A stretch of 64,000 nucleotides of DNA. Source: Adineta vaga. Lineage: Eukaryota; Animalia; Rotifera. Shown here one piece after another: positions 1-64,000 of this stretch. A program made the translations under genes and the position numbers. The stretch spans positions 20,026,001 to 20,090,000 of the forward strand of contig CP075492.1 in the NCBI GenBank assembly GCA_021613535.1, written 5' to 3'. Below the pieces are notes generated by a model that was not told the DNA's origin, ran no database searches, and worked only from the letters and a program-made list of their open reading frames with translations. Positions within the stretch are counted from its first letter, which is position 1, and each line of letters begins with the position of its first letter.

Positions 1-704
1 GATGGTTGTCTTTGTGCTTCATATACGTATCCGATAGTTATGTATAGAATGATTAATTCAATGTGGTTAGACAGCAATGAACTTGAAAATATAGATTCAG
101 CTCGGAAGAATTGCTCATTATAAAGTATAAAGATCCGATGCTGACGCAAGTTGTGGCTATCGATGGATGATTACATGGTAGTAGTTGAAGTTCATTTTTT
201 TGTATTCTTTCATACAATAGTAACAATCTTTCTTGCGTTCAACGAGAAACAATGCACATCGGTAATGAATAAGTGCTCGAGTAAAATTTTGAAATGTACT
301 ATACGTCAACGCTATATTACTTTGAACAATAGCAAACCAAGTTGAAGAGAATCCGACAGTATCTGCCATTTCATTCAAAGCTTTTTGATAATATTGCATA
401 GCTGTATCTAAGTTGCCTTGTTATCGGCAAATTTCTCCAAGATTATTATAAACAACACCTATGTCACGGCGAGTATTAGGTAGTTCAACTAATAATAAAT
501 GATAAATATGTGTCGCTCGTTTAAAATCACCAACTTTTGACACAAGCAAACCGAGTTCAACTAAAGATGATTGTGCACCCAGATGGCTTTTAAAATAAGA
601 CATCAGATCATCGATTTCCTTTTTCACTTCGTTCCTAAGTTTTAAGTTAATTAACCAAATATTGTCAAGAGGTAAATCAACACTTTCTATATGAAAAATA
701 CATC
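1..704 (-). pseudogene. TPR-repeat gene fragment, probably the C-terminal part of an ART-TPR protein
   Basis: Frame GCIFHIESVDLPLDNIWLINLKL... leads into TPR motifs (VYNNLGEICR, AMQYYQKAL). In-frame TAA at 421-423 and a later frameshift. The 5' part is missing at the palindrome 705-779. Confidence 0.7.
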
Positions 705-779
705 CATCTTGAGGGTGAGGGTGAGGTAGAAAAGCAATAAAGATACCTCAAACCCAGACTCACACCCACCCTTAAGATG
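705..779. repeat. Inverted telomere-like palindrome
   Basis: CATCTTGAGGGTGAGGGTGAGG...CACACCCACCCTTAAGATG. Confidence 0.85.
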
Positions 780-1170
780 ATCTAGATTTTGTTCAGACTA
801 AAGAATTTCTCAAACGACAAAAGTTTTCTATATGATATAAATAATCACAAGAATAATTCTGTTATATTTCTCCATCACTACAAAAAAAAACAGAAGAACG
901 AACGAACGTTATGCACGTGGACGTTATTAAGTAAATATAACTTTTGCTATGTGCTGCCTAACAGGTAAGTGATATTGTGAGTTGATGGTGCAATACAGTT
1001 GCGAAGCTTTGATGAGTGCGTAATGTGGAAAATTCCAATTTGATTTTTTTTCAAATATTAGTCGATGTTATGAAAGCAGAAATGATAAAAATTTATATAA
1101 AAAGACTATTGTGACGTTGTTGAATTATTAGGCTTGATTACTAACGATTATATTTTCTTCTATAGATAAA

Positions 1171-1632
1171 ATGACTACGAGAATGAAAGTGCTTGACAAA
1201 CAAATCCTTTCATTAGAAAAAAATGCTGAAACAACAAAATTTTCTATAACTCTGATAAATGCTGACGATCCAGACCACTATCAAGCAACCATACGTGGTC
1301 CAGTTGATAGTCCCTTCGAAGATGGTATGTATTTGCTCGATGTACAATTTGCCACTGAGTATCCTTTCAAACCACCGAAAATAAAATTTTTAACAAGAAT
1401 TTTTCATCCGAATATTCGTGAAGATGGAGCAATTTATTTGAATATACTCTACGATGCATGGACTCCAGTGTATACGATCGAAAAAACCTTTTTATCAATT
1501 CAATCGCTTCTTTCTTCACCTGATACCAATGTGTCAATGGTCGGTAACAAAGAAGCGGCTCGACTTTATCTCCATGATCGCAATAAATACGATCAACACG
1601 TTCGTTCGTATACTCAAAAATATACACTATGA
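1171..1632 (+). CDS. Ubiquitin-conjugating E2 family protein, catalytic Cys replaced by Tyr
   Basis: GPVDSPFEDG, YPFKPPKIKFLTRIFHPNI and W-TP motifs. HPNIREDGAIYLNIL has Y where E2s have C (TAT at 1435-1437). Confidence 0.9.
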   Translation: MTTRMKVLDKQILSLEKNAETTKFSITLINADDPDHYQATIRGPVDSPFEDGMYLLDVQFATEYPFKPPKIKFLTRIFHPNIREDGAIYLNILYDAWTPVYTIEKTFLSIQSLLSSPDTNVSMVGNKEAARLYLHDRNKYDQHVRSYTQKYTL

Positions 1633-1872
1633 ATATTAACCATTGTGATTGAATATCTTTTCGAAAAATAAATCAGACATTTGTATTTTTATATTGAGGA
1701 TGTCGATGAGTTTACCAAGAAAACATTCAATAAAATCAAAAAATACCTTAATTATCTTGTTATAGAAGTAGGAGAGAGTATGTGAGTTTTTTATAATATC
1801 ATTATTGGATAGTAGCGACGATTGTTTGGCTGATATGTAAGGTTGTTGTCGATCTAGAATAGGATGTAGTAT

Positions 1873-1942
1873 TTGAGGGTGTGGGTGTGAGTGTGAGTAT
1901 ATCTCATTTGAAAACACTCATATCCACCCACACCCACACCCT
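1873..1942. repeat. Inverted telomere-like palindrome
   Basis: TTGAGGGTGTGGGTGTGAGTGTGAG...CCACCCACACCCACACCCT. Confidence 0.85.
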
Positions 1943-2925
1943 TTTTCTGTGTCTTCGTAAATATAAATTGCTTTTTAAAATACAATATCATATTGAGTGA
2001 CATTTATGTAAATAAAAATGACTAAAATAAATAGAATGATAACTTGATGAGAATCGGTCAAGACAATTTATACTTATATTCATTAGTTGCATTGTCGACC
2101 TTTATTTCTTTAACAAAATTTTGATGACTAATTCTTTATGAAAGATGATAAATCATGATACTTCGTTTATAAAATTATTTTTTATTTTTTATTCGATTCG
2201 ATATGATTATCTTTCAAGATTTAAACTATTTCTCATACTGATAATCGATGAAATCTTTTGAATATTTAAAAATACGGTGTGACTGATTGTATGGCTATAT
2301 TCCTTCTACAATTATACCCATACACACGCGATTTAATGTCTATTGAAACTATTGTTGATGAATCACAAATAAGATGAACTGTATATATCTCAAATTATCT
2401 CAGAACAAAATAACAACAAAGGAAGGCTAATCGGAAGTAGAATAGGAAAAAGATCATCTATAATTGAATTGAAGAGAAAGGAAACGTCAGTTAAAAGGAT
2501 ATCCGTCATTTCTATTAGTATCATACTTTTAATTATTAGAAGACAAAGTTCATCTAAAACATCTCTGTTGAATTATATTTATATGATTTCAATCAATTAT
2601 AATTCAATTTTCATTGCTATATAGAAAAAGATCTTATCTAAGGCGTTCCATCTTATTACTCTACACGCTTAAAGTGTAATAATTAATAATCATCAAGAAA
2701 TAACATCTCGATTTTTCTTTCGGATCATCTAGTATAAATTTATATGTTTTGTATTATTATTTACGGATAAGTCTTATATTATTGGAGTGTTTCCTGATAT
2801 GGGATGGTCTTTCAATTTGGGGAGGAGTTTAGTTTATATTTAGATAATTATAACGATAGAAATCACATCTACTTGCGAATATAGAAGGTAGAAAACTAGA
2901 GTTCTACTAGAGATTATTTTCAGAT

Positions 2926-3978
2926 ATGTCGAATTCAATGTATGATTCGTATATGGATATTATTACTGCTACAAATTGGATAATTAAAATCATTCTACCG
3001 ATTCAAATGGTCTTTGGAACATTTGGTAATGTGCTGAATATCATTATCTTTACTCGTCCTAATTTACGTATCAATCCATGTTCAACATACTTTTTAGTCA
3101 GTTCAATCAATAATCTTTTAAGTATTTATTTAAATACATTGGTTGAATATGTTTCAGCTGTTTGGAATTCAAATTTATTAGCAAACAATAATATCTTATG
3201 TAAAATAAGTATTCTTATTCGATATATTCCCTTTTCACTTATTATATGGTTTCCTGTTCTTGCCAGTATCGATCGATTTCTGTCAAGTTGTCGAAGTGTA
3301 CGACTTCGTCAGTTAAGTTCTTTGACGATAGCACGACGAGTAATCGTGAGTACCTATACAATTTTTCTTTTAAGTCATATACACATGTTAGTATACTATG
3401 AATCGTCCTCGACCGATAGTCAATTTATTTGTATGACAGTATCCTTGGAATACATTTTGTTCGTTAATATCTTTGATCCTCTTGTGACTTGTATTTTACC
3501 AATATTCTTTATGTGTGTTTTTGGTATCTTAATTGTATATAATGTTCGTGGTGTTCGCAATCGTATTGTTACACATAGTAGTACTGTAAGAAATGAACGT
3601 TTACGTTCGAATGATCGTCAAATGACTAAAATGATTTTAATCCAAATACTCATTACTACTTTAATTTCACTTCCATATGCAGGTACTTCTGTTTCCTATA
3701 CAGTTGGTTTATTTCTAGTTAACTACAGTTATTCATTGTTAGTAACAATAATCTATCAATGTGCTAAGGTTGTAGCCATATTACTTTATCATACTAATCC
3801 TGTCATTGGATTTTATATCTACGTACTCACAAATCTCAAATTTCGCAATGAAATGAAACATTGTCTTCGTTTGGCATTTAATATCGTATTGACTAAATTG
3901 AGTCTGATTAGATTTCCTACGGCAACTATTACAGATCAAAGTAAAAGAATAAGAAATCAAATTCATCCTGTACAATAG
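2926..3978 (+). CDS. Class A (rhodopsin-like) GPCR
   Basis: 350 aa, seven hydrophobic segments, GTFGN in TM1, SIDRF in TM3, FYIYVL..KFR after TM7; intronless. Confidence 0.85.
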   Translation: MSNSMYDSYMDIITATNWIIKIILPIQMVFGTFGNVLNIIIFTRPNLRINPCSTYFLVSSINNLLSIYLNTLVEYVSAVWNSNLLANNNILCKISILIRYIPFSLIIWFPVLASIDRFLSSCRSVRLRQLSSLTIARRVIVSTYTIFLLSHIHMLVYYESSSTDSQFICMTVSLEYILFVNIFDPLVTCILPIFFMCVFGILIVYNVRGVRNRIVTHSSTVRNERLRSNDRQMTKMILIQILITTLISLPYAGTSVSYTVGLFLVNYSYSLLVTIIYQCAKVVAILLYHTNPVIGFYIYVLTNLKFRNEMKHCLRLAFNIVLTKLSLIRFPTATITDQSKRIRNQIHPVQ

Positions 3979-4510
3979 AAATACAAACTAACAACGACCA
4001 TTCGACAAAAAAAACAGATTTTTATTTAAATCGATATGTATTCGAGCATTTCAAAATATTTTATTCATATGTTGTCATGTACTGTATTAAATTATTTGTT
4101 ACCAAATAAATTAAAGAAAAACATATCACGAGTATCAAACAACAGGAAAGTTTTATCATAAAGTAAAGTTGGAAAAAAACTACTCGACTTGTATTGCTGA
4201 GTCATTTTATTGTTCTATTATCTACATATTCTTTGATTATCTTTGCATACTTTCAATATTTTAAGACAAAAATTTCCATGAAATAAAATGGAAGAATGCA
4301 CAAATTTTTTATCAATACATTTAGGTGATACTCTAAATCATGATAATTATCAAATTATTTGGTTAGATTCAAAAATTCGATTCTTTAGAGAAGTTCGATA
4401 ATTATATAAAAACAGTGAAAAGTGAACGAAAAATTCTTCTTGTTTTCACTGATTTCTTTGGACATATAGAAAATTTTCTTGATCTTCATCAAATTTAATC
4501 GATTTATGTA

Positions 4511-5366
4511 CGGGGTGCAAAAGTCAATTAACTCAAAAAAAGAATTGAATATCTCCTTAACAGCTCAAGCAAATGAGTTGATTTTTTTATTGATGATAGA
4601 GGCATGTTCAAGCTTTATTTTGATAAAGACATGCCAAGAGAAACTCTTTGTTAAGTATTACTAAGGATCTCATCGAAGAAAAATTTACTTTTTTTTTACA
4701 AATAGGAGAAAAATAGTGTATGATAAAGAAAAATATAGACTATCAAGAAAAAAGACATATTTACTCTTAGTTCTTCTCTGTATCGTGAAATACATGGCAT
4801 AGCTCTTTATTGAGATGAAAAGCGAAAGATATCGACATGCTACAATCAATATTTTGTTTATATTCTTTAAAAAATGAACAATGTTTTAGCGCAGATGTTC
4901 GAATTGTTTCCCTTCTGTATTAATACACATTTGACAATGATCAGCAACAGAACGACAAATTTTTTGACATAATTCGACATCATCATTGATTGATATTAAT
5001 TCTTGTTCGATTAGTGACTTCAGACGATTAGTATTACAAGGATTTTGAGCATAAACACGGTCTTTTAACATTTCCCATAGTGAAAAATCATATGAAGTTA
5101 AATCTGGAGATCTTGGTGGCCACTCAATAGTTTACATAATTTATTATATTTGTTCTTAATGAATTGTCTTTGCTTATGGAACATTATTTTTCTCTTATTT
5201 GTAAAAAAAAAAGTAAATTTTTCTTTGATGAGATCCTTAGTAATACTTAACAAAGGGTTTCTCTTGAACATGTCTCTATCATCAATAAAAAGATCAACTC
5301 ATTTGCTTGAGCTGTTGAGGAGATATTCAATTCTTTTTCTGAGTTAAGTGATTCTTACATCCCCTG
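4511..5366 (-). mobile_element. Internally deleted Tc1/mariner-superfamily element
   Basis: Roughly 200-bp imperfect TIRs (4511-~4715 and ~5187-5366) flanked by TA. Internal transposase C-terminus EWPPRSPDLTSYDFSLWEMLKDRVY...GKQFEHL at 4886-~5130. Confidence 0.85.
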
Positions 5367-6361
5367 TATATATATATCTAGGTATCGAAACAAATGCGAT
5401 ATAGAATAAAATATATGTTTAAGAGGATGAAAAAAGAAATTTCATATTACAAGATATTTGTTCTCTTATCTATTGTACGTGACGGGAAATTTTCATTTTA
5501 CCCACAGTTCTATAAATATCATTTATATACTATAGATATTCACATACACAAATAATTATCATATTCTTTCAAATAAAGGTAAGTGTAAATGTTATTTTCT
5601 ACTTATATCTTATAATTTTCGTTTTGAGAACTGATTCTTTTGTAAATTGCAATAGTTTCTTTTTAGGACAAACTAGAGATAAAATGATAGTGAAGATTAC
5701 ATGAAGATAAAGCATCATTTTTAATCAAATAAATTACATTTACATTATTGTATTGTACATTAGTTGACAATGATTTTTCTTATTATTTCATATTGACAAT
5801 ATTAACAATTCTTTAATATATCAAATTTAGATATACTTGGCCTTTTTTTTTGTTTTGTTTTAGTTATCAATACAATGATATTATTCAAGTTCTTCTATAT
5901 ATTTGTCTGGTTATATAAAATTAATACTCTTGCTCTTGATATAAAATCAGAATCAGAAAAGTTAAGTTTAGCCAACCATGTGTTTAATACAGAAATATTT
6001 GCGCAATTCAATTATCAAGGTAATGAAATTTATATTTGTACTGGTGCATCTAGAAAGTGAACTTTCTATTATGTACCAGTAAATACTAATTGTTCAAAAG
6101 ACAAATGAATATATAAAATAGAAAATGAAGTTCGAATCAAATTAATGTTAAGTCAGAAAAAAACCTTGAGAATTCTAGAACAGTATGATGATGATGAAAA
6201 TAAATTATTTTGAGAGCAAAGAGTATATAGAATATTTTCAAAATACATTTTTTTAAAGTGATATTTGTAGTTTTATAAATTAATTTCAAAATATACCAAA
6301 TAAAATAACAACGTTTTTTTCTTTTCGAAAAATACAAAAAAAAAAACTTTTCATTTTGTCT

Positions 6362-7083
6362 CGTTGTAGAAACAAACTTTAACAAATGGAAACAAAATGG
6401 TACTACTGTTGCTGGAGGAAATGGAGAAGGACAGGAATTAAATCAATTCAATCATCCAATTCGTATCTTTGTTGATCAAAATAAAAATATTTTTATTGTT
6501 GATTTGTCTAATCATCGTATTGTGAAATGGAAATTAGGTGAAAAATGAAATAAGAAGATGGAAAATTGGAGAAAAAGGTGAAGGAATATTAGTTGCTGGT
6601 GGAAATGGAAGAGGAAATCAACTCAATCAATTGAATTTTCCTACTTATATTTTTGTTGATAATGAACAATCGATTTATGTTTCAGATTCTGGAAATCATC
6701 GTGTAATGAAATGGAATAAAGATGCAAAAGAAGGTTTAATTGTTGCTGGAGGAAATCGTAAAGGAGATGATTTTAATCAATTGAGTTCTCCTGGTGGATT
6801 GTTTGTTGATAATTATAGTCAAATATATGTGGCAGATACTGGGAATCATCGAATAATGCGTTGGAGTGAAAGAGCAAAAGAAGGTGAAATAATCGTTGGT
6901 GGAAATGAAATGGGACTAAATTCAAATCAATTGTATGTACCCACTGATTTATCATTTGATTTAGAAGGAAATCTTTATGTTGCTGATTATGGAAATAATC
7001 GAATTCAAAGATTTGATTTAATTTCTAATCAAAATTTATTAAAAGAACAGAAAAAGAAACATTTATTTCTTTTTTTTGTCTAA
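6362..7083 (+). pseudogene. NHL-repeat beta-propeller gene with an internal deletion or frameshift
   Basis: Repeated VAGGNGxGxxLNQ-P...YVAD.GNHR motifs. The frame breaks at about 6540 between two repeats. A possible signal-peptide exon lies at 5875-6020. Confidence 0.8.
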
Positions 7084-8498
7084 AAAGAATTTTTTTGTGA
7101 AAGAAAAAGAAAAGAAATGAAATTTTGAAATGTACTTTAAATATGACAATTAGAATGTCTAATTCAATGAAATTTTTATAATAATTAAAAGACGAAATTA
7201 AAAGAAATTCGTCTAGTTTTGTTTTTCAAATCATCATAAAAATAAAATATCAAATATATATTAAATAATTTTATATAAAATTCAAAAGAATCTGAAATAT
7301 TAAAATCTATTTTAAAGTAAATAGTTGTTCTTTTTCTTCATGTCATGTTTAACATATATCTTTTCAAATAGAAGAAACTTTAACAATAATTCTAAATAAG
7401 AATTGTGAATATTTATATTAATTTCTTATTTTTATATAAATCTTGAAAATATTTATTATAGAATTAAACCAATATTGATTCAGATCTTTTATTTTTGAAT
7501 ATAAGGGTGAGAATATATCTTATTTATCATATTCGCTTGTCTATTGAAAATATCTTACATAAATAATAATTAGATATTGTTGTTCGTTAAACTAAATTTC
7601 TTACATTACATGAAATATCAAAACTATTACAAGTATAGATAAAAATAGTAACATAAACAATCGAAAAGAAATGATATTGTCTATAATTATTGTTGTAATG
7701 AGATTTTTTTATGATTCTAATGTAATTATGATGTAAAGATCGAAGAACAAATGATATGAATGTTTAAAAAAAAAGGATTGTATAATTATGATGAATCAAC
7801 TATACAAATATGATATTGTTGATTAATATTATAATAAATTGATAAACATAGATTATCTTTCTTTTAATTTTAGTTATAAATAAAAGAATATTTAATGTAT
7901 TATTTATAAGATCAAAATCAAACATAGAGTTTCATATGATTTGTAATATTATTTAAATTATTAACAAGAGTAATTGATTCGTTCATGTTTATGCACTTTG
8001 TAATAATCGTGCAGTTTAAAAGAACGTTTTTATATATAATAATGATCATTTATGAGAGACATCGTTAGGATTTTCACTTTAAAGAAATGGATCTACCAGA
8101 AAATAATCTCGTTGCGGTTAGATCATTTTAGCTCGTCTTTGACGTTGCCGTTATTCATTATTCATGAGTAACACTAACATCAGTTATTCCATATATTAAG
8201 TCAAGTTCATCTTGAGCACAACTTTTAATTTCGAAATCATCTGATCTTCGAAATCCATTTGATAACATTCTGATTAAATTGATCCGATTTTGTGAAGTAG
8301 TAATCATTAATATTGTATTTTCACACTTATAAAAATGATTAAAATAGAAATTTACTTTTTCTTCATTTGAACATAATTTCAAAAGAAGAATTTCTAATTC
8401 AAGAACTCGTTCATCTGTTTCATCAAATAAGAAGTTAGTTAAATCATATGATCTTTGTTTTACCTCTCTATTCTTTCGTAGATATAAATTAGATATAT

Positions 8499-8577
8499 AG
8501 GGTGGGTGTGGATGAGGATGTGGGTGAAAATAAATGTATGTTTATCATTTTACACCCACCCTCACCCTCTCAAGATG
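8499..8577. repeat. Inverted telomere-like palindrome
   Basis: AGGGTGGGTGTGGATGAGGATGTGGGTG...CACCCACCCTCACCCTCTCAAGATG. Confidence 0.8.
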
Positions 8578-9264
8578 GTTTGTTTATCACCTGTGGGGTT
8601 TTGCCATCGTCGTTTTGTCGTATATATAATACGTCGGTTTATTTTTTCACAAAGGTAACGTACATTAGAAGTATTTTATTGATATCTATGTCACTTGGTG
8701 TAATCGCTCAAGCAGTGGAGAAAATGCCCAAAATCAATTCTGTTTATCCACTAGAAGCGCATATGATGAAGCTAAAGTCGAAACTTCAACCAGAATCTGT
8801 TGAATCGAGTTATTGTATGGAATACGAAACCAACTAGTGAAGATTTACAACATCATTTTGATAAACTTGATTTGTTAAATGTGGAAGAGAAACAAGTTGT
8901 GCATGGAGAGTTCGATATTATTGAGAAAAGCGGATCAACTTAAGAACGATTTCTTTATACCTATTTTATCGAACAAAAATTAATCGCTACTATTTTCGTC
9001 AAGGTCAATTTCAATACTAATAAAAATCGATTCTAACGAAATTCACTAAAATAGTTCAACTACATCATATGTACCTATGACTGTGACTTTTATTGGATTT
9101 GTAACGATGTTGATTTATCATTATTATTTAGTTAGTTTTTCAATATAATCGGTAGAATGTCTTCAATTATCGGTTTCTATTCAAAAGCACTTTCGCTTAG
9201 AAAAAAGGACTTACTCAAAATATTTCTGATTCGGCTAGTTTATACAATAAGATTGGTCATATAC

Positions 9265-9321
9265 AGGGTGTGAGGATGTGGGTGTGTGTGATGAAAGGAA
9301 AGACATTCACACCCACACCTT
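9265..9321. repeat. Inverted telomere-like palindrome
   Basis: AGGGTGTGAGGATGTGGGTGTG...CACACCCACACCT. Confidence 0.8.
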
Positions 9322-9325
9322 CCTC

Positions 9326-9436
9326 TGGACCCATGGAAGCATTGTGGAAAGTTTGGTGACATTAGCTATTACAGGGACTGAATGCATAGCGAACAGACAG
9401 ACAGACAGACAAACTTTCTTCTTTATATATATAGAT
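9326..9436 (-). mobile_element. Putative non-autonomous Helitron-like 5' end fragment
   Basis: Minus strand reads A|TCTATATATATAAAG...(GTCT)n, a TC start plus tetranucleotide microsatellite as in Lep1-type Helitrons. Confidence 0.45.
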
Positions 9437-9464
9437 AAATAAATTAAATATATCCCAAATAAAA

Positions 9465-10247
9465 TGGGCTAATATATCGAGTCCTCGAGATGCTGTTATT
9501 GATGATAATGACTATTTAGTAGCAATAGAACAATCCACAAAGCATTTCGATCGTTTTGACCCAACAAATCTAACCAGACTTGCTAATATACAATTGTCGA
9601 ATTCATCACTGATAATGGCTGTAGCTTTTTCTAGGAATGCTTATTATATTTCATATATGAATGGAATAATAACAGTAATCGATAGTCAAACATTAATAAT
9701 AATATCGAATATTTCAACAAATATCTTTGGTATCCGTAGAATTATTTTTCTTAATAATGGACAAACGATGATTGTTACTTATCTTATGATAATAATAGTA
9801 TTATATTTCTCAATCGAACAAATCTTTTTCCAATTTTATATGAATAAGTTTATATTCGGAAAAAGATAACTTTTCAGGTTCACATGGATTATGACATGTA
9901 AATAATTCATTCTTCTATGTCACATCGCATACAACCAACTCATTTTATTCATTTCAAGCTACTAATTACTATGGAATATGGAATGAATCGTTTGTTTGTC
10001 GAATATTAGGTAAACATAATGAAGGTGATAGTGTATCTGTAACATTAGATAAATGTAATCGATTTTGGTTTACATTTGAAAGAAAAATATAACTTTAATT
10101 TATGATCAATTTGGAACAGAATTAGGTAATTGGTTCTTACCGAATTCGGCTGTTTTTGGTATTAAAATCATGAAGAATTATTTGATGTATATTACCGAAT
10201 CGAATAAAAATCGAATTCGACGTTTTCAACCAAATATTCAATGTTAA
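9465..10247 (+). pseudogene. Degraded beta-propeller-like gene
   Basis: Coding-like frames (SPRDAVIDDNDYLVAIE, ITVIDSQTL, VTLDKCNRFW, YITESNKNRIRRFQPNIQC*) broken by frameshifts and stops. Confidence 0.5.
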
Positions 10248-10311
10248 TTTTTCTATTTATTTTCTTTCCAAACAATTTCAATCTTCATTATGAAATAGAA
10301 TTCTCTTTTAT

Positions 10312-11442
10312 TTACAATTTACTTTTTATTTTTCCTTGTTGATAAGAAAATTTATGATTTATATTAGGACGATTCTTTTCATCAGCTTGGCTATAATCTT
10401 GAAAAGGTGCATCACGTTGCTTAACTGCCTGTTGAACACCAAATCGAGCAGCTGTTTCAACAAATTGCATGGCTTCAGGAGTGTGACGCATTGAACCATC
10501 CAAAATACAACCTAATAATTGTGTTGTATGTAATCCTTGATTTTCATAGACTTGATTAACCATTAATTTCATTGTCGCTAATTGTGTGACAGGAATTTGA
10601 GCTAGTTTTTCACCTGTTTTTAATACTTCATCTTCTAGTTGATTAAATGGAACTGATTTATTAATTAAATTTATTTCAGCTGCTCTTTTTCCTGTAAGAG
10701 CTTCGCCAGATAGTGCTAATTCTTTACATTTTGTTAAACCTAAACGATAAATCCACATTCCTGTTAAATAAGCACCCCATACTCTACTATAGGGTGTACC
10801 AATAATCGTATCATCAGCAGCAATAATAAGATCAGCACATAATGCCATATCACTACCACCACCTACACAATAACCATGAATTTGAGCAATGACAGGTTTA
10901 TGTGAATACCAAATGGACATAAACTTAGCAATTGGACTTGTTAATTTCGATGTAGTCAATATCATATCTTCTCCCGGGTTCCAATCATGTATTGAATTAC
11001 TTAGATTCGAAGGAAGATTGGCTAGATCATTACTAAAATCAAATCCTGCACAAAATGATGTCCCATTACCACGAAGTATAATAATTTTGACTGAATTATC
11101 TTGATTTGCTCGAATGATTGAATGTTGCAATTCAGAAGGCATTAATGGTGAAATTGTATTTAATTTTTCAGGTCGATTAAAAGTAATAAATGCTAATGGC
11201 TCGGAAACATGATAAAGTAATGTTTCATATGTTGGATTTCGATTTATTAAATGAGCAGGTGTATTCCAAAGCTTTGTGATATCCGAACGTGTTTGTTGTC
11301 GTTGAGTAACATTTCTCATAGATATGAGTTTTGAACAGATCGTTGGTATTTTCGACCACCATTGATCAACTAAAAGTTATAGAGAAAAGAACTTTTTGAC
11401 AGTTTTTCATATACTCTTACTTTTCTTGAATAATGAAGACAT
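10312..11442 (-). CDS. Enoyl-CoA hydratase/isomerase (crotonase) family protein, bacterial-like core
   Basis: ITFNRPEKLN, FCAGFD and KPVIAQIHGYCVGGG motifs. ATG at 11442, 22-nt exon 1, GTAAG...TTTTAG intron, then an exon in frame with ORF 10312-11319. Confidence 0.9.
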
Positions 11443-11843
11443 ATTTTTTAGTATGAATCTCGCTTTGCTATATTTTATTTCTTCTCTTATTTATATATGA
11501 CCTATTGACCATTTTCTTGAATATACTTTTCTTCGTCTATCATCGTATGAACTGTTGACTGTCCTGCTTTGTTTGTTTGCTTTTTTCTTTCTTCTCGTCT
11601 TGCACGATTGGTTGATATCTAATGCGCGTATCATACCACGATATGTAAAAGAAAAATTCAAGATGAGAAAAACGAATAATGAAAGATATATAACATATTT
11701 ATTTAGATAAGAGAAAAAAATTTAGGAAATTCTAGATGTTTCAATAGGAAAATGCTGAGTAAACAAATCTTTTTTCGATAAATCAAAATAGTTCGTTAAT
11801 GCAGCATAACATACTGCTAATACTGTCGATGGTTTCAATAGTA

Positions 11844-11920
11844 TCTTGAGGGGTGTGGGTGTGGGTGAGAAATGTGCTTCCAATCTTCCCTTATACCCAC
11901 ACCCACACCCACCCTCAATC
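11844..11920. repeat. Inverted telomere-like palindrome
   Basis: TCTTGAGGGGTGTGGGTGTGGGTG...ACCCACACCCACACCCACCCTCAATC. Confidence 0.9.
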
Positions 11921-12634
11921 TGAAGGATTATTTATTTTTGCAACAGCACAGAAAATAGCTACTACAAGTATAATTGCAGAGAGAAAAAAATATCCTAAAG
12001 CTTTAAAAATATATTTATTGTAATTATAATATGTGGGTGTGTAGAACATTAGTTTAATTTCTCTCGAATTATGATACTCTGATCGTAATTGAGCAATCAA
12101 TGCTGAATTATTGCCTACTAATCCGAGAAGATATTCATTTTGTATGCGTCCATGAATTGGTATTTTGTAATATTCATTTGTGGAGTTCAGTTCACTTTTT
12201 TTTACAGGTATCATTTCTGATGTAAACAAATTGCCATTGGTTCGACCGATATGTAAATTCAAAATGGATAACATCATATAAATTATTGAAACTATCAATG
12301 GTATAGGTATAAAATATTTTCAACGAAGACTTAAACCAGCAAAAATAATAGAGACAAGTATAAGAAATATTGCTAACTTTGTTCGGAGAAAAAAATCACC
12401 GCCACACATATTTCTTTTGAGATCTTGACCATTTTTTCTGAAATAATTACATTGTTTCACAGCATGATTATATCGCGATGGATAATTTTTATTTACATGT
12501 GTTCGAACACTCGTTTTTTGTGGATTACCCATTGCCACTTCAACGTCAGTGTTTCTAGCAGCTACAACACCAACTCTATCGTATCTATTGATACCAACAT
12601 TCATATCTCTTGTACGTATCTGATTGGATGACAT
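11915..12634 (-). pseudogene. Disrupted membrane protein gene of unknown function
   Basis: Two ORFs, each with a TM segment, linked by a TGA (12320) and a probable A-run frameshift. The final stop lies inside the palindrome. Confidence 0.45.
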
Positions 12635-13098
12635 GATGCTATTGTTTGAACTAAATGCCGAAAAAGAAATATTTTATATAGAACAATGGAGATTGGTTTT
12701 TTCCAGTTGTTATTTGTTTTGAAAAGATAAGATATTGACATTTGATATACAGATAAAATAAAACATAAAATAATTCCTAGAAAGCAATAAAATTGCGAAA
12801 TGAATAAGCTGAAGAGATATGAATGTGAATCTAATTCTTATCTCATCTCTATGTGTTGCATTGAGAATCAGAGAGATCGGAGATGCGAATAAGAGATACG
12901 TGGAGATCCACTTACTGTTTAGTTTTACTTCAAAATGCCAATATGGTCTAGAAAATACGTTTGATTAAAAAAAATTAGGTTCTTTCTATTGACAACAAGA
13001 AGTTTTGGAACAGTTCTTTGAAAATCCAATGATTTATTTATATATAGAGAGAGAAAAAGTCTAGAACTTCTGCAAAACTTCTTTTTTTCGGAAATTCT

Positions 13099-13146
13099 AG
13101 GGTGTAAATGAAATAATACTATTGACCAGCCACACCTTCACCCTTA
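13099..13146. repeat. Degenerate inverted telomere-like palindrome
   Basis: AGGGTGTAAATG...CCACACCTTCACCCTTA. Confidence 0.55.
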
Positions 13147-13469
13147 AACAAAACCTTATGCATTGTTATGTTCGATGTAAAGAGAAAAGAGAGAGAGACG
13201 TGAGTGTATAGTCCGCTAGAACATAACTAGACTTTCTTTTATTTAATGAAATATATATATACGAAATGACTACAAAGAAAACACGAAAGAAAGTGCATGA
13301 TGTATAGATGTCATGGTATATTCTACCATTACACCCTTCCCCTTCTGGAATAAAAAAAAAAGAAAAATATAACCAACATACGATATCAGCACATTGAGAG
13401 GAGAGAGAAGGAGGAAAATTACGAAGTTGCTGTTTTCGAAATTTTTGCCTATAATGGAAGCAACTTTGC

Positions 13470-13748
13470 TTGTTCTGCTGGGTCAGGAACAACTCAGGAC
13501 GATGGATCCTGGAAGCAGTATTCTGCTTATTTTCGGCGAAAACCTGCAGGATACGATGGGAAAGTGCCTGGAATCCCGATGAAGGAGCCGGTAATCGTAT
13601 TCGACTATCGGTTATGGCAGGTTCTTGTTGGTTCCCAACAAAACGTGGTAGATCTGATGACAAGATTCGGTCATCGGAATATTGCTTCCATGAAATTTCC
13701 AGAAGGCTCTGGGACTGGTCGGTTTCGGACCAGATTGTTTGACCTGGG
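13470..13748. repeat. GC-enriched putative interspersed repeat
   Basis: Abrupt GC-richer patch, open in many frames, with no recognisable protein motif. Confidence 0.35.
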
Positions 13749-13828
13749 AAGTTGAGCTGAGTCAACTGTTCCCTCTGCTTCATGACGAGTAACTGTTGCA
13801 TAATTATCGTCAATTAATTCATCATCAA

Positions 13829-16253
13829 CCCTTCTAATACCATGCGAAAAGAGTCCCGTGGAACACCGTGCATGGACATTTTTGTCCATAAATATAAATC
13901 ATAAAAAATCCGACTTTAGTCAGTTTTAGCATTAATATATTTGATTAATCTGATATATCAGAACTCTCGCCACAAATTTCACACACAATATTCACACAAC
14001 TATGCACTTTACACACATATATTCTGCATTTGTAGCGTTTGGTGCCAATTCTGCTAGCTTTTTGTTTACTTGCATAATCGAAAGCTTTATCATAACAAAT
14101 TTTGCACCGACCACGTTTCACTGCCATCGATTGAGTTGTTGCTATTGATGTCGTTGCTGCTGCTGCTCTTGTTTTTGTTGCTAATGGTGATGGTGAAGAT
14201 AAATCTGATGATGTCTTTTCATGCAAGATGCTGTGTATTCCGAAAACAACATCTTTGTGTAAATTTGATGTATTTCTTTGTGAAACATAAGGTTTCACCA
14301 AACAAAGAGCTAGTTCTCTAAGAAAAAGCTTTCTTTTATTTGGATTTTGTTTGTCCCAGTCAGGAAAACATTCAAGAAATAGCGTGAAGGCGTTGACACC
14401 AATTATATCAAGTAAGGTATAAAAATCGACAGTACCTCGTTTTGTTGTATAATGTCGTGTAAGTTGATCAATTGTATCGACACCACCTTTAGTATCATTG
14501 TAGAATAGGTTGATTTCGGGTTTTTTCTTCTCCCCTTCAAAATCACCAATCGTTTGATGTTGACTAGAGATAAAAATAAGAACTTTTTTTGGTTCATGAT
14601 TGTATGAAACGAGTTTGACTGGTGCTGTAGCTGTTGTTACTTTTGAAAAGAGAAACATAGATGAATAAAGTTCTCTATTCTTGCTGATTTTCATGATTTC
14701 TGGTATATGCTTTCTGTTGACCTGCATAGTACCAACTACAGTCAATTGAAATTTATGCCACAGTTCGTCGGCAAGTTCTACAGATGAATAAAAGCGGTCC
14801 ATAGTGATGTTTCTTGAAGTACCTTTGATGGTTTGTGCTAGTCGGCACACGATATCCTTCGGTTTATTTGAAATTTCATTTGTTTTACCAGCATATGGTT
14901 CCATATTGATTACATATCTTTTATGTGAATTTGTGAGCATTCTGATAAGAATACCATATTTACCAGGCTTGTCCTTCATAAATACTTTGAAAGGGCAACG
15001 ACCACGATATAAAGAGAGCATTTCATCAATAGTTGTGCATTGGTATGGCTTGAAATTTGATGAAAATGTTGATGTTACCATTTGGAATACATTTCGAATT
15101 GGTGCAAATTTGTCTTTTTTTCTTCGTTTGGTTCTTGTAGCAGCATCATCAAATCTTAAATGTTTCAATATATGAACGAAGCGATTTCCAGCCATGGCTC
15201 CTTTGTAAAATGGTCTTCCATTCATTTCCGACCACAGATCTGTTATAGATAAGCCATTATCTTGATTTGTACCCATTATATATAAAATACCAATAAATGC
15301 AAAGAGCTCGCGTTTGTCAATAGATCTATCATTCAATCCCATGTGCTTGTTTGTATTTTTAATTATTATTGTTAATACTTCATCAGTAAAAAACTTTTTG
15401 AATGAATATTCTATATTTTTAACTTTACCAGAACGTGTAACACCAAATTTATCTCGTATAATATTTTGACGATACATTTTTTGATTTTTTTATAGTGTTT
15501 TGTAATAAATTTTTCCAGTTTTACTTATTACTTTATCATCATCTTCTTCATCATCTTCTTTATCATTGCTATTTCCAATATGTTCAGTAAAATCTTCTTC
15601 TTCTTCTGATGTACTATTTGTAATATTATCATATTCTGCCATTTTATAAAATTTATTTATAGTTGTTAAATAATGTGGAGAGGTGAGATGGAAGACGAAG
15701 AAAATTGGTGATTTTATTCAGAAAAAAAACGAGTATATATAGGTGGAATGGATAAAGAGGGGTATTCATCGAGAAGTTTCTTCTCTTTATTTTCATGAAG
15801 AATGATTGACAATGGATCGAGGTCCATAAAAGGTCACACAGGAACATAAGTACTTGATGTACGAAAGAGAAGCAAGATATGTACGAGAGAAAGAAAGAAA
15901 TATACGAAAGAGAGGAGCAACATATACGACAGAACAGAAAGAAATGCATGAAAGAGAAACATATACTATGTAATAATAGTGTCTACAACATCTGTACGAT
16001 ATAATAGACGAGAATAAAGAAAAAAAAGATATAAAAATGAGTGATACTATCATATGAATTTTTTCATGTACAAAAAAACGTTGACTTTTTCATGAAAAAG
16101 TAAAAATTTGTTGAAAAGGAGATATTCAGCAGATAATAGAGCTATAAAAATTTACATTCTAAAAAGTTGATATCGATTAGTTCAGGTCTTCACCGAAAAT
16201 GAAGTGTTTTACACACGTATGGACGAAAATGTCCATGCACGGTATTAGAAGGG
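13829..16253 (-). mobile_element. piggyBac DNA transposon
   Basis: Ends CCCTTCTAATACC...GGTATTAGAAGGG with further TIR match (TGCATGGACATTTT). TTAA at 16254-16257 and TCAA at 13825-13828. Confidence 0.92.
13945..15642 (-). pseudogene. piggyBac transposase, probably defective
   Basis: TIDEML, KPGKYG, TMDRFYSS and YNDTKGGVD motifs plus a Cys-rich tail. Acidic N-terminus starts at ATG 15642 with an in-frame TAA at 15490-15492. The usual R-W motif after TKR is absent. Confidence 0.85.
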
Positions 16254-16794
16254 TTAAAGATGAATTATTACCATATCGATTCACAACAGATTCGCCTGGT
16301 GATTTCAATTTTAATGACATTCCTAGAATTAAAATAAACAAAAAAAATCTATTCTGAGTAACTCATTTTAATCCTTTTTTTTAAATAATAAACCTTAGGG
16401 TATATGTGAATATAAAAGAAATTAAATATATTTTTCATTTATATCTCTATCGGTTCTATATTTTACTACTGGAGAAATAAATAACTAAAAGATTTCTTTA
16501 TGTATAGTTGCTCGAAATAGAATTTAAAAAGTCACGTAAAACATGTATGGTGACCCAACAAAATGCTTTTCTTTTGAAGTTATTCAGGAAAAATTCATTA
16601 TCTCTCATTTTGACAGCTACTTCGAGATATATTTCTTCTTTGTTTCTTGACATGTGTTCATCTTGAAAAAGAAGAAAATGTTTTTGACAAAAAAGAGAAA
16701 AAGTCAGCAGATGCTCATTAAAAATTTTTTTTTCTTCATATATAATGATTTCAAAGCTGTATTCTTCTTTATTTTACTAACTTCTATTTCAACA

Positions 16795-17763
16795 ATGAAT
16801 TCAACTGATGAATTTAATCAAACGTATTTGTTTTTTAATAACATGACAATAATACCTATTCAATCATGGTTTATACTTATTAGTGTCTGTATGATTTTAT
16901 GCACTGTATCGACTATTATGTTTAGTATTCTTTTTATATTTGTTATCATATTGGATAAAACATGTCATACAATTCCCATGATGCTAGTAGCTAATACATG
17001 TATATGGACATGTGTGTGTGCGTCTGCAAGATTTGGTATGGTTTTATTTACACTTCAAAATGATCTTAAACAGATTGAATATAAAGATTCACTTTGTGTT
17101 TTTCGAGCTTATATGACGTATGGCTCGTATTGGGCTTTTAATTATTCATTTTTTTTGGAAGCTTTATATAGACATATTCTTGCTATGTATCCAACTCGAT
17201 TGTTTTGGCAATCGTTTCGTATTCAAACTCTACTTATTTGTTTATTTTGGATATTTTGTTTATTAGTTCCTACTCCATTTTTATATCCTGGTGCAATTGT
17301 TTATGATGTTAATGATCAAATCTGTCACTTACCCGTTGCACTTTCTATCTTTGTAGCTTATGCAATTATTGTTGGCTTTTCCATTCCAGTTTTATCAATT
17401 ATGTATTTATATTTTCGATTAGTTAGACATGTTAAACAGATTGGTAAGAATGTTACAACTTCTAATAATCAAATTCGAACACAACGTGAATTAAAAATGA
17501 TTCGACGAATAGTTATAACAATTACAATTCTAATTGTCATTTGTTTCTCTCATCTATTAGTTTGGTTTATGGGTGCATTCAATATAGAAATGGAATATGC
17601 TCATCGATTTGCTTTTATCTTTTTTGATAGTGCAATTTTATCAATTATGATTGCATTATTTTATTTTACTGATCTACTTAGAGAATCTATAATGAGAAGA
17701 ATAAACGTACGATTCAATCTGGTAGGACCAAACACAACAATAAACAATAGAAATCCAATATAA
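16795..17763 (+). CDS. Class A-like GPCR
   Basis: Seven TM segments, N-glycosylation sites near the N-terminus, EALYR at the DRY position, RELKMIRRI before TM6. Likely start MNSTDE at 16795. Confidence 0.8.
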   Translation: MNSTDEFNQTYLFFNNMTIIPIQSWFILISVCMILCTVSTIMFSILFIFVIILDKTCHTIPMMLVANTCIWTCVCASARFGMVLFTLQNDLKQIEYKDSLCVFRAYMTYGSYWAFNYSFFLEALYRHILAMYPTRLFWQSFRIQTLLICLFWIFCLLVPTPFLYPGAIVYDVNDQICHLPVALSIFVAYAIIVGFSIPVLSIMYLYFRLVRHVKQIGKNVTTSNNQIRTQRELKMIRRIVITITILIVICFSHLLVWFMGAFNIEMEYAHRFAFIFFDSAILSIMIALFYFTDLLRESIMRRINVRFNLVGPNTTINNRNPI

Positions 17764-19031
17764 AAAATTATTTGTTTCATTGAAATTAAAATTAAATAAA
17801 TAACATATTTTATATTAGTTAACGGAAACAGAAGAGAATTTAATGAGAAGTTCACTTTAATGTCAAGAAATTCTTGTATTTATCGAGGAAAATCAATCAT
17901 AAAGACTCCATATGTTTTACTGTTTGATTAAAATCTAAACCAGAATGTGGGCGGGTGGATGCTAGGGATGTTACTTTGTCTTTACTTTATAAGATAAAGA
18001 TTATCTTTATTCTTTATAAAATAAAGATAAAGATTTTTTGTTGCTTTATCTTTTATTATAAAATGAAATAAAGAATAAAGAAGAAACTTTTTTTTCTAAA
18101 AAGCCTCAAATTACATCTTTTTCAGATAGTCTACAAAGACATATAAGATCAGAAAGAAAAAAAAGTTCACAATAAGGTTTTTTTCCATAAATCTTTCAGG
18201 AAGTGGCTATGTGCACCCAAACACTTCTAAGAAATTATTTAATGAAAACTAACTTATATTTATCTTGGATGAAATCACTTAATTTAATACTAATTTTAAT
18301 TTATTAACTATTTATTATATTCAAAAAAAATATATAAATTGAACATCATGACTACATGATTATATTACAATTACATAAATATGAACAAAATTTAATTTAA
18401 ATATAGATCAGTTAATTTAAAAACATTTCTAGTACTTCTTCTGGATTTTAAAAGAAATGTTCTTTTTTTAATTATCATATTCGGGCAAAAATTATTATGA
18501 TTTAGAAAATAAAGATAAGACTGCTGCAAAGATCATGATGGAAAAGTTTTATCTCAATAGAAATAAAAGAGATTATTCGAGCTTTCGTGTTCAACTGAAC
18601 ACATCATCAGGAATTGCTTCGTGATTTTCTTTATTTAGTTAAGTGAAATTATTTCCAGAAATTCAGATAGATGTGAATGAAATCAGATATAACAAATATA
18701 AAAATGGTGTTGAAATTATTAATGTTAATTATGTTGATGTTGATGTTGATCTTGATTTTGTTGGTAATGGTGACGATATTTTACAATGTTGATTTCATTG
18801 TTGTTTTTGTTGTTAATGATGTTGTTAATATTGTTATTATTTCAGTAAAATATGAATGATTTTTAACGATATGTATACAAGAAAGAAGAAGAAAGATAAA
18901 TAGGATTTAATCGATAAATATCTTATAACTACAATTAGTCATGTCAGTAAAACTAGGTAGTTTTACGTCCATGGTGGTTAGAAACCAAGGCTGATGACAT
19001 ATAAATACATGTTCGAAAGTCTAACTTAAGT

Positions 19032-19090
19032 AGGGTGTGGGTGTGGGTATCTCCTCTTCTTTCACACCCACACCCACACTCCCACCCCCA
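19032..19090. repeat. Inverted telomere-like palindrome
   Basis: AGGGTGTGGGTGTGGGT...CACACCCACACCCACACTCCCACCCCCA. Confidence 0.9.
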
Positions 19091-19539
19091 GATCATTATC
19101 AGTGAGACGATATTGAAGATTGAGAATAATAGAACTTAAACACGATTATTCATGACTAAAATAAAATGTAATATTTTTTAAAGTACTATGCTTTTTATAT
19201 TAGAATATATTTAATTGAAAAAGAAGCTTATCAATTTTTCCCATCAATCAATTCGATTTGAAATATCAAGTTTAAAGATTATAACGAACAAAGAAAAGAG
19301 CGCAAAACAGCGAAATACATATATTATAAATGGCATTGACTTTTGATGAAATATTACTCAAAATACGTGATAAATCATTAAATGACATTTCGATTGTGAA
19401 TTCTTATTTAATTTTATTGAATATAATCGCTATTGAGAATATGATGTTCTAATCAAACGTTAGATTTATTACTTGTTCAAAGTATTATCGTAGAGATACA
19501 AAGAAAAGAATTGTCTATCGTAACATTTAACATGTTTGA

Positions 19540-20460
19540 CAACACATATGATGTTTTTTAAAAGATAGAATAAATCAACCTTGACATCTTGATTTTGGAC
19601 ATTTAAGTTCTGTTATTAGATTCATAAAAGATTTATCAACTTCTCCTTTTGTTTCATTAATGCAACGTATACATTGAAAATTAAAAAAATATTCATCTTA
19701 CTTCACACCATATGCTGCAAAAAAAAACTAAATCACCTATTTGAAATCTAGTATTATTATTCTTAATGAAAAGACGATCCATATTTGGTGAACATGAATG
19801 ATTAATAAATGCAACAGATGGATATACTCCTAATACAAAGACTTGAGGTGATTGAGAGTAATCATCGAATATAAAAGTACTATGAAAACATCCATATTTA
19901 CTTCTTTTATACAATTAAGAATATAAATTTTAATTGAAAGAGATTTTAATGAATCGATAATGATAATATCGTTCGAGATTGAACATAAATGAAACATATC
20001 AATAGATGATACATTAAGTGAATTTTATTCTAAAATAAAACAAAGTGTTTGTTTAAAATGTTCTTGACTTTTAGTTACAGAATTAAGTTATATATAATCA
20101 TGTTCAGCTATTCTCTCATATAATATAAGAAGATGTGTGTTATCATCGTCATGCAATTTATCAAAAATCATTTCTATAATTCCTTCAATCACAAAAGCAT
20201 TTACTTAACTGATTTTCTGATTATTCAATCGAGTAATATCTTGCAGATAATAAAGAGCCGTTTAAGAATATTATTCATTCGTTTACTCTATCATAGTGTC
20301 GTTCTATAATCTTTATGTTGAAAAACATAGACTGCATAAACTTTGCACTTATTGAAAGTAATCGATTTACTATTTTTCCTTTTACACATTCAGTGTTAAT
20401 GATCAACAAGACAACGATATTGTGCCTCGTGTACCGTATGTCGTCACTTCCGACAACGAA
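19540..20460 (-). pseudogene. SMYD-type SET-domain gene relic
   Basis: GVYPSVAFINHSCSPN (SET NHSC motif) and a downstream YFFNFQCIRC post-SET motif; many stops; boundaries approximate. Confidence 0.65.
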
Positions 20461-21196
20461 GTACTCTTTGATAAATATTTAAACCTTATCGACATCTATT
20501 CAATATTTTTACGAAATTATTCTTTTGTTCAAAAATACAAATGTTTTCAAATATTTACTGATTTGTCAAAAAATTAATAAATTCTTTTCATTCCATTGGA
20601 TTTTTTTCATTTCATGTTACGAACTCTGTTGCAATCAATGATTTTTCCAACATCGAAATATGATCGTTTGCAATGAGACCACTCCGGCTAAATCTCGATA
20701 GATTTTTACCGGACCATCACCATTTTCATATTTAGTTTTTACAACTTCTTGTATATCTTTACTTTTCATGTTTTTCAAATATGACTAAAACAATTTTTGA
20801 ACTCGATCATATAGTATCTTGTGCAGAATTTCAAGCTCCATCTTTTGATAAAAAAGATGTCTCATTCTATCGGGTAATATACGAAAAATATTTAAAATAT
20901 AGACAGTCTAATTTATTCTGGGACACCCGTTACAAGAGAGAGGGATGGGAGAAAGCACCAAGTGTTTACAAAAAAGATTTATTCTTTCACATGTCAATCT
21001 TTGTTCGATCGATTTTTAACCAATCGAATGTGTTTCACAAATATTTTATGATATATCGATAAAGCAATTCAGACGAGCCGATTCGTTCATTTAATGAATG
21101 TTCTTATATACAAACAGACTAATTTCCGTCCGAAAGCATAACATAAATCTATCAATGAAAGATAAAATAGAAAATATTGTTTGAAAGTGAATAAAT

Positions 21197-22838
21197 ATGA
21201 ATTTACTTGATTTACCTAATGAAATTCTTCTTTACATATTCGCCAAAATGAATGTTGTTGATGCATTATTTAGACAAAGTGGATTCAATCAACGACTTGA
21301 TCAATTATTATTCAATAGTATATATGTTCGTGAATTAGATTTTACAATAAAATCATGGGATAATTCGATTTCTTCAATAAATGATTTAGTAATTAATCAT
21401 GTGTGTGAGAAAATTCTTCCTCATATTAACGATAAAGTTATCAAACTCATAGTTGAACCATATGCAATCGAACGTGCTCTCAATAGTGCTATAATTTATC
21501 CAAAAGTTTCTTCATTATCATTATTGAATTTTCGAAGTAAAATCCTTTTACAACATCTCTCAGGTATAATGATGAGATTATTTGAATAATATAATTATTA
21601 AAAGTATTGTAGAAAACAATATTCTTATTGAACTCATCAGACAACAAATTACACATTTACATATTAATACTACTGACGAAATAAATGATAATAATGATGA
21701 ATTAAAAATATTTGAATTAATTTTATCATTGTCAAAACATTTAATCGAATTAACATTTCATCAATCATATTCTTATCTATTCGACATTGACTTAGTTGGA
21801 TATTCAAGTGAATACATTTGACGATTGTTTTTTTCTTTTAAATAACCATTTTCCATCATTATCACATTATTCAGTGTACATTGCTAAAATTTCATCGACT
21901 TCATTAGATATAAGTAAAATAGTAAGTTAAAGTTATTTGAAAATATTATCATTGATGATTATTATGATCTTCTCGATGATGGATTCATCACAATTGAAAT
22001 ATTTCTCATTAATATCATATGGTAGTACATACTGTGACAATGATCTTATTATACCATTTATTCAAAAAATGTCTTATTTACAAGAACTTCGTTTAGTTAT
22101 AAGTGTTTCAAGAGAAGATACAAATCAAATTGTTAATGGAAATAATCTTTATACTGATATTCTCATTTATCTATCTGAATTGAAAAGTTTTCGATTCAGT
22201 ATTTATACTTATATTTCTAATAGAAACGTGTCAATCGATAATTTTCCTTCGAATGATGATATTAAACAGAGTTTCGATTATAATAGATTCGGAAAAGTTG
22301 ATTCGTATGTTTAACAAACGTTTGAAAGAGATGAATATGGATGTCATGTGTATTCACTTCCATTTACCTTTCAAACGTTCAATCGATTGAGCATGTCATT
22401 TTCAGGTAGAATCTTCTATCATGTTAAAATGTTAGTTGCAAATGATTATGTGTACCTTGGAAGAAGAATTTTGTTAAGAAAATTGCTCAATGTTTTCCTT
22501 TCATTGAAATATTACTTATTGTGAATTCTAAACCACAGGAAGACAATTTGCAATTGAGTAAGGAAGCAGAGAAGCTAGAATTAATAACATTTACTCGACT
22601 ATTTGAACTTCGTGTGGCATTAGCACATATGGATTACGTTGAACAATTATTATTCAATCGTTATACACATTTACCTCGACTTCGCCAACTACAAATAAAA
22701 TATAATCAACTAATTACATTGACAAACAATTTTACAAATGATGAAAAGCAATTCAATTGTTTACAAGTACAACATTTAATGATCAATGAATGTTTTGTTC
22801 GACCACAGAATTTTTCTCTTTTTTTTCCTTTATTATGA
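21197..22838 (+). pseudogene. F-box/LRR-like gene, disrupted
   Basis: N-terminal LLDLPNEILLYIF F-box, then CHVYSLPF and HLPRL motifs. Introns, frameshifts and an in-frame TAA at 22312-22314. Confidence 0.75.
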
Positions 22839-22909
22839 TAAACAAATAAAAGAATAAATCTGAACAAGGAGATAGTTTAATTAAGTAACTATACGATGCT
22901 AAGATGTCT

Positions 22910-22954
22910 GGGTGTGGGTGTGGGTATATCATCTTTACCTACACCCACCCTAAG
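22910..22954. repeat. Inverted telomere-like palindrome
   Basis: GGGTGTGGGTGTGGGT...ACCTACACCCACCCTAAG. Confidence 0.85.
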
Positions 22955-23203
22955 GAACATAGTACAATATAAATCAGTCAATAACTGTTCATTTTATGAC
23001 AGAAAAACATCATGTTTTACATTTGAATCGAATAATGTTAGATTTTGTTTTTATCTGAAGACAATAAATGTCACTTTTGAAAATCATAAAACATCTTGTT
23101 TGGTATTAACCAACGCATTATTTTCGATATAAAACGGAATAATAAAAATACCTTTTTTTTTTCTTCTTCTTCTTCACAATCTATAAATTCTCTTCATGAC
23201 ACA

Positions 23204-24910
23204 ATGTCTGAAATAAAATTTGAACTTTTACCAAATGAAATCTTATTTGAATGTTTCAAATATTTTAATATGATCGATATTTTTCATTCATTTGATCAAT
23301 TAAATAATCGTTTTACTCATCTTATTCGAAATATTCGATTTAGTTTAAATTTTGAAAATATTAAAAATAAATTTCAATGTGAAGAATTTTGTCATAAATT
23401 ATCAATTGATGAAACAATTCGAAATCAACTTTATTCATTACATTTATCAAATAAAAATACATTTTATCCAATTCATTTATTTATTTCAAAATTTTCACTT
23501 TTACAATTTTCTCAACTTCATTCATTATCTTTACATCAAATAACAAGTAAGAATTGGAAATCTATTCGTTCTATGTTATCATTAATGACTGAATTAATTT
23601 CTTTTCGAATGATTGATTGTTGTCCATTATCAAATGATATAATATCTCATTTACCAATGTCACAATTACAAATATTAGTTATACCATTCGAATCTTTACC
23701 AAAATTGATTTCAAATATTCAATTTTCATCAATTAGATCTTTATCGATTTCTAAATGCAATTTAGATGAATTATCTATTCTATTCGATAAAGCATCGAAA
23801 CTAAATTATTTGAAAATAGAATATTTCGATATGAGAATCGATGAAACAAGGTGTTTCAACAATCCAACAAATAATCTTAGAACATTACATATTAATGAGA
23901 ATCGTAGCCATTTAAATGGTCTTTTTATGTTATTAGAACAAACACCATATTTAGAAAACTTAATAATATTAAGAAGTGAGAAGCCAAGTGTCGTAAATGC
24001 CTATAAATGGCAAAATTTCATAATTTCTTCATTGGTACATCTAAAGAATTTCAAATTCCAATTTAATGTGTTTAGTTTTCCACGTGACGATATTAATGAA
24101 CAAAGTTTAAAAGAATTTCAAAATGATTTTTGGTGTGATGAACATCATTGGTATACGGAATATATTATATTAGAATCTTGGGCTTTAATTTATACTATAC
24201 CGTATACCTCTGATATGTTTGAACTTCCACCAAATGGTCATAGATATTATAATCAATCAATTAATCATATGAAAACATTTATTAATATTAAAGAATTAAT
24301 AGTTGATCATAGAACTCAAATGAAGAAAGGTCAATATTATTTTTCGAATGTTGAATCCTTGTTACTTGGAAATCTAGATTCATCATATCGTGATCTTGCC
24401 GTGGATAGTTTTTCCTATTTAGACTATCTTCAAACAATTATTAATTTATCAAATATTAAACATTTAACTGTATTATATGGGTTTTGTTTTAGAACAAAAG
24501 ATGTATTTAAAGAAATATTCAAATCTGCTATACAATTAACGTCATTAACAATCTATTTCAATGATTTATTACGTTGGTTGGATGATGATGAATTATGCAA
24601 ATATTTAAATAAATCTATTCGAAAATTAAAAACCTATTATGACCCATTCAAGAATTCAGATCAATTAGAACAATTCTGTAAAACGTTTGCTAATATTGAA
24701 CAACTTAAATGTTCCGTAAGTCATTTAAAGAGTCTCTTATTAATCAAATATTTACCTAAATTAACATATCTACGCAATAGTGAAAGAATAACGACGAATG
24801 AAATATCTTCAATTAAAAATGAAATCGAAAAACTTGGATTAGATATTACTGCTGAATTTCGTAGTGAAGATTATCCTTGTGATTTATATATTTGGATCAA
24901 TCGAATTTAA
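23204..24910 (+). CDS. F-box/LRR-like protein
   Basis: FELLPNEILFECFKY F-box, leucine-rich repeats, FW...HHW and IYTIPY motifs; uninterrupted ORF, likely start MSEIK. Confidence 0.85.
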   Translation: MSEIKFELLPNEILFECFKYFNMIDIFHSFDQLNNRFTHLIRNIRFSLNFENIKNKFQCEEFCHKLSIDETIRNQLYSLHLSNKNTFYPIHLFISKFSLLQFSQLHSLSLHQITSKNWKSIRSMLSLMTELISFRMIDCCPLSNDIISHLPMSQLQILVIPFESLPKLISNIQFSSIRSLSISKCNLDELSILFDKASKLNYLKIEYFDMRIDETRCFNNPTNNLRTLHINENRSHLNGLFMLLEQTPYLENLIILRSEKPSVVNAYKWQNFIISSLVHLKNFKFQFNVFSFPRDDINEQSLKEFQNDFWCDEHHWYTEYIILESWALIYTIPYTSDMFELPPNGHRYYNQSINHMKTFINIKELIVDHRTQMKKGQYYFSNVESLLLGNLDSSYRDLAVDSFSYLDYLQTIINLSNIKHLTVLYGFCFRTKDVFKEIFKSAIQLTSLTIYFNDLLRWLDDDELCKYLNKSIRKLKTYYDPFKNSDQLEQFCKTFANIEQLKCSVSHLKSLLLIKYLPKLTYLRNSERITTNEISSIKNEIEKLGLDITAEFRSEDYPCDLYIWINRI

Positions 24911-25082
24911 ATAGAAACATTTCATTATCTATTTATTAAATTTAAATAAAAAAAGTTTCTTTCTTCTCTTCAGGGTGTGAGTGTGGTTTGTATTCTGAGA
25001 GTTTAAGAAAAAGAATAGACAAATGATAGTGATACATCAATTTCGAATAAAAAATGACTTTCAATACAAATGAGAAAAAAGA

Positions 25083-25166
25083 ATCTTGAGGGTGTGGGTG
25101 TAGGTGTGAGTGGGTGAGAATAATGTGTAAATATGCTACTCTTATATCAACTACACTCTCACCCTC
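25083..25166. repeat. Inverted telomere-like palindrome
   Basis: ATCTTGAGGGTGTGGGTGTAGGTGTGAGTGGGTG...ACACTCTCACCCTC. Confidence 0.85.
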
Positions 25167-25169
25167 GGA

Positions 25170-25335
25170 TTTTTTTGTTATTTCAAATTCCATTTTGATT
25201 TGACGATGGTAGTTAGTTAGCTTTAATACATGACCATACAGAGAGATATCTTAAGATATTCCTCTGTATAGTTATGTATCTGAGGTAACTAACTACTATC
25301 TTGGAATCGAAATGGAATTTGAAATAACAAAGAAA
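25170..25335. repeat. About 165-bp imperfect spacerless palindrome (MITE-like hairpin)
   Basis: Arms TTTGTTATTTCAAATTCCATTT...ATATCTT and AAGATAT...AAATGGAATTTGAAATAACAAA, centre 25252/25253. Confidence 0.85.
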
Positions 25336-26404
25336 TTTTGGTTTCAATACTATATATGAGTACATAGAATATATATTTCTAGTTTGTTCATCAATGGCTC
25401 ACAGTATATAGCTGAAACTTTCAAGGTAGGTGTCGCATTTATTTCGGCTACGAGGAAATATAAAAACATTTTAGAACCTTTTCTTTTTGTTGGAAATAAC
25501 CCAAAGAATTGTTTTAATCGACACTAAATTAAATCAATAATAAATCATGCTTACTTTAAATCAATAAAAAATTAAATCCTGAACAGAAAACAAACATTTC
25601 CTTTTCATTAATTATACTTACAATAAAAAAAAACTAACTAACATCTGTTCTTTTTTTTTCTTCATTATACTTCATAGAAAAAATAACAACAATACATTTT
25701 ATCATATTAATATCAACATAGGTCTTTAGATCCTGCAGAAAAAAAGAACTTGTTTTTTAGAAATATTCTAAATGTGTTTTAGTTATAATGAATAGAATAC
25801 AAGTTGTGCAAGGAAATTTTTTATGAAGACAACAACTAACTTTGAGTGTTTTTTTATCCTTTTAGTTTCAATCAAATGAATCAAATCCATTAGAAACATC
25901 GACTTCTCACTTAAGAATATTGTATGAATTGATATAATTATTCTTAGTTTATCTTTTCTTTTTCTTTGTAGATGTGAATATGTTCGAAGAAAACTGATAA
26001 AGATTTTGTTAATTACAATTATTTCTGTAATAATCTTAGTTATAAGTGTTATTCTAACGGTTATTGTAGCAAAAAAACAATCAGATATACTTATAACACC
26101 AACAAGAATAACTACGAGTACAACAATAACAAAAAGTAAAGTTCTGTAGAATAGATAAATAAGAAAATATGTGATTATAGTTTATCTTTTCATAATTATA
26201 TGAGTGAGGAAATGGGGAGTAATCTGTATATCTCTAAGTTTTAATATATATATATATCAGTCAGTCAATGTTTATCTGCCTTCTATGACAAATGTAAGAT
26301 CAAGTAGATCATGAGTGATAACCATATCTTCACATATAGTATATTTAAGCAGATTGGCATAATTCAAAGATTCATAGTTTGTATTTACATGTATATATAT
26401 TTAG

Positions 26405-27267
26405 GAACAATAAAGATGAGAGAAATGCATATACCACGACGACATCACACGGCAACATCGCTCACAAATGGCCAAATATTAGTTACAGGTGGACATTATT
26501 TTAGTTCAATTTTGGGTGGGTGTGAATTATATGATCCATTGACAGACCGATGGACACTCGTTGCTAACATGTCTGTTGAAAGAGAATATCATACTGCATC
26601 TATGTTAGAGAATGGATTAGTTTTAATTATTGGTGGACGGAGTTCTTCGAATATATAACACGCTAGTGCTGAATTATACTATACATTTCCGAACCAATGG
26701 ATAACTACAGGAAATATGAAATATCCACGAGCTCATCACACAGCTACTCTATTGCATGATGGAAAAGTATTAGTGACTGGTGGCAGCAATAATGATGATG
26801 TTTGGCTAAGAACTGCTGAGTTATATGATCCAATTAAAGGTACTTGGAGTTTGGTAGAAGATATGCACTTTAAACGTTTAGCTCATACAGCATCTCTATT
26901 ATCAGGTGGAAAGGTGTTAGTGGTTGGTGGAAATCATTATGTATTCGAAGCTTCGATTTCTAGCGGTAGTGAATTACATAATCCTATAACAGATAAATGG
27001 TCAGTAACAGGTTACATGAAGAATGCACGAAGGCATCATAGAACAATCGTATTAATGAATGGAAGCGTTTTAGTTATTGGTGGTTCAGATGGCTTGCTAG
27101 ATGTATTAAATAGTACTGAATTATATGATCCATTAACTGGTATTTGGTCAATTGCTCGCACGATGAAAAAACCACGTATGGATCATACAGCATCGATATT
27201 AATGAATAGAAGTGTGTTAGTTATTGGTGGAACAAATTCCAAATATAACACTATAGAAATCTATTAA
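26405..27267 (+). pseudogene. Kelch-repeat protein gene with one nonsense codon
   Basis: Six R..HTA..L.NG.VL..GG repeats, most followed by an ELY(DP)-like motif. In-frame TAA at 26656-26658. A probable TM-coding upstream exon lies at about 25980-26135. Confidence 0.85.
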
Positions 27268-27621
27268 TTATTGATAACATCGAACTATCATATAATCGAT
27301 AAGCAATGGAAATCAAATCGTTTGTTTTTCTACTTAAATCGATGTCATTGGTGTCTTAATGATAATGTTGATTGAATACCAATCGATAAGAAAAGTTAAT
27401 AAAAAGTAATTCTAAATATTTCATAAGAATATTTTGATTTTTAATTTAAAAGGATATCATAATGTGTTCTTATACAATAGAGTCTAGTGTAATGATGACC
27501 AATATCTCAAAATAGTTTTCTAATCATTTAATTCGACGAAGATGCATATGTATCATATCGATCAGTATTATTTCACATTAATCTTATAATAGAAAGTCTA
27601 ATTATATGAGATTATTTCGTT

Positions 27622-27676
27622 AGAGTGAGTGTATGGGTGTGGATTAGAAGTAAAGCCTCACTTACATCCACACCAC
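27622..27676. repeat. Degenerate inverted telomere-like palindrome
   Basis: AGAGTGAGTGTATGGGTGTGG...CTCACTTACATCCACACCAC. Confidence 0.7.
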
Positions 27677-27939
27677 ATTTCGCCTTTTTTCTTCTTGTTG
27701 TCATGAATTACATGATGCACTTGCAAACAATGATTCGATATGATGTCAGTTTAAATGAATTGTTTTGGAAAATTTTTCGAATATTCATGACAAACAAAAT
27801 ATCAAAATTCAAGAGAAATATAATCGGTTCATTGTCGTAAAATAAGTCTCTTACTTCGAAAACGAGAAAACATTCAATTCAATTTTCGTACTGTTTCTCC
27901 ACTTTATGGATAAGGATATTATTCATCATATGTACTAGA

Positions 27940-30900
27940 CAGAGGTGAGCACAGGACAACATTTTTCATCCTGTCCTGCCTGCCGCTCCGCCACCACCCG
28001 TCCTGTGGTGCGGGCAGGACAGGACGAAAATTGGTCCCTCGCCTGCAGGACAGGACAGGCGCAGGACAGGACAGGACAGGTTTTTGGCAGGACACTCATG
28101 AATATTTTTAGTTAAAGAAGACATTGAATTTATCATGCATTCTTTTTACAACTCATCCCTGGATTATGAATATTACATCTATTTTTTTAATACGATGAGT
28201 TAAATAAATAAACACAAAAAAAAGAATGAACAACTATTGGAATAAACACGTATTATGAAAAAAAAGATATTATAGAAGACTCGAAGTGAAAATGACGTAA
28301 CATTACGTATAAATAACTATTAGTATCAATGATATAAAATACAGGAGATATTAAGCCTATGTCTTTTAAGAACATATAAATACAAATAATGAAAGTTCTT
28401 GTTCACAAATAAGACAATCATTGTTCAAATAAATGTTCGTATTTTCTCATTGATCTAATTAGTAAAATGTTGTCCAATTGTTCAGGATTCAAACTCGTTC
28501 TTCTTTCTTGTATAATTAAACCTGCTCCTGAAAATTGTCTTTCTACACTTGTAGAAGTAGCTGGTATTGAAAAAATACGACGAGCTAAACGAGCTAAACG
28601 AGGAAACTTCTCGTATTGATCAGTCCAGAACTTTAATGGATTGGATGATAATTTGAGTTTTTCTAACTCGAAATTCAAATAACGATCAAGTTCATCCGAT
28701 TTTTTTGATGAGATTGGATATTCTTCACTTTCATTGCCAGATTCACCTCCATCTTCTCGTCGAACATCAGATCCATCGGATTCAAATCGACGAAACAAAT
28801 CACCTTTAAACTTCTTTGTTGTAGGTTCTTGTGCTTCTATATGATTTGATTCAGTTGATTCAATATGGATTAGCTGCATTTGTTGACGCACATATCTGTA
28901 ACATTCAGCACGTTCAGTATAAGAGCAGGCTTTTAATGAACGATATTTGGGATTTAATAACGTAGCAGCATAATGTCTGATATCAAGTTCAAACATTTCG
29001 TCCAATAAACCTCTCATTCGATTAAGAAAAAATTTTATACCTAGAGCACAAAAAATATTTATTGATATAATAGTTCGTCCCTTACATACCTTCTAATTCT
29101 TCGAATAACTCGTCGTCTATCTCATTTGGTTCTTGTTCGGATTCATGTTCACCATTATTTTCGTGATAATTCACTAATGAATCGAATGATTTTAATACAT
29201 CTCCTAATGTTTGTGTACATAGCAAGACTAAATGTAAAGATGGTGAATTACCAGTTTGAATTATTTTCATTACATCCTGAAATGGTTGTAACAATAGCAT
29301 AATTTGTTTGATTTTCTTCTCATCGACGTTGATGAATAGCTTCTGTTGCTGTTTATTGATCAAAATTTTCTTCATAATCTTATACGATTTCAATATTGAT
29401 TTCAATGAATTCATGATTGATAACCAACGGACATCAATTGCTTGATGTACTGTTGATCCACCATTATTTTCGATCTCATTGTTCAAACCAGACTAAAAAG
29501 ATTAAAAATTCTTTTTTTTATTCGAGTAAACATTAGAAAATCATTATATCAACTTTTTTAATATATTTAACAATTTTTTTACATTGTTCCAATGTAGAAA
29601 GCACATATTTTGCTTCAACTGGAATATCATTAATTGACACACTTCGTAATGATTGTTTATTGATCGCTACTAATGTTGACGTATTTGTTTTTCTCTTTTT
29701 TATAACCGGAATTGATGATAATGGTAAAATATATTCTTCATCATCATCGGATGATTCTTCACTTGAAAAAATACTTTTTTGTTCTTTTAGAATTGAATCA
29801 TTATTTGATGTTGTTGTTACTATTGTTGTTGTTACTGTCGTTGATGCTGATAAACCAGATTGATTTTTCTTCTTCTTTTGGTGATGAAAGAATGTTGTTT
29901 TTAATACGTTGTTCAAACGATGACCGAAACAGAAAATAGGACTATATGGTTCAAAAGCTTTGACAAAATTTGAACCTCGATCAGATATTATGTTCACCAT
30001 AGCTAAATTATTAATACCAAATTCACTTAAATGAGATTCAAGGGCCTATAAAGTCAAAATCGAAAATACGATGTATTGAAAGAGTAATCTTACTTTTACA
30101 ACTAAATCAGCTGATTTAATACCAAGAAAAGGTCGACAGAATAAATCTATTGAATAAAATCGATATTGAGCATCAACAAAACATATATTCAGTCCTAAAT
30201 AGGCAATATTTTTGTACGGATCTGTCCAAAAATCTGGACATATAGTCACGGAACGATGTTGAAGTGGTTCACGTAGTTTATGTTTTATACATTCTCTAAG
30301 ACAATCTGCAAGATGATACACATTTCGAGATAAAGTGTGACGGCTTCGTAAAACATTATCGATATCAATTACACCATATTTGTGTCCTGAAAATCAATTC
30401 AAAACACTATTGATTTTGGTTCAATAAAAATAAGATAAAGTAACATACCAATTCGAATTAGTTCTTGAGCTATACTACGAAATCCTGAATCTTCTATGAT
30501 TGAAAATGGACGAAGATCTGTGCTGATCCACTGAGTACATAATAGCTTCATATGTTCAGCATCCTTTTCACTTAATTTTTTCGACTTTAGGAATCCATGT
30601 TGAGTAAGAATACTTTGTGCCGACGATGATGAAGAAGAATGATCAATTTCAATGGAAGAAGCTAATGGTAATGATGACAATCCACCAACTGATCTACATT
30701 TCATTTCATGAGCTTTTAAACGAGTTGTTCCACTTTTTGAAGAATAATTGAACGTTTGATAACACTTGAAACAACTAACATGTCCGACAATTCGTTGATA
30801 TTCATTATTTTCATCTAATTTAGCAGGAAATCCAAATGTATTCCACCAGGTTGCTCCAGACGATGATTCGTTTTTTACTACTTTGTAAAGTTTATCATCC

Positions 30901-31451
30901 GATCGAAGTAATTGTTTAACTTTTTCCGAATTCAACAGAAAGTCACTTGATGAAGAAATATCTGTTATATCCATAATTCACTATTATGAATTTTGTATAA
31001 ATCTGAAGAAAAAACATTCGAAATACTACAAAGAAACACTTGTATAGACGGAGAGAAATAGTCGACATTGACTCTTATCTGTACATATTCAATATTTAAC
31101 ATATAAGAAGTTTGTTCGTTTCTGTACATGATGCAACACTCGTGTGTGTATCGACGAATCGTACCTACACAATAATTGACTGTCTTTTAGTGACCTCTGG
31201 GGTAGAAATAGAAAGACTGGTCGTCATGAATTACCAGAACTTATGTAAAAGCGTTAAAGTTAAATTTATAAAAATTTATCATACCGCACGGCAGGACGAG
31301 GTGATTCATCCTGTCCTGCCTGCCGCTTCGCTACATCCGTCCTGCAGAGCGGACAGGACAGGACAAAAATTGAGCTCCTCGCCTGCAGGACAGGACAGGA
31401 CAGGACAGGAGGGCAGGATTCGCCGCACATCCTGTCCTGTGCTCAGCTCTG
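27940..31451 (-). mobile_element. hAT DNA transposon
   Basis: 19-bp TIR CAGAG(G/C)TGAGCACAGGACA. 8-bp TSD GTACTAGA at 27932-27939 and 31452-31459. Subterminal CAGGA repeats at both ends. Confidence 0.95.
28418..30974 (-). CDS. hAT transposase, 5 exons
   Basis: BED finger (CFKC...GTTRLKAH), CPDFWTD, SDRGSN, CFGHRLN, DVRW and IPATSTSVERQFS motifs. Four short GT-AG introns, for example 30448-30387. Confidence 0.9.
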
Positions 31452-31462
31452 GTACTAGACAA

Positions 31463-34252
31463 GCAGCAAAATGGTCAAAGTTTAGGTGCAAGTTAGATCA
31501 ACAACTGATGCTGTGGAAAAATGATCATCATTTAGATTCAACAGCAGACATAGAAGAATATACATCATTCATTACCACTAGTATACTAGAAGCAACAAAA
31601 GAAGCCGTTCCACAAACAAAGCAGATGATCCGAACGTATACACCAAGTGAAGTATCGATAAGCCTGATAAAACAAAAACATCAAGCATATCGAAAATGGA
31701 AGAAGACTGGAAACAACTTAGATAAACATCTATATTACAATTCCAAAGTCTTGCTTACAAATTCACTTAGAAACGACAGAAGAAATAACTTCAACAAGTT
31801 AATGTCATCTTTATGCCATAAGAAAATGTATTCGGACAAAGTTTGGCTGACGGTGCGCAAGTTCCACAACAAAAGGATCAAGCAAACCTACGCCAACATC
31901 ATGAAATACAACAATACAACTGCAACATCAGACAAGGAGAAAGCAGACTTATTTGCAGATTACTTCGAAAATGAAGTCTACTCTCACACTGCTGATACGT
32001 TGCCACTTCATGATCAAGTAACACGCCAAGCAAACAAAGTCAAAAGTAAAACTATAACCTCTTCAAACACACCAAAGTGGAAGCAAATCAAAGAAAAAGA
32101 AGTCAAAAATCATATAAGACAACTTAGAAATAGCTCCACTGGTCCAGACAACATTCATAACCGATGTTTGAAGAATCATTCAAAATTACTGGTACAGCAT
32201 CTAACAAATGTTTAATGCAATTTTGAAACAAGGCTATATTCCAGCAATGTGGAAAAAGGCTAATATTATTCTTCTATTAAAGCCAAAGAAAGACAAACAA
32301 CAACCGTCTAGCTATCGACCGATTAGTCTCCTTAGTTGCTTAGGCAAACTATTGGAGAAAATAATCAAACAACGTTTAATGCTCGAACTTGAACGACGAA
32401 ACATCTTACCACAACATCAAGCCGGATTTAGACCAGGTAAAAGCACTATATACAACATCGTGCGATTAGAAAGATACGCTGCAGGACAACTTAGACGACC
32501 ACGTCGACGACGTCACTCAGCTGTCATTCTTTTCGACATCAAAGCCGCATTTGATTCGGTATGGCACGATGGTTTGATATACAAGCTTAATGATCTACGT
32601 CTTCCCTGTTTCATCATCAACTATCTGATCTCATTCTTAAGCAATAGAACGGCTGCAATTGAAATCGAAAATATATTATCACGTCCGTTTAATCTGAAGA
32701 GCGGTACACCACAAGGATCTCCGTTATCACCATTACTTTATATTATGTATACGGCAGATTCGATGAATGGAATACCAACTCATACAGAACATGGGTTGTT
32801 CGCCGACGACACTGCATTATGGACATCTGGCAACACCTTAACAAATCTTAACACCAGATTACAACAATCCATAGATGCATTCGAAAGTTGGTGCAAGTCA
32901 TGGAAATTAAAACTTCAACCAACTAAGACAGAGCTGATACACTTCAGCATACATCCAAGAAAACACTACAAGAATCCAGTGAAAGTTAAAGTTGAAGACA
33001 CCATCATCAAACCACTGGACTCCACACGTTACTTGGGTGTAATTATAGATAAAAGATTAAAATGGCGAGCACATCTCGAACATATTGAAAGCAAGATTGC
33101 TCCTCGGATCGGTCTACTTCGATATCTTTCGAGAACAGCATATGAACCCAACAACAAGACGATGATAAATATTTTCAAATCAATTGTACGCACAGTTATC
33201 ATTTATGGACATCCTATTCTCCTTACTGCTGATCAAAAAGTATGGAACCGTTTACAAATCATGCAGAATAAAGCAATTAGAGCTGCACTCGGACTACCCA
33301 TATATACATCTGTCAAATATATCCACAAGATCAGCAACATTCCAAAAATCAAAGATTATGCAATAGGACTACTTAAACATACACTTCAAAAGGCAACAAC
33401 AAACAACGACATTACACTGAAGAATCATCTACAATGCATCTTAGACAAAATTTAAAAAAAGAAATCACCAACCATTACATATAATAGTAACATCGAGAGA
33501 ATAGACTATTCTTGTGTCAGTCGAATCGATGTAAAAAACGATATATCGCAATCAAATATACTATTCAGCTACTTCGTTTAACTCGTTCTTATACAAAATA
33601 AGAAGTCGATTCAATCTATATGCTGTATCGTTCTTTCGTTCTATTCAGTTATTTATTGATCGCATTCTTATATATAATATAACATCGAGCCAATCTTTAA
33701 ACCGATCCATGTATACAGCAAATTCTTTTACTCGTTCTTATATACAATATGATATCGAGTCAACGTCTTTGCTGATCCCTACAATATCCAGTAAATTCTT
33801 TGCTCGTTCTTATATACAATATGATATCGAGTCAACGTCTTGGCTGATCCTTACAATATCCAGTAAATTCTTTGCTCGTTCTTATATGCAATATGAAATC
33901 GAGTCAATATATTTGCTGATTTAAAACATGTCACATACAATCCAGCTTCTTTTCTCTTCCTCTCCAATCTATCCATATAGTACCACTATATCTTCTGTTT
34001 TCTGTTTTCTTTTCCTTTTTCTTCTACCACATATGTAAGACTTTACACACGTCCCTCCATCTACACTCACTATTGGCATATAAAATTTTTCTCGTTCTTA
34101 TTACTATTTCACGGACAAAAGACATATGTCATGTGTCCTTTTTTCTTCTCTACTCCAGCTTATGTAGAAGTACAATACCATCCGTTGACTTTATGTTACA
34201 GTGTTATCTTTTTTACAATAAAGCTTTGTTACCAAAAAAAAAAAAAAAAAAA
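31463..34252 (+). mobile_element. 5'-truncated non-LTR retrotransposon (Jockey/I-like)
   Basis: RT motifs YRPISLLS, QAGFR, FDIKAAFD, GTPQGS, FADD and YLGV; frameshift at about 32210. AATAAA at 34217, A19 tail at 34234-34252, TSD TGTACTAGACAA. Confidence 0.92.
33580..33920 (+). repeat. 72-bp tandem repeat in the LINE 3' UTR
   Basis: CTCGTTCTTATAT recurs at 33731, 33803 and 33875, with degenerate copies near 33659 and 33582. Confidence 0.85.
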
Positions 34253-34681
34253 TGTACTAGACAATGTTAATAGAAAATCTTTATGATAAAAAGATCGATA
34301 AAAAACAATAGAATTGTTTCAAAAAAGAGAAAGAGGGACGAGTACGTATTTTACATAGATGTTGTTTTACTAAGAAAATTCTTTGAGAAAAGTTTCACGA
34401 TTATACGATGTTGACTCATCAGGGAATAATACAAATGAATCATACGTCGATTGAGTTGATCAGAAAATATATTGACTTTCACAGACATATTTGATAGAAG
34501 AAATTGATATTCATAGGTTTTTTCCTCTAACACATCACCATGCGCAAAAAGAAACATGAAATTCTCCTTCTTCAAACACTATTCTCGATAAAAAAAATGT
34601 TTACGATGTAGAGAACAGCAAAAACAACTTTCAACGGCATCATCGCCGTATATAAAGAAAGAAAAATGTGTTTTTTTCTTA

Positions 34682-35524
34682 ATGGCGTCAAATAACATTC
34701 GAAAGTGTAGTTATGCGGATAGTGGTATCAGTGAAAGCACAACTGTTAAATGGGTTAATCCACGTTATGCATGTTATTGGTTAGAAAGTTGTCAAGGTCA
34801 ACATGAATTAGATGATTGTGAATATCAACGAAGAGAACGGAGCGGTAAATTAGGAATATATTATAGTTCAAATGCAGAATATCGTCGATTTCTTCGTGAT
34901 GAAATAAATTATAAAGATTTATCAACGAATCCAACTGGATGCACAATGGTTCTTCTATTGATTTATAAGATTGAGAATAATACAACATGGATATTATTTG
35001 TAACGAAGTTTCTCAAAGAAAAACGACACAAATATGAAACAGAATCGACTCGACAGTCCTTATTAGCATTTCCATCTTCAAATCCATGTAAGAAGGGCGA
35101 AGATCACACTGAAGTAGCATTGAGAGCATTACAAACTATTACAGATAGACAAGAGATTCTTGATAATTATCAGTTACGTCTAAAACGATTCTTATTTGTT
35201 GACGCCATTAGTATCTATCCATTTCTTGTAACTTCAGAACAGGCAAAGCTGTTAATGAGAAAATATTCTCAAAATGAAGAGGTTCATTCTCTTCATTGGT
35301 TTTCTTTACCTGAAATTCTCAATCAATTACCTGAATGGCCAAATTATTTAACTAAAGAAGCACATGGAGAAGCATTAGCACAGATAAAACATGTTCAACA
35401 TCCTACTATTCAATTAAAACGAGATATTGATGGGAAAATATTTACATTGTGGTCAGTAACAACGAATGTTTTAATGTGCATTCGAAATCATGTAGGTTTT
35501 CACGAATTTCTTTCATCTTTATGA
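34682..35524 (+). CDS. Hypothetical protein, possibly a degenerate Nudix fold
   Basis: 280-aa ORF. WILFV...LAFPS...KGEDHTEVALRAL...EEVHSLHWF resembles the Nudix layout without the canonical glutamates. Confidence 0.55.
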   Translation: MASNNIRKCSYADSGISESTTVKWVNPRYACYWLESCQGQHELDDCEYQRRERSGKLGIYYSSNAEYRRFLRDEINYKDLSTNPTGCTMVLLLIYKIENNTTWILFVTKFLKEKRHKYETESTRQSLLAFPSSNPCKKGEDHTEVALRALQTITDRQEILDNYQLRLKRFLFVDAISIYPFLVTSEQAKLLMRKYSQNEEVHSLHWFSLPEILNQLPEWPNYLTKEAHGEALAQIKHVQHPTIQLKRDIDGKIFTLWSVTTNVLMCIRNHVGFHEFLSSL

Positions 35525-36429
35525 TCATTGATTATTGACGAATGTTTTAAATAAATTTATCCGTAAATGATACTAGCGGGGATGCCCGGCGGTCATTAAG
35601 AAATTTTTACATTGAAAACTCTATAGAAGATATAAATAGCAATATACTTAACATTTCTTTGTTTACAGTCCCTAGATATTCCGCCGTGTCCCATCGGAAA
35701 CCACAATATCGACTATGTTTCTGTATAAAGAAGAACTACCAGAGTGTATTTTTTTCCAAATTGATCAAATTTGCTCCTTCTGCTGGGATTTATTCTCAAT
35801 TTCAGACCCTTGTCATGAACCTTACTTTCACCTTTTTCAATCGTATGTAAAGAATAGAGTAAAAAATTGTATATTCGGATTTAGCATGATGAGTTACACT
35901 CGTCACTGTCTAGGTCGCGAGAAGGTACTTTTGTATATAACCAAAAAAATGTCTCTTTCTTTTCTCTATCATTCATTGTTCTATAAATGAACAACAGTTA
36001 AACAATATTCAGTAATAATATCATCCAAATTCTTTATTTTTTTTCTATTGATAATTTTTAGTAGACTTTTATCAACTAATAATGATCGTGTTTAGTCGTA
36101 TTGATAAAAGAAAACAATATTTAATGTATCATGAATAGAGTCAAGTAATGCTTATCATCCACACTCTCCTTACCCTCATCCTCGAAATATCGAATAAGGA
36201 TCATTAGAAAGAGCATATAATATTGAACTTCGTTATTTAATGCTTAGAAACAAAATAAAATATCCTTCGATTATAGCATAAGAAAAAAAACTAGATCGAT
36301 AATGTTAAATGATAAAATATTCCCTTTGTTGTATGATGAATAATCATAGAGATAGATTATATTTCAAAGAAATAGAATAAAAGAATCTACATGAATGACA
36401 ACGGAAATAAATCTTTCTTTTTACTGTTC

Positions 36430-37055
36430 TTCTTGATGATTTAATAAATTGAAGCAGAAAATGACGTTTGACAATATTTAGATGAAGGTGCAGATAAAGT
36501 TCAACTTGATTTTGCTAAAGCTCGATTATCATTAAAAATGGATCTAACTGAAAATTTACTTGAACAATTTATTGAAATTAATAATCGAGTGTTAGATCGA
36601 TTTAATGATGATGAAAAAAGAAATTAGATGTACACATTTACTGAATTTTATTTTATTTTAAGTAATGATAGAGAAAGTACTCATTCATTAAATTTTGATT
36701 ATGGAAGAATTATTAAAAGAAGTATTTCAATTAAATTTAAATAATTTTTATTTAGAAATGACAACTGAAAAAGATCTAGAAATAATTCTTTCTCTCATTG
36801 AACAACTTCTTAAACCTCATCATCATGTGTTTATTGGTGTTATTAATCCAAGAAATTGATGTGTTGAAATACCAATAAAAGTACGAGATCGAGTTCTTCA
36901 AGCAACAAAATATATTCCTTTTGAACAATTAGGTACAACAGGTGATTGTGATTTTACTCCATATAGGGATAATGAATCAATTACGATAGAGAAAAATGTT
37001 ATGAAAAGAATCGTGCAAGATGTGAAGGAATAAAATTAGCAAAAGAAATACTTAA
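36430..37055 (+). pseudogene. Cobalamin-independent methionine synthase (short MetE-like) relic
   Basis: Manual translation gives LDEGADKVQLDF..ARLSLK, NNRVLDRF, STHS..DY, VFIGVINP and VRDRVLQATKYIPFEQLGTT.DC. Several stops and frameshifts; absent from the ORF track. Confidence 0.75.
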
Positions 37056-38117
37056 TCTATCATCAAAACGTATTCGTTGAAATTTAAACTTACAAATGGA
37101 TTTTTTATTGAAGTTGTTTTAGAGTTTTTTCAAATATAGTTGAATGTTGACAAAAAATGTCTTCCTATTAGATATAATAAATCTATTCTAAACCTGCAAT
37201 TTCACTATATTTATCACAACTAACTTGAGCAGTAAAAGAATTATGATTAGTCAAATAGTTGTATTTTTTATAAATAAAACTGATATGAACAGTACCACTG
37301 ACAAGTTGGAGTTTTTATCTGAATTATAAGAGGGATTTTGAGTGTTAGTGTTGTGAGAGTTGGTTTTTCTTAAATACTTGAACAGGGGCGTACTTAGTGG
37401 GGCGTAACGCCTCCCTGCTTTTGAAATTTATTGGTGTTACGCCATATGCTTTTTAAATTAATGATGTAGCGTTCGGAGGTGTCCCGAGCGAGTTAGGTCT
37501 GAGAGTCATCTTCCAAATTTTTAACATTTCTTTTTTCTGCTCTATAATTTACAATTGTTTTTAAAAAGTTTTTAAAAATATTTCAATACTCATATTATCT
37601 ACTGCAAAATATTTTCAACTATTTAAATTTAGATTCTTCAAAATTAAAATCAATTACTTTATTTAATAAATATAATTGAATAATAATTTTAAATGTTTAT
37701 TAAAATATATTCATCAGATTTATATTTGACCTAAATACAGTACAAGTTACAGCAAATTGTTTTATCGAATTTAATTAATTATTGAACTCGTCAATTAAGG
37801 ATCAAACAATTTATAAATTATGCTTATCACTTTCGACATAAATTTCCTTGATAAATTCTTCAAATCAGAATTTCTTAAAAGACAAAATTAATGATATTTG
37901 AAAAAGTTTCACAAAAATTACGAAAATCATCAGGAGAACAATCATTGACTTAAGAAAAGAGCATTCTGCACGTGTTTAACTTAAATTGTATGCATAAGAT
38001 ATCGTTATCTTAATATCATTTCACCGTGCATTTTGAGGGTGATGATTACACTAGCTCACATATAAGTTGTTCTCTTGTTCTTTTTTTTCCGCACATTTCT
38101 GATTATAAATCGGTACG

Positions 38118-40832
38118 ATGTGGCTAACATTCATTTGGTCTCTTGTCTACTTGGTAACAATCAATGATCTATTTTCAGGAAGACACACATCTTTCATCGA
38201 TAGTCTTACGACCATGCCAATACCTATTCTAGATAATAAGTTTGAGCAAGTCATCGCTGAACGTTATCTGTTTGCTCCGTTTGCAAATGAATCGACTGCT
38301 TGGCGTGTTCTCAGCAATATTCAGAATGCATGGCAAAGTGCTCCATTACCGCGCTATCACTCTCAAGCTGCCGAAGGCGTTTGGTTACTAACTCAATCTG
38401 TTAATAAAGGGCAAGATGCGGATTTAAGAACTTCGACACTACAAATGCATTGGATGTCTTTGTCTGCTAATGGTACTTTGATAGTTTTATCTGATATCCA
38501 CGTAACGAGCAATGCCAGTTTTTTGATCACATCACATAATGCAAATACTGCTTTAGAGTACACAGCTGCTCTCATTTCGCCTCATAGCGTGCAATTAATT
38601 TTATGTAACCGATCAGATGCTAGTTCGTGTAAAGTTACACGAACCATACTTTTTCCTTCTTCCCTTTTCAATACCACGAAAATAGCAGGCGGTTTATTTG
38701 TGGAAGATTTGGGTGCTAGGGGATGGTTGTATATTGCTGCAGATTCGGGACTACACGGGCTAGATTTATCGACATTTATGATCAATCCATTTCTCAATGC
38801 AATCAATGTGTCTGTTTCCTCTTTGGCATGGAGTTCCAACCGACAGACAATATTTGCTGGTACTGAAACGAAACTTTGGATTCAATCTTACGGTGTTGGT
38901 AATCAAGATTGGCGTTTTGAACATATCACGGGTCTCATTGATGCGCCGATTACTTCTCTAGTATATAACAATGTGCAAGACAAATTATGGATTGGACAAA
39001 GTACCGGAATAACTCTTCTTTCACCGATTATGATGTCAACAGGTCAGCTTCATTGGTTTTTTTCTCGATTGGCAGGACAAATCTCTAATCCTGGATCAGA
39101 TATCGGTCATCTTCCATTTTCAAATATTACTGTTCTGAGCGTCAGCCAATCGATGGTACTTGACGGTCGTGTATGGCTAGGTGCTTTACGTGGAGTAATG
39201 CGATTCGATTCGAACAGTAGCGATATCAATGCTTGGCGTGTTTTTAATAGTGCCAGATATATGCCGAATCGTGAATCGTTAGTTTATGTATCTTCGCTGG
39301 CTGTTCTGAGTCGTGCGAGTGATGCTCCTCCTGATCTAGGTAGTGCTGCAGTAGCAGTCACAGAGAAAGGTCTCGCTATTCTTCGTTTTGAGATGTGGAC
39401 ATTGTCACAGAAAGCGGATCATTTTCAAATGATCGTCGATCAGCCAGGAAGACATGAAAAAAATGGATTTATTTCTGACTGCTCTATGTCATCATGGGGC
39501 GATAGTCGTACTTGTATGAAAGAACCAGATGATAATGATGGTCTTTGGACATCAATGTATCTGGGTAGTCAGATCTTTCGGTATGCTGTAACGCAAGACG
39601 CAGCAGTTAAAGCGCAAGCTTGGAAACACTTTGAAGCAATGGAACTTCTCAATAAAGTCACAGGTGGTAACATATTGACTAGAAGAATATTTACGGACAA
39701 TTTTGATTAATGTACGCGTTTTTTTACATTTTCTGTAGGTATTCCTGGTTATCCTGCTCGTTCATTCGCAAAGCGCAGCGACTTTCTGACGAATATTCCA
39801 TGGTATCCTTCTCCTGTGTATGCAGATCTTCAGTTTGAAGGTGATACTTCATCTGATGAAATCTGTGGGCATGAGTTCGTTTATCCTCTCGTACATGACT
39901 TATTGGCTAGTAACGATGACGAACGAAAAAGAGCTTACACACTTGTTTTCAATATCACCAATCATATCTTGACTCATGACTGGTATTTGTTTGGTGAAAA
40001 TCACAATCGTACTACATGGGGCTATTGGAATCCTATCCAAATAAACGATGACAGTCGCTACCAAGAAGATCGAGGTATAAGCAGTCTTGAGATACTCGCT
40101 TACCTACTTCAAACATATGGTTTTAGTGGTGATGAGCATTTTCTCGATGGTGCCAATCTGCTTATGAAATCCTACAAATATGACGTCAATCTTATTAATC
40201 AGAAGATGATTGCTGTTTGTGCTAGTGAATTCGAATATGCTTTACCGACTTTCAATTATGATGAACTGGCCTATTTATCTTATTTTAATCTAGTCTATGC
40301 ATTCCACACAATTGCTTCTTCAGCTAGTCTATCTACGGATCAAAAGACACGCGCACAATCACTCATTGACAATTTATGGGAATACATGGGAATAGGATTA
40401 GATCTTTCACACAATTATAAAAAAATGGAAAAAACTCCATTTTTTAATTTCATCTATTGCTATGCCAGTGATCAAATCAATCAAACCCGAAATTCGCATA
40501 ATAACAAATTTCATGGATTGAATACTAGAGCTTTCCAGCACGATTGTACCACATTATCGAATGACGGTGTATGGCATTTACAGCGTTGGCCATTGGAATT
40601 GATTCAATGGCCACAATTCAATAGTGATCGTCTAGATGTACAAATCAACGTGCCCGCGCAATGCTATCAACCGCTCAAGTCATTACAAACATTACCTCCG
40701 GATGAACGATTTAATAAAGACTTGAATCGAGGAGTTTACGATTTAGATGGTGGAGATGGATTTATTGAAACTGATCCAACTAACTTTCTTTTGGGTTATT
40801 GGGGGATGCGTTATTTCAATTTGCTTCAATAA
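38118..40832 (+). CDS. Large secreted protein (propeller-like N-terminus, helical C-terminus), bacterial-like
   Basis: Signal-peptide-like start. A 75-bp GT-AG intron at 39664-39738 joins two ORFs in frame to give 879 aa. Motifs DNDGLWTSMY, GDTSSDE..GH and WGYWNP. Confidence 0.8.
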
Positions 40833-40891
40833 ATTTAGGATTAATGTGAGAGCGAGTTTAAAAATATGTCTTCGATAGAAAAATAGAAGAA

Positions 40892-40944
40892 CGAGGGTGT
40901 AGATGTGATAAACATGTTGTATCCTCACCGACACTCACACCCTT
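40892..40944. repeat. Inverted telomere-like palindrome
   Basis: CGAGGGTGTAGATGTG...CCTCACCGACACTCACACCCTT. Confidence 0.75.
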
Positions 40945-41395
40945 CGGGACAATGACGATACTTTTAATTATATTTTAGCCAAGTATTATCCATTTCATGA
41001 TGAGTAAAGAGTAACAGAAAAAGTACAACAAATCGTTTGATCTATTCATATGGATACAAATTTGACTTTTTTTTTGTTTTCTTTTGATTTTGTTGATTGA
41101 TTCTACGCTATGTAATTATACAAAATAATTTTTACATTTTCGATATCATCATAATTAAATGAAATGACGCCATTCTCTTTCTTTTCTCATTTAAATTTTT
41201 GTCTCATAATATATTATTTGAACCCGAACAAAAGATAACATTTCACCTGTATTTCTATGTTTTTCAATTATAGTTAATTTATAGAACAGAATATTACATC
41301 GTATATTTCTTGTTGCACAGTTAATAAACTATAGTTATATATCAAAATAAAAACACAATATATACATTTACTTGCATATTTCATATAAAAAAAGA

Positions 41396-41629
41396 ATGTT
41401 TGAATCGGCCAACGAGAAATCTTTAACATATCGAACACTTAGAAATGATGGTGCATTTGGTATGAATTTCGATTATGAACCTACAATAACAGTTATTGTT
41501 CATTGGACACCAGAATTTGGTATGGCTTATCAACAATTTATTAATAGTACTATGGGAGGTATGGGTGGTTTTCCTATGGGTGGTATGGGATCGATGAATA
41601 GTTATGGTGCATATGGAAGTGGAATATAG
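41396..41629 (+). other. Short coding-like fragment with a Gly/Met-rich tail
   Basis: ...TMGGMGGFPMGGMGSMNSYGAYGSGI*; no clear 5' part. Confidence 0.35.
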
Positions 41630-41730
41630 TTTTTTGAACGAACAAAAATATTACTAGGATGTAGTGTGAATTTGGATGTGAAAAGGATTTTTCTATCTTT
41701 TCTTCATTCATATTGAAATAATATATCTAA

Positions 41731-41789
41731 TCTTGAGGATGGGGGTGTACATACTACTATCACTCTCACCCTCTTCCACACCCTCAAGA
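41731..41789. repeat. Inverted telomere-like palindrome
   Basis: TCTTGAGGATGGGGGTG...CACCCTCTTCCACACCCTCAAGA. Confidence 0.85.
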
Positions 41790-41905
41790 ATTACCTTGAT
41801 GAATATCTTCTCATGATATTTTTATATTCACGAATGACTTTTTCAAATGCTTGTTTATACACAGTTGATGATAGAATACATAGTGCGAATGTAAACAAAG
41901 TTGGA

Positions 41906-41964
41906 AGGGTGTGGGTCAGGCTATACTCTTAACTCCTCACACTCACCCACCCACATCACACCCT
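41906..41964. repeat. Inverted telomere-like palindrome
   Basis: AGGGTGTGGGTCAGG...CACACTCACCCACCCACATCACACCCT. Confidence 0.85.
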
Positions 41965-42480
41965 GATTCCAGTACATCGACTAAGGCAGTGCATGAGGAG
42001 AAGCTCCGCCATATTGAAATGTCGCCTGTTCGATAGACTGATGTTACGTCTGATTTAATACCTCGATAAACAGTTCCATGATGAGACGGCATGCGTGCGT
42101 GTGCAGCGTGAAAGAGCCGAAAGTGGAGAAACCACGGCTTCAATTTGTTTCGATCTTCATCGCGAAGAGTTTCATTGAAAACAAAATAAAGACATTGGTT
42201 ATGAGGCTCCCATTGAATTGATTATAAAATGATAGACGTCGATTCATCTTGTGTCAAACCATCAGCGGGTTCGCTTGCGAATCGCTGTCGAGCCACATAG
42301 ACATAATCTTTGATTTCAGGTAGTAAAGACACAAGTGGTTCTACAGCCTCTTCGAGTGTCACCAGAGACATTTTATCATAACCATAAATGGGAGGGGGAC
42401 ATGCACCGCTTGCCTGTTATTTCAATGTCAGAGATGCGGTGAATGTACTGTGCGCCTTCTTTTTCACCGTCTGTAGCCAT
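41965..42480 (-). pseudogene. Arg-specific mono-ADP-ribosyltransferase gene, 3'-truncated
   Basis: ATG at 42480 and an early frameshift, then LEEAVEPL, GLTQDES, LKPWF, TVYRG and WRSFSSCT. It ends at the palindrome before the catalytic ExE. Confidence 0.8.
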
Positions 42481-43302
42481 ATCGAATCGTAAGTGATCTT
42501 TAATAATTCTGTGCGAATCAGATATCTATATCGATAAATAAAGTTCATTCTTATTATTATCAATGTTTGCTGTTCGGCGAAGCAACTTGTTTAAAGATGC
42601 ATTTGACTTTACCTATATGAAATCAAATTATCCACAAATTAGAGCATTCGAAAACTCTCATACATCCACTTTTTCATTGCGCTAAAATTGAAACAACGTC
42701 TATCTAACTCTCAGAAAGAAATACCATTGAAAAGATAGACTATAATTAGAAGAAAAAAACATTGAATTGATATTTACCTCCACTTTTCTTATATATTGTC
42801 GCCTTTATGTTCTCTCAGACGTGATTTATTCAGATATATATGCTTTGTTCTCTTTCCCCATTCGAATTGCACAATTCGCTTCCAGTGTCTGCATTTTGTT
42901 ACATCGACACGTGTTCGGGTATGATGTTCTGTTATTGTGTGCCGTTCTTTATCGTGAGGATGTAGGTACGTCAAACAAACTACAACGTATTTCGACGTTG
43001 CTAAAGGATCTCAGCAGGTAGCACATTATGAATGTGAAAATTCTTTTATATGTTATAAGGTTTAAAACAGAAAAGCTGCAAAAATTCTTGAAAATTAAAT
43101 GGAAGATTACTCAGTTTACAACATGTCCGCGCATCTGTTCTATGGTATGTGTCTAAATAAAAAGTATGACTAGTGTAGCTTTTATCTTTTGTATAGATTA
43201 TATGGACTTGATCGCTCGTATAGACTGGAGGTGTCAGTTCTGAGTTCCGTTTCTAGGAAACCGGAACCCTCGAATGTGTTCCGTTCTAAAAAAACTTGAA
43301 CC

Positions 43303-43371
43303 CTTGAGGGTGTGGGTGTGGATGTGAGTACTCCTATCTTCTGTCACTCGCACATGCCCACATCCTCAAGA
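43303..43371. repeat. Inverted telomere-like palindrome
   Basis: CTTGAGGGTGTGGGTGTGGATGTGAG...CACATGCCCACATCCTCAAGA. Confidence 0.9.
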
Positions 43372-43543
43372 TACTTTTTACACATCTTACTAAATATATT
43401 AAGATAAAGATTAATTTATTAATAAAATGTTTTCATAAACGAGTATGTGAGAAAGAAAACACATTGGCAAATACCTTCAAGAAGTGAATAAAAGAAAAAA
43501 CAATACGAGAATAAGTTTTTTATCGTTTTACTGAGTCAATCCA

Positions 43544-45559
43544 CTACTCAGATTCCAACTTAGTGGATGATGTCTGTATAATGTCCGATGTAGGTTCGCT
43601 ACCAGTACAGTTGTTCTCAAGATCACCAAAAGCTAATTTATGAAAGTCTTGTGCACCAGTATAGTCCCCAGTATCTATGCAATCTTGTTTCACTTTTAAA
43701 CAGTGTTCTCGCCTTTTGTGACGATCTTTCAAAGAATTAGATAAGCCTTTTAAGCGACGGATTCGAGATTCTTGTTGACGATAATTATCACCAAGCTGAG
43801 GCAGAATAGAAACTAAACTTTTCGCTTCATTTGGTTCACAATAAATATCTTCATTTACATGCAAAATTTTTAAGATCTCTGGTGAATTACGTAATTCATT
43901 ATTACGAGGAAGAAAGAAACCAATCTTGTTAAGTATCAATGCTGATTGTTTAAAGTTTTCTTTTGATAAATGGTCACGAGTGTAATTATAATGATCTCGA
44001 ATGAGAATATGATAATTTTTCTCAATATTTTGTGTTCGAGTCATTGTCGCATATATTTCAGCAATCTCTTTTCCATTTGGTTGTTCAAGTAATTGTTTAA
44101 GATGTTCTTGAGCTTTTTCGTAAAGATATCGGTCTGCCAAAAGAGAGATGATCACATGCATTTCTCCCATATTATATTTCATCTTCATTAAATCAAAGCA
44201 ATAATATTCAATATATTTCTTGACCATAATATTGATTTCGGATGTACCTATCATATGAATTACCCATCTTCCATCTGTATCTTGTTTAATATTTGTTACG
44301 CGAAAAATTGAACCAATATCAATTAATACTTCCAATTCGTCAGAAATGTGACTATGCCGAGATATATCAGCAAAAATGAAATTTTTACCTAATATAAACG
44401 CATCACATTCGATTTGAAAAATAATGGCTGCGTTACCAACGATATCGTTCGTGAGACCTGAGAAAATTTCGGCGACAGTTCTTGATCGACTGGTAGAAAG
44501 AAAACCATTGATTGAAATGAATTCACCGTTTACGTTTTGGAATTTTTCTACTTCTTCAATTGGTACATTCATTCCTCTATAAACAATAATTGTGCCTTCC
44601 TCTATCAAATGTTCATGTTCACGTGCAAGACAATTTCTTAAATCCATGATAAAGCTTAAAAATGGCTTTATCAAGTCATAATTACCAGTACGAAGCGCTT
44701 TGTTTAATAGTTGAGAAGGAAAATCTAATGCTGTATACCAACTAATAGCATCATCTGATCGATAATTTTGTTTGAAATTATCAATTTTTTCAAGCATAGA
44801 TTTATTGCAACGATAATAAGTTCGAGCAAAACTAATAAGATCATACTTCTTGTAAAAAGTATTTCTTTTATCGTCAGAACGATCGGATATTTGAGCAGCT
44901 TGAATAAACATTTGTAACCAAAGAAATTCACCAAATTCATAGATTACATCGAATTTTGATTCAGACTTATTGAAATCACGATGCATTTGGAAATATTTGT
45001 CTATTTTTTTAACGACAGAGTCCAGAATAACCGTAGTTGAATAGAGATTATCGTATATACCAACAATAGTTGAATATTTATCTTGTTCGAAATGTACATT
45101 TTTGTCATTCATAAAATAGATTAGAACAGAATCGATACACCGTTGTTTAGTAATACGAGAAAGAAGCTTTTCTGCTACTTCGATTTCTACAACAAGTACA
45201 ATTATATTATCTTCAATGGAATTTATATCATTAACACATTGCTCAATATCAATATAATGACAAACAAAATCATCTAGGTGAATATCTTTACGTAATTTCT
45301 CATCAATATTTTCGAAATTTGGATCAAACCATATTAAAATGAACGTTTCTTCATTTTCAATATTATTATTTTTCTTAAGATTCCCATATCTCCATGTATG
45401 CAATGGACATCGAGTACTAAGAAATTTTTGTATACACACCGGAACAACTCGAGTCTTTGGTAATAATTGCTGATATACTGGGCTTGTAGTTAGTGTCCTA
45501 GAAACAAAATAAAGGATGAAGATAGGAGTGTAATTGACGACAGAATATTTCATATTCAC
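43544..45559 (-). CDS. ART-domain (R-S-E) protein with a degenerate TPR-like tail
   Basis: AISWYT, LNKALR, VYRG, NGFLSTS and DELEVL motifs. The true start may lie further inside the ORF. Confidence 0.8.
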   Translation of the reverse strand: MNMKYSVVNYTPIFILYFVSRTLTTSPVYQQLLPKTRVVPVCIQKFLSTRCPLHTWRYGNLKKNNNIENEETFILIWFDPNFENIDEKLRKDIHLDDFVCHYIDIEQCVNDINSIEDNIIVLVVEIEVAEKLLSRITKQRCIDSVLIYFMNDKNVHFEQDKYSTIVGIYDNLYSTTVILDSVVKKIDKYFQMHRDFNKSESKFDVIYEFGEFLWLQMFIQAAQISDRSDDKRNTFYKKYDLISFARTYYRCNKSMLEKIDNFKQNYRSDDAISWYTALDFPSQLLNKALRTGNYDLIKPFLSFIMDLRNCLAREHEHLIEEGTIIVYRGMNVPIEEVEKFQNVNGEFISINGFLSTSRSRTVAEIFSGLTNDIVGNAAIIFQIECDAFILGKNFIFADISRHSHISDELEVLIDIGSIFRVTNIKQDTDGRWVIHMIGTSEINIMVKKYIEYYCFDLMKMKYNMGEMHVIISLLADRYLYEKAQEHLKQLLEQPNGKEIAEIYATMTRTQNIEKNYHILIRDHYNYTRDHLSKENFKQSALILNKIGFFLPRNNELRNSPEILKILHVNEDIYCEPNEAKSLVSILPQLGDNYRQQESRIRRLKGLSNSLKDRHKRREHCLKVKQDCIDTGDYTGAQDFHKLAFGDLENNCTGSEPTSDIIQTSSTKLESE

Positions 45560-45619
45560 AAGTCACATCTTCAAATATTAAATCATGTGCATAAATCATA
45601 CACTTACTGCATAACTTCC

Positions 45620-47964
45620 ATGTTTTGACGCTGAAATTGTACTATAGATCGATTTAAATTTCTTTTTAATTGAATGATTTCAGTTTTGAGTTGTTCGTAG
45701 GCATATTCAAAGTCACATTTACTAAAATCTATGTGTAAATTATAAATGAGATTTGTTTGATACCAGTCAATTGATTGAGAAGAATATTTAAAAAAAAATG
45801 GAATTATATAACATTGTTGTTCGAAAATATATTGAAGTTCGTTTTGATAATGAATATTTTGAACATAAGAATCAGAAAGACATAGAAGAACAATCTAAAT
45901 ATATTGATATAAAATTAATCTATTTACTTTTAAGATAAAATACATTAGAGTTCATTGTGTTCTCTTCGGCTTTATTCTTTGATTCATGACGTCGATCTAG
46001 ACCAAGTCGTACTTGAAAACCATCTTTCATCAATTGATTCTTTATTAAATAACAGATGTTTTGATCAACAGAAGAATAACTAAGTAAAACATAGTAATTT
46101 ATATCATTTTGTGCATTATGAGAAACAATCGGAGCGATATCTTCTTTCTTTTCGTCTTGCAATGTATCTAATTTCTGTAATAGCTCTTGAGCTGTTCGTT
46201 GCAGATTTATTTCAGATGATGTCAAAAGTTGTTTTTTTACATAATATAAAAATAAATAATTTTGTTGCAAAATACCACAAACTTTCTTGTTTGAAGTCAT
46301 CTTAACAAGAATTTCTAAAACATATTGACGTTGACATTGCATCATTGATATCATTTTAGAACGACTATCCATAATCTGATCAATTAAAGGTATCAGCGTT
46401 GTCTTTTTGTTTGTTTGCATATTAATATCACCTTCAGAAATAAAATCTAAATATTCAATAAAACAAAAATATATTTTATTTAAAGTGAATTTAAGATATA
46501 TATACTTTTGAATGGAAACCTATTGACAAGATATTCTAAAAATCTTTGACATTCACATTCTACCACTGAGATATCTTGAGAATTTCTGTTCATAATTAAA
46601 TCAACTAAAAATGTAAGATATTTCTGTTTGATTATTTCAATGATAATTTCATCGTTAGAAATCAGATCTAAATATTCAATAAAATAAATATATATTCTGT
46701 TTAAAGACAATTTTGATCTATACACACTTTTTAAGCAAGATAGAAAATATTCCGGTCGAAATTTCGAAAACATATGCATTGATGAACGGAAAAAATTTTC
46801 GAATAGGAATTTGACAATTTTTGCTGCGTTGGTCAATCGCTCTTGAATTTCATTATTGGACATTATAATTGATAAAAGACGATAAGATTGAAATTGAATT
46901 CTTTCAAATTCATTATTATCTAATATTTCAAGAAGTATTGGAATTATATCAATAGTTTTTATATAAAGTAATAATTCTGATTCAAATGTTAAATAAAACA
47001 TTTGTTCAATTGTATAACCAAGTAAGTCTTGATATTTTTCTTCTCGATTACAATTTAATTTATGAATTATAATCTTCAAAACGTCAATAAGTTGATAATT
47101 AATGTTAATATATGTTTGTCGAATTGCATGAACAATTGTTATACTTTGTAATAATAATATCACGCTTATAATTGGTTTAATAAGGATTTCTGAATAATTA
47201 TTTTCCATTAATTTTGTGAATTCAATCAATAAATTGAGATACACTTGATACATTTTTTCGAGAATTATTATTGAGATTTTTAAATAATCATTATGATCTT
47301 TTAGAAAACAAACGGAGTTTGGACATTCGATTAAATAGAAATTTTCTATATCATCAAGTTTTATTGTTAGATTTGTTGATTGAATTTTTCTAAATAAATG
47401 ATTCAATATATCGATATATGCTGACGAACATAAATATGCAGTAACTTTGTGTAAAGGCAATTTTTTTGACATTCTTAAGGACAATAGAGAAAAACTATAT
47501 CGATCTCCTTCTTTGCATATTGTATCGAGTAGAATATGACTGATAACATCACAATGTTTTTCATTTATTCGATAATAAACGAGAGCATCAAATAATGGTT
47601 GATAAAAAAATAAATCGCGTAATTGTGAAGGATTTCTATTAGCTTTTATTGAATAAAATTTTGCAAATAAAGTTATTAAATTAATAGAAATATTATTATT
47701 ATTATTATTGTTCTTTTTTAATAATTCAATTGTTGTATCTCGAAGAATAAAAATCAATGAATGATTAAAAATTATTAATTGAATTGATTCTTTTTCATTA
47801 AGATTTAATAGATTAATAACTATGGAATTAATATATTCAATATAATTATTATCATGTTTATTATTCTTTAAAACATTTAATTCATTGACAATTTTATTGA
47901 AATCATTTTGTAATGTTTCTCGAGTAATATTTTGTTCTGAATCACTGGTGAATATTGAATCCAT
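45620..47964 (-). CDS. Helical (ARM-like) repeat plus TIR-like domain protein, multi-exon, possibly degenerate
   Basis: Long helical ORF 46480-47964, then VLLSYSSVDQNICYLIKNQLMKDGFQV (TIR-like start) and SDSY...ELQY...IIPF in the next exon. Confidence 0.65.
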
Positions 47965-48650
47965 TATTATATTATATTGAATAAAAAACCTTTTTCGAAT
48001 ATTTATCTATTAAAATATAAACAAAATTAAGTAACATTGTTTATATTTTAAAAATGCAATTTGGATATGAAATCTACATTAATATCTCGACTAGATCAAA
48101 AAGTTATCTTATATTATACGTATGTTTTCAGTATAAGAAATCTAACAACTGACAAGATTATAAGAGAATTTATTTGTATTTTGAAAAAAAATATAAGAAG
48201 GTTTGTTACTGGTGAAAAACATCTGAAATTTTAATTGGAAAAATAACGAGATGTTACGAGAATATTTACTTTGTTATAATTACTTATGGACGAAAAAAAT
48301 AGAATTTGATTCAGAAGAAAAATAGAAAGATTTAATAACATTTTTTTTTATTTCAAGGACTAACAAGCAACAACTAGACATTTAAATAAAGATACCATTT
48401 TTTCATCGAGAATATTCAACAGCTGTTACATACAAACATTACAATTGTTTCTCTTTTTCAAATCTAAAAAAAATATATAATTGGACAGGAGAATTGTCGG
48501 TCTATATATAAGAAGTCATATTGAAATTAAAGATACTATAAAAGAAACTTTTTTCAAAAGTTATTATCGATCATATTGCATTGATCAAAGGGGATAAATC
48601 TAGAAATAACACGTTATTTTTCTCAATATTTAGAATATAATCCTTCATTC

Positions 48651-48692
48651 GAGGGTGTGGGTGGTAGTATTTTGTCACTCCGACACCCACCC
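48651..48692. repeat. Inverted telomere-like palindrome
   Basis: GAGGGTGTGGGTGG...CACTCCGACACCCACCC. Confidence 0.8.
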
Positions 48693-48777
48693 ATTGATAG
48701 CAGTATGATGATTGAATATCACTGATCATAATACGGATAATGATCATCAATCGTCTATACAAATAGCTTAAGTAATT

Positions 48778-49191
48778 GTGTTACTTATGTCTCAATTGCA
48801 AGCCTTGATAGACAAAGCACCTCGCCTATACTCATTGACTTTTTCCGGAAAGTCATCGCCAGATATAGCGAAATTAACAAGTAAATCAATTCGTCGACTT
48901 GATTTAAGCAACATCGAGACTTATTTCAACAAACCGGCATGTATCAGCCTATGTCATTCATCACTGGGTATTCAGTGTGAAGTTCTTTCGATCCAAACGA
49001 ACGATCGACAAAACATTCCCTATCTTGTCAAAAAAATGAAAAATCTTCGAGCATTATGTGTTAAGTGTAATGATAAATCAACAAAATGCCATCTATCCGG
49101 ATGGTTACGACAACGTCTACCACCGAATTGTTCTATTTCAGACGAAGAAAACTTTGCTCCTAGTGTTCGGGTTCAATTATGGATTCGATAA
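48778..49191 (+). pseudogene. Isolated C-terminal fragment of an F-box/LRR-like gene
   Basis: SIRRLDL, LGIQCEVLSI, MKNLRAL, WL..RLP and terminal LWIR*, like the LYIWINRI* end at 24910; no 5' part. Confidence 0.65.
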
Positions 49192-49373
49192 TACGAAACA
49201 TCATTGTTTCTTTAAATAAAAAGAACTTTTGAAAATATATTCATAATTCCGAATGATAAGTTCGGAAATTTTCATATCATCATACATTTTGTTAATGAAC
49301 TTTTGTTTCGCTTAGCTGGTATCCACGTGCACACCCAAAACTGATAATCTGGTTTTAAAGTCATCATCCAAGA

Positions 49374-49426
49374 AGGGTGTGGGTGTGGTCTGAGTTGATT
49401 GAAAAGTCAATACCCAGACCCACCCA
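49374..49426. repeat. Inverted telomere-like palindrome
   Basis: AGGGTGTGGGTGTGG...ACCCAGACCCACCCA. Confidence 0.8.
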
Positions 49427-49619
49427 GAGAAATCCAATTAAATCGATAGATGTGTTGATAACTACAAATAACTGGTGAACATTGATAAAAATAAACACTA
49501 TGATTGGTTTCATTGTATATTTCTTCGAGGAAAAGTTTAGCGAAAAATTCCACGATTTTTGTTGAGGAGGAAAACGAGTTGGGAGCGATTGATTAAGAAT
49601 ACCAATGTTTATTTTCTTC

Positions 49620-50490
49620 GGATATGGCTGAAAGAAGAATATCTAAACATAATTGATTATAAAAACATTCTAATGTTGATGAAAATGTTGCTTGAATTGG
49701 TAAACAATTAACAATGAGATCAGTTAAAGTCTCATCAGATTTGATTTTATTCAAATCACAAATCTTTAAATTTTTTCATAGAATTGGATAAATAAATATT
49801 TGCTTTCATGTTTTTATTAGCGCCATTAATGAATATCTTATCTTCTTCTAGAATAACAATATAATTTATTAATAATCCTAATATAAATTGATTTGATCGT
49901 GTCATTTCATGTATAAATGTATAGTTGATTGAATCATCAAATTTGAAGCTATACTTTGACGTAATAGATCGAAAGAAGCTTGAACTCTTGTTGTTAGAAC
50001 TATTTTACTCAATATCATCGTATCAATTTGAAAGAGAGAATTGTACAATTGATTAAAGTTTTCTTCTATAACATTATTTGAGCAATAACAAAGTGTTCGA
50101 ATCAATTTTGCCATATAGCACTTAAACTTGTTCGGATATCACTGGGTATAATATCGATGAACGATCGATATTAAACAGAAAATCGATCCATTTTTGATCA
50201 ATTAAATTATTTGAACATATCTAATGAAATTTTGGTCTTATTCAAATGAAATTACTATAAGTTATAGATTCTTTTCTACAGAAATATTGTAAATTTATAT
50301 ATTTATTTTGAAGATTTTTGTAAACAATTTCATTTTGTACGATAATTGTTTTCTTCTCAGTTGGATTTTGAATTCAACTATATGTTGTTTAGATAATCAA
50401 AGATATCATTAGAAGAACAATGTACAAACGAGTTGATAAAATCTGCTGTCGAATAACTAATGAATCTGATGATCTGATGTTAAATACATT
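49620..50490 (-). pseudogene. Relic paralog of the 61350-63905 family
   Basis: RQQILSTRLYIVLL resembles QRWATRIYILCL; LIRTLC follows; many stops. Confidence 0.55.
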
Positions 50491-51157
50491 CCATTTTAGC
50501 CGTTGGCGGGCCAGCTAGGGAGCGAGAGAGAGGGGGGGGGGGGTAATTGCTCCTCCTGAAAAAAATGGTCCGGCCCGCCAATGATTACAAGTGATGAAAG
50601 AAAATTCTTTGAATTCTTCATCTGAATCTTTAGCAGTTTCCTTGATGAACTTGCGCAATGTATTGGTATTATTATAAATTCCTTGTAATTTTTTCCATTG
50701 ACTTTTTCATGTTGTTTTCGATGAATTTTTGTCATCAAAAAAACAAATATTGTTTGAACTTGATCTAATCGATGAGTACGAGTAAGCATGTCTTCTTCTG
50801 TGGATTCGATATGATTAAATACACATTGAGATTTCGAATCTTTTTCATGAAGTCTATATAATCATTAGCATCATCAAAAACATCAATCTTTTTCAGAATA
50901 GTTTGTAATTATTTCATTAATTCATGACAATTACGATTCTCTTGATCGAAACTTTTATCTAGCTAGACTAAAGCAAAGATTTTTGTTGGTTTGCGATTCA
51001 TTACAGATCTGATTTACTGTCAAGTGTTGCTTGAGATTGGAAAGAAAAGTTAATATTGTCTAGGGAATACAAAAAAGGAACACTATTTGCTTTGGTATAC
51101 TATAACGATGTCATTTAAATATTTGCAAAAGCAGATGGAAAATATAAAAATAATATC

Positions 51158-51419
51158 ATGATTTTTGTCGCATCTTTTACGTTTGAGAAAATAGAGTGGA
51201 AAATTATTTCATACAAATGCGTTACCACGATTTTTTTGTTTCTTTCTGCTCATACGATGTTAAAATACTGGGAAAAAATGAGTATACTCTACGTAGTTGA
51301 TTTAAATAATGTCCTATAACAGAAAGTCGGTGGAAAATCATTTACAAGATTTTAAATTTAATGAATAAAAATTCATCCACGACTATTTTGTCGCATAAAA
51401 GACGCAACGAAAATTGTGG
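51158..51419. mobile_element. MITE-like element
   Basis: Imperfect inverted ends: ATTTTTGTCGCATCTTTTA...AAAATAGAGTGGA and TCCACGACTATTTT...TAAAAGACGCAACGAAAAT. Confidence 0.5.
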
Positions 51420-51734
51420 AACTATTTAACAATTAGATATATTGTGTTCCATAAGTTCTTTTTTTACAAGTCATCTATCAATTACAGCTTTATATTTATA
51501 CTGAAATTTTGTCGAATTCCTGTCATTCGATTTGGTGTGTAAAAGAACGAACGGAAACCTTATTCATTGTTTATTAATCTTTTAAATCGCGATAACTTTT
51601 CATTTTAATCAAGAAAAAATTGAACTTCAAGGTAATTTACGATATTTTTCTTCCATACTATATGTTTTATTTTTCGAAACAAATATTTCTTTGTATAGAA
51701 AAAAACACATTCATTGACATTTTAATTCTTATCA

Positions 51735-52619
51735 TCATTCATTTGTATTTTCAAGTTGATCATTTATAAGTACTGAATTTGAAGGAACTATTTGATTATT
51801 TTTGTATTCACGGATCATTGATATAAATTCGATAACTAAATTGACGGCCATTAGTGAATTGACAGTGATTGAATTAGTAGAGCCCCAGAAACCGATCCCA
51901 TATGAAATGAACGTCGCAACAAAAATTCCTAATATAGTGATAATTATTATACAAGTAAGTATACACCTGCAGTTTGAACACACCGGTTCAGTAACGATCT
52001 GGCCAGTATGAGTACGCTGTACTTTTACAAAGCATTTGCTGCAACAGTAGCCTATCAATAATAATATACCGGAAAAGACCAATTGGCAGAAAAGGATTAT
52101 ATTTAGAGAAGAGTAAGATGCTAACACAAAATTCATTAGAAATGATACGTCTAATTGAATACAATCTTGCTTGTAGTCAATTATTGTGAATGGAAAGTAA
52201 CACGGTGCGTACATTACACGAGATAAATTCATTACTAAACGCTTACAAAAATTAGTTGTTTTACTCCAATTACGACCAACATAGATTGCGATGATATATT
52301 TCACTATAAATAATCCAATAATTATAGCACTTCCTAACAAATATTCTAGAATTGAATATTTTCGTTCATCCATCTGTTTATTATTTTTGCCTGCGTGATT
52401 CAATATTAATTCAGCTTCGTCCTCCGTCAACTTCGTACATAATTTAGTGTTGACGTGCGAATAATCGATATCTTTCTTATATATAGTACCATTTAGAAAT
52501 TCATATTCGACCTTACTATATGGCAAATAACCCATGAAAAGAGTAAATATAATAATGGTTATTGTGATCAACGCTTGAGGGACTTCAAATGTTAAAATAA
52601 AGATCGTCTTCGATTTCAT
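51735..52619 (-). CDS. Multi-pass membrane protein of unknown function
   Basis: 294-aa intact ORF with 5-6 hydrophobic segments and Cys clusters. Confidence 0.7.
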   Translation of the reverse strand: MKSKTIFILTFEVPQALITITIIIFTLFMGYLPYSKVEYEFLNGTIYKKDIDYSHVNTKLCTKLTEDEAELILNHAGKNNKQMDERKYSILEYLLGSAIIIGLFIVKYIIAIYVGRNWSKTTNFCKRLVMNLSRVMYAPCYFPFTIIDYKQDCIQLDVSFLMNFVLASYSSLNIILFCQLVFSGILLLIGYCCSKCFVKVQRTHTGQIVTEPVCSNCRCILTCIIIITILGIFVATFISYGIGFWGSTNSITVNSLMAVNLVIEFISMIREYKNNQIVPSNSVLINDQLENTNE

Positions 52620-53003
52620 TTGTCGTGTGATACAAATATTGTTAAAAAATAAAATCTTACATCACACAAAAAAAAAGACTTCTCTTTTCGTTTTTTTTTC
52701 TATTAGATAAGATATCAAATAGTTTTCATCGAAACGAAAAAGATAAACTTTCAGACTAAAGCATTTTTTTATGTTTTCTTATCATCGATGATTAACCAAT
52801 GCATTTCAATAAATGTTTGTAATCGCCTTGAAATATATTTAGTATAATTTAAGGCCCCTCTCTCTAAAAATGTTTTTTCCCCAGAACGCTCAATCTTATT
52901 AAAATTTTTATTGAATACGTATCTGATCATTGATAGTTCTCAGTAAAAATTTGAGCTCATAATATTGAGTTTTTCGCAAGTTATTGTAACATGAAGGTTC
53001 AAA

Positions 53004-53070
53004 AGGGTGGGAGGGTAGATGTGAGCAATATACATCTTTCTATCACCCACATCCACACCCACACCCTCAA
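53004..53070. repeat. Inverted telomere-like palindrome
   Basis: AGGGTGGGAGGGTAGATGTGAG...CACCCACATCCACACCCACACCCTCAA. Confidence 0.85.
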
Positions 53071-53341
53071 TAGTCCATTAAAAATCCATAAACTATTCGA
53101 AGCAAGTATACACAGAACGATGGAAGGCTAATTTCGTGCGATCTGCTAGTCTTTAGGCAAAAGATCTTCGGACGAAAATTCTCGAGGAAATGTCAATGTA
53201 CTAAAATCCCATGACCTCATTAACTTATAAAGTATACCATATGCCTTACATTCCCTGCAATATCTCTCTTTGTTAATAAATCTCATTTTCAATTAGCTTT
53301 ATTTTAAAATCATGAATTATAAACCATTCGAAAAGAAAATT

Positions 53342-54464
53342 CTAAACATTTTCTGAATTTTCATTTAATATTTTCAGTCTATTTTCATACCAATTTGCTT
53401 CTTCTTCAAATCCAATCTTTTTCGATAATTCGAATAAATTTTTATACATCTGTATAACATTGAAATCATTTTTTTGAAATATACTATACATTTTTCTCAA
53501 ACATATTGGACAAAGATATATCAATTGTCTATCCATTTCTTCTTCACAATTAGTTCCATTCATTAAACAAAGATAATAAATACAATGTTCGAATCCAAAT
53601 AGATGCATAACTTCATGTACATAAGTACTAACAGCTCGTTTCAGAATCAATATTTGTTCTTCACCCGTACATGGTTTTAATGATGAATTAGGAAATAATG
53701 GATCGAAACGAGCAAATGAGTAAACAGCGAGTCCTTCATCAACTGAAGCTTCACCATAAACAAAATTCCAATCTGAATCTGGATAAATATCAACCATAGT
53801 TACACCAATAGAAAATAATTCATGACGATTATGTCGTTTTTGTTGCATCTTTTCCAAATGATTAATAAAATTCGACACTAAATATTGTGGTTGTTTAGTT
53901 TGTCGATTAATACGTTTTTTCATTTTATCATTCAAACTAATCGATGGTAATATTTCCGTTTGACATCCAGGAAAAAATATATGAGAAAATTCACAAATGA
54001 TATTCAAATTAGGCGATCTAAATAAACTTTCGAATAAGATTATCATCTATCGAAGTTGATCGTTTACCTTGGTCCATTAAAATCTCCAAATGGTTGAATG
54101 TAAAGAATGCTACATCTATTTCAAAATGAAATCATTTGTTTATTTCGAAAGAAAAATGAATATTTACTAACGTGGAACATGCTTGAGGCTTTTTCAATCT
54201 TTCAAACTGATTCACTGTTTGTCCTGGTTCGTAATGTGAAGTTAACCAATCATTTTCAGTTGGTATTGGCATTGGTAGAAAACTTTCATCGATAGCGATC
54301 GTTAGAGCACGTTGAATGTCTTCATCTAACTGCATAAAAAAATGAACATATTTTTCATACTTATAATTGAATCATATACTAACTTCATCGGTTTTACCAA
54401 GAGCTTGAATTCTTTGTTCTTTGGTTGGTGGTACAAATCTCTTCGATTGACGACTCATTGCCAT
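53342..54464 (-). CDS. Archaemetzincin (peptidase M54, AMZ2-like), 4 exons
   Basis: HEVMHLFGFEHC..YLCLMNG...LCPICLRK, DIYP..WNFVYGEA and DWL..H.EPGQT motifs. ATG at 54464 and three short GT-AG introns. Confidence 0.9.
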
Positions 54465-55400
54465 ATCTATCAAATTTAAGTCGCGAAAATGTAATATATT
54501 GTAACGATTGCATTCTGTATTTAACCTATATGATAATGTTATTGCAAAACATTTTTTTTCTTTTTATGAATGAAAGATTATCGAAATAAAAAGTGACGCA
54601 TAAAATCGTCATTGCGAAATAAAAGGTGGAAAATTCATTGTAAATTCAAGATTACATAGGGGGTATCCAAAAGTAGTGGGAACGACATTTTATTACTACA
54701 TGAGATGATAGAGCGAAAAAATCTCTTTCTTTTTATGCTATTTGATCATACTTCAGCTGACATAATAATAATAAAATCCAAATAAGACTAGTTTACCTAG
54801 CATGTGTCACGGTTACAGACGTTCATATTGTCTTCGATAGGCATTCTTTTCTTCACTCTCTCCTCTCACCTCTTTCGAAACTTAAACGTGTGTTATGATT
54901 AGTATATCCCAAAATTGAAAATATATAAACTAGTACAAGAGGTTTTTATTTCATTAAATGTTCAAAGTAGTGACCTTGATTATCTACACACAATTCCATT
55001 CTTCGAATCCATTTATCGAAGGTTTTTCTGTACTCTTCTCTATCCAAAGAATACATGGACTTCGTTATAGCGTTGTGTAACGATTCGGAATCAGTTTGAT
55101 CAGTTAGATTTCGTTTAATCAAGTCGAATTGGGTGAGTGTAATACAATGGCGATTTCTTCTGAACGAAGATAATCGAGTACGTCTTTGTGAACATGAGGT
55201 CCTCCGTTATCGCGATGAAGTTTGATGGCATGAGTACCTGTGCGAGGCCTTTGTTTCTTGATTTCTTTGATAACAGGTTGCAAACAATTTTCGATGTATT
55301 ATTGGTGATTGATAGTTTGTCCTTGTTCGACACGATGAGTTGTAGAAGAGGACTAATTGATTTAAAGAGAATGTAGAATAGTGTTTTCGGAGCAAACTTA

Positions 55401-55451
55401 AGAGTAAGGGTGCGTGTGATAGAAGAGAGGACACCCTCACCCACTCACACC
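55401..55451. repeat. Inverted telomere-like palindrome
   Basis: AGAGTAAGGGTGCGTGTG...ACACCCTCACCCACTCACACC. Confidence 0.75.
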
Positions 55452-56153
55452 GTTTCTCTGATTCACAAGACTTCCAAAGAATGTATCAACGTTACGATGA
55501 AACACATAAAAAATAACTCAAAAAAAACTTCATTTCTAATCATTCAGACTTCTTCCTTATGTTTCTCTCATCTTATCATTACTTATTTATTCCAGAAAAA
55601 CATTAATCTTTTCTTTTTTTCTTCCAAACTAACTCTTTCGATTAGGTCACATAATTGATTTCTTCATTTTTAGATATAAATACTCACAATGCATAACAAA
55701 ACTCAACTGATAAGTCCCTTGAGAAAGGACGAAACTATAGTTGTAGGATTTCTCTTATATATAATACACACCCACACCCACCATAATCCACTGCTTCGAT
55801 CAATATATGACATTCTGCTTATACTACAAAAACCGTAATTCAAACTGAAAAAGGAAGTACTACATTTTGAAACTAACTGCCACCTCATATAACAGAACTT
55901 AACACATTACTTTAATTCGGAAAACACTTGAACGCACAAACTCTTATTTGTCGGAGCATTTATGAATCCACTCAAGTCGATCGAATGAATGCAAGACAAT
56001 CATGCAAAACTCGATCAAGATCGATACAATATCTTACTACAGAACTTCCTCCACAAAATCTATATTACCACCCTAATAACTCTAACCTCACTAATAACTC
56101 TAACCACCCGACTAACTCCCTACCAACAAAATCACAGAATAATATATAATTAT

Positions 56154-56191
56154 TCTTGTGGTAACTCTTCTCACACCCACACCCTCAAGAT
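56154..56191. repeat. Telomere-like palindrome with a shortened G arm
   Basis: TCTTGTGG...CACACCCACACCCTCAAGAT. Confidence 0.75.
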
Positions 56192-57375
56192 CAATATTTT
56201 TCTTCTTCTCTTAAATGAGATACTCATCATTTGGTATTTTCATTGTGAATATTATTTTCTGCGACTAAACGCACATGTTACAGATGCAGCACACAAACAA
56301 GATAAACTTTGTTCCCAAAAGAGGAAGAACAGAACAGAAAAGGTAAAGCAATTTTTTTGTCGTTAATTGACAATTACCAACGAAACATGTGACAAAACAA
56401 GTCAGTTCCCAACATAGCATACGTCATAGAAACGTCTTTTCATTGGTTCGTCTTTGATCGTAGGATCGGAAAAAAAAGATAAAACTATAGTGTAGGATGA
56501 TGAAAAAATAACATGTGCAAAAGTTATCCACTAACGTCTATTCATCATGATGTATATGGAATAATACTCTTTAGTGATTCACACACATCAACATTATTTG
56601 AAAAAACCAGTGACGTTATTGATTATTTATACAAAAATTAAGTTTTTTCCCGCAGTCATTCTCGCCCTTTCCACACATCCTCATGTTATGTTTTGTCATA
56701 TGTTAAATACAGTTAGCTATCTGTATATTGATTTCTTTATGTGAAGTGGTATTTAGCAGGTAAGAGTTTACTTTGGACAAAACTCGAAATAAACGTTCAT
56801 GATACGTTGCAGAGTAAACACGAGGGTGTAAGCAAATGTATTTTATTGTTCGACAAATCGATTCTATACGCCAATAGAATGTAAATGCTAAGAGATACTT
56901 CTAGTTTTCTTCCTTGCGACATATTTTATCTTGTAATTAAAACTATTCATGTGTTATAATATAAAGTTCTATTTTTTGCTATTAAATGTTGTTTTAATTG
57001 TCTTATAGAATATTTCTGTGGGTGACAGAGAAAATCTTTTCCTTTTGTTTACGTGAAATTCTTCTCAAAATATTATTTAGTCAACATCGTCGTAATAGCG
57101 TTAGGAAAGCCATGTATAAAATATCTGTAAAAACTAATATGTAGTAATTCAAATAAGATACTTTTTTCTTAAAAATATTGCAAGTTGAGCAGATAATTAG
57201 AGGTACGTAACTACTATGTTGCTGGTGGAAAAACGAGACGGCGTTTAGACTCGGAAATGTATTGAAAGCACTATGTTTTAGTTCAGAGTCAAGATCGAAA
57301 TTTAGGAAAAACATCTACCGATTTAAAAGGAATGTTTTCCCTGGCATACAATGATAGATATTCCTTCTTAAGATG

Positions 57376-57731
57376 AGCTGCCTAATTCGAGTTATAATAT
57401 AAATGAAGATTCAGCTTGTTGGAACTTCGAAAATAAATGAACAGAACGAAAACTAAAACTTTTGTTTATAGTAGAACTAGTTATAATTTTGATTTGCTAG
57501 ATTTTTAGTTCATTTATACGGATTTACTGTAGAGATAGGAATTGTTAGGAATAGACAGGAATAGATTTGTTTTAGTCTTACTTAATTATAACTCACATAT
57601 ACATGTGCATCTATGTTTAAATATGAAGTGTAAGTACGAATAAGTAAAACTATGACTTCCTCCAGCGCCAGTTTTATGCTCAGATATACTTTTGAAATCT
57701 CCATTTATATTCGAACACGAATTAGGCAGCT
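57376..57731. mobile_element. MITE-like element
   Basis: About 35-bp inverted ends: AGCTGCCTAATTCGAGTTATAATATAAATG and CATTTATATTCGAACACGAATTAGGCAGCT. Confidence 0.65.
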
Positions 57732-57915
57732 ACTCGCAATTTTTGTCTCTATTCTTCAGTACGGTCCGTATTGATGAACCATTCACCGCATTTGCAACAT
57801 AACACGAATGAATGAATATTACAAGGTTATTCCTTCAGCCGTTTAGAACACAGTCACGCGTGAACTTTCAGTTTAAACAACTTTTCTTTTTCAGATAAAA
57901 GTCGAAATAATTTTA

Positions 57916-59737
57916 ATGGCAAACAGCTCCGGATTTGAATATTTTGATAGACAATTAATAAATTCTCATTTGCAGTGTTCAATTTGCGGGGAACCTTTCA
58001 CGAAACCTTTAATCACTGAACTGAAAAAGAAACTAAATCAACAACAAACTCAAATCGAAAGTCTACAACACGATCAACAACAACTGAAAGAGCAAGTGGA
58101 TCAACAGCAACATAAAATGAGAGATCTACAAAACGATAAGGAACACCTGAACAAGAATGCAAATGACCAACAAATTCAAATTAATCAACTTCAGAAGAAG
58201 AATCAACAGCTGACAAATCAAATGGACCTAAGAGGTAGGCATATATATCCAAATTTTAATTGAAAACCGCCCGAGTTCACTGTTATTTACGTCATTTTGT
58301 GAAATACGACCTAAAAGAAATGTTGAAGGATAAGGGCAGAAAATTTTCAGCTAATACTTGTAAACCGAGTTTTAGCAGCGTAAAAAATGCAGACACAGGT
58401 GTAAAGCTGATGCGTTTCGAGTTCCGTATATAATGAAATTACTTAGTTTTCGAACTTTTAATAAAGTGACATGTAAAGTGTATACTAATCGCTAAGTGTT
58501 TGCAGTATCAGCATAGCAGGGTCTATCGTGCTTCAAATTTTTTATTCTAAAGGGATTGCGCTAACAGCTGTTTTGATAAAGCGTTGAATCATACCAACGA
58601 AATATGGCAAGACTATATGTTTGTTATAATTATAATTCTTCATAGTGTTTCATTAAGTTTTTTCTGATAAAAAATAACACTCATCATGAAAAAAATCAAA
58701 TATTATTGATAGTTTTTGTTCAGCATTTGAAAGTGACACGGACAATTTTACCACGGTTAAGTAAAAAATCAATCAAAATAGTTTCTTTTACATCAGATCC
58801 TATTGATTACAGTTTTGCAAAGTAAAGACGATAATATGTGCAGTAGAGGCGCAAACGTGATTATCGTTCGATTTCTCAAAGCTGTTCTCCCTGGGTGTTT
58901 ATACGAGACAACAATCTAGCTTCTCTGAAACCAATTGAATACCTCATAGGTTATTCATGATTTCTACTCCAGTATGCGAGTTCTTTGAAACACCGTTGCA
59001 ATAGTCATTAATTAAATAATTTAAGATGATCATAAAACATAATAAGCACCTAAAAACCTTCAAATTTCACTAAAAAAAGGAACAAATTCCAGTCTGCGTG
59101 ACAATTATGCTGAAAACTGATAAGGACAACGTATCTGAGAGTTTTTCTATTCGTGCGAATGAGAAAAATTAGTATGTTTGTTTGTATTCAGCACCAATCG
59201 AATTATTCTTTTCCCAAATTATTTTTAACGAATGTATTTCTTTTCATTTAGATCTTCTGCAAACTCTCGGATCCATTCGCAAAAAAACCACTTGAATCTG
59301 AAGGTGATGCTTGTGTTAAACGCCGGAAATGCAGCAATGGGTACGATACTGAGAAAGAAGACAAGCGTGGTGATATTGACGCATGCAAATCTTCTGTATA
59401 TACAGTTTCTTCACCTCTTTATCAAGCCTTTTCACCTCTTTATCAAGCCTTTTCACCTCCTTATGAACCTTCTTCACCTCTTTATCAAGCCTTTTCACCT
59501 CCTTATGAACCTTCTTCACCTATTTATCAACCTTCTTCACCTCCTTATGAACCTTCTTCACCTCCTTATGAACCTTCTTCACCTCCTTATGAATCTTCTT
59601 CACCTCCTTATCAAGCCTTTTCACCTCCTTATGAACCTTCTTCACCTCTTTATCAAGCCTTTTCACCTCCTTATGAACCTTCTTCACCTCTTTATCAACC
59701 TTCTTCACCTCCTTATGAACCTTCTTCACCTCCTTAA
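57916..59737 (+). CDS. Putative spliced gene: half-RING, coiled coil, NLS and CTD-like heptad tail (join uncertain)
   Basis: Exon 57916-58234 (LQCSICGEPF then a Gln-rich coil; donor GTAGG) and exon 59252-59737 (acceptor TTTAG). Direct joining needs a 1-nt correction in the A7 run at 59281. Confidence 0.5.
59399..59734 (+). repeat. 16 x 21-bp tandem repeat encoding Y-x-x-x-S-P-x heptads
   Basis: Units TATGAACCTTCTTCACCTCCT and TATCAAGCCTTTTCACCTCCT, followed in register by TAA at 59735. Confidence 0.95.
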
Positions 59738-60083
59738 AATCCTCATTCCTTGTTTACTAGCTCTGATTATTTGGATAAAGAGTGATTTTTTGAATTATAT
59801 ATGAGGTGTAAACTATTTAATTCCGAATGATGAGAAGCATGAAAATGTTATTGTTGTACTTTTTTATATTTAATTAATCCAGATGATCACATCTCAAATA
59901 AATTCATGAATCCGCTATAAAGCATCGCATTGATCTCATGCTGTACGAGTTTTAAATGCCCTACGAAAATACTAAGTCACTGTGATTTTCGAATGAAATT
60001 TCGTCTAGTCCAAAATTTGTGACTTCACATGCTGCCGCTACTTGACGAAGCATACATTCATCATCATTGATTTGTAGCAGTTG

Positions 60084-60138
60084 TGAGGGTGGGTGTGGGT
60101 GTGCATCGAGAGGAAAGATACCCACACCCACACTCTCA
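60084..60138. repeat. Inverted telomere-like palindrome
   Basis: TGAGGGTGGGTGTGGGTGTG...ACCCACACCCACACTCTCA. Confidence 0.9.
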
Positions 60139-60175
60139 GAGTTTTGATATGTTGCTATTAACTAACAGAAGAGAA

Positions 60176-60247
60176 CATCAGATAGTTTAATTGGTAGAAT
60201 AGCCGACCAGTTATCCGAAGATGTAGGTTCGAGTCCTGCTCTGATTT
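60176..60247 (+). tRNA. tRNA-like sequence, probably a pseudogene or SINE head (possible AGT anticodon)
   Basis: Acceptor ATCAGA/TCTGAT, A-box TAGTTTAATTGG, B-box GGTTCGAGTCC; the anticodon stem pairs poorly. Confidence 0.6.
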
Positions 60248-61349
60248 AATGATCTTTTCGAATAAGTTTCTCGTACTTATTCTAGCATATCTATGTGGAT
60301 ACTTTGAATAAATTGAATCTTCTCGTGGACAAAATGAAAAGATTTTCTAATATTTGATTGTTTTTATATCTATTATCAAACACATCCACACCCTACAATA
60401 AATGTAATGGATATTTTAACAAATCGAATAACATTTTCTACAACAATTAAAACTATTACTTTACAATCATCGACAATCACTTATATAATCATAGATATAC
60501 AACAGGTTTGTTATTTAATATTTGAAATTTTTATAGAGAATAAAAATATGATTTTCATAATTCGTTTGAGATATTTGAAATCAAATTTTATAATTAATAT
60601 TTTTATAAAATTATTATTTTTAATAGAGTTTTCTTTTCTTTCATTAGTTACTTCTTTAATAGAGTTTTTTTCAAGCTTTTAAAATAACTGTATCAGTATA
60701 ACAGAGAATTATACCATAAAATCTGATAATATTTTAGATACATATGGTTATTTATATAATAATGATTATGATACTGTTTATATAAGCAGAAATTTACTCG
60801 TATTAAATGATAATAATGGTGAAAATTATCAGTTCTTAATCTCATATATTCATTTATATCGACACAGCCTTTCAGTTTTGAGTAATTTTAGACTGAAGAA
60901 AGTATTGACTACTTATATAAATATAGTAGATGGAATCGGTAGAGTTATCATAAAGTTCTATTTGGAATCAGCATAATTAAAGTTAGAACACACGTTTAGA
61001 TGAATCTGTTCTGGAAAAAGTTGAATATTAATCGAAGTCATCCAATGATATTGGATTGATTACTTGAAACAGTTAATTTGTAATTGGTTTCGACTGACTG
61101 TATCTGCGTTGATTTTTCTGTTGAAAATATCTTTGTCATGCATACTCTTTACACTCATATCAATGTCAATAGCTACTTTTGCAGTAAAAATGAATTTCTT
61201 CCTGAAGATATTTCAATAGAATGAAATTAATACCATGTTTTAGATATTCAAAATATTAGAATTATGGGTAAGGTGTAAATGAGTATATTTTATTTGGATT
61301 AAAGCGCAAAAACGATTAAGTGTTCTGTCTGATAAGAATATGTTTAAAT

Positions 61350-63905
61350 TTAGTTCGAAGATATTTGATTATTTCGTCTTTGTTGACATTTTGCAGTTAT
61401 TTTGTGTAATAAAGTAGTGATGAAAGGAACAACAAGTCTGAGAAAAGTTGTCAGTCCTCCATAAAGACCTAATAAAGTTGTGATGATAACAACGAAGTTC
61501 TTCCGTTGAATAAGTGTAACAGAACATGAAAGCGGACGACATTGAGTATAGTATTGATTAAAAGATACACTTGATGAACATGTTTCAATGAACATTTCTT
61601 GAACAAGTATTTCAACATTACCATTAGATACAAAACGAGTTTCATTTTCATTTAATGGTTGAGGTGAAGGTAAAGATAAATTCAAATATGAAGTTAACAA
61701 ATTGATACAAGTTTGTTCATACATACATTCAATTGTACTTCGTAGAAGTGCTTCGAGTGGTGTACATCCAACAAAATATCCAGGAATGAAAGGTGTTGAT
61801 GATTGTGTACAAGCTGCTGATGTTAAACAATTACAATTACCATACGATTGTGGTTTCATAAAAATCTTTGAAGTAAAAGTAATGTTATTTAAGACAGGAT
61901 ACCAATTTGTTGAATAGAGAGAAACTAATGCATTACTTTGCATCATACCACGAATGAATTGAAAATTATTTAAATATTGATTAGGTAAAGTTGATTGAAA
62001 TTGAGCTAATGATGCATTTATTTGTGCATTAAATTGATTAATATGAATTAACGAAGCAGCAACAAACGATGAAGTCAAATAATTTTGTCGAGCTATATTA
62101 ACAGCATCTTTAGCAAGATTACAGAGAGAACGAAGAGCTTGATAATGAGAAAATATTGTTCCTTCAAGTGTAAATGCATTTGTTACTGCATATCGTACAT
62201 CTAATGAATCATAAACTCGAAAGAGTTGTTGTAAATATGTTTGAGAAATAAAATCACTTGTACAAATTGAATGAAAGTCGCATTCATATTCAATAAATGA
62301 TGAATATGAAGTAGAAACTTGTGAACATGGACAATTAATCGTATCCACACTATATTGTTGTTGCAATTGTTGATATCGTTCGAACGATGGTTTTGTCACA
62401 GTCAATATTGTTGTATCATAAATCAATAAATTGTAGAGTATAAAGATAAATAATGTAATAGAAACAATAATGAGATAAACATATGTTGCTCTTTGTTGTT
62501 GTTTGATAGATTTAATTGTATTTTGACGTGGATGATCGAATACATTTATACTTCGTAATCGACGAAAAAGTCGTATATGAAAAGAAATTAAAATAATTTC
62601 TTCTTGTTGTTGTGTTCGTCGATGAATCATAAGAAAAAAAGTACTAATAATAAAAGGAATAATGATACGTAGAGATACAGATAATCCACCGATAAGACCA
62701 GTTATAATTGTAATAGTTTCAAATATACTATTACGTCTTAGAATTGTATACGAACATGATGCTGGTTGACATTGATCAAAATAAGATGAATAATTCAATA
62801 CTTGACTCCAATTTTCAATAAAAAGTTCAGAAAGTAAAGTAGATACCGAATCATTCATTGCAAATCGACTAGGTAGAGATGAATTCAGACGTTCCATTGG
62901 TTGAAATAGTGTTGAATTATAAAAATCAATAATTGTAGTAAGACAATCTTGATTATCGTACAAACATTGAAGTGTTGATTGAAGTAATGATTCCAATGGA
63001 AAACAAGCTTGATAAATGTTAGGTACTGTTGATTTAGGTGCCCAGAAATATTTAAAAGTATATAAACCAACATTTGTTTTACAAGTAATATCATTTGCAC
63101 ATGCACATATATGCGAGGAATTCCCATCTTTATTAGTAATCTTTGTTATGCTAAATGTAATAGCATTTGCAGGTGAACCATATAAATTAAAATCTGCATT
63201 GTTTACAGAAGCAAAAATTTGATTGACAAAGGTCATATTACGAACAAGTTGAAAAAAGCTTAAACATCTATCCACTAATCCTGATTGAAAGCGAGTGATT
63301 ATCGAATACATTTGATAGTTAAAGATATCAATTGAAAGAAGATCAGCTGTAACCAATTGTGTTTGTTTAAATTTATCGAGTGAACTTGAAATTGTCGTGT
63401 TCATCAATGTACATAAAGTTTGTAAGTAAATAAATAATTGAAATGTAAGACGAAAATCAGGTCGACCACGTGCACTGCTTAAATCAATTTGGAGTAGTGT
63501 ACGTAAACTACTGACGAATGAAAATGTTATAAATGTACTTGAACATACTTGATGATAAGATGGTTGAAGGGCAATGAATTGTTTATAAGCTATATTAATC
63601 TGTGTACATGGACATTGAAGAGAAGAACCATATTCGCTTTGTGATTTCAAGTAAAGTACAGTATCTATAGAGGGTTGTTTTACTTCAATTGATTTTGTTT
63701 GTATACTCAGCATTGTATAAAAGAAAAGAATAATAAATCCAGTAATAAGACATAATATATAGATTCGTGTTGCCCAACGTTGTTTTTGGATTTCTCTCGG
63801 TTCTTGTTGATTCGAAGATTCGAAAATATTCATTTTAACAATTAAATACCAAATGCGTTTAGCTAAGATTTCCATTCGTTGTAGCAATGACACATTGAAT
63901 TCCAT
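61350..63905 (-). CDS. 851-aa membrane protein with two tandem Cys-rich extracellular modules, unknown function
   Basis: Each half has a TM segment, CPC, (Y/F)H..C.S.F, C.P.E.LL.ST..C.Y, Y..QC.P.SCS and a TM segment with GL.GGL. Confidence 0.85.
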   Translation of the reverse strand: MEFNVSLLQRMEILAKRIWYLIVKMNIFESSNQQEPREIQKQRWATRIYILCLITGFIILFFYTMLSIQTKSIEVKQPSIDTVLYLKSQSEYGSSLQCPCTQINIAYKQFIALQPSYHQVCSSTFITFSFVSSLRTLLQIDLSSARGRPDFRLTFQLFIYLQTLCTLMNTTISSSLDKFKQTQLVTADLLSIDIFNYQMYSIITRFQSGLVDRCLSFFQLVRNMTFVNQIFASVNNADFNLYGSPANAITFSITKITNKDGNSSHICACANDITCKTNVGLYTFKYFWAPKSTVPNIYQACFPLESLLQSTLQCLYDNQDCLTTIIDFYNSTLFQPMERLNSSLPSRFAMNDSVSTLLSELFIENWSQVLNYSSYFDQCQPASCSYTILRRNSIFETITIITGLIGGLSVSLRIIIPFIISTFFLMIHRRTQQQEEIILISFHIRLFRRLRSINVFDHPRQNTIKSIKQQQRATYVYLIIVSITLFIFILYNLLIYDTTILTVTKPSFERYQQLQQQYSVDTINCPCSQVSTSYSSFIEYECDFHSICTSDFISQTYLQQLFRVYDSLDVRYAVTNAFTLEGTIFSHYQALRSLCNLAKDAVNIARQNYLTSSFVAASLIHINQFNAQINASLAQFQSTLPNQYLNNFQFIRGMMQSNALVSLYSTNWYPVLNNITFTSKIFMKPQSYGNCNCLTSAACTQSSTPFIPGYFVGCTPLEALLRSTIECMYEQTCINLLTSYLNLSLPSPQPLNENETRFVSNGNVEILVQEMFIETCSSSVSFNQYYTQCRPLSCSVTLIQRKNFVVIITTLLGLYGGLTTFLRLVVPFITTLLHKITAKCQQRRNNQISSN

Positions 63906-64000
63906 TGATTCTATATAGAATAGATAATTTAGAATTTATTATCGATAAGAAAAGTCTTGTATGAACTTACCAGTTTCAACTGTTGTTTCATTTCGACGTT

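Follow-up and report, generated by a model that had tools for sequence, protein, structure and literature searches.

Analysis of a 64-kb window (64,000 nucleotides, the whole stretch of Adineta vaga DNA under study) indicated that a unique 2.4-kb segment with a candidate gene is flanked by repeats on both sides. The features of this segment and of its borders are as follows.

57373-57735, no strand assigned: MITE-like element of ~363 bp whose ends are 36-nt inverted repeats; the candidate ATG follows 180 nt downstream
57916-58234, + strand: candidate first exon; the ATG ORF continues to a stop at 58261-58263 (115 aa)
58235-59251, + strand: putative intron of 1017 nt, donor gag/GTAGGC, acceptor tttcatttag/A, present once in the genome and closed by stops in each of the three frames
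59252-59398, + strand: unique part of the putative heptad exon, 49 codons, holding KK-x10-KRRK
59281-59287, + strand: A7 homopolymer; one base fewer would put the 58235-to-59252 junction in the heptad frame
59399-59734, + strand: array of 16 x 21 bp with a 42-bp higher-order unit, encoding Y-x-x-x-S-P-x heptads
59735-59737, + strand: TAA stop in register
59897-59902, + strand: AATAAA, 160 nt 3' of the stop; weak as a signal, given the AT-rich surroundings
60082-60138, no strand assigned: telomere-repeat hairpin, (TGTGGG)n, with two 19-nt arms that are 89% complementary, 345 nt after the stop
60136-60395, no strand assigned: dispersed repeat of ~260 bp that borders the unique 2.4-kb segment

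Re-reading of the sequence confirmed that the frame starting at 59252 is open, as an earlier note on this DNA had claimed, and that a TAG (59249-59251) lies immediately 5' of it and also provides the AG of the acceptor. This heptad frame (59252-59737, + strand) opens with 49 unique residues, after which come exactly 16 heptads; these occupy 59399-59734 as 16 exact 21-bp units and read Y-[E/Q]-[P/A]-[S/F]-S-P-[P/L]. The TAA at 59735-59737 stands at the place of the seventeenth Tyr codon (TAT to TAA), in register as had been stated, and the unit continues in degenerate form 3' of it. Alignment of the 16 units gave the following residues.

Heptad position 1: Y 16
Heptad position 2: E 8, Q 7, T 1
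Heptad position 3: P 9, A 5, V 1, S 1
Heptad position 4: S 11, F 5
Heptad position 5: S 16
Heptad position 6: P 16
Heptad position 7: P 10, L 5, I 1

The consensus heptad of the RNA polymerase II (Pol II) CTD is Y-S-P-T-S-P-S. The invariance of Y1, S5 and P6 and the frequent P3 proposed from the first inspection were both borne out by the unit alignment (16/16 each for the former, 9/16 for the latter). Tandem Repeats Finder reported for the array a period of 21 with 15.7 copies and a higher-order unit with a period of 42 (7.8 copies, 93% matches, score 534). The array is far above chance expectation, and a genome search found its 21-bp unit nowhere else. The KK-x10-KRRK motif is present in the translation of 59252-59398 and fits the pattern of a bipartite NLS, for which two basic clusters 10-12 residues apart are expected; it is a predicted NLS only. 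The heptad tail itself contains neither Lys nor Arg.

The codons TAT (Y1), TCA (S5) and CCT (P6) are used in all 16 units, third codon positions included. Eight of the 21 nucleotide columns of the 16-unit alignment are variable and eight unit types are found; the variation lies mostly at first and second codon positions, the third position having one variable column only. In the genome's own RPB1 CTD the codons at these places vary, with TAT and TAC at the Y1 position, TCA, TCT and AGT at S5, and CCA, CCT and CCG at P6. Since the Tyr, Ser5 and Pro6 codons of the array are identical in 16 of 16 units and the unit types are only eight, the amplification was recent. That Y1, S5 and P6 never vary reflects identical DNA left by this recent amplification, not selection, and the array is young or homogenised and bears no signature of protein-level selection. 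Recent amplification of DNA alone can yield a perfectly "conserved" heptad register, which calls for caution with arrays of this kind.

Copying of a unit without stops has left three of the array's six frames open or nearly open. Besides the heptad frame these are a + frame that begins with an ATG at 59232 (190 aa) and a K/E-rich frame on the - strand that is interrupted once. The latter was rejected as a minus-strand gene, because it lacks an ATG and a stop at 59520-59522 interrupts it.

A codon-usage log-odds model was trained on 16 long ORFs of the 64-kb window, the coding reference being scored leave-one-out. The heptad frame scored +9.36 over its 49 unique codons, compared with a mean of 9.18 +/- 4.8 for true coding windows; a score as high was reached by 34% of the other stop-free 49-codon stretches of the window, a set that includes unmasked short exons. 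The third frame scored -40.5 and contained many stops. The positive signal of the heptad frame lies wholly 3' of the A7 run (59288-59398, +9.55), and 5' of the run that frame scores the same as the third. From the A7 run to the array, 37 unique codons are free of stops in the heptad frame, for which we estimate a chance of about 6% from base composition. Codon usage gives modest support to a coding role of the heptad frame, either now or in the recent past.

The upstream ORF contains a single C-x2-C motif and, behind it, a coiled coil rich in Gln and Lys that is underlain by a 63-bp tandem unit (Tandem Repeats Finder: period 63, 2.2 copies). The codon score of the ORF is weakly positive (+9.3 over 106 codons). 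The earlier note had described this exon as a half-RING plus coiled coil that is not RPB1. The C-x2-C pair and the absence of similarity to RPB1 were upheld; the RING profile was not, and the coiled coil was recovered only below threshold. Among the Pfam matches of the ORF the coiled-coil families were sub-threshold, U-box gave E=0.017 with 15.7 bits against a cut-off of 21.4, and no RING family was listed. A RING or U-box E3 would show an eight-ligand cross-brace (C3HC4 or C3H2C3) or a U-box above cut-off, where this ORF has a single C-x2-C pair. A PDB search with the ORF returned coiled-coil noise only, and neither a paralog (genome search) nor a homolog (word search) was found.

The acceptor at 59252 is good and resembles the genuine short-intron acceptors of the genome. 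The best donor of the upstream ORF is 58235, which follows 319 nt of the ORF and is in phase 1, and the acceptor is in phase 0 for the heptad frame. A junction of the upstream exon with acceptor 59252 through this donor is out of the heptad frame: translation of the joined frame showed that it reads the third frame and meets a TGA at 59291-59293 after 14 codons. The heptad frame itself has no ATG, and the in-phase join to an exon with a start codon that is expected of a protein-coding exon was not found. From the upstream ORF the heptad frame could be reached in three ways, namely by the donor caa/GTGGAT at 58096, which is in frame but weak, by an acceptor at 59304, which is in frame but purine-rich and weak and whose use would drop the KK half of the predicted NLS, or by an A run one base shorter. 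The A7 run, which the earlier note had singled out for checking, was compared with an independent 2013 DNA contig that spans 57659-59436 and shows no differences or gaps; since this contig is identical, the A7 run is genuine in the strain. The two introns of the genome's RPB1 CTD are of ~55 nt each, so that an intron of 1017 nt would be unusual.

Two further routes into the heptad frame were considered and rejected. A typical-looking short intron at 59172-59251 (GTATGT...TAG, 80 nt) has no upstream frame that feeds the heptad frame: by our reading, phase 0 is stopped three codons before donor 59172, phase 2 makes a TAA at the junction and phase 1 leads to the third frame. A programmed -1 frameshift on the A7 run is very unlikely in our judgement, as the A's begin at the first base of a codon in the third frame, which is a non-canonical slippery register.

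Sequencing runs, comprising DNA runs and several that were only guessed to be RNA, were aligned to 57300-60300. One of the guessed-RNA runs yielded five contigs of 31-87 nt (depth 2-4), all within the array. These fit trace DNA and trace RNA alike, because repeated words are the first to pass the abundance threshold of the assembler. Over the same interval no contig of the guessed-RNA runs covered the exons or a splice junction, and coverage in the other guessed-RNA runs lay only on the flanking dispersed repeats.

The locus lies at ~20,085,500 on the chromosome-scale contig C3 (20,354,754 bases), 269 kb from the contig end. The 64-kb window contains 33 matches to the telomere-type repeat (TGTGGG)n compared with 0.04 expected, and the telomere repeat of A. 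vaga, which has six chromosomes, matches (TGTGGG)n (PMC8494291). The locus is subtelomeric. Subtelomeres of A. vaga are dynamic and are enriched in transposons, foreign genes and rearrangements (PMC8494291). The arms of the MITE-like element are located at 57376-57411 and 57696-57731; the element has at least 30 copies in the genome (66-95% identity), and its depth in DNA run X2 is 740-1490 compared with ~45 for unique DNA. The ~260-bp dispersed repeat on the other side likewise occurs at least 30 times, chiefly close to the ends of chromosomes, and has an X2 depth of 1900-2400.

Paralogs that combine a full RING with heptads, the search for which had been suggested in the earlier note, were not found in the genome. 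The only other heptad matches in the genome were the RPB1 CTD on contig C5 and an unrelated array with a 21-bp period on contig C6. The C6 array is much larger and is open over at least 569 aa on the - strand. A word search with the unique 49 residues of the heptad exon retrieved no relative. An exhaustive library search with the heptad-frame translation gave 605 matches at E<=0.001. Among the best 150 of these 605, the best-matching stretch lies in the repeat region for nearly all; the matches of P0046 and P0075 start earlier than the array and were still, by inspection, heptad-repeat matches. RPB1 bodies were present in 43 of the same 150 and absent from 107, and 52 of the 107 carry at least five consecutive in-register Y...SP heptads, although part of these may be pieces of RPB1 genes that hold nothing but the CTD. 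The protein collection lacks exact copies of four ORFs from the window, among them two long controls; because of this the missing annotated self-match is uninformative, and the absence of an ortholog in the other sampled species stands. Neither the genome nor the library searches returned a homolog in which the conservation of the heptad register could be compared. The locus appears to be an orphan, no paralog or homolog of its unique parts having been found.

We give about even chances to the reading that the locus is a subtelomeric gene restricted to its lineage (an orphan), or the relic of one that was frameshifted very recently, and that it ends in a young coding minisatellite of 21/42 bp. 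The last exon would end in the minisatellite, and its codon-favoured frame would encode a disordered Tyr/Ser-Pro heptad tail whose likeness to the Pol II CTD would be a convergence of the short repeat unit and not a sign of descent from RPB1. If translated, the product would combine a coiled-coil, presumably oligomerising, N-terminal part with the basic KK-x10-KRRK patch and 16 S-P sites that would suit proline-directed kinases. Any nuclear or CTD-related activity of this tail is purely our inference.

It is possible, though we hold it clearly less probable, that the minisatellite does not code for protein and belongs to a 3' UTR or to intergenic DNA of the subtelomere. Any real product would then be a coiled-coil protein of ~120 aa ending at the TGA at 59291-59293, or the unspliced 115-aa ORF, and the heptad frame would owe its openness only to the 16-fold copying of a unit without stops. 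This agrees with the pairing of the best donor (58235) and the best acceptor (59252), which leads into the third frame and a stop 14 codons in, and with the array frames, three of six of which are open or nearly so by construction. The units show no synonymous variation, no homologs were found, the heptad frame has no RNA support in the runs guessed to be RNA, and 5' of the A7 run it scores no better than the third frame. On the contrary, 3' of the A7 run its 37 unique codons are free of stops, which is expected by chance in about 6% of cases, and their codon score is +9.55.

The earlier note had proposed a nuclear mimic or decoy of the CTD, an interpretation that we regard as improbable. An NLS-bearing protein oligomerised by its coiled coil would titrate CTD kinases, phosphatases or readers with its Y-E/Q-P-S-S-P-P repeats, much as germline repressors such as PIE-1 interfere with the phosphorylation of CTD Ser2. 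The tail matches only RPB1 CTDs among chains of solved structure, in register and with E down to 8e-34; every one of the 16 units has Y1, S5 and P6, nine have P3, and KK-x10-KRRK is present. Blockers of CTD Ser2 phosphorylation have evolved repeatedly and independently (10.1101/2021.07.12.452040), and Trf4 and Sen1 are reported to carry short CTD-mimicking motifs (PMC4186968, PMC7110113). However, the best splice pair is out of frame and the guessed-RNA runs gave no contig over an exon or junction; PF05001 misses the tail at E<=1 yet matches several other non-RPB1 tails; no relative shows conservation; the invariant positions are invariant as DNA; and splicing at the weak in-frame acceptor 59304 would cost the predicted bipartite NLS its KK half. 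Least probable of all is that the real gene is the single-exon ORF of 190 aa that runs from ATG 59232 to a stop at 59802-59804 and would encode heptads rich in Leu and His, of the form L-H-L-L-M-N-L. This ORF has its own ATG, requires no splicing and is open across 55 unique codons and the entire array, but it matches no Pfam family and has the codon scores of an off-frame (-3.86 in the unique part, which only 1.6% of true coding windows score as low as, and -8.1 in the array).

An extension of the orphan-gene reading to function is a long shot. The tail would be translated by way of a weak in-frame splice or from an upstream exon still to be found, and would act as a coiled-coil-multimerised nuclear look-alike of the CTD that lacks Ser2. 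Such a look-alike might sequester kinases directed at Ser5, the capping enzyme or readers of the WW/CID type, or might enter Pol II condensates. If true, this would mean that a repeat-based modulator of transcription was born recently in an asexual rotifer, independently of PIE-1, Pgc and Pem-1. If the tail is made and binds CTD factors, it would amount to a natural experiment in which a CTD-like scaffold arose from a 21-bp minisatellite, and would offer a handle on transcription control in bdelloid rotifers. The present value of the locus is mostly cautionary.

Comparison with the RPB1 CTD revealed both likeness and difference. A phmmer search of the 161-aa translation against PDB chains retrieved RPB1 CTDs exclusively, in register (best E = 8e-34, with heavy composition bias), and the array shares with them tandem heptads with Tyr1 and Ser5-Pro6 in every unit and Pro3 in nine. 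On the contrary, the profile PF05001 (RNA_pol_Rpb1_R) does not detect the array tail, even at E<=1, and the array has no RPB1 body, the genuine RPB1 3' end being located on contig C5 (~15.918-15.920 Mb) with Y-S-P-T-S-P-x repeats. In the array Ser2 is replaced by E, Q or T, position 4 is S or F and position 7 is P, L or I (no Thr4 or Ser7), and the units are near-identical as DNA while the genuine CTD is codon-diverse. The likeness to the Pol II CTD is real at the level of the sequence, where the array is a divergent member of the Y...SP class.

Heptad tails are also found on proteins other than RPB1, the following among the library matches.

P0046: weak zf-TRAF/Sina matches, truncated zinc-binding head, coiled coil and Y-R-P-S-S-P-S tail; single ORF on a 633-kb eukaryotic contig
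P0088: RING+VWA with a CTD-like tail
P0082: MATH with a CTD-like tail
P0014: RRM, SPT5-KOW and TPR with a CTD-like tail
P0056 and P0096: RPB2 C-terminus with a CTD-like tail

As in the candidate gene, a Y-x-x-x-S-P-x run follows an unrelated N-terminal part that is often of RING/TRAF type or a coiled coil. These tails differ from that of the array in that most of them match PF05001. P0046 has the order of parts that the earlier note proposed: its zinc-binding head is truncated, and a coiled coil and the heptad tail follow. P0046 was rejected as a relative and is an analog only, showing no sequence similarity to the upstream exon, and its identity to the TRAF-like genes of the genome is 25-33%. 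Since P0046 shares no sequence with the upstream exon and is distant from those TRAF-like genes, the cases are independent and the architecture recurs by convergence. CTD-like tails are scattered over many unrelated proteins, so that resemblance alone is no sign of function.

Proteins that interfere with the CTD or imitate it provide a precedent. PIE-1, Pgc and Pem-1 are unrelated germline repressors that block CTD Ser2 phosphorylation and arose independently (10.1101/2021.07.12.452040), and the CTD-mimicking motifs of Trf4 and Sen1 are reported to interact with Nrd1 (PMC4186968, PMC7110113). These are conserved proteins with one or two short motifs and with demonstrated expression and function, whereas the present locus is an orphan with 16 near-identical repeats, and the runs guessed to be RNA gave no contig on its exons or a junction. 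A Pfam search found no CCCH fingers or other shared domains. The locus resembles the coding minisatellites of fast-evolving subtelomeric genes in that its 21/42-bp array is young, occurs once and lies between a MITE on one side and a telomere-repeat hairpin with a dispersed repeat on the other; it differs from them in that the encoded unit falls in the CTD-like Y...SP class.

The heptad locus, a candidate gene on the plus strand (57916-59737), is flanked on both sides by dispersed elements, and a further open reading frame follows downstream. The features are as follows:

57373-57735: MITE-like element, about 363 bp long and bounded by terminal inverted repeats of 36 nt
60082-60138: telomere-repeat hairpin, 345 nt 3' of the heptad stop codon
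60136-60395: dispersed repeat, about 260 bp long and present in at least 30 copies
61350-63905, minus strand: intron-free ORF of 851 aa, the next gene downstream of the heptad locus

Analysis of the MITE-like element revealed at least 30 copies in the genome with identities of 66-95%, and the candidate start codon of the heptad locus lies 180 nt downstream of it. On the opposite side, the telomere-repeat hairpin is immediately adjoined by the dispersed repeat of about 260 bp, many copies of which were found close to chromosome ends. Short telomere-type (TGTGGG)n stretches are dispersed over the window (33 matches across the 64 kb versus 0.04 expected; for example at 1875-1943, 11849-11912, 19031-19083 and 55767-55781) and frequently occur as inverted pairs forming hairpins. 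The 851-aa ORF showed an apparent internal duplication and, as judged by eye, hydrophobic segments, and no Pfam match was obtained at E<=0.01.

An array of 21-bp subunits of more than 6 kb, with periods of 42, 63 and 105, was identified on another contig of the same assembly (G000:C6:4992667-4999095, comprising locus L002 and adjacent loci). Its minus strand contains an open frame of at least 569 aa whose heptads are rich in His, Asp, Gln and Lys; this is a second heptad-coding minisatellite in the same genome, far larger than the array at the heptad locus.

CTD-like tails were also found on other proteins. The C-termini of the library proteins P0056 and P0096 consist of RPB2 domain 7 followed by long CTD-like heptad runs of the Y-A-P-S-S-P-A type, that is, a second-largest RNA polymerase subunit bearing a CTD-like tail. 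The library protein P0046 is encoded by a single ORF (L021:6001-6966) on a 633-kb eukaryotic contig, surrounded by RING/Sina and RING-Kelch genes. Its truncated zinc-binding head, which matches zf-TRAF/Sina weakly, is accompanied by a coiled coil and by 17 Y...SP heptads, so that P0046 represents an independent analog of the architecture that has been proposed at the heptad locus.
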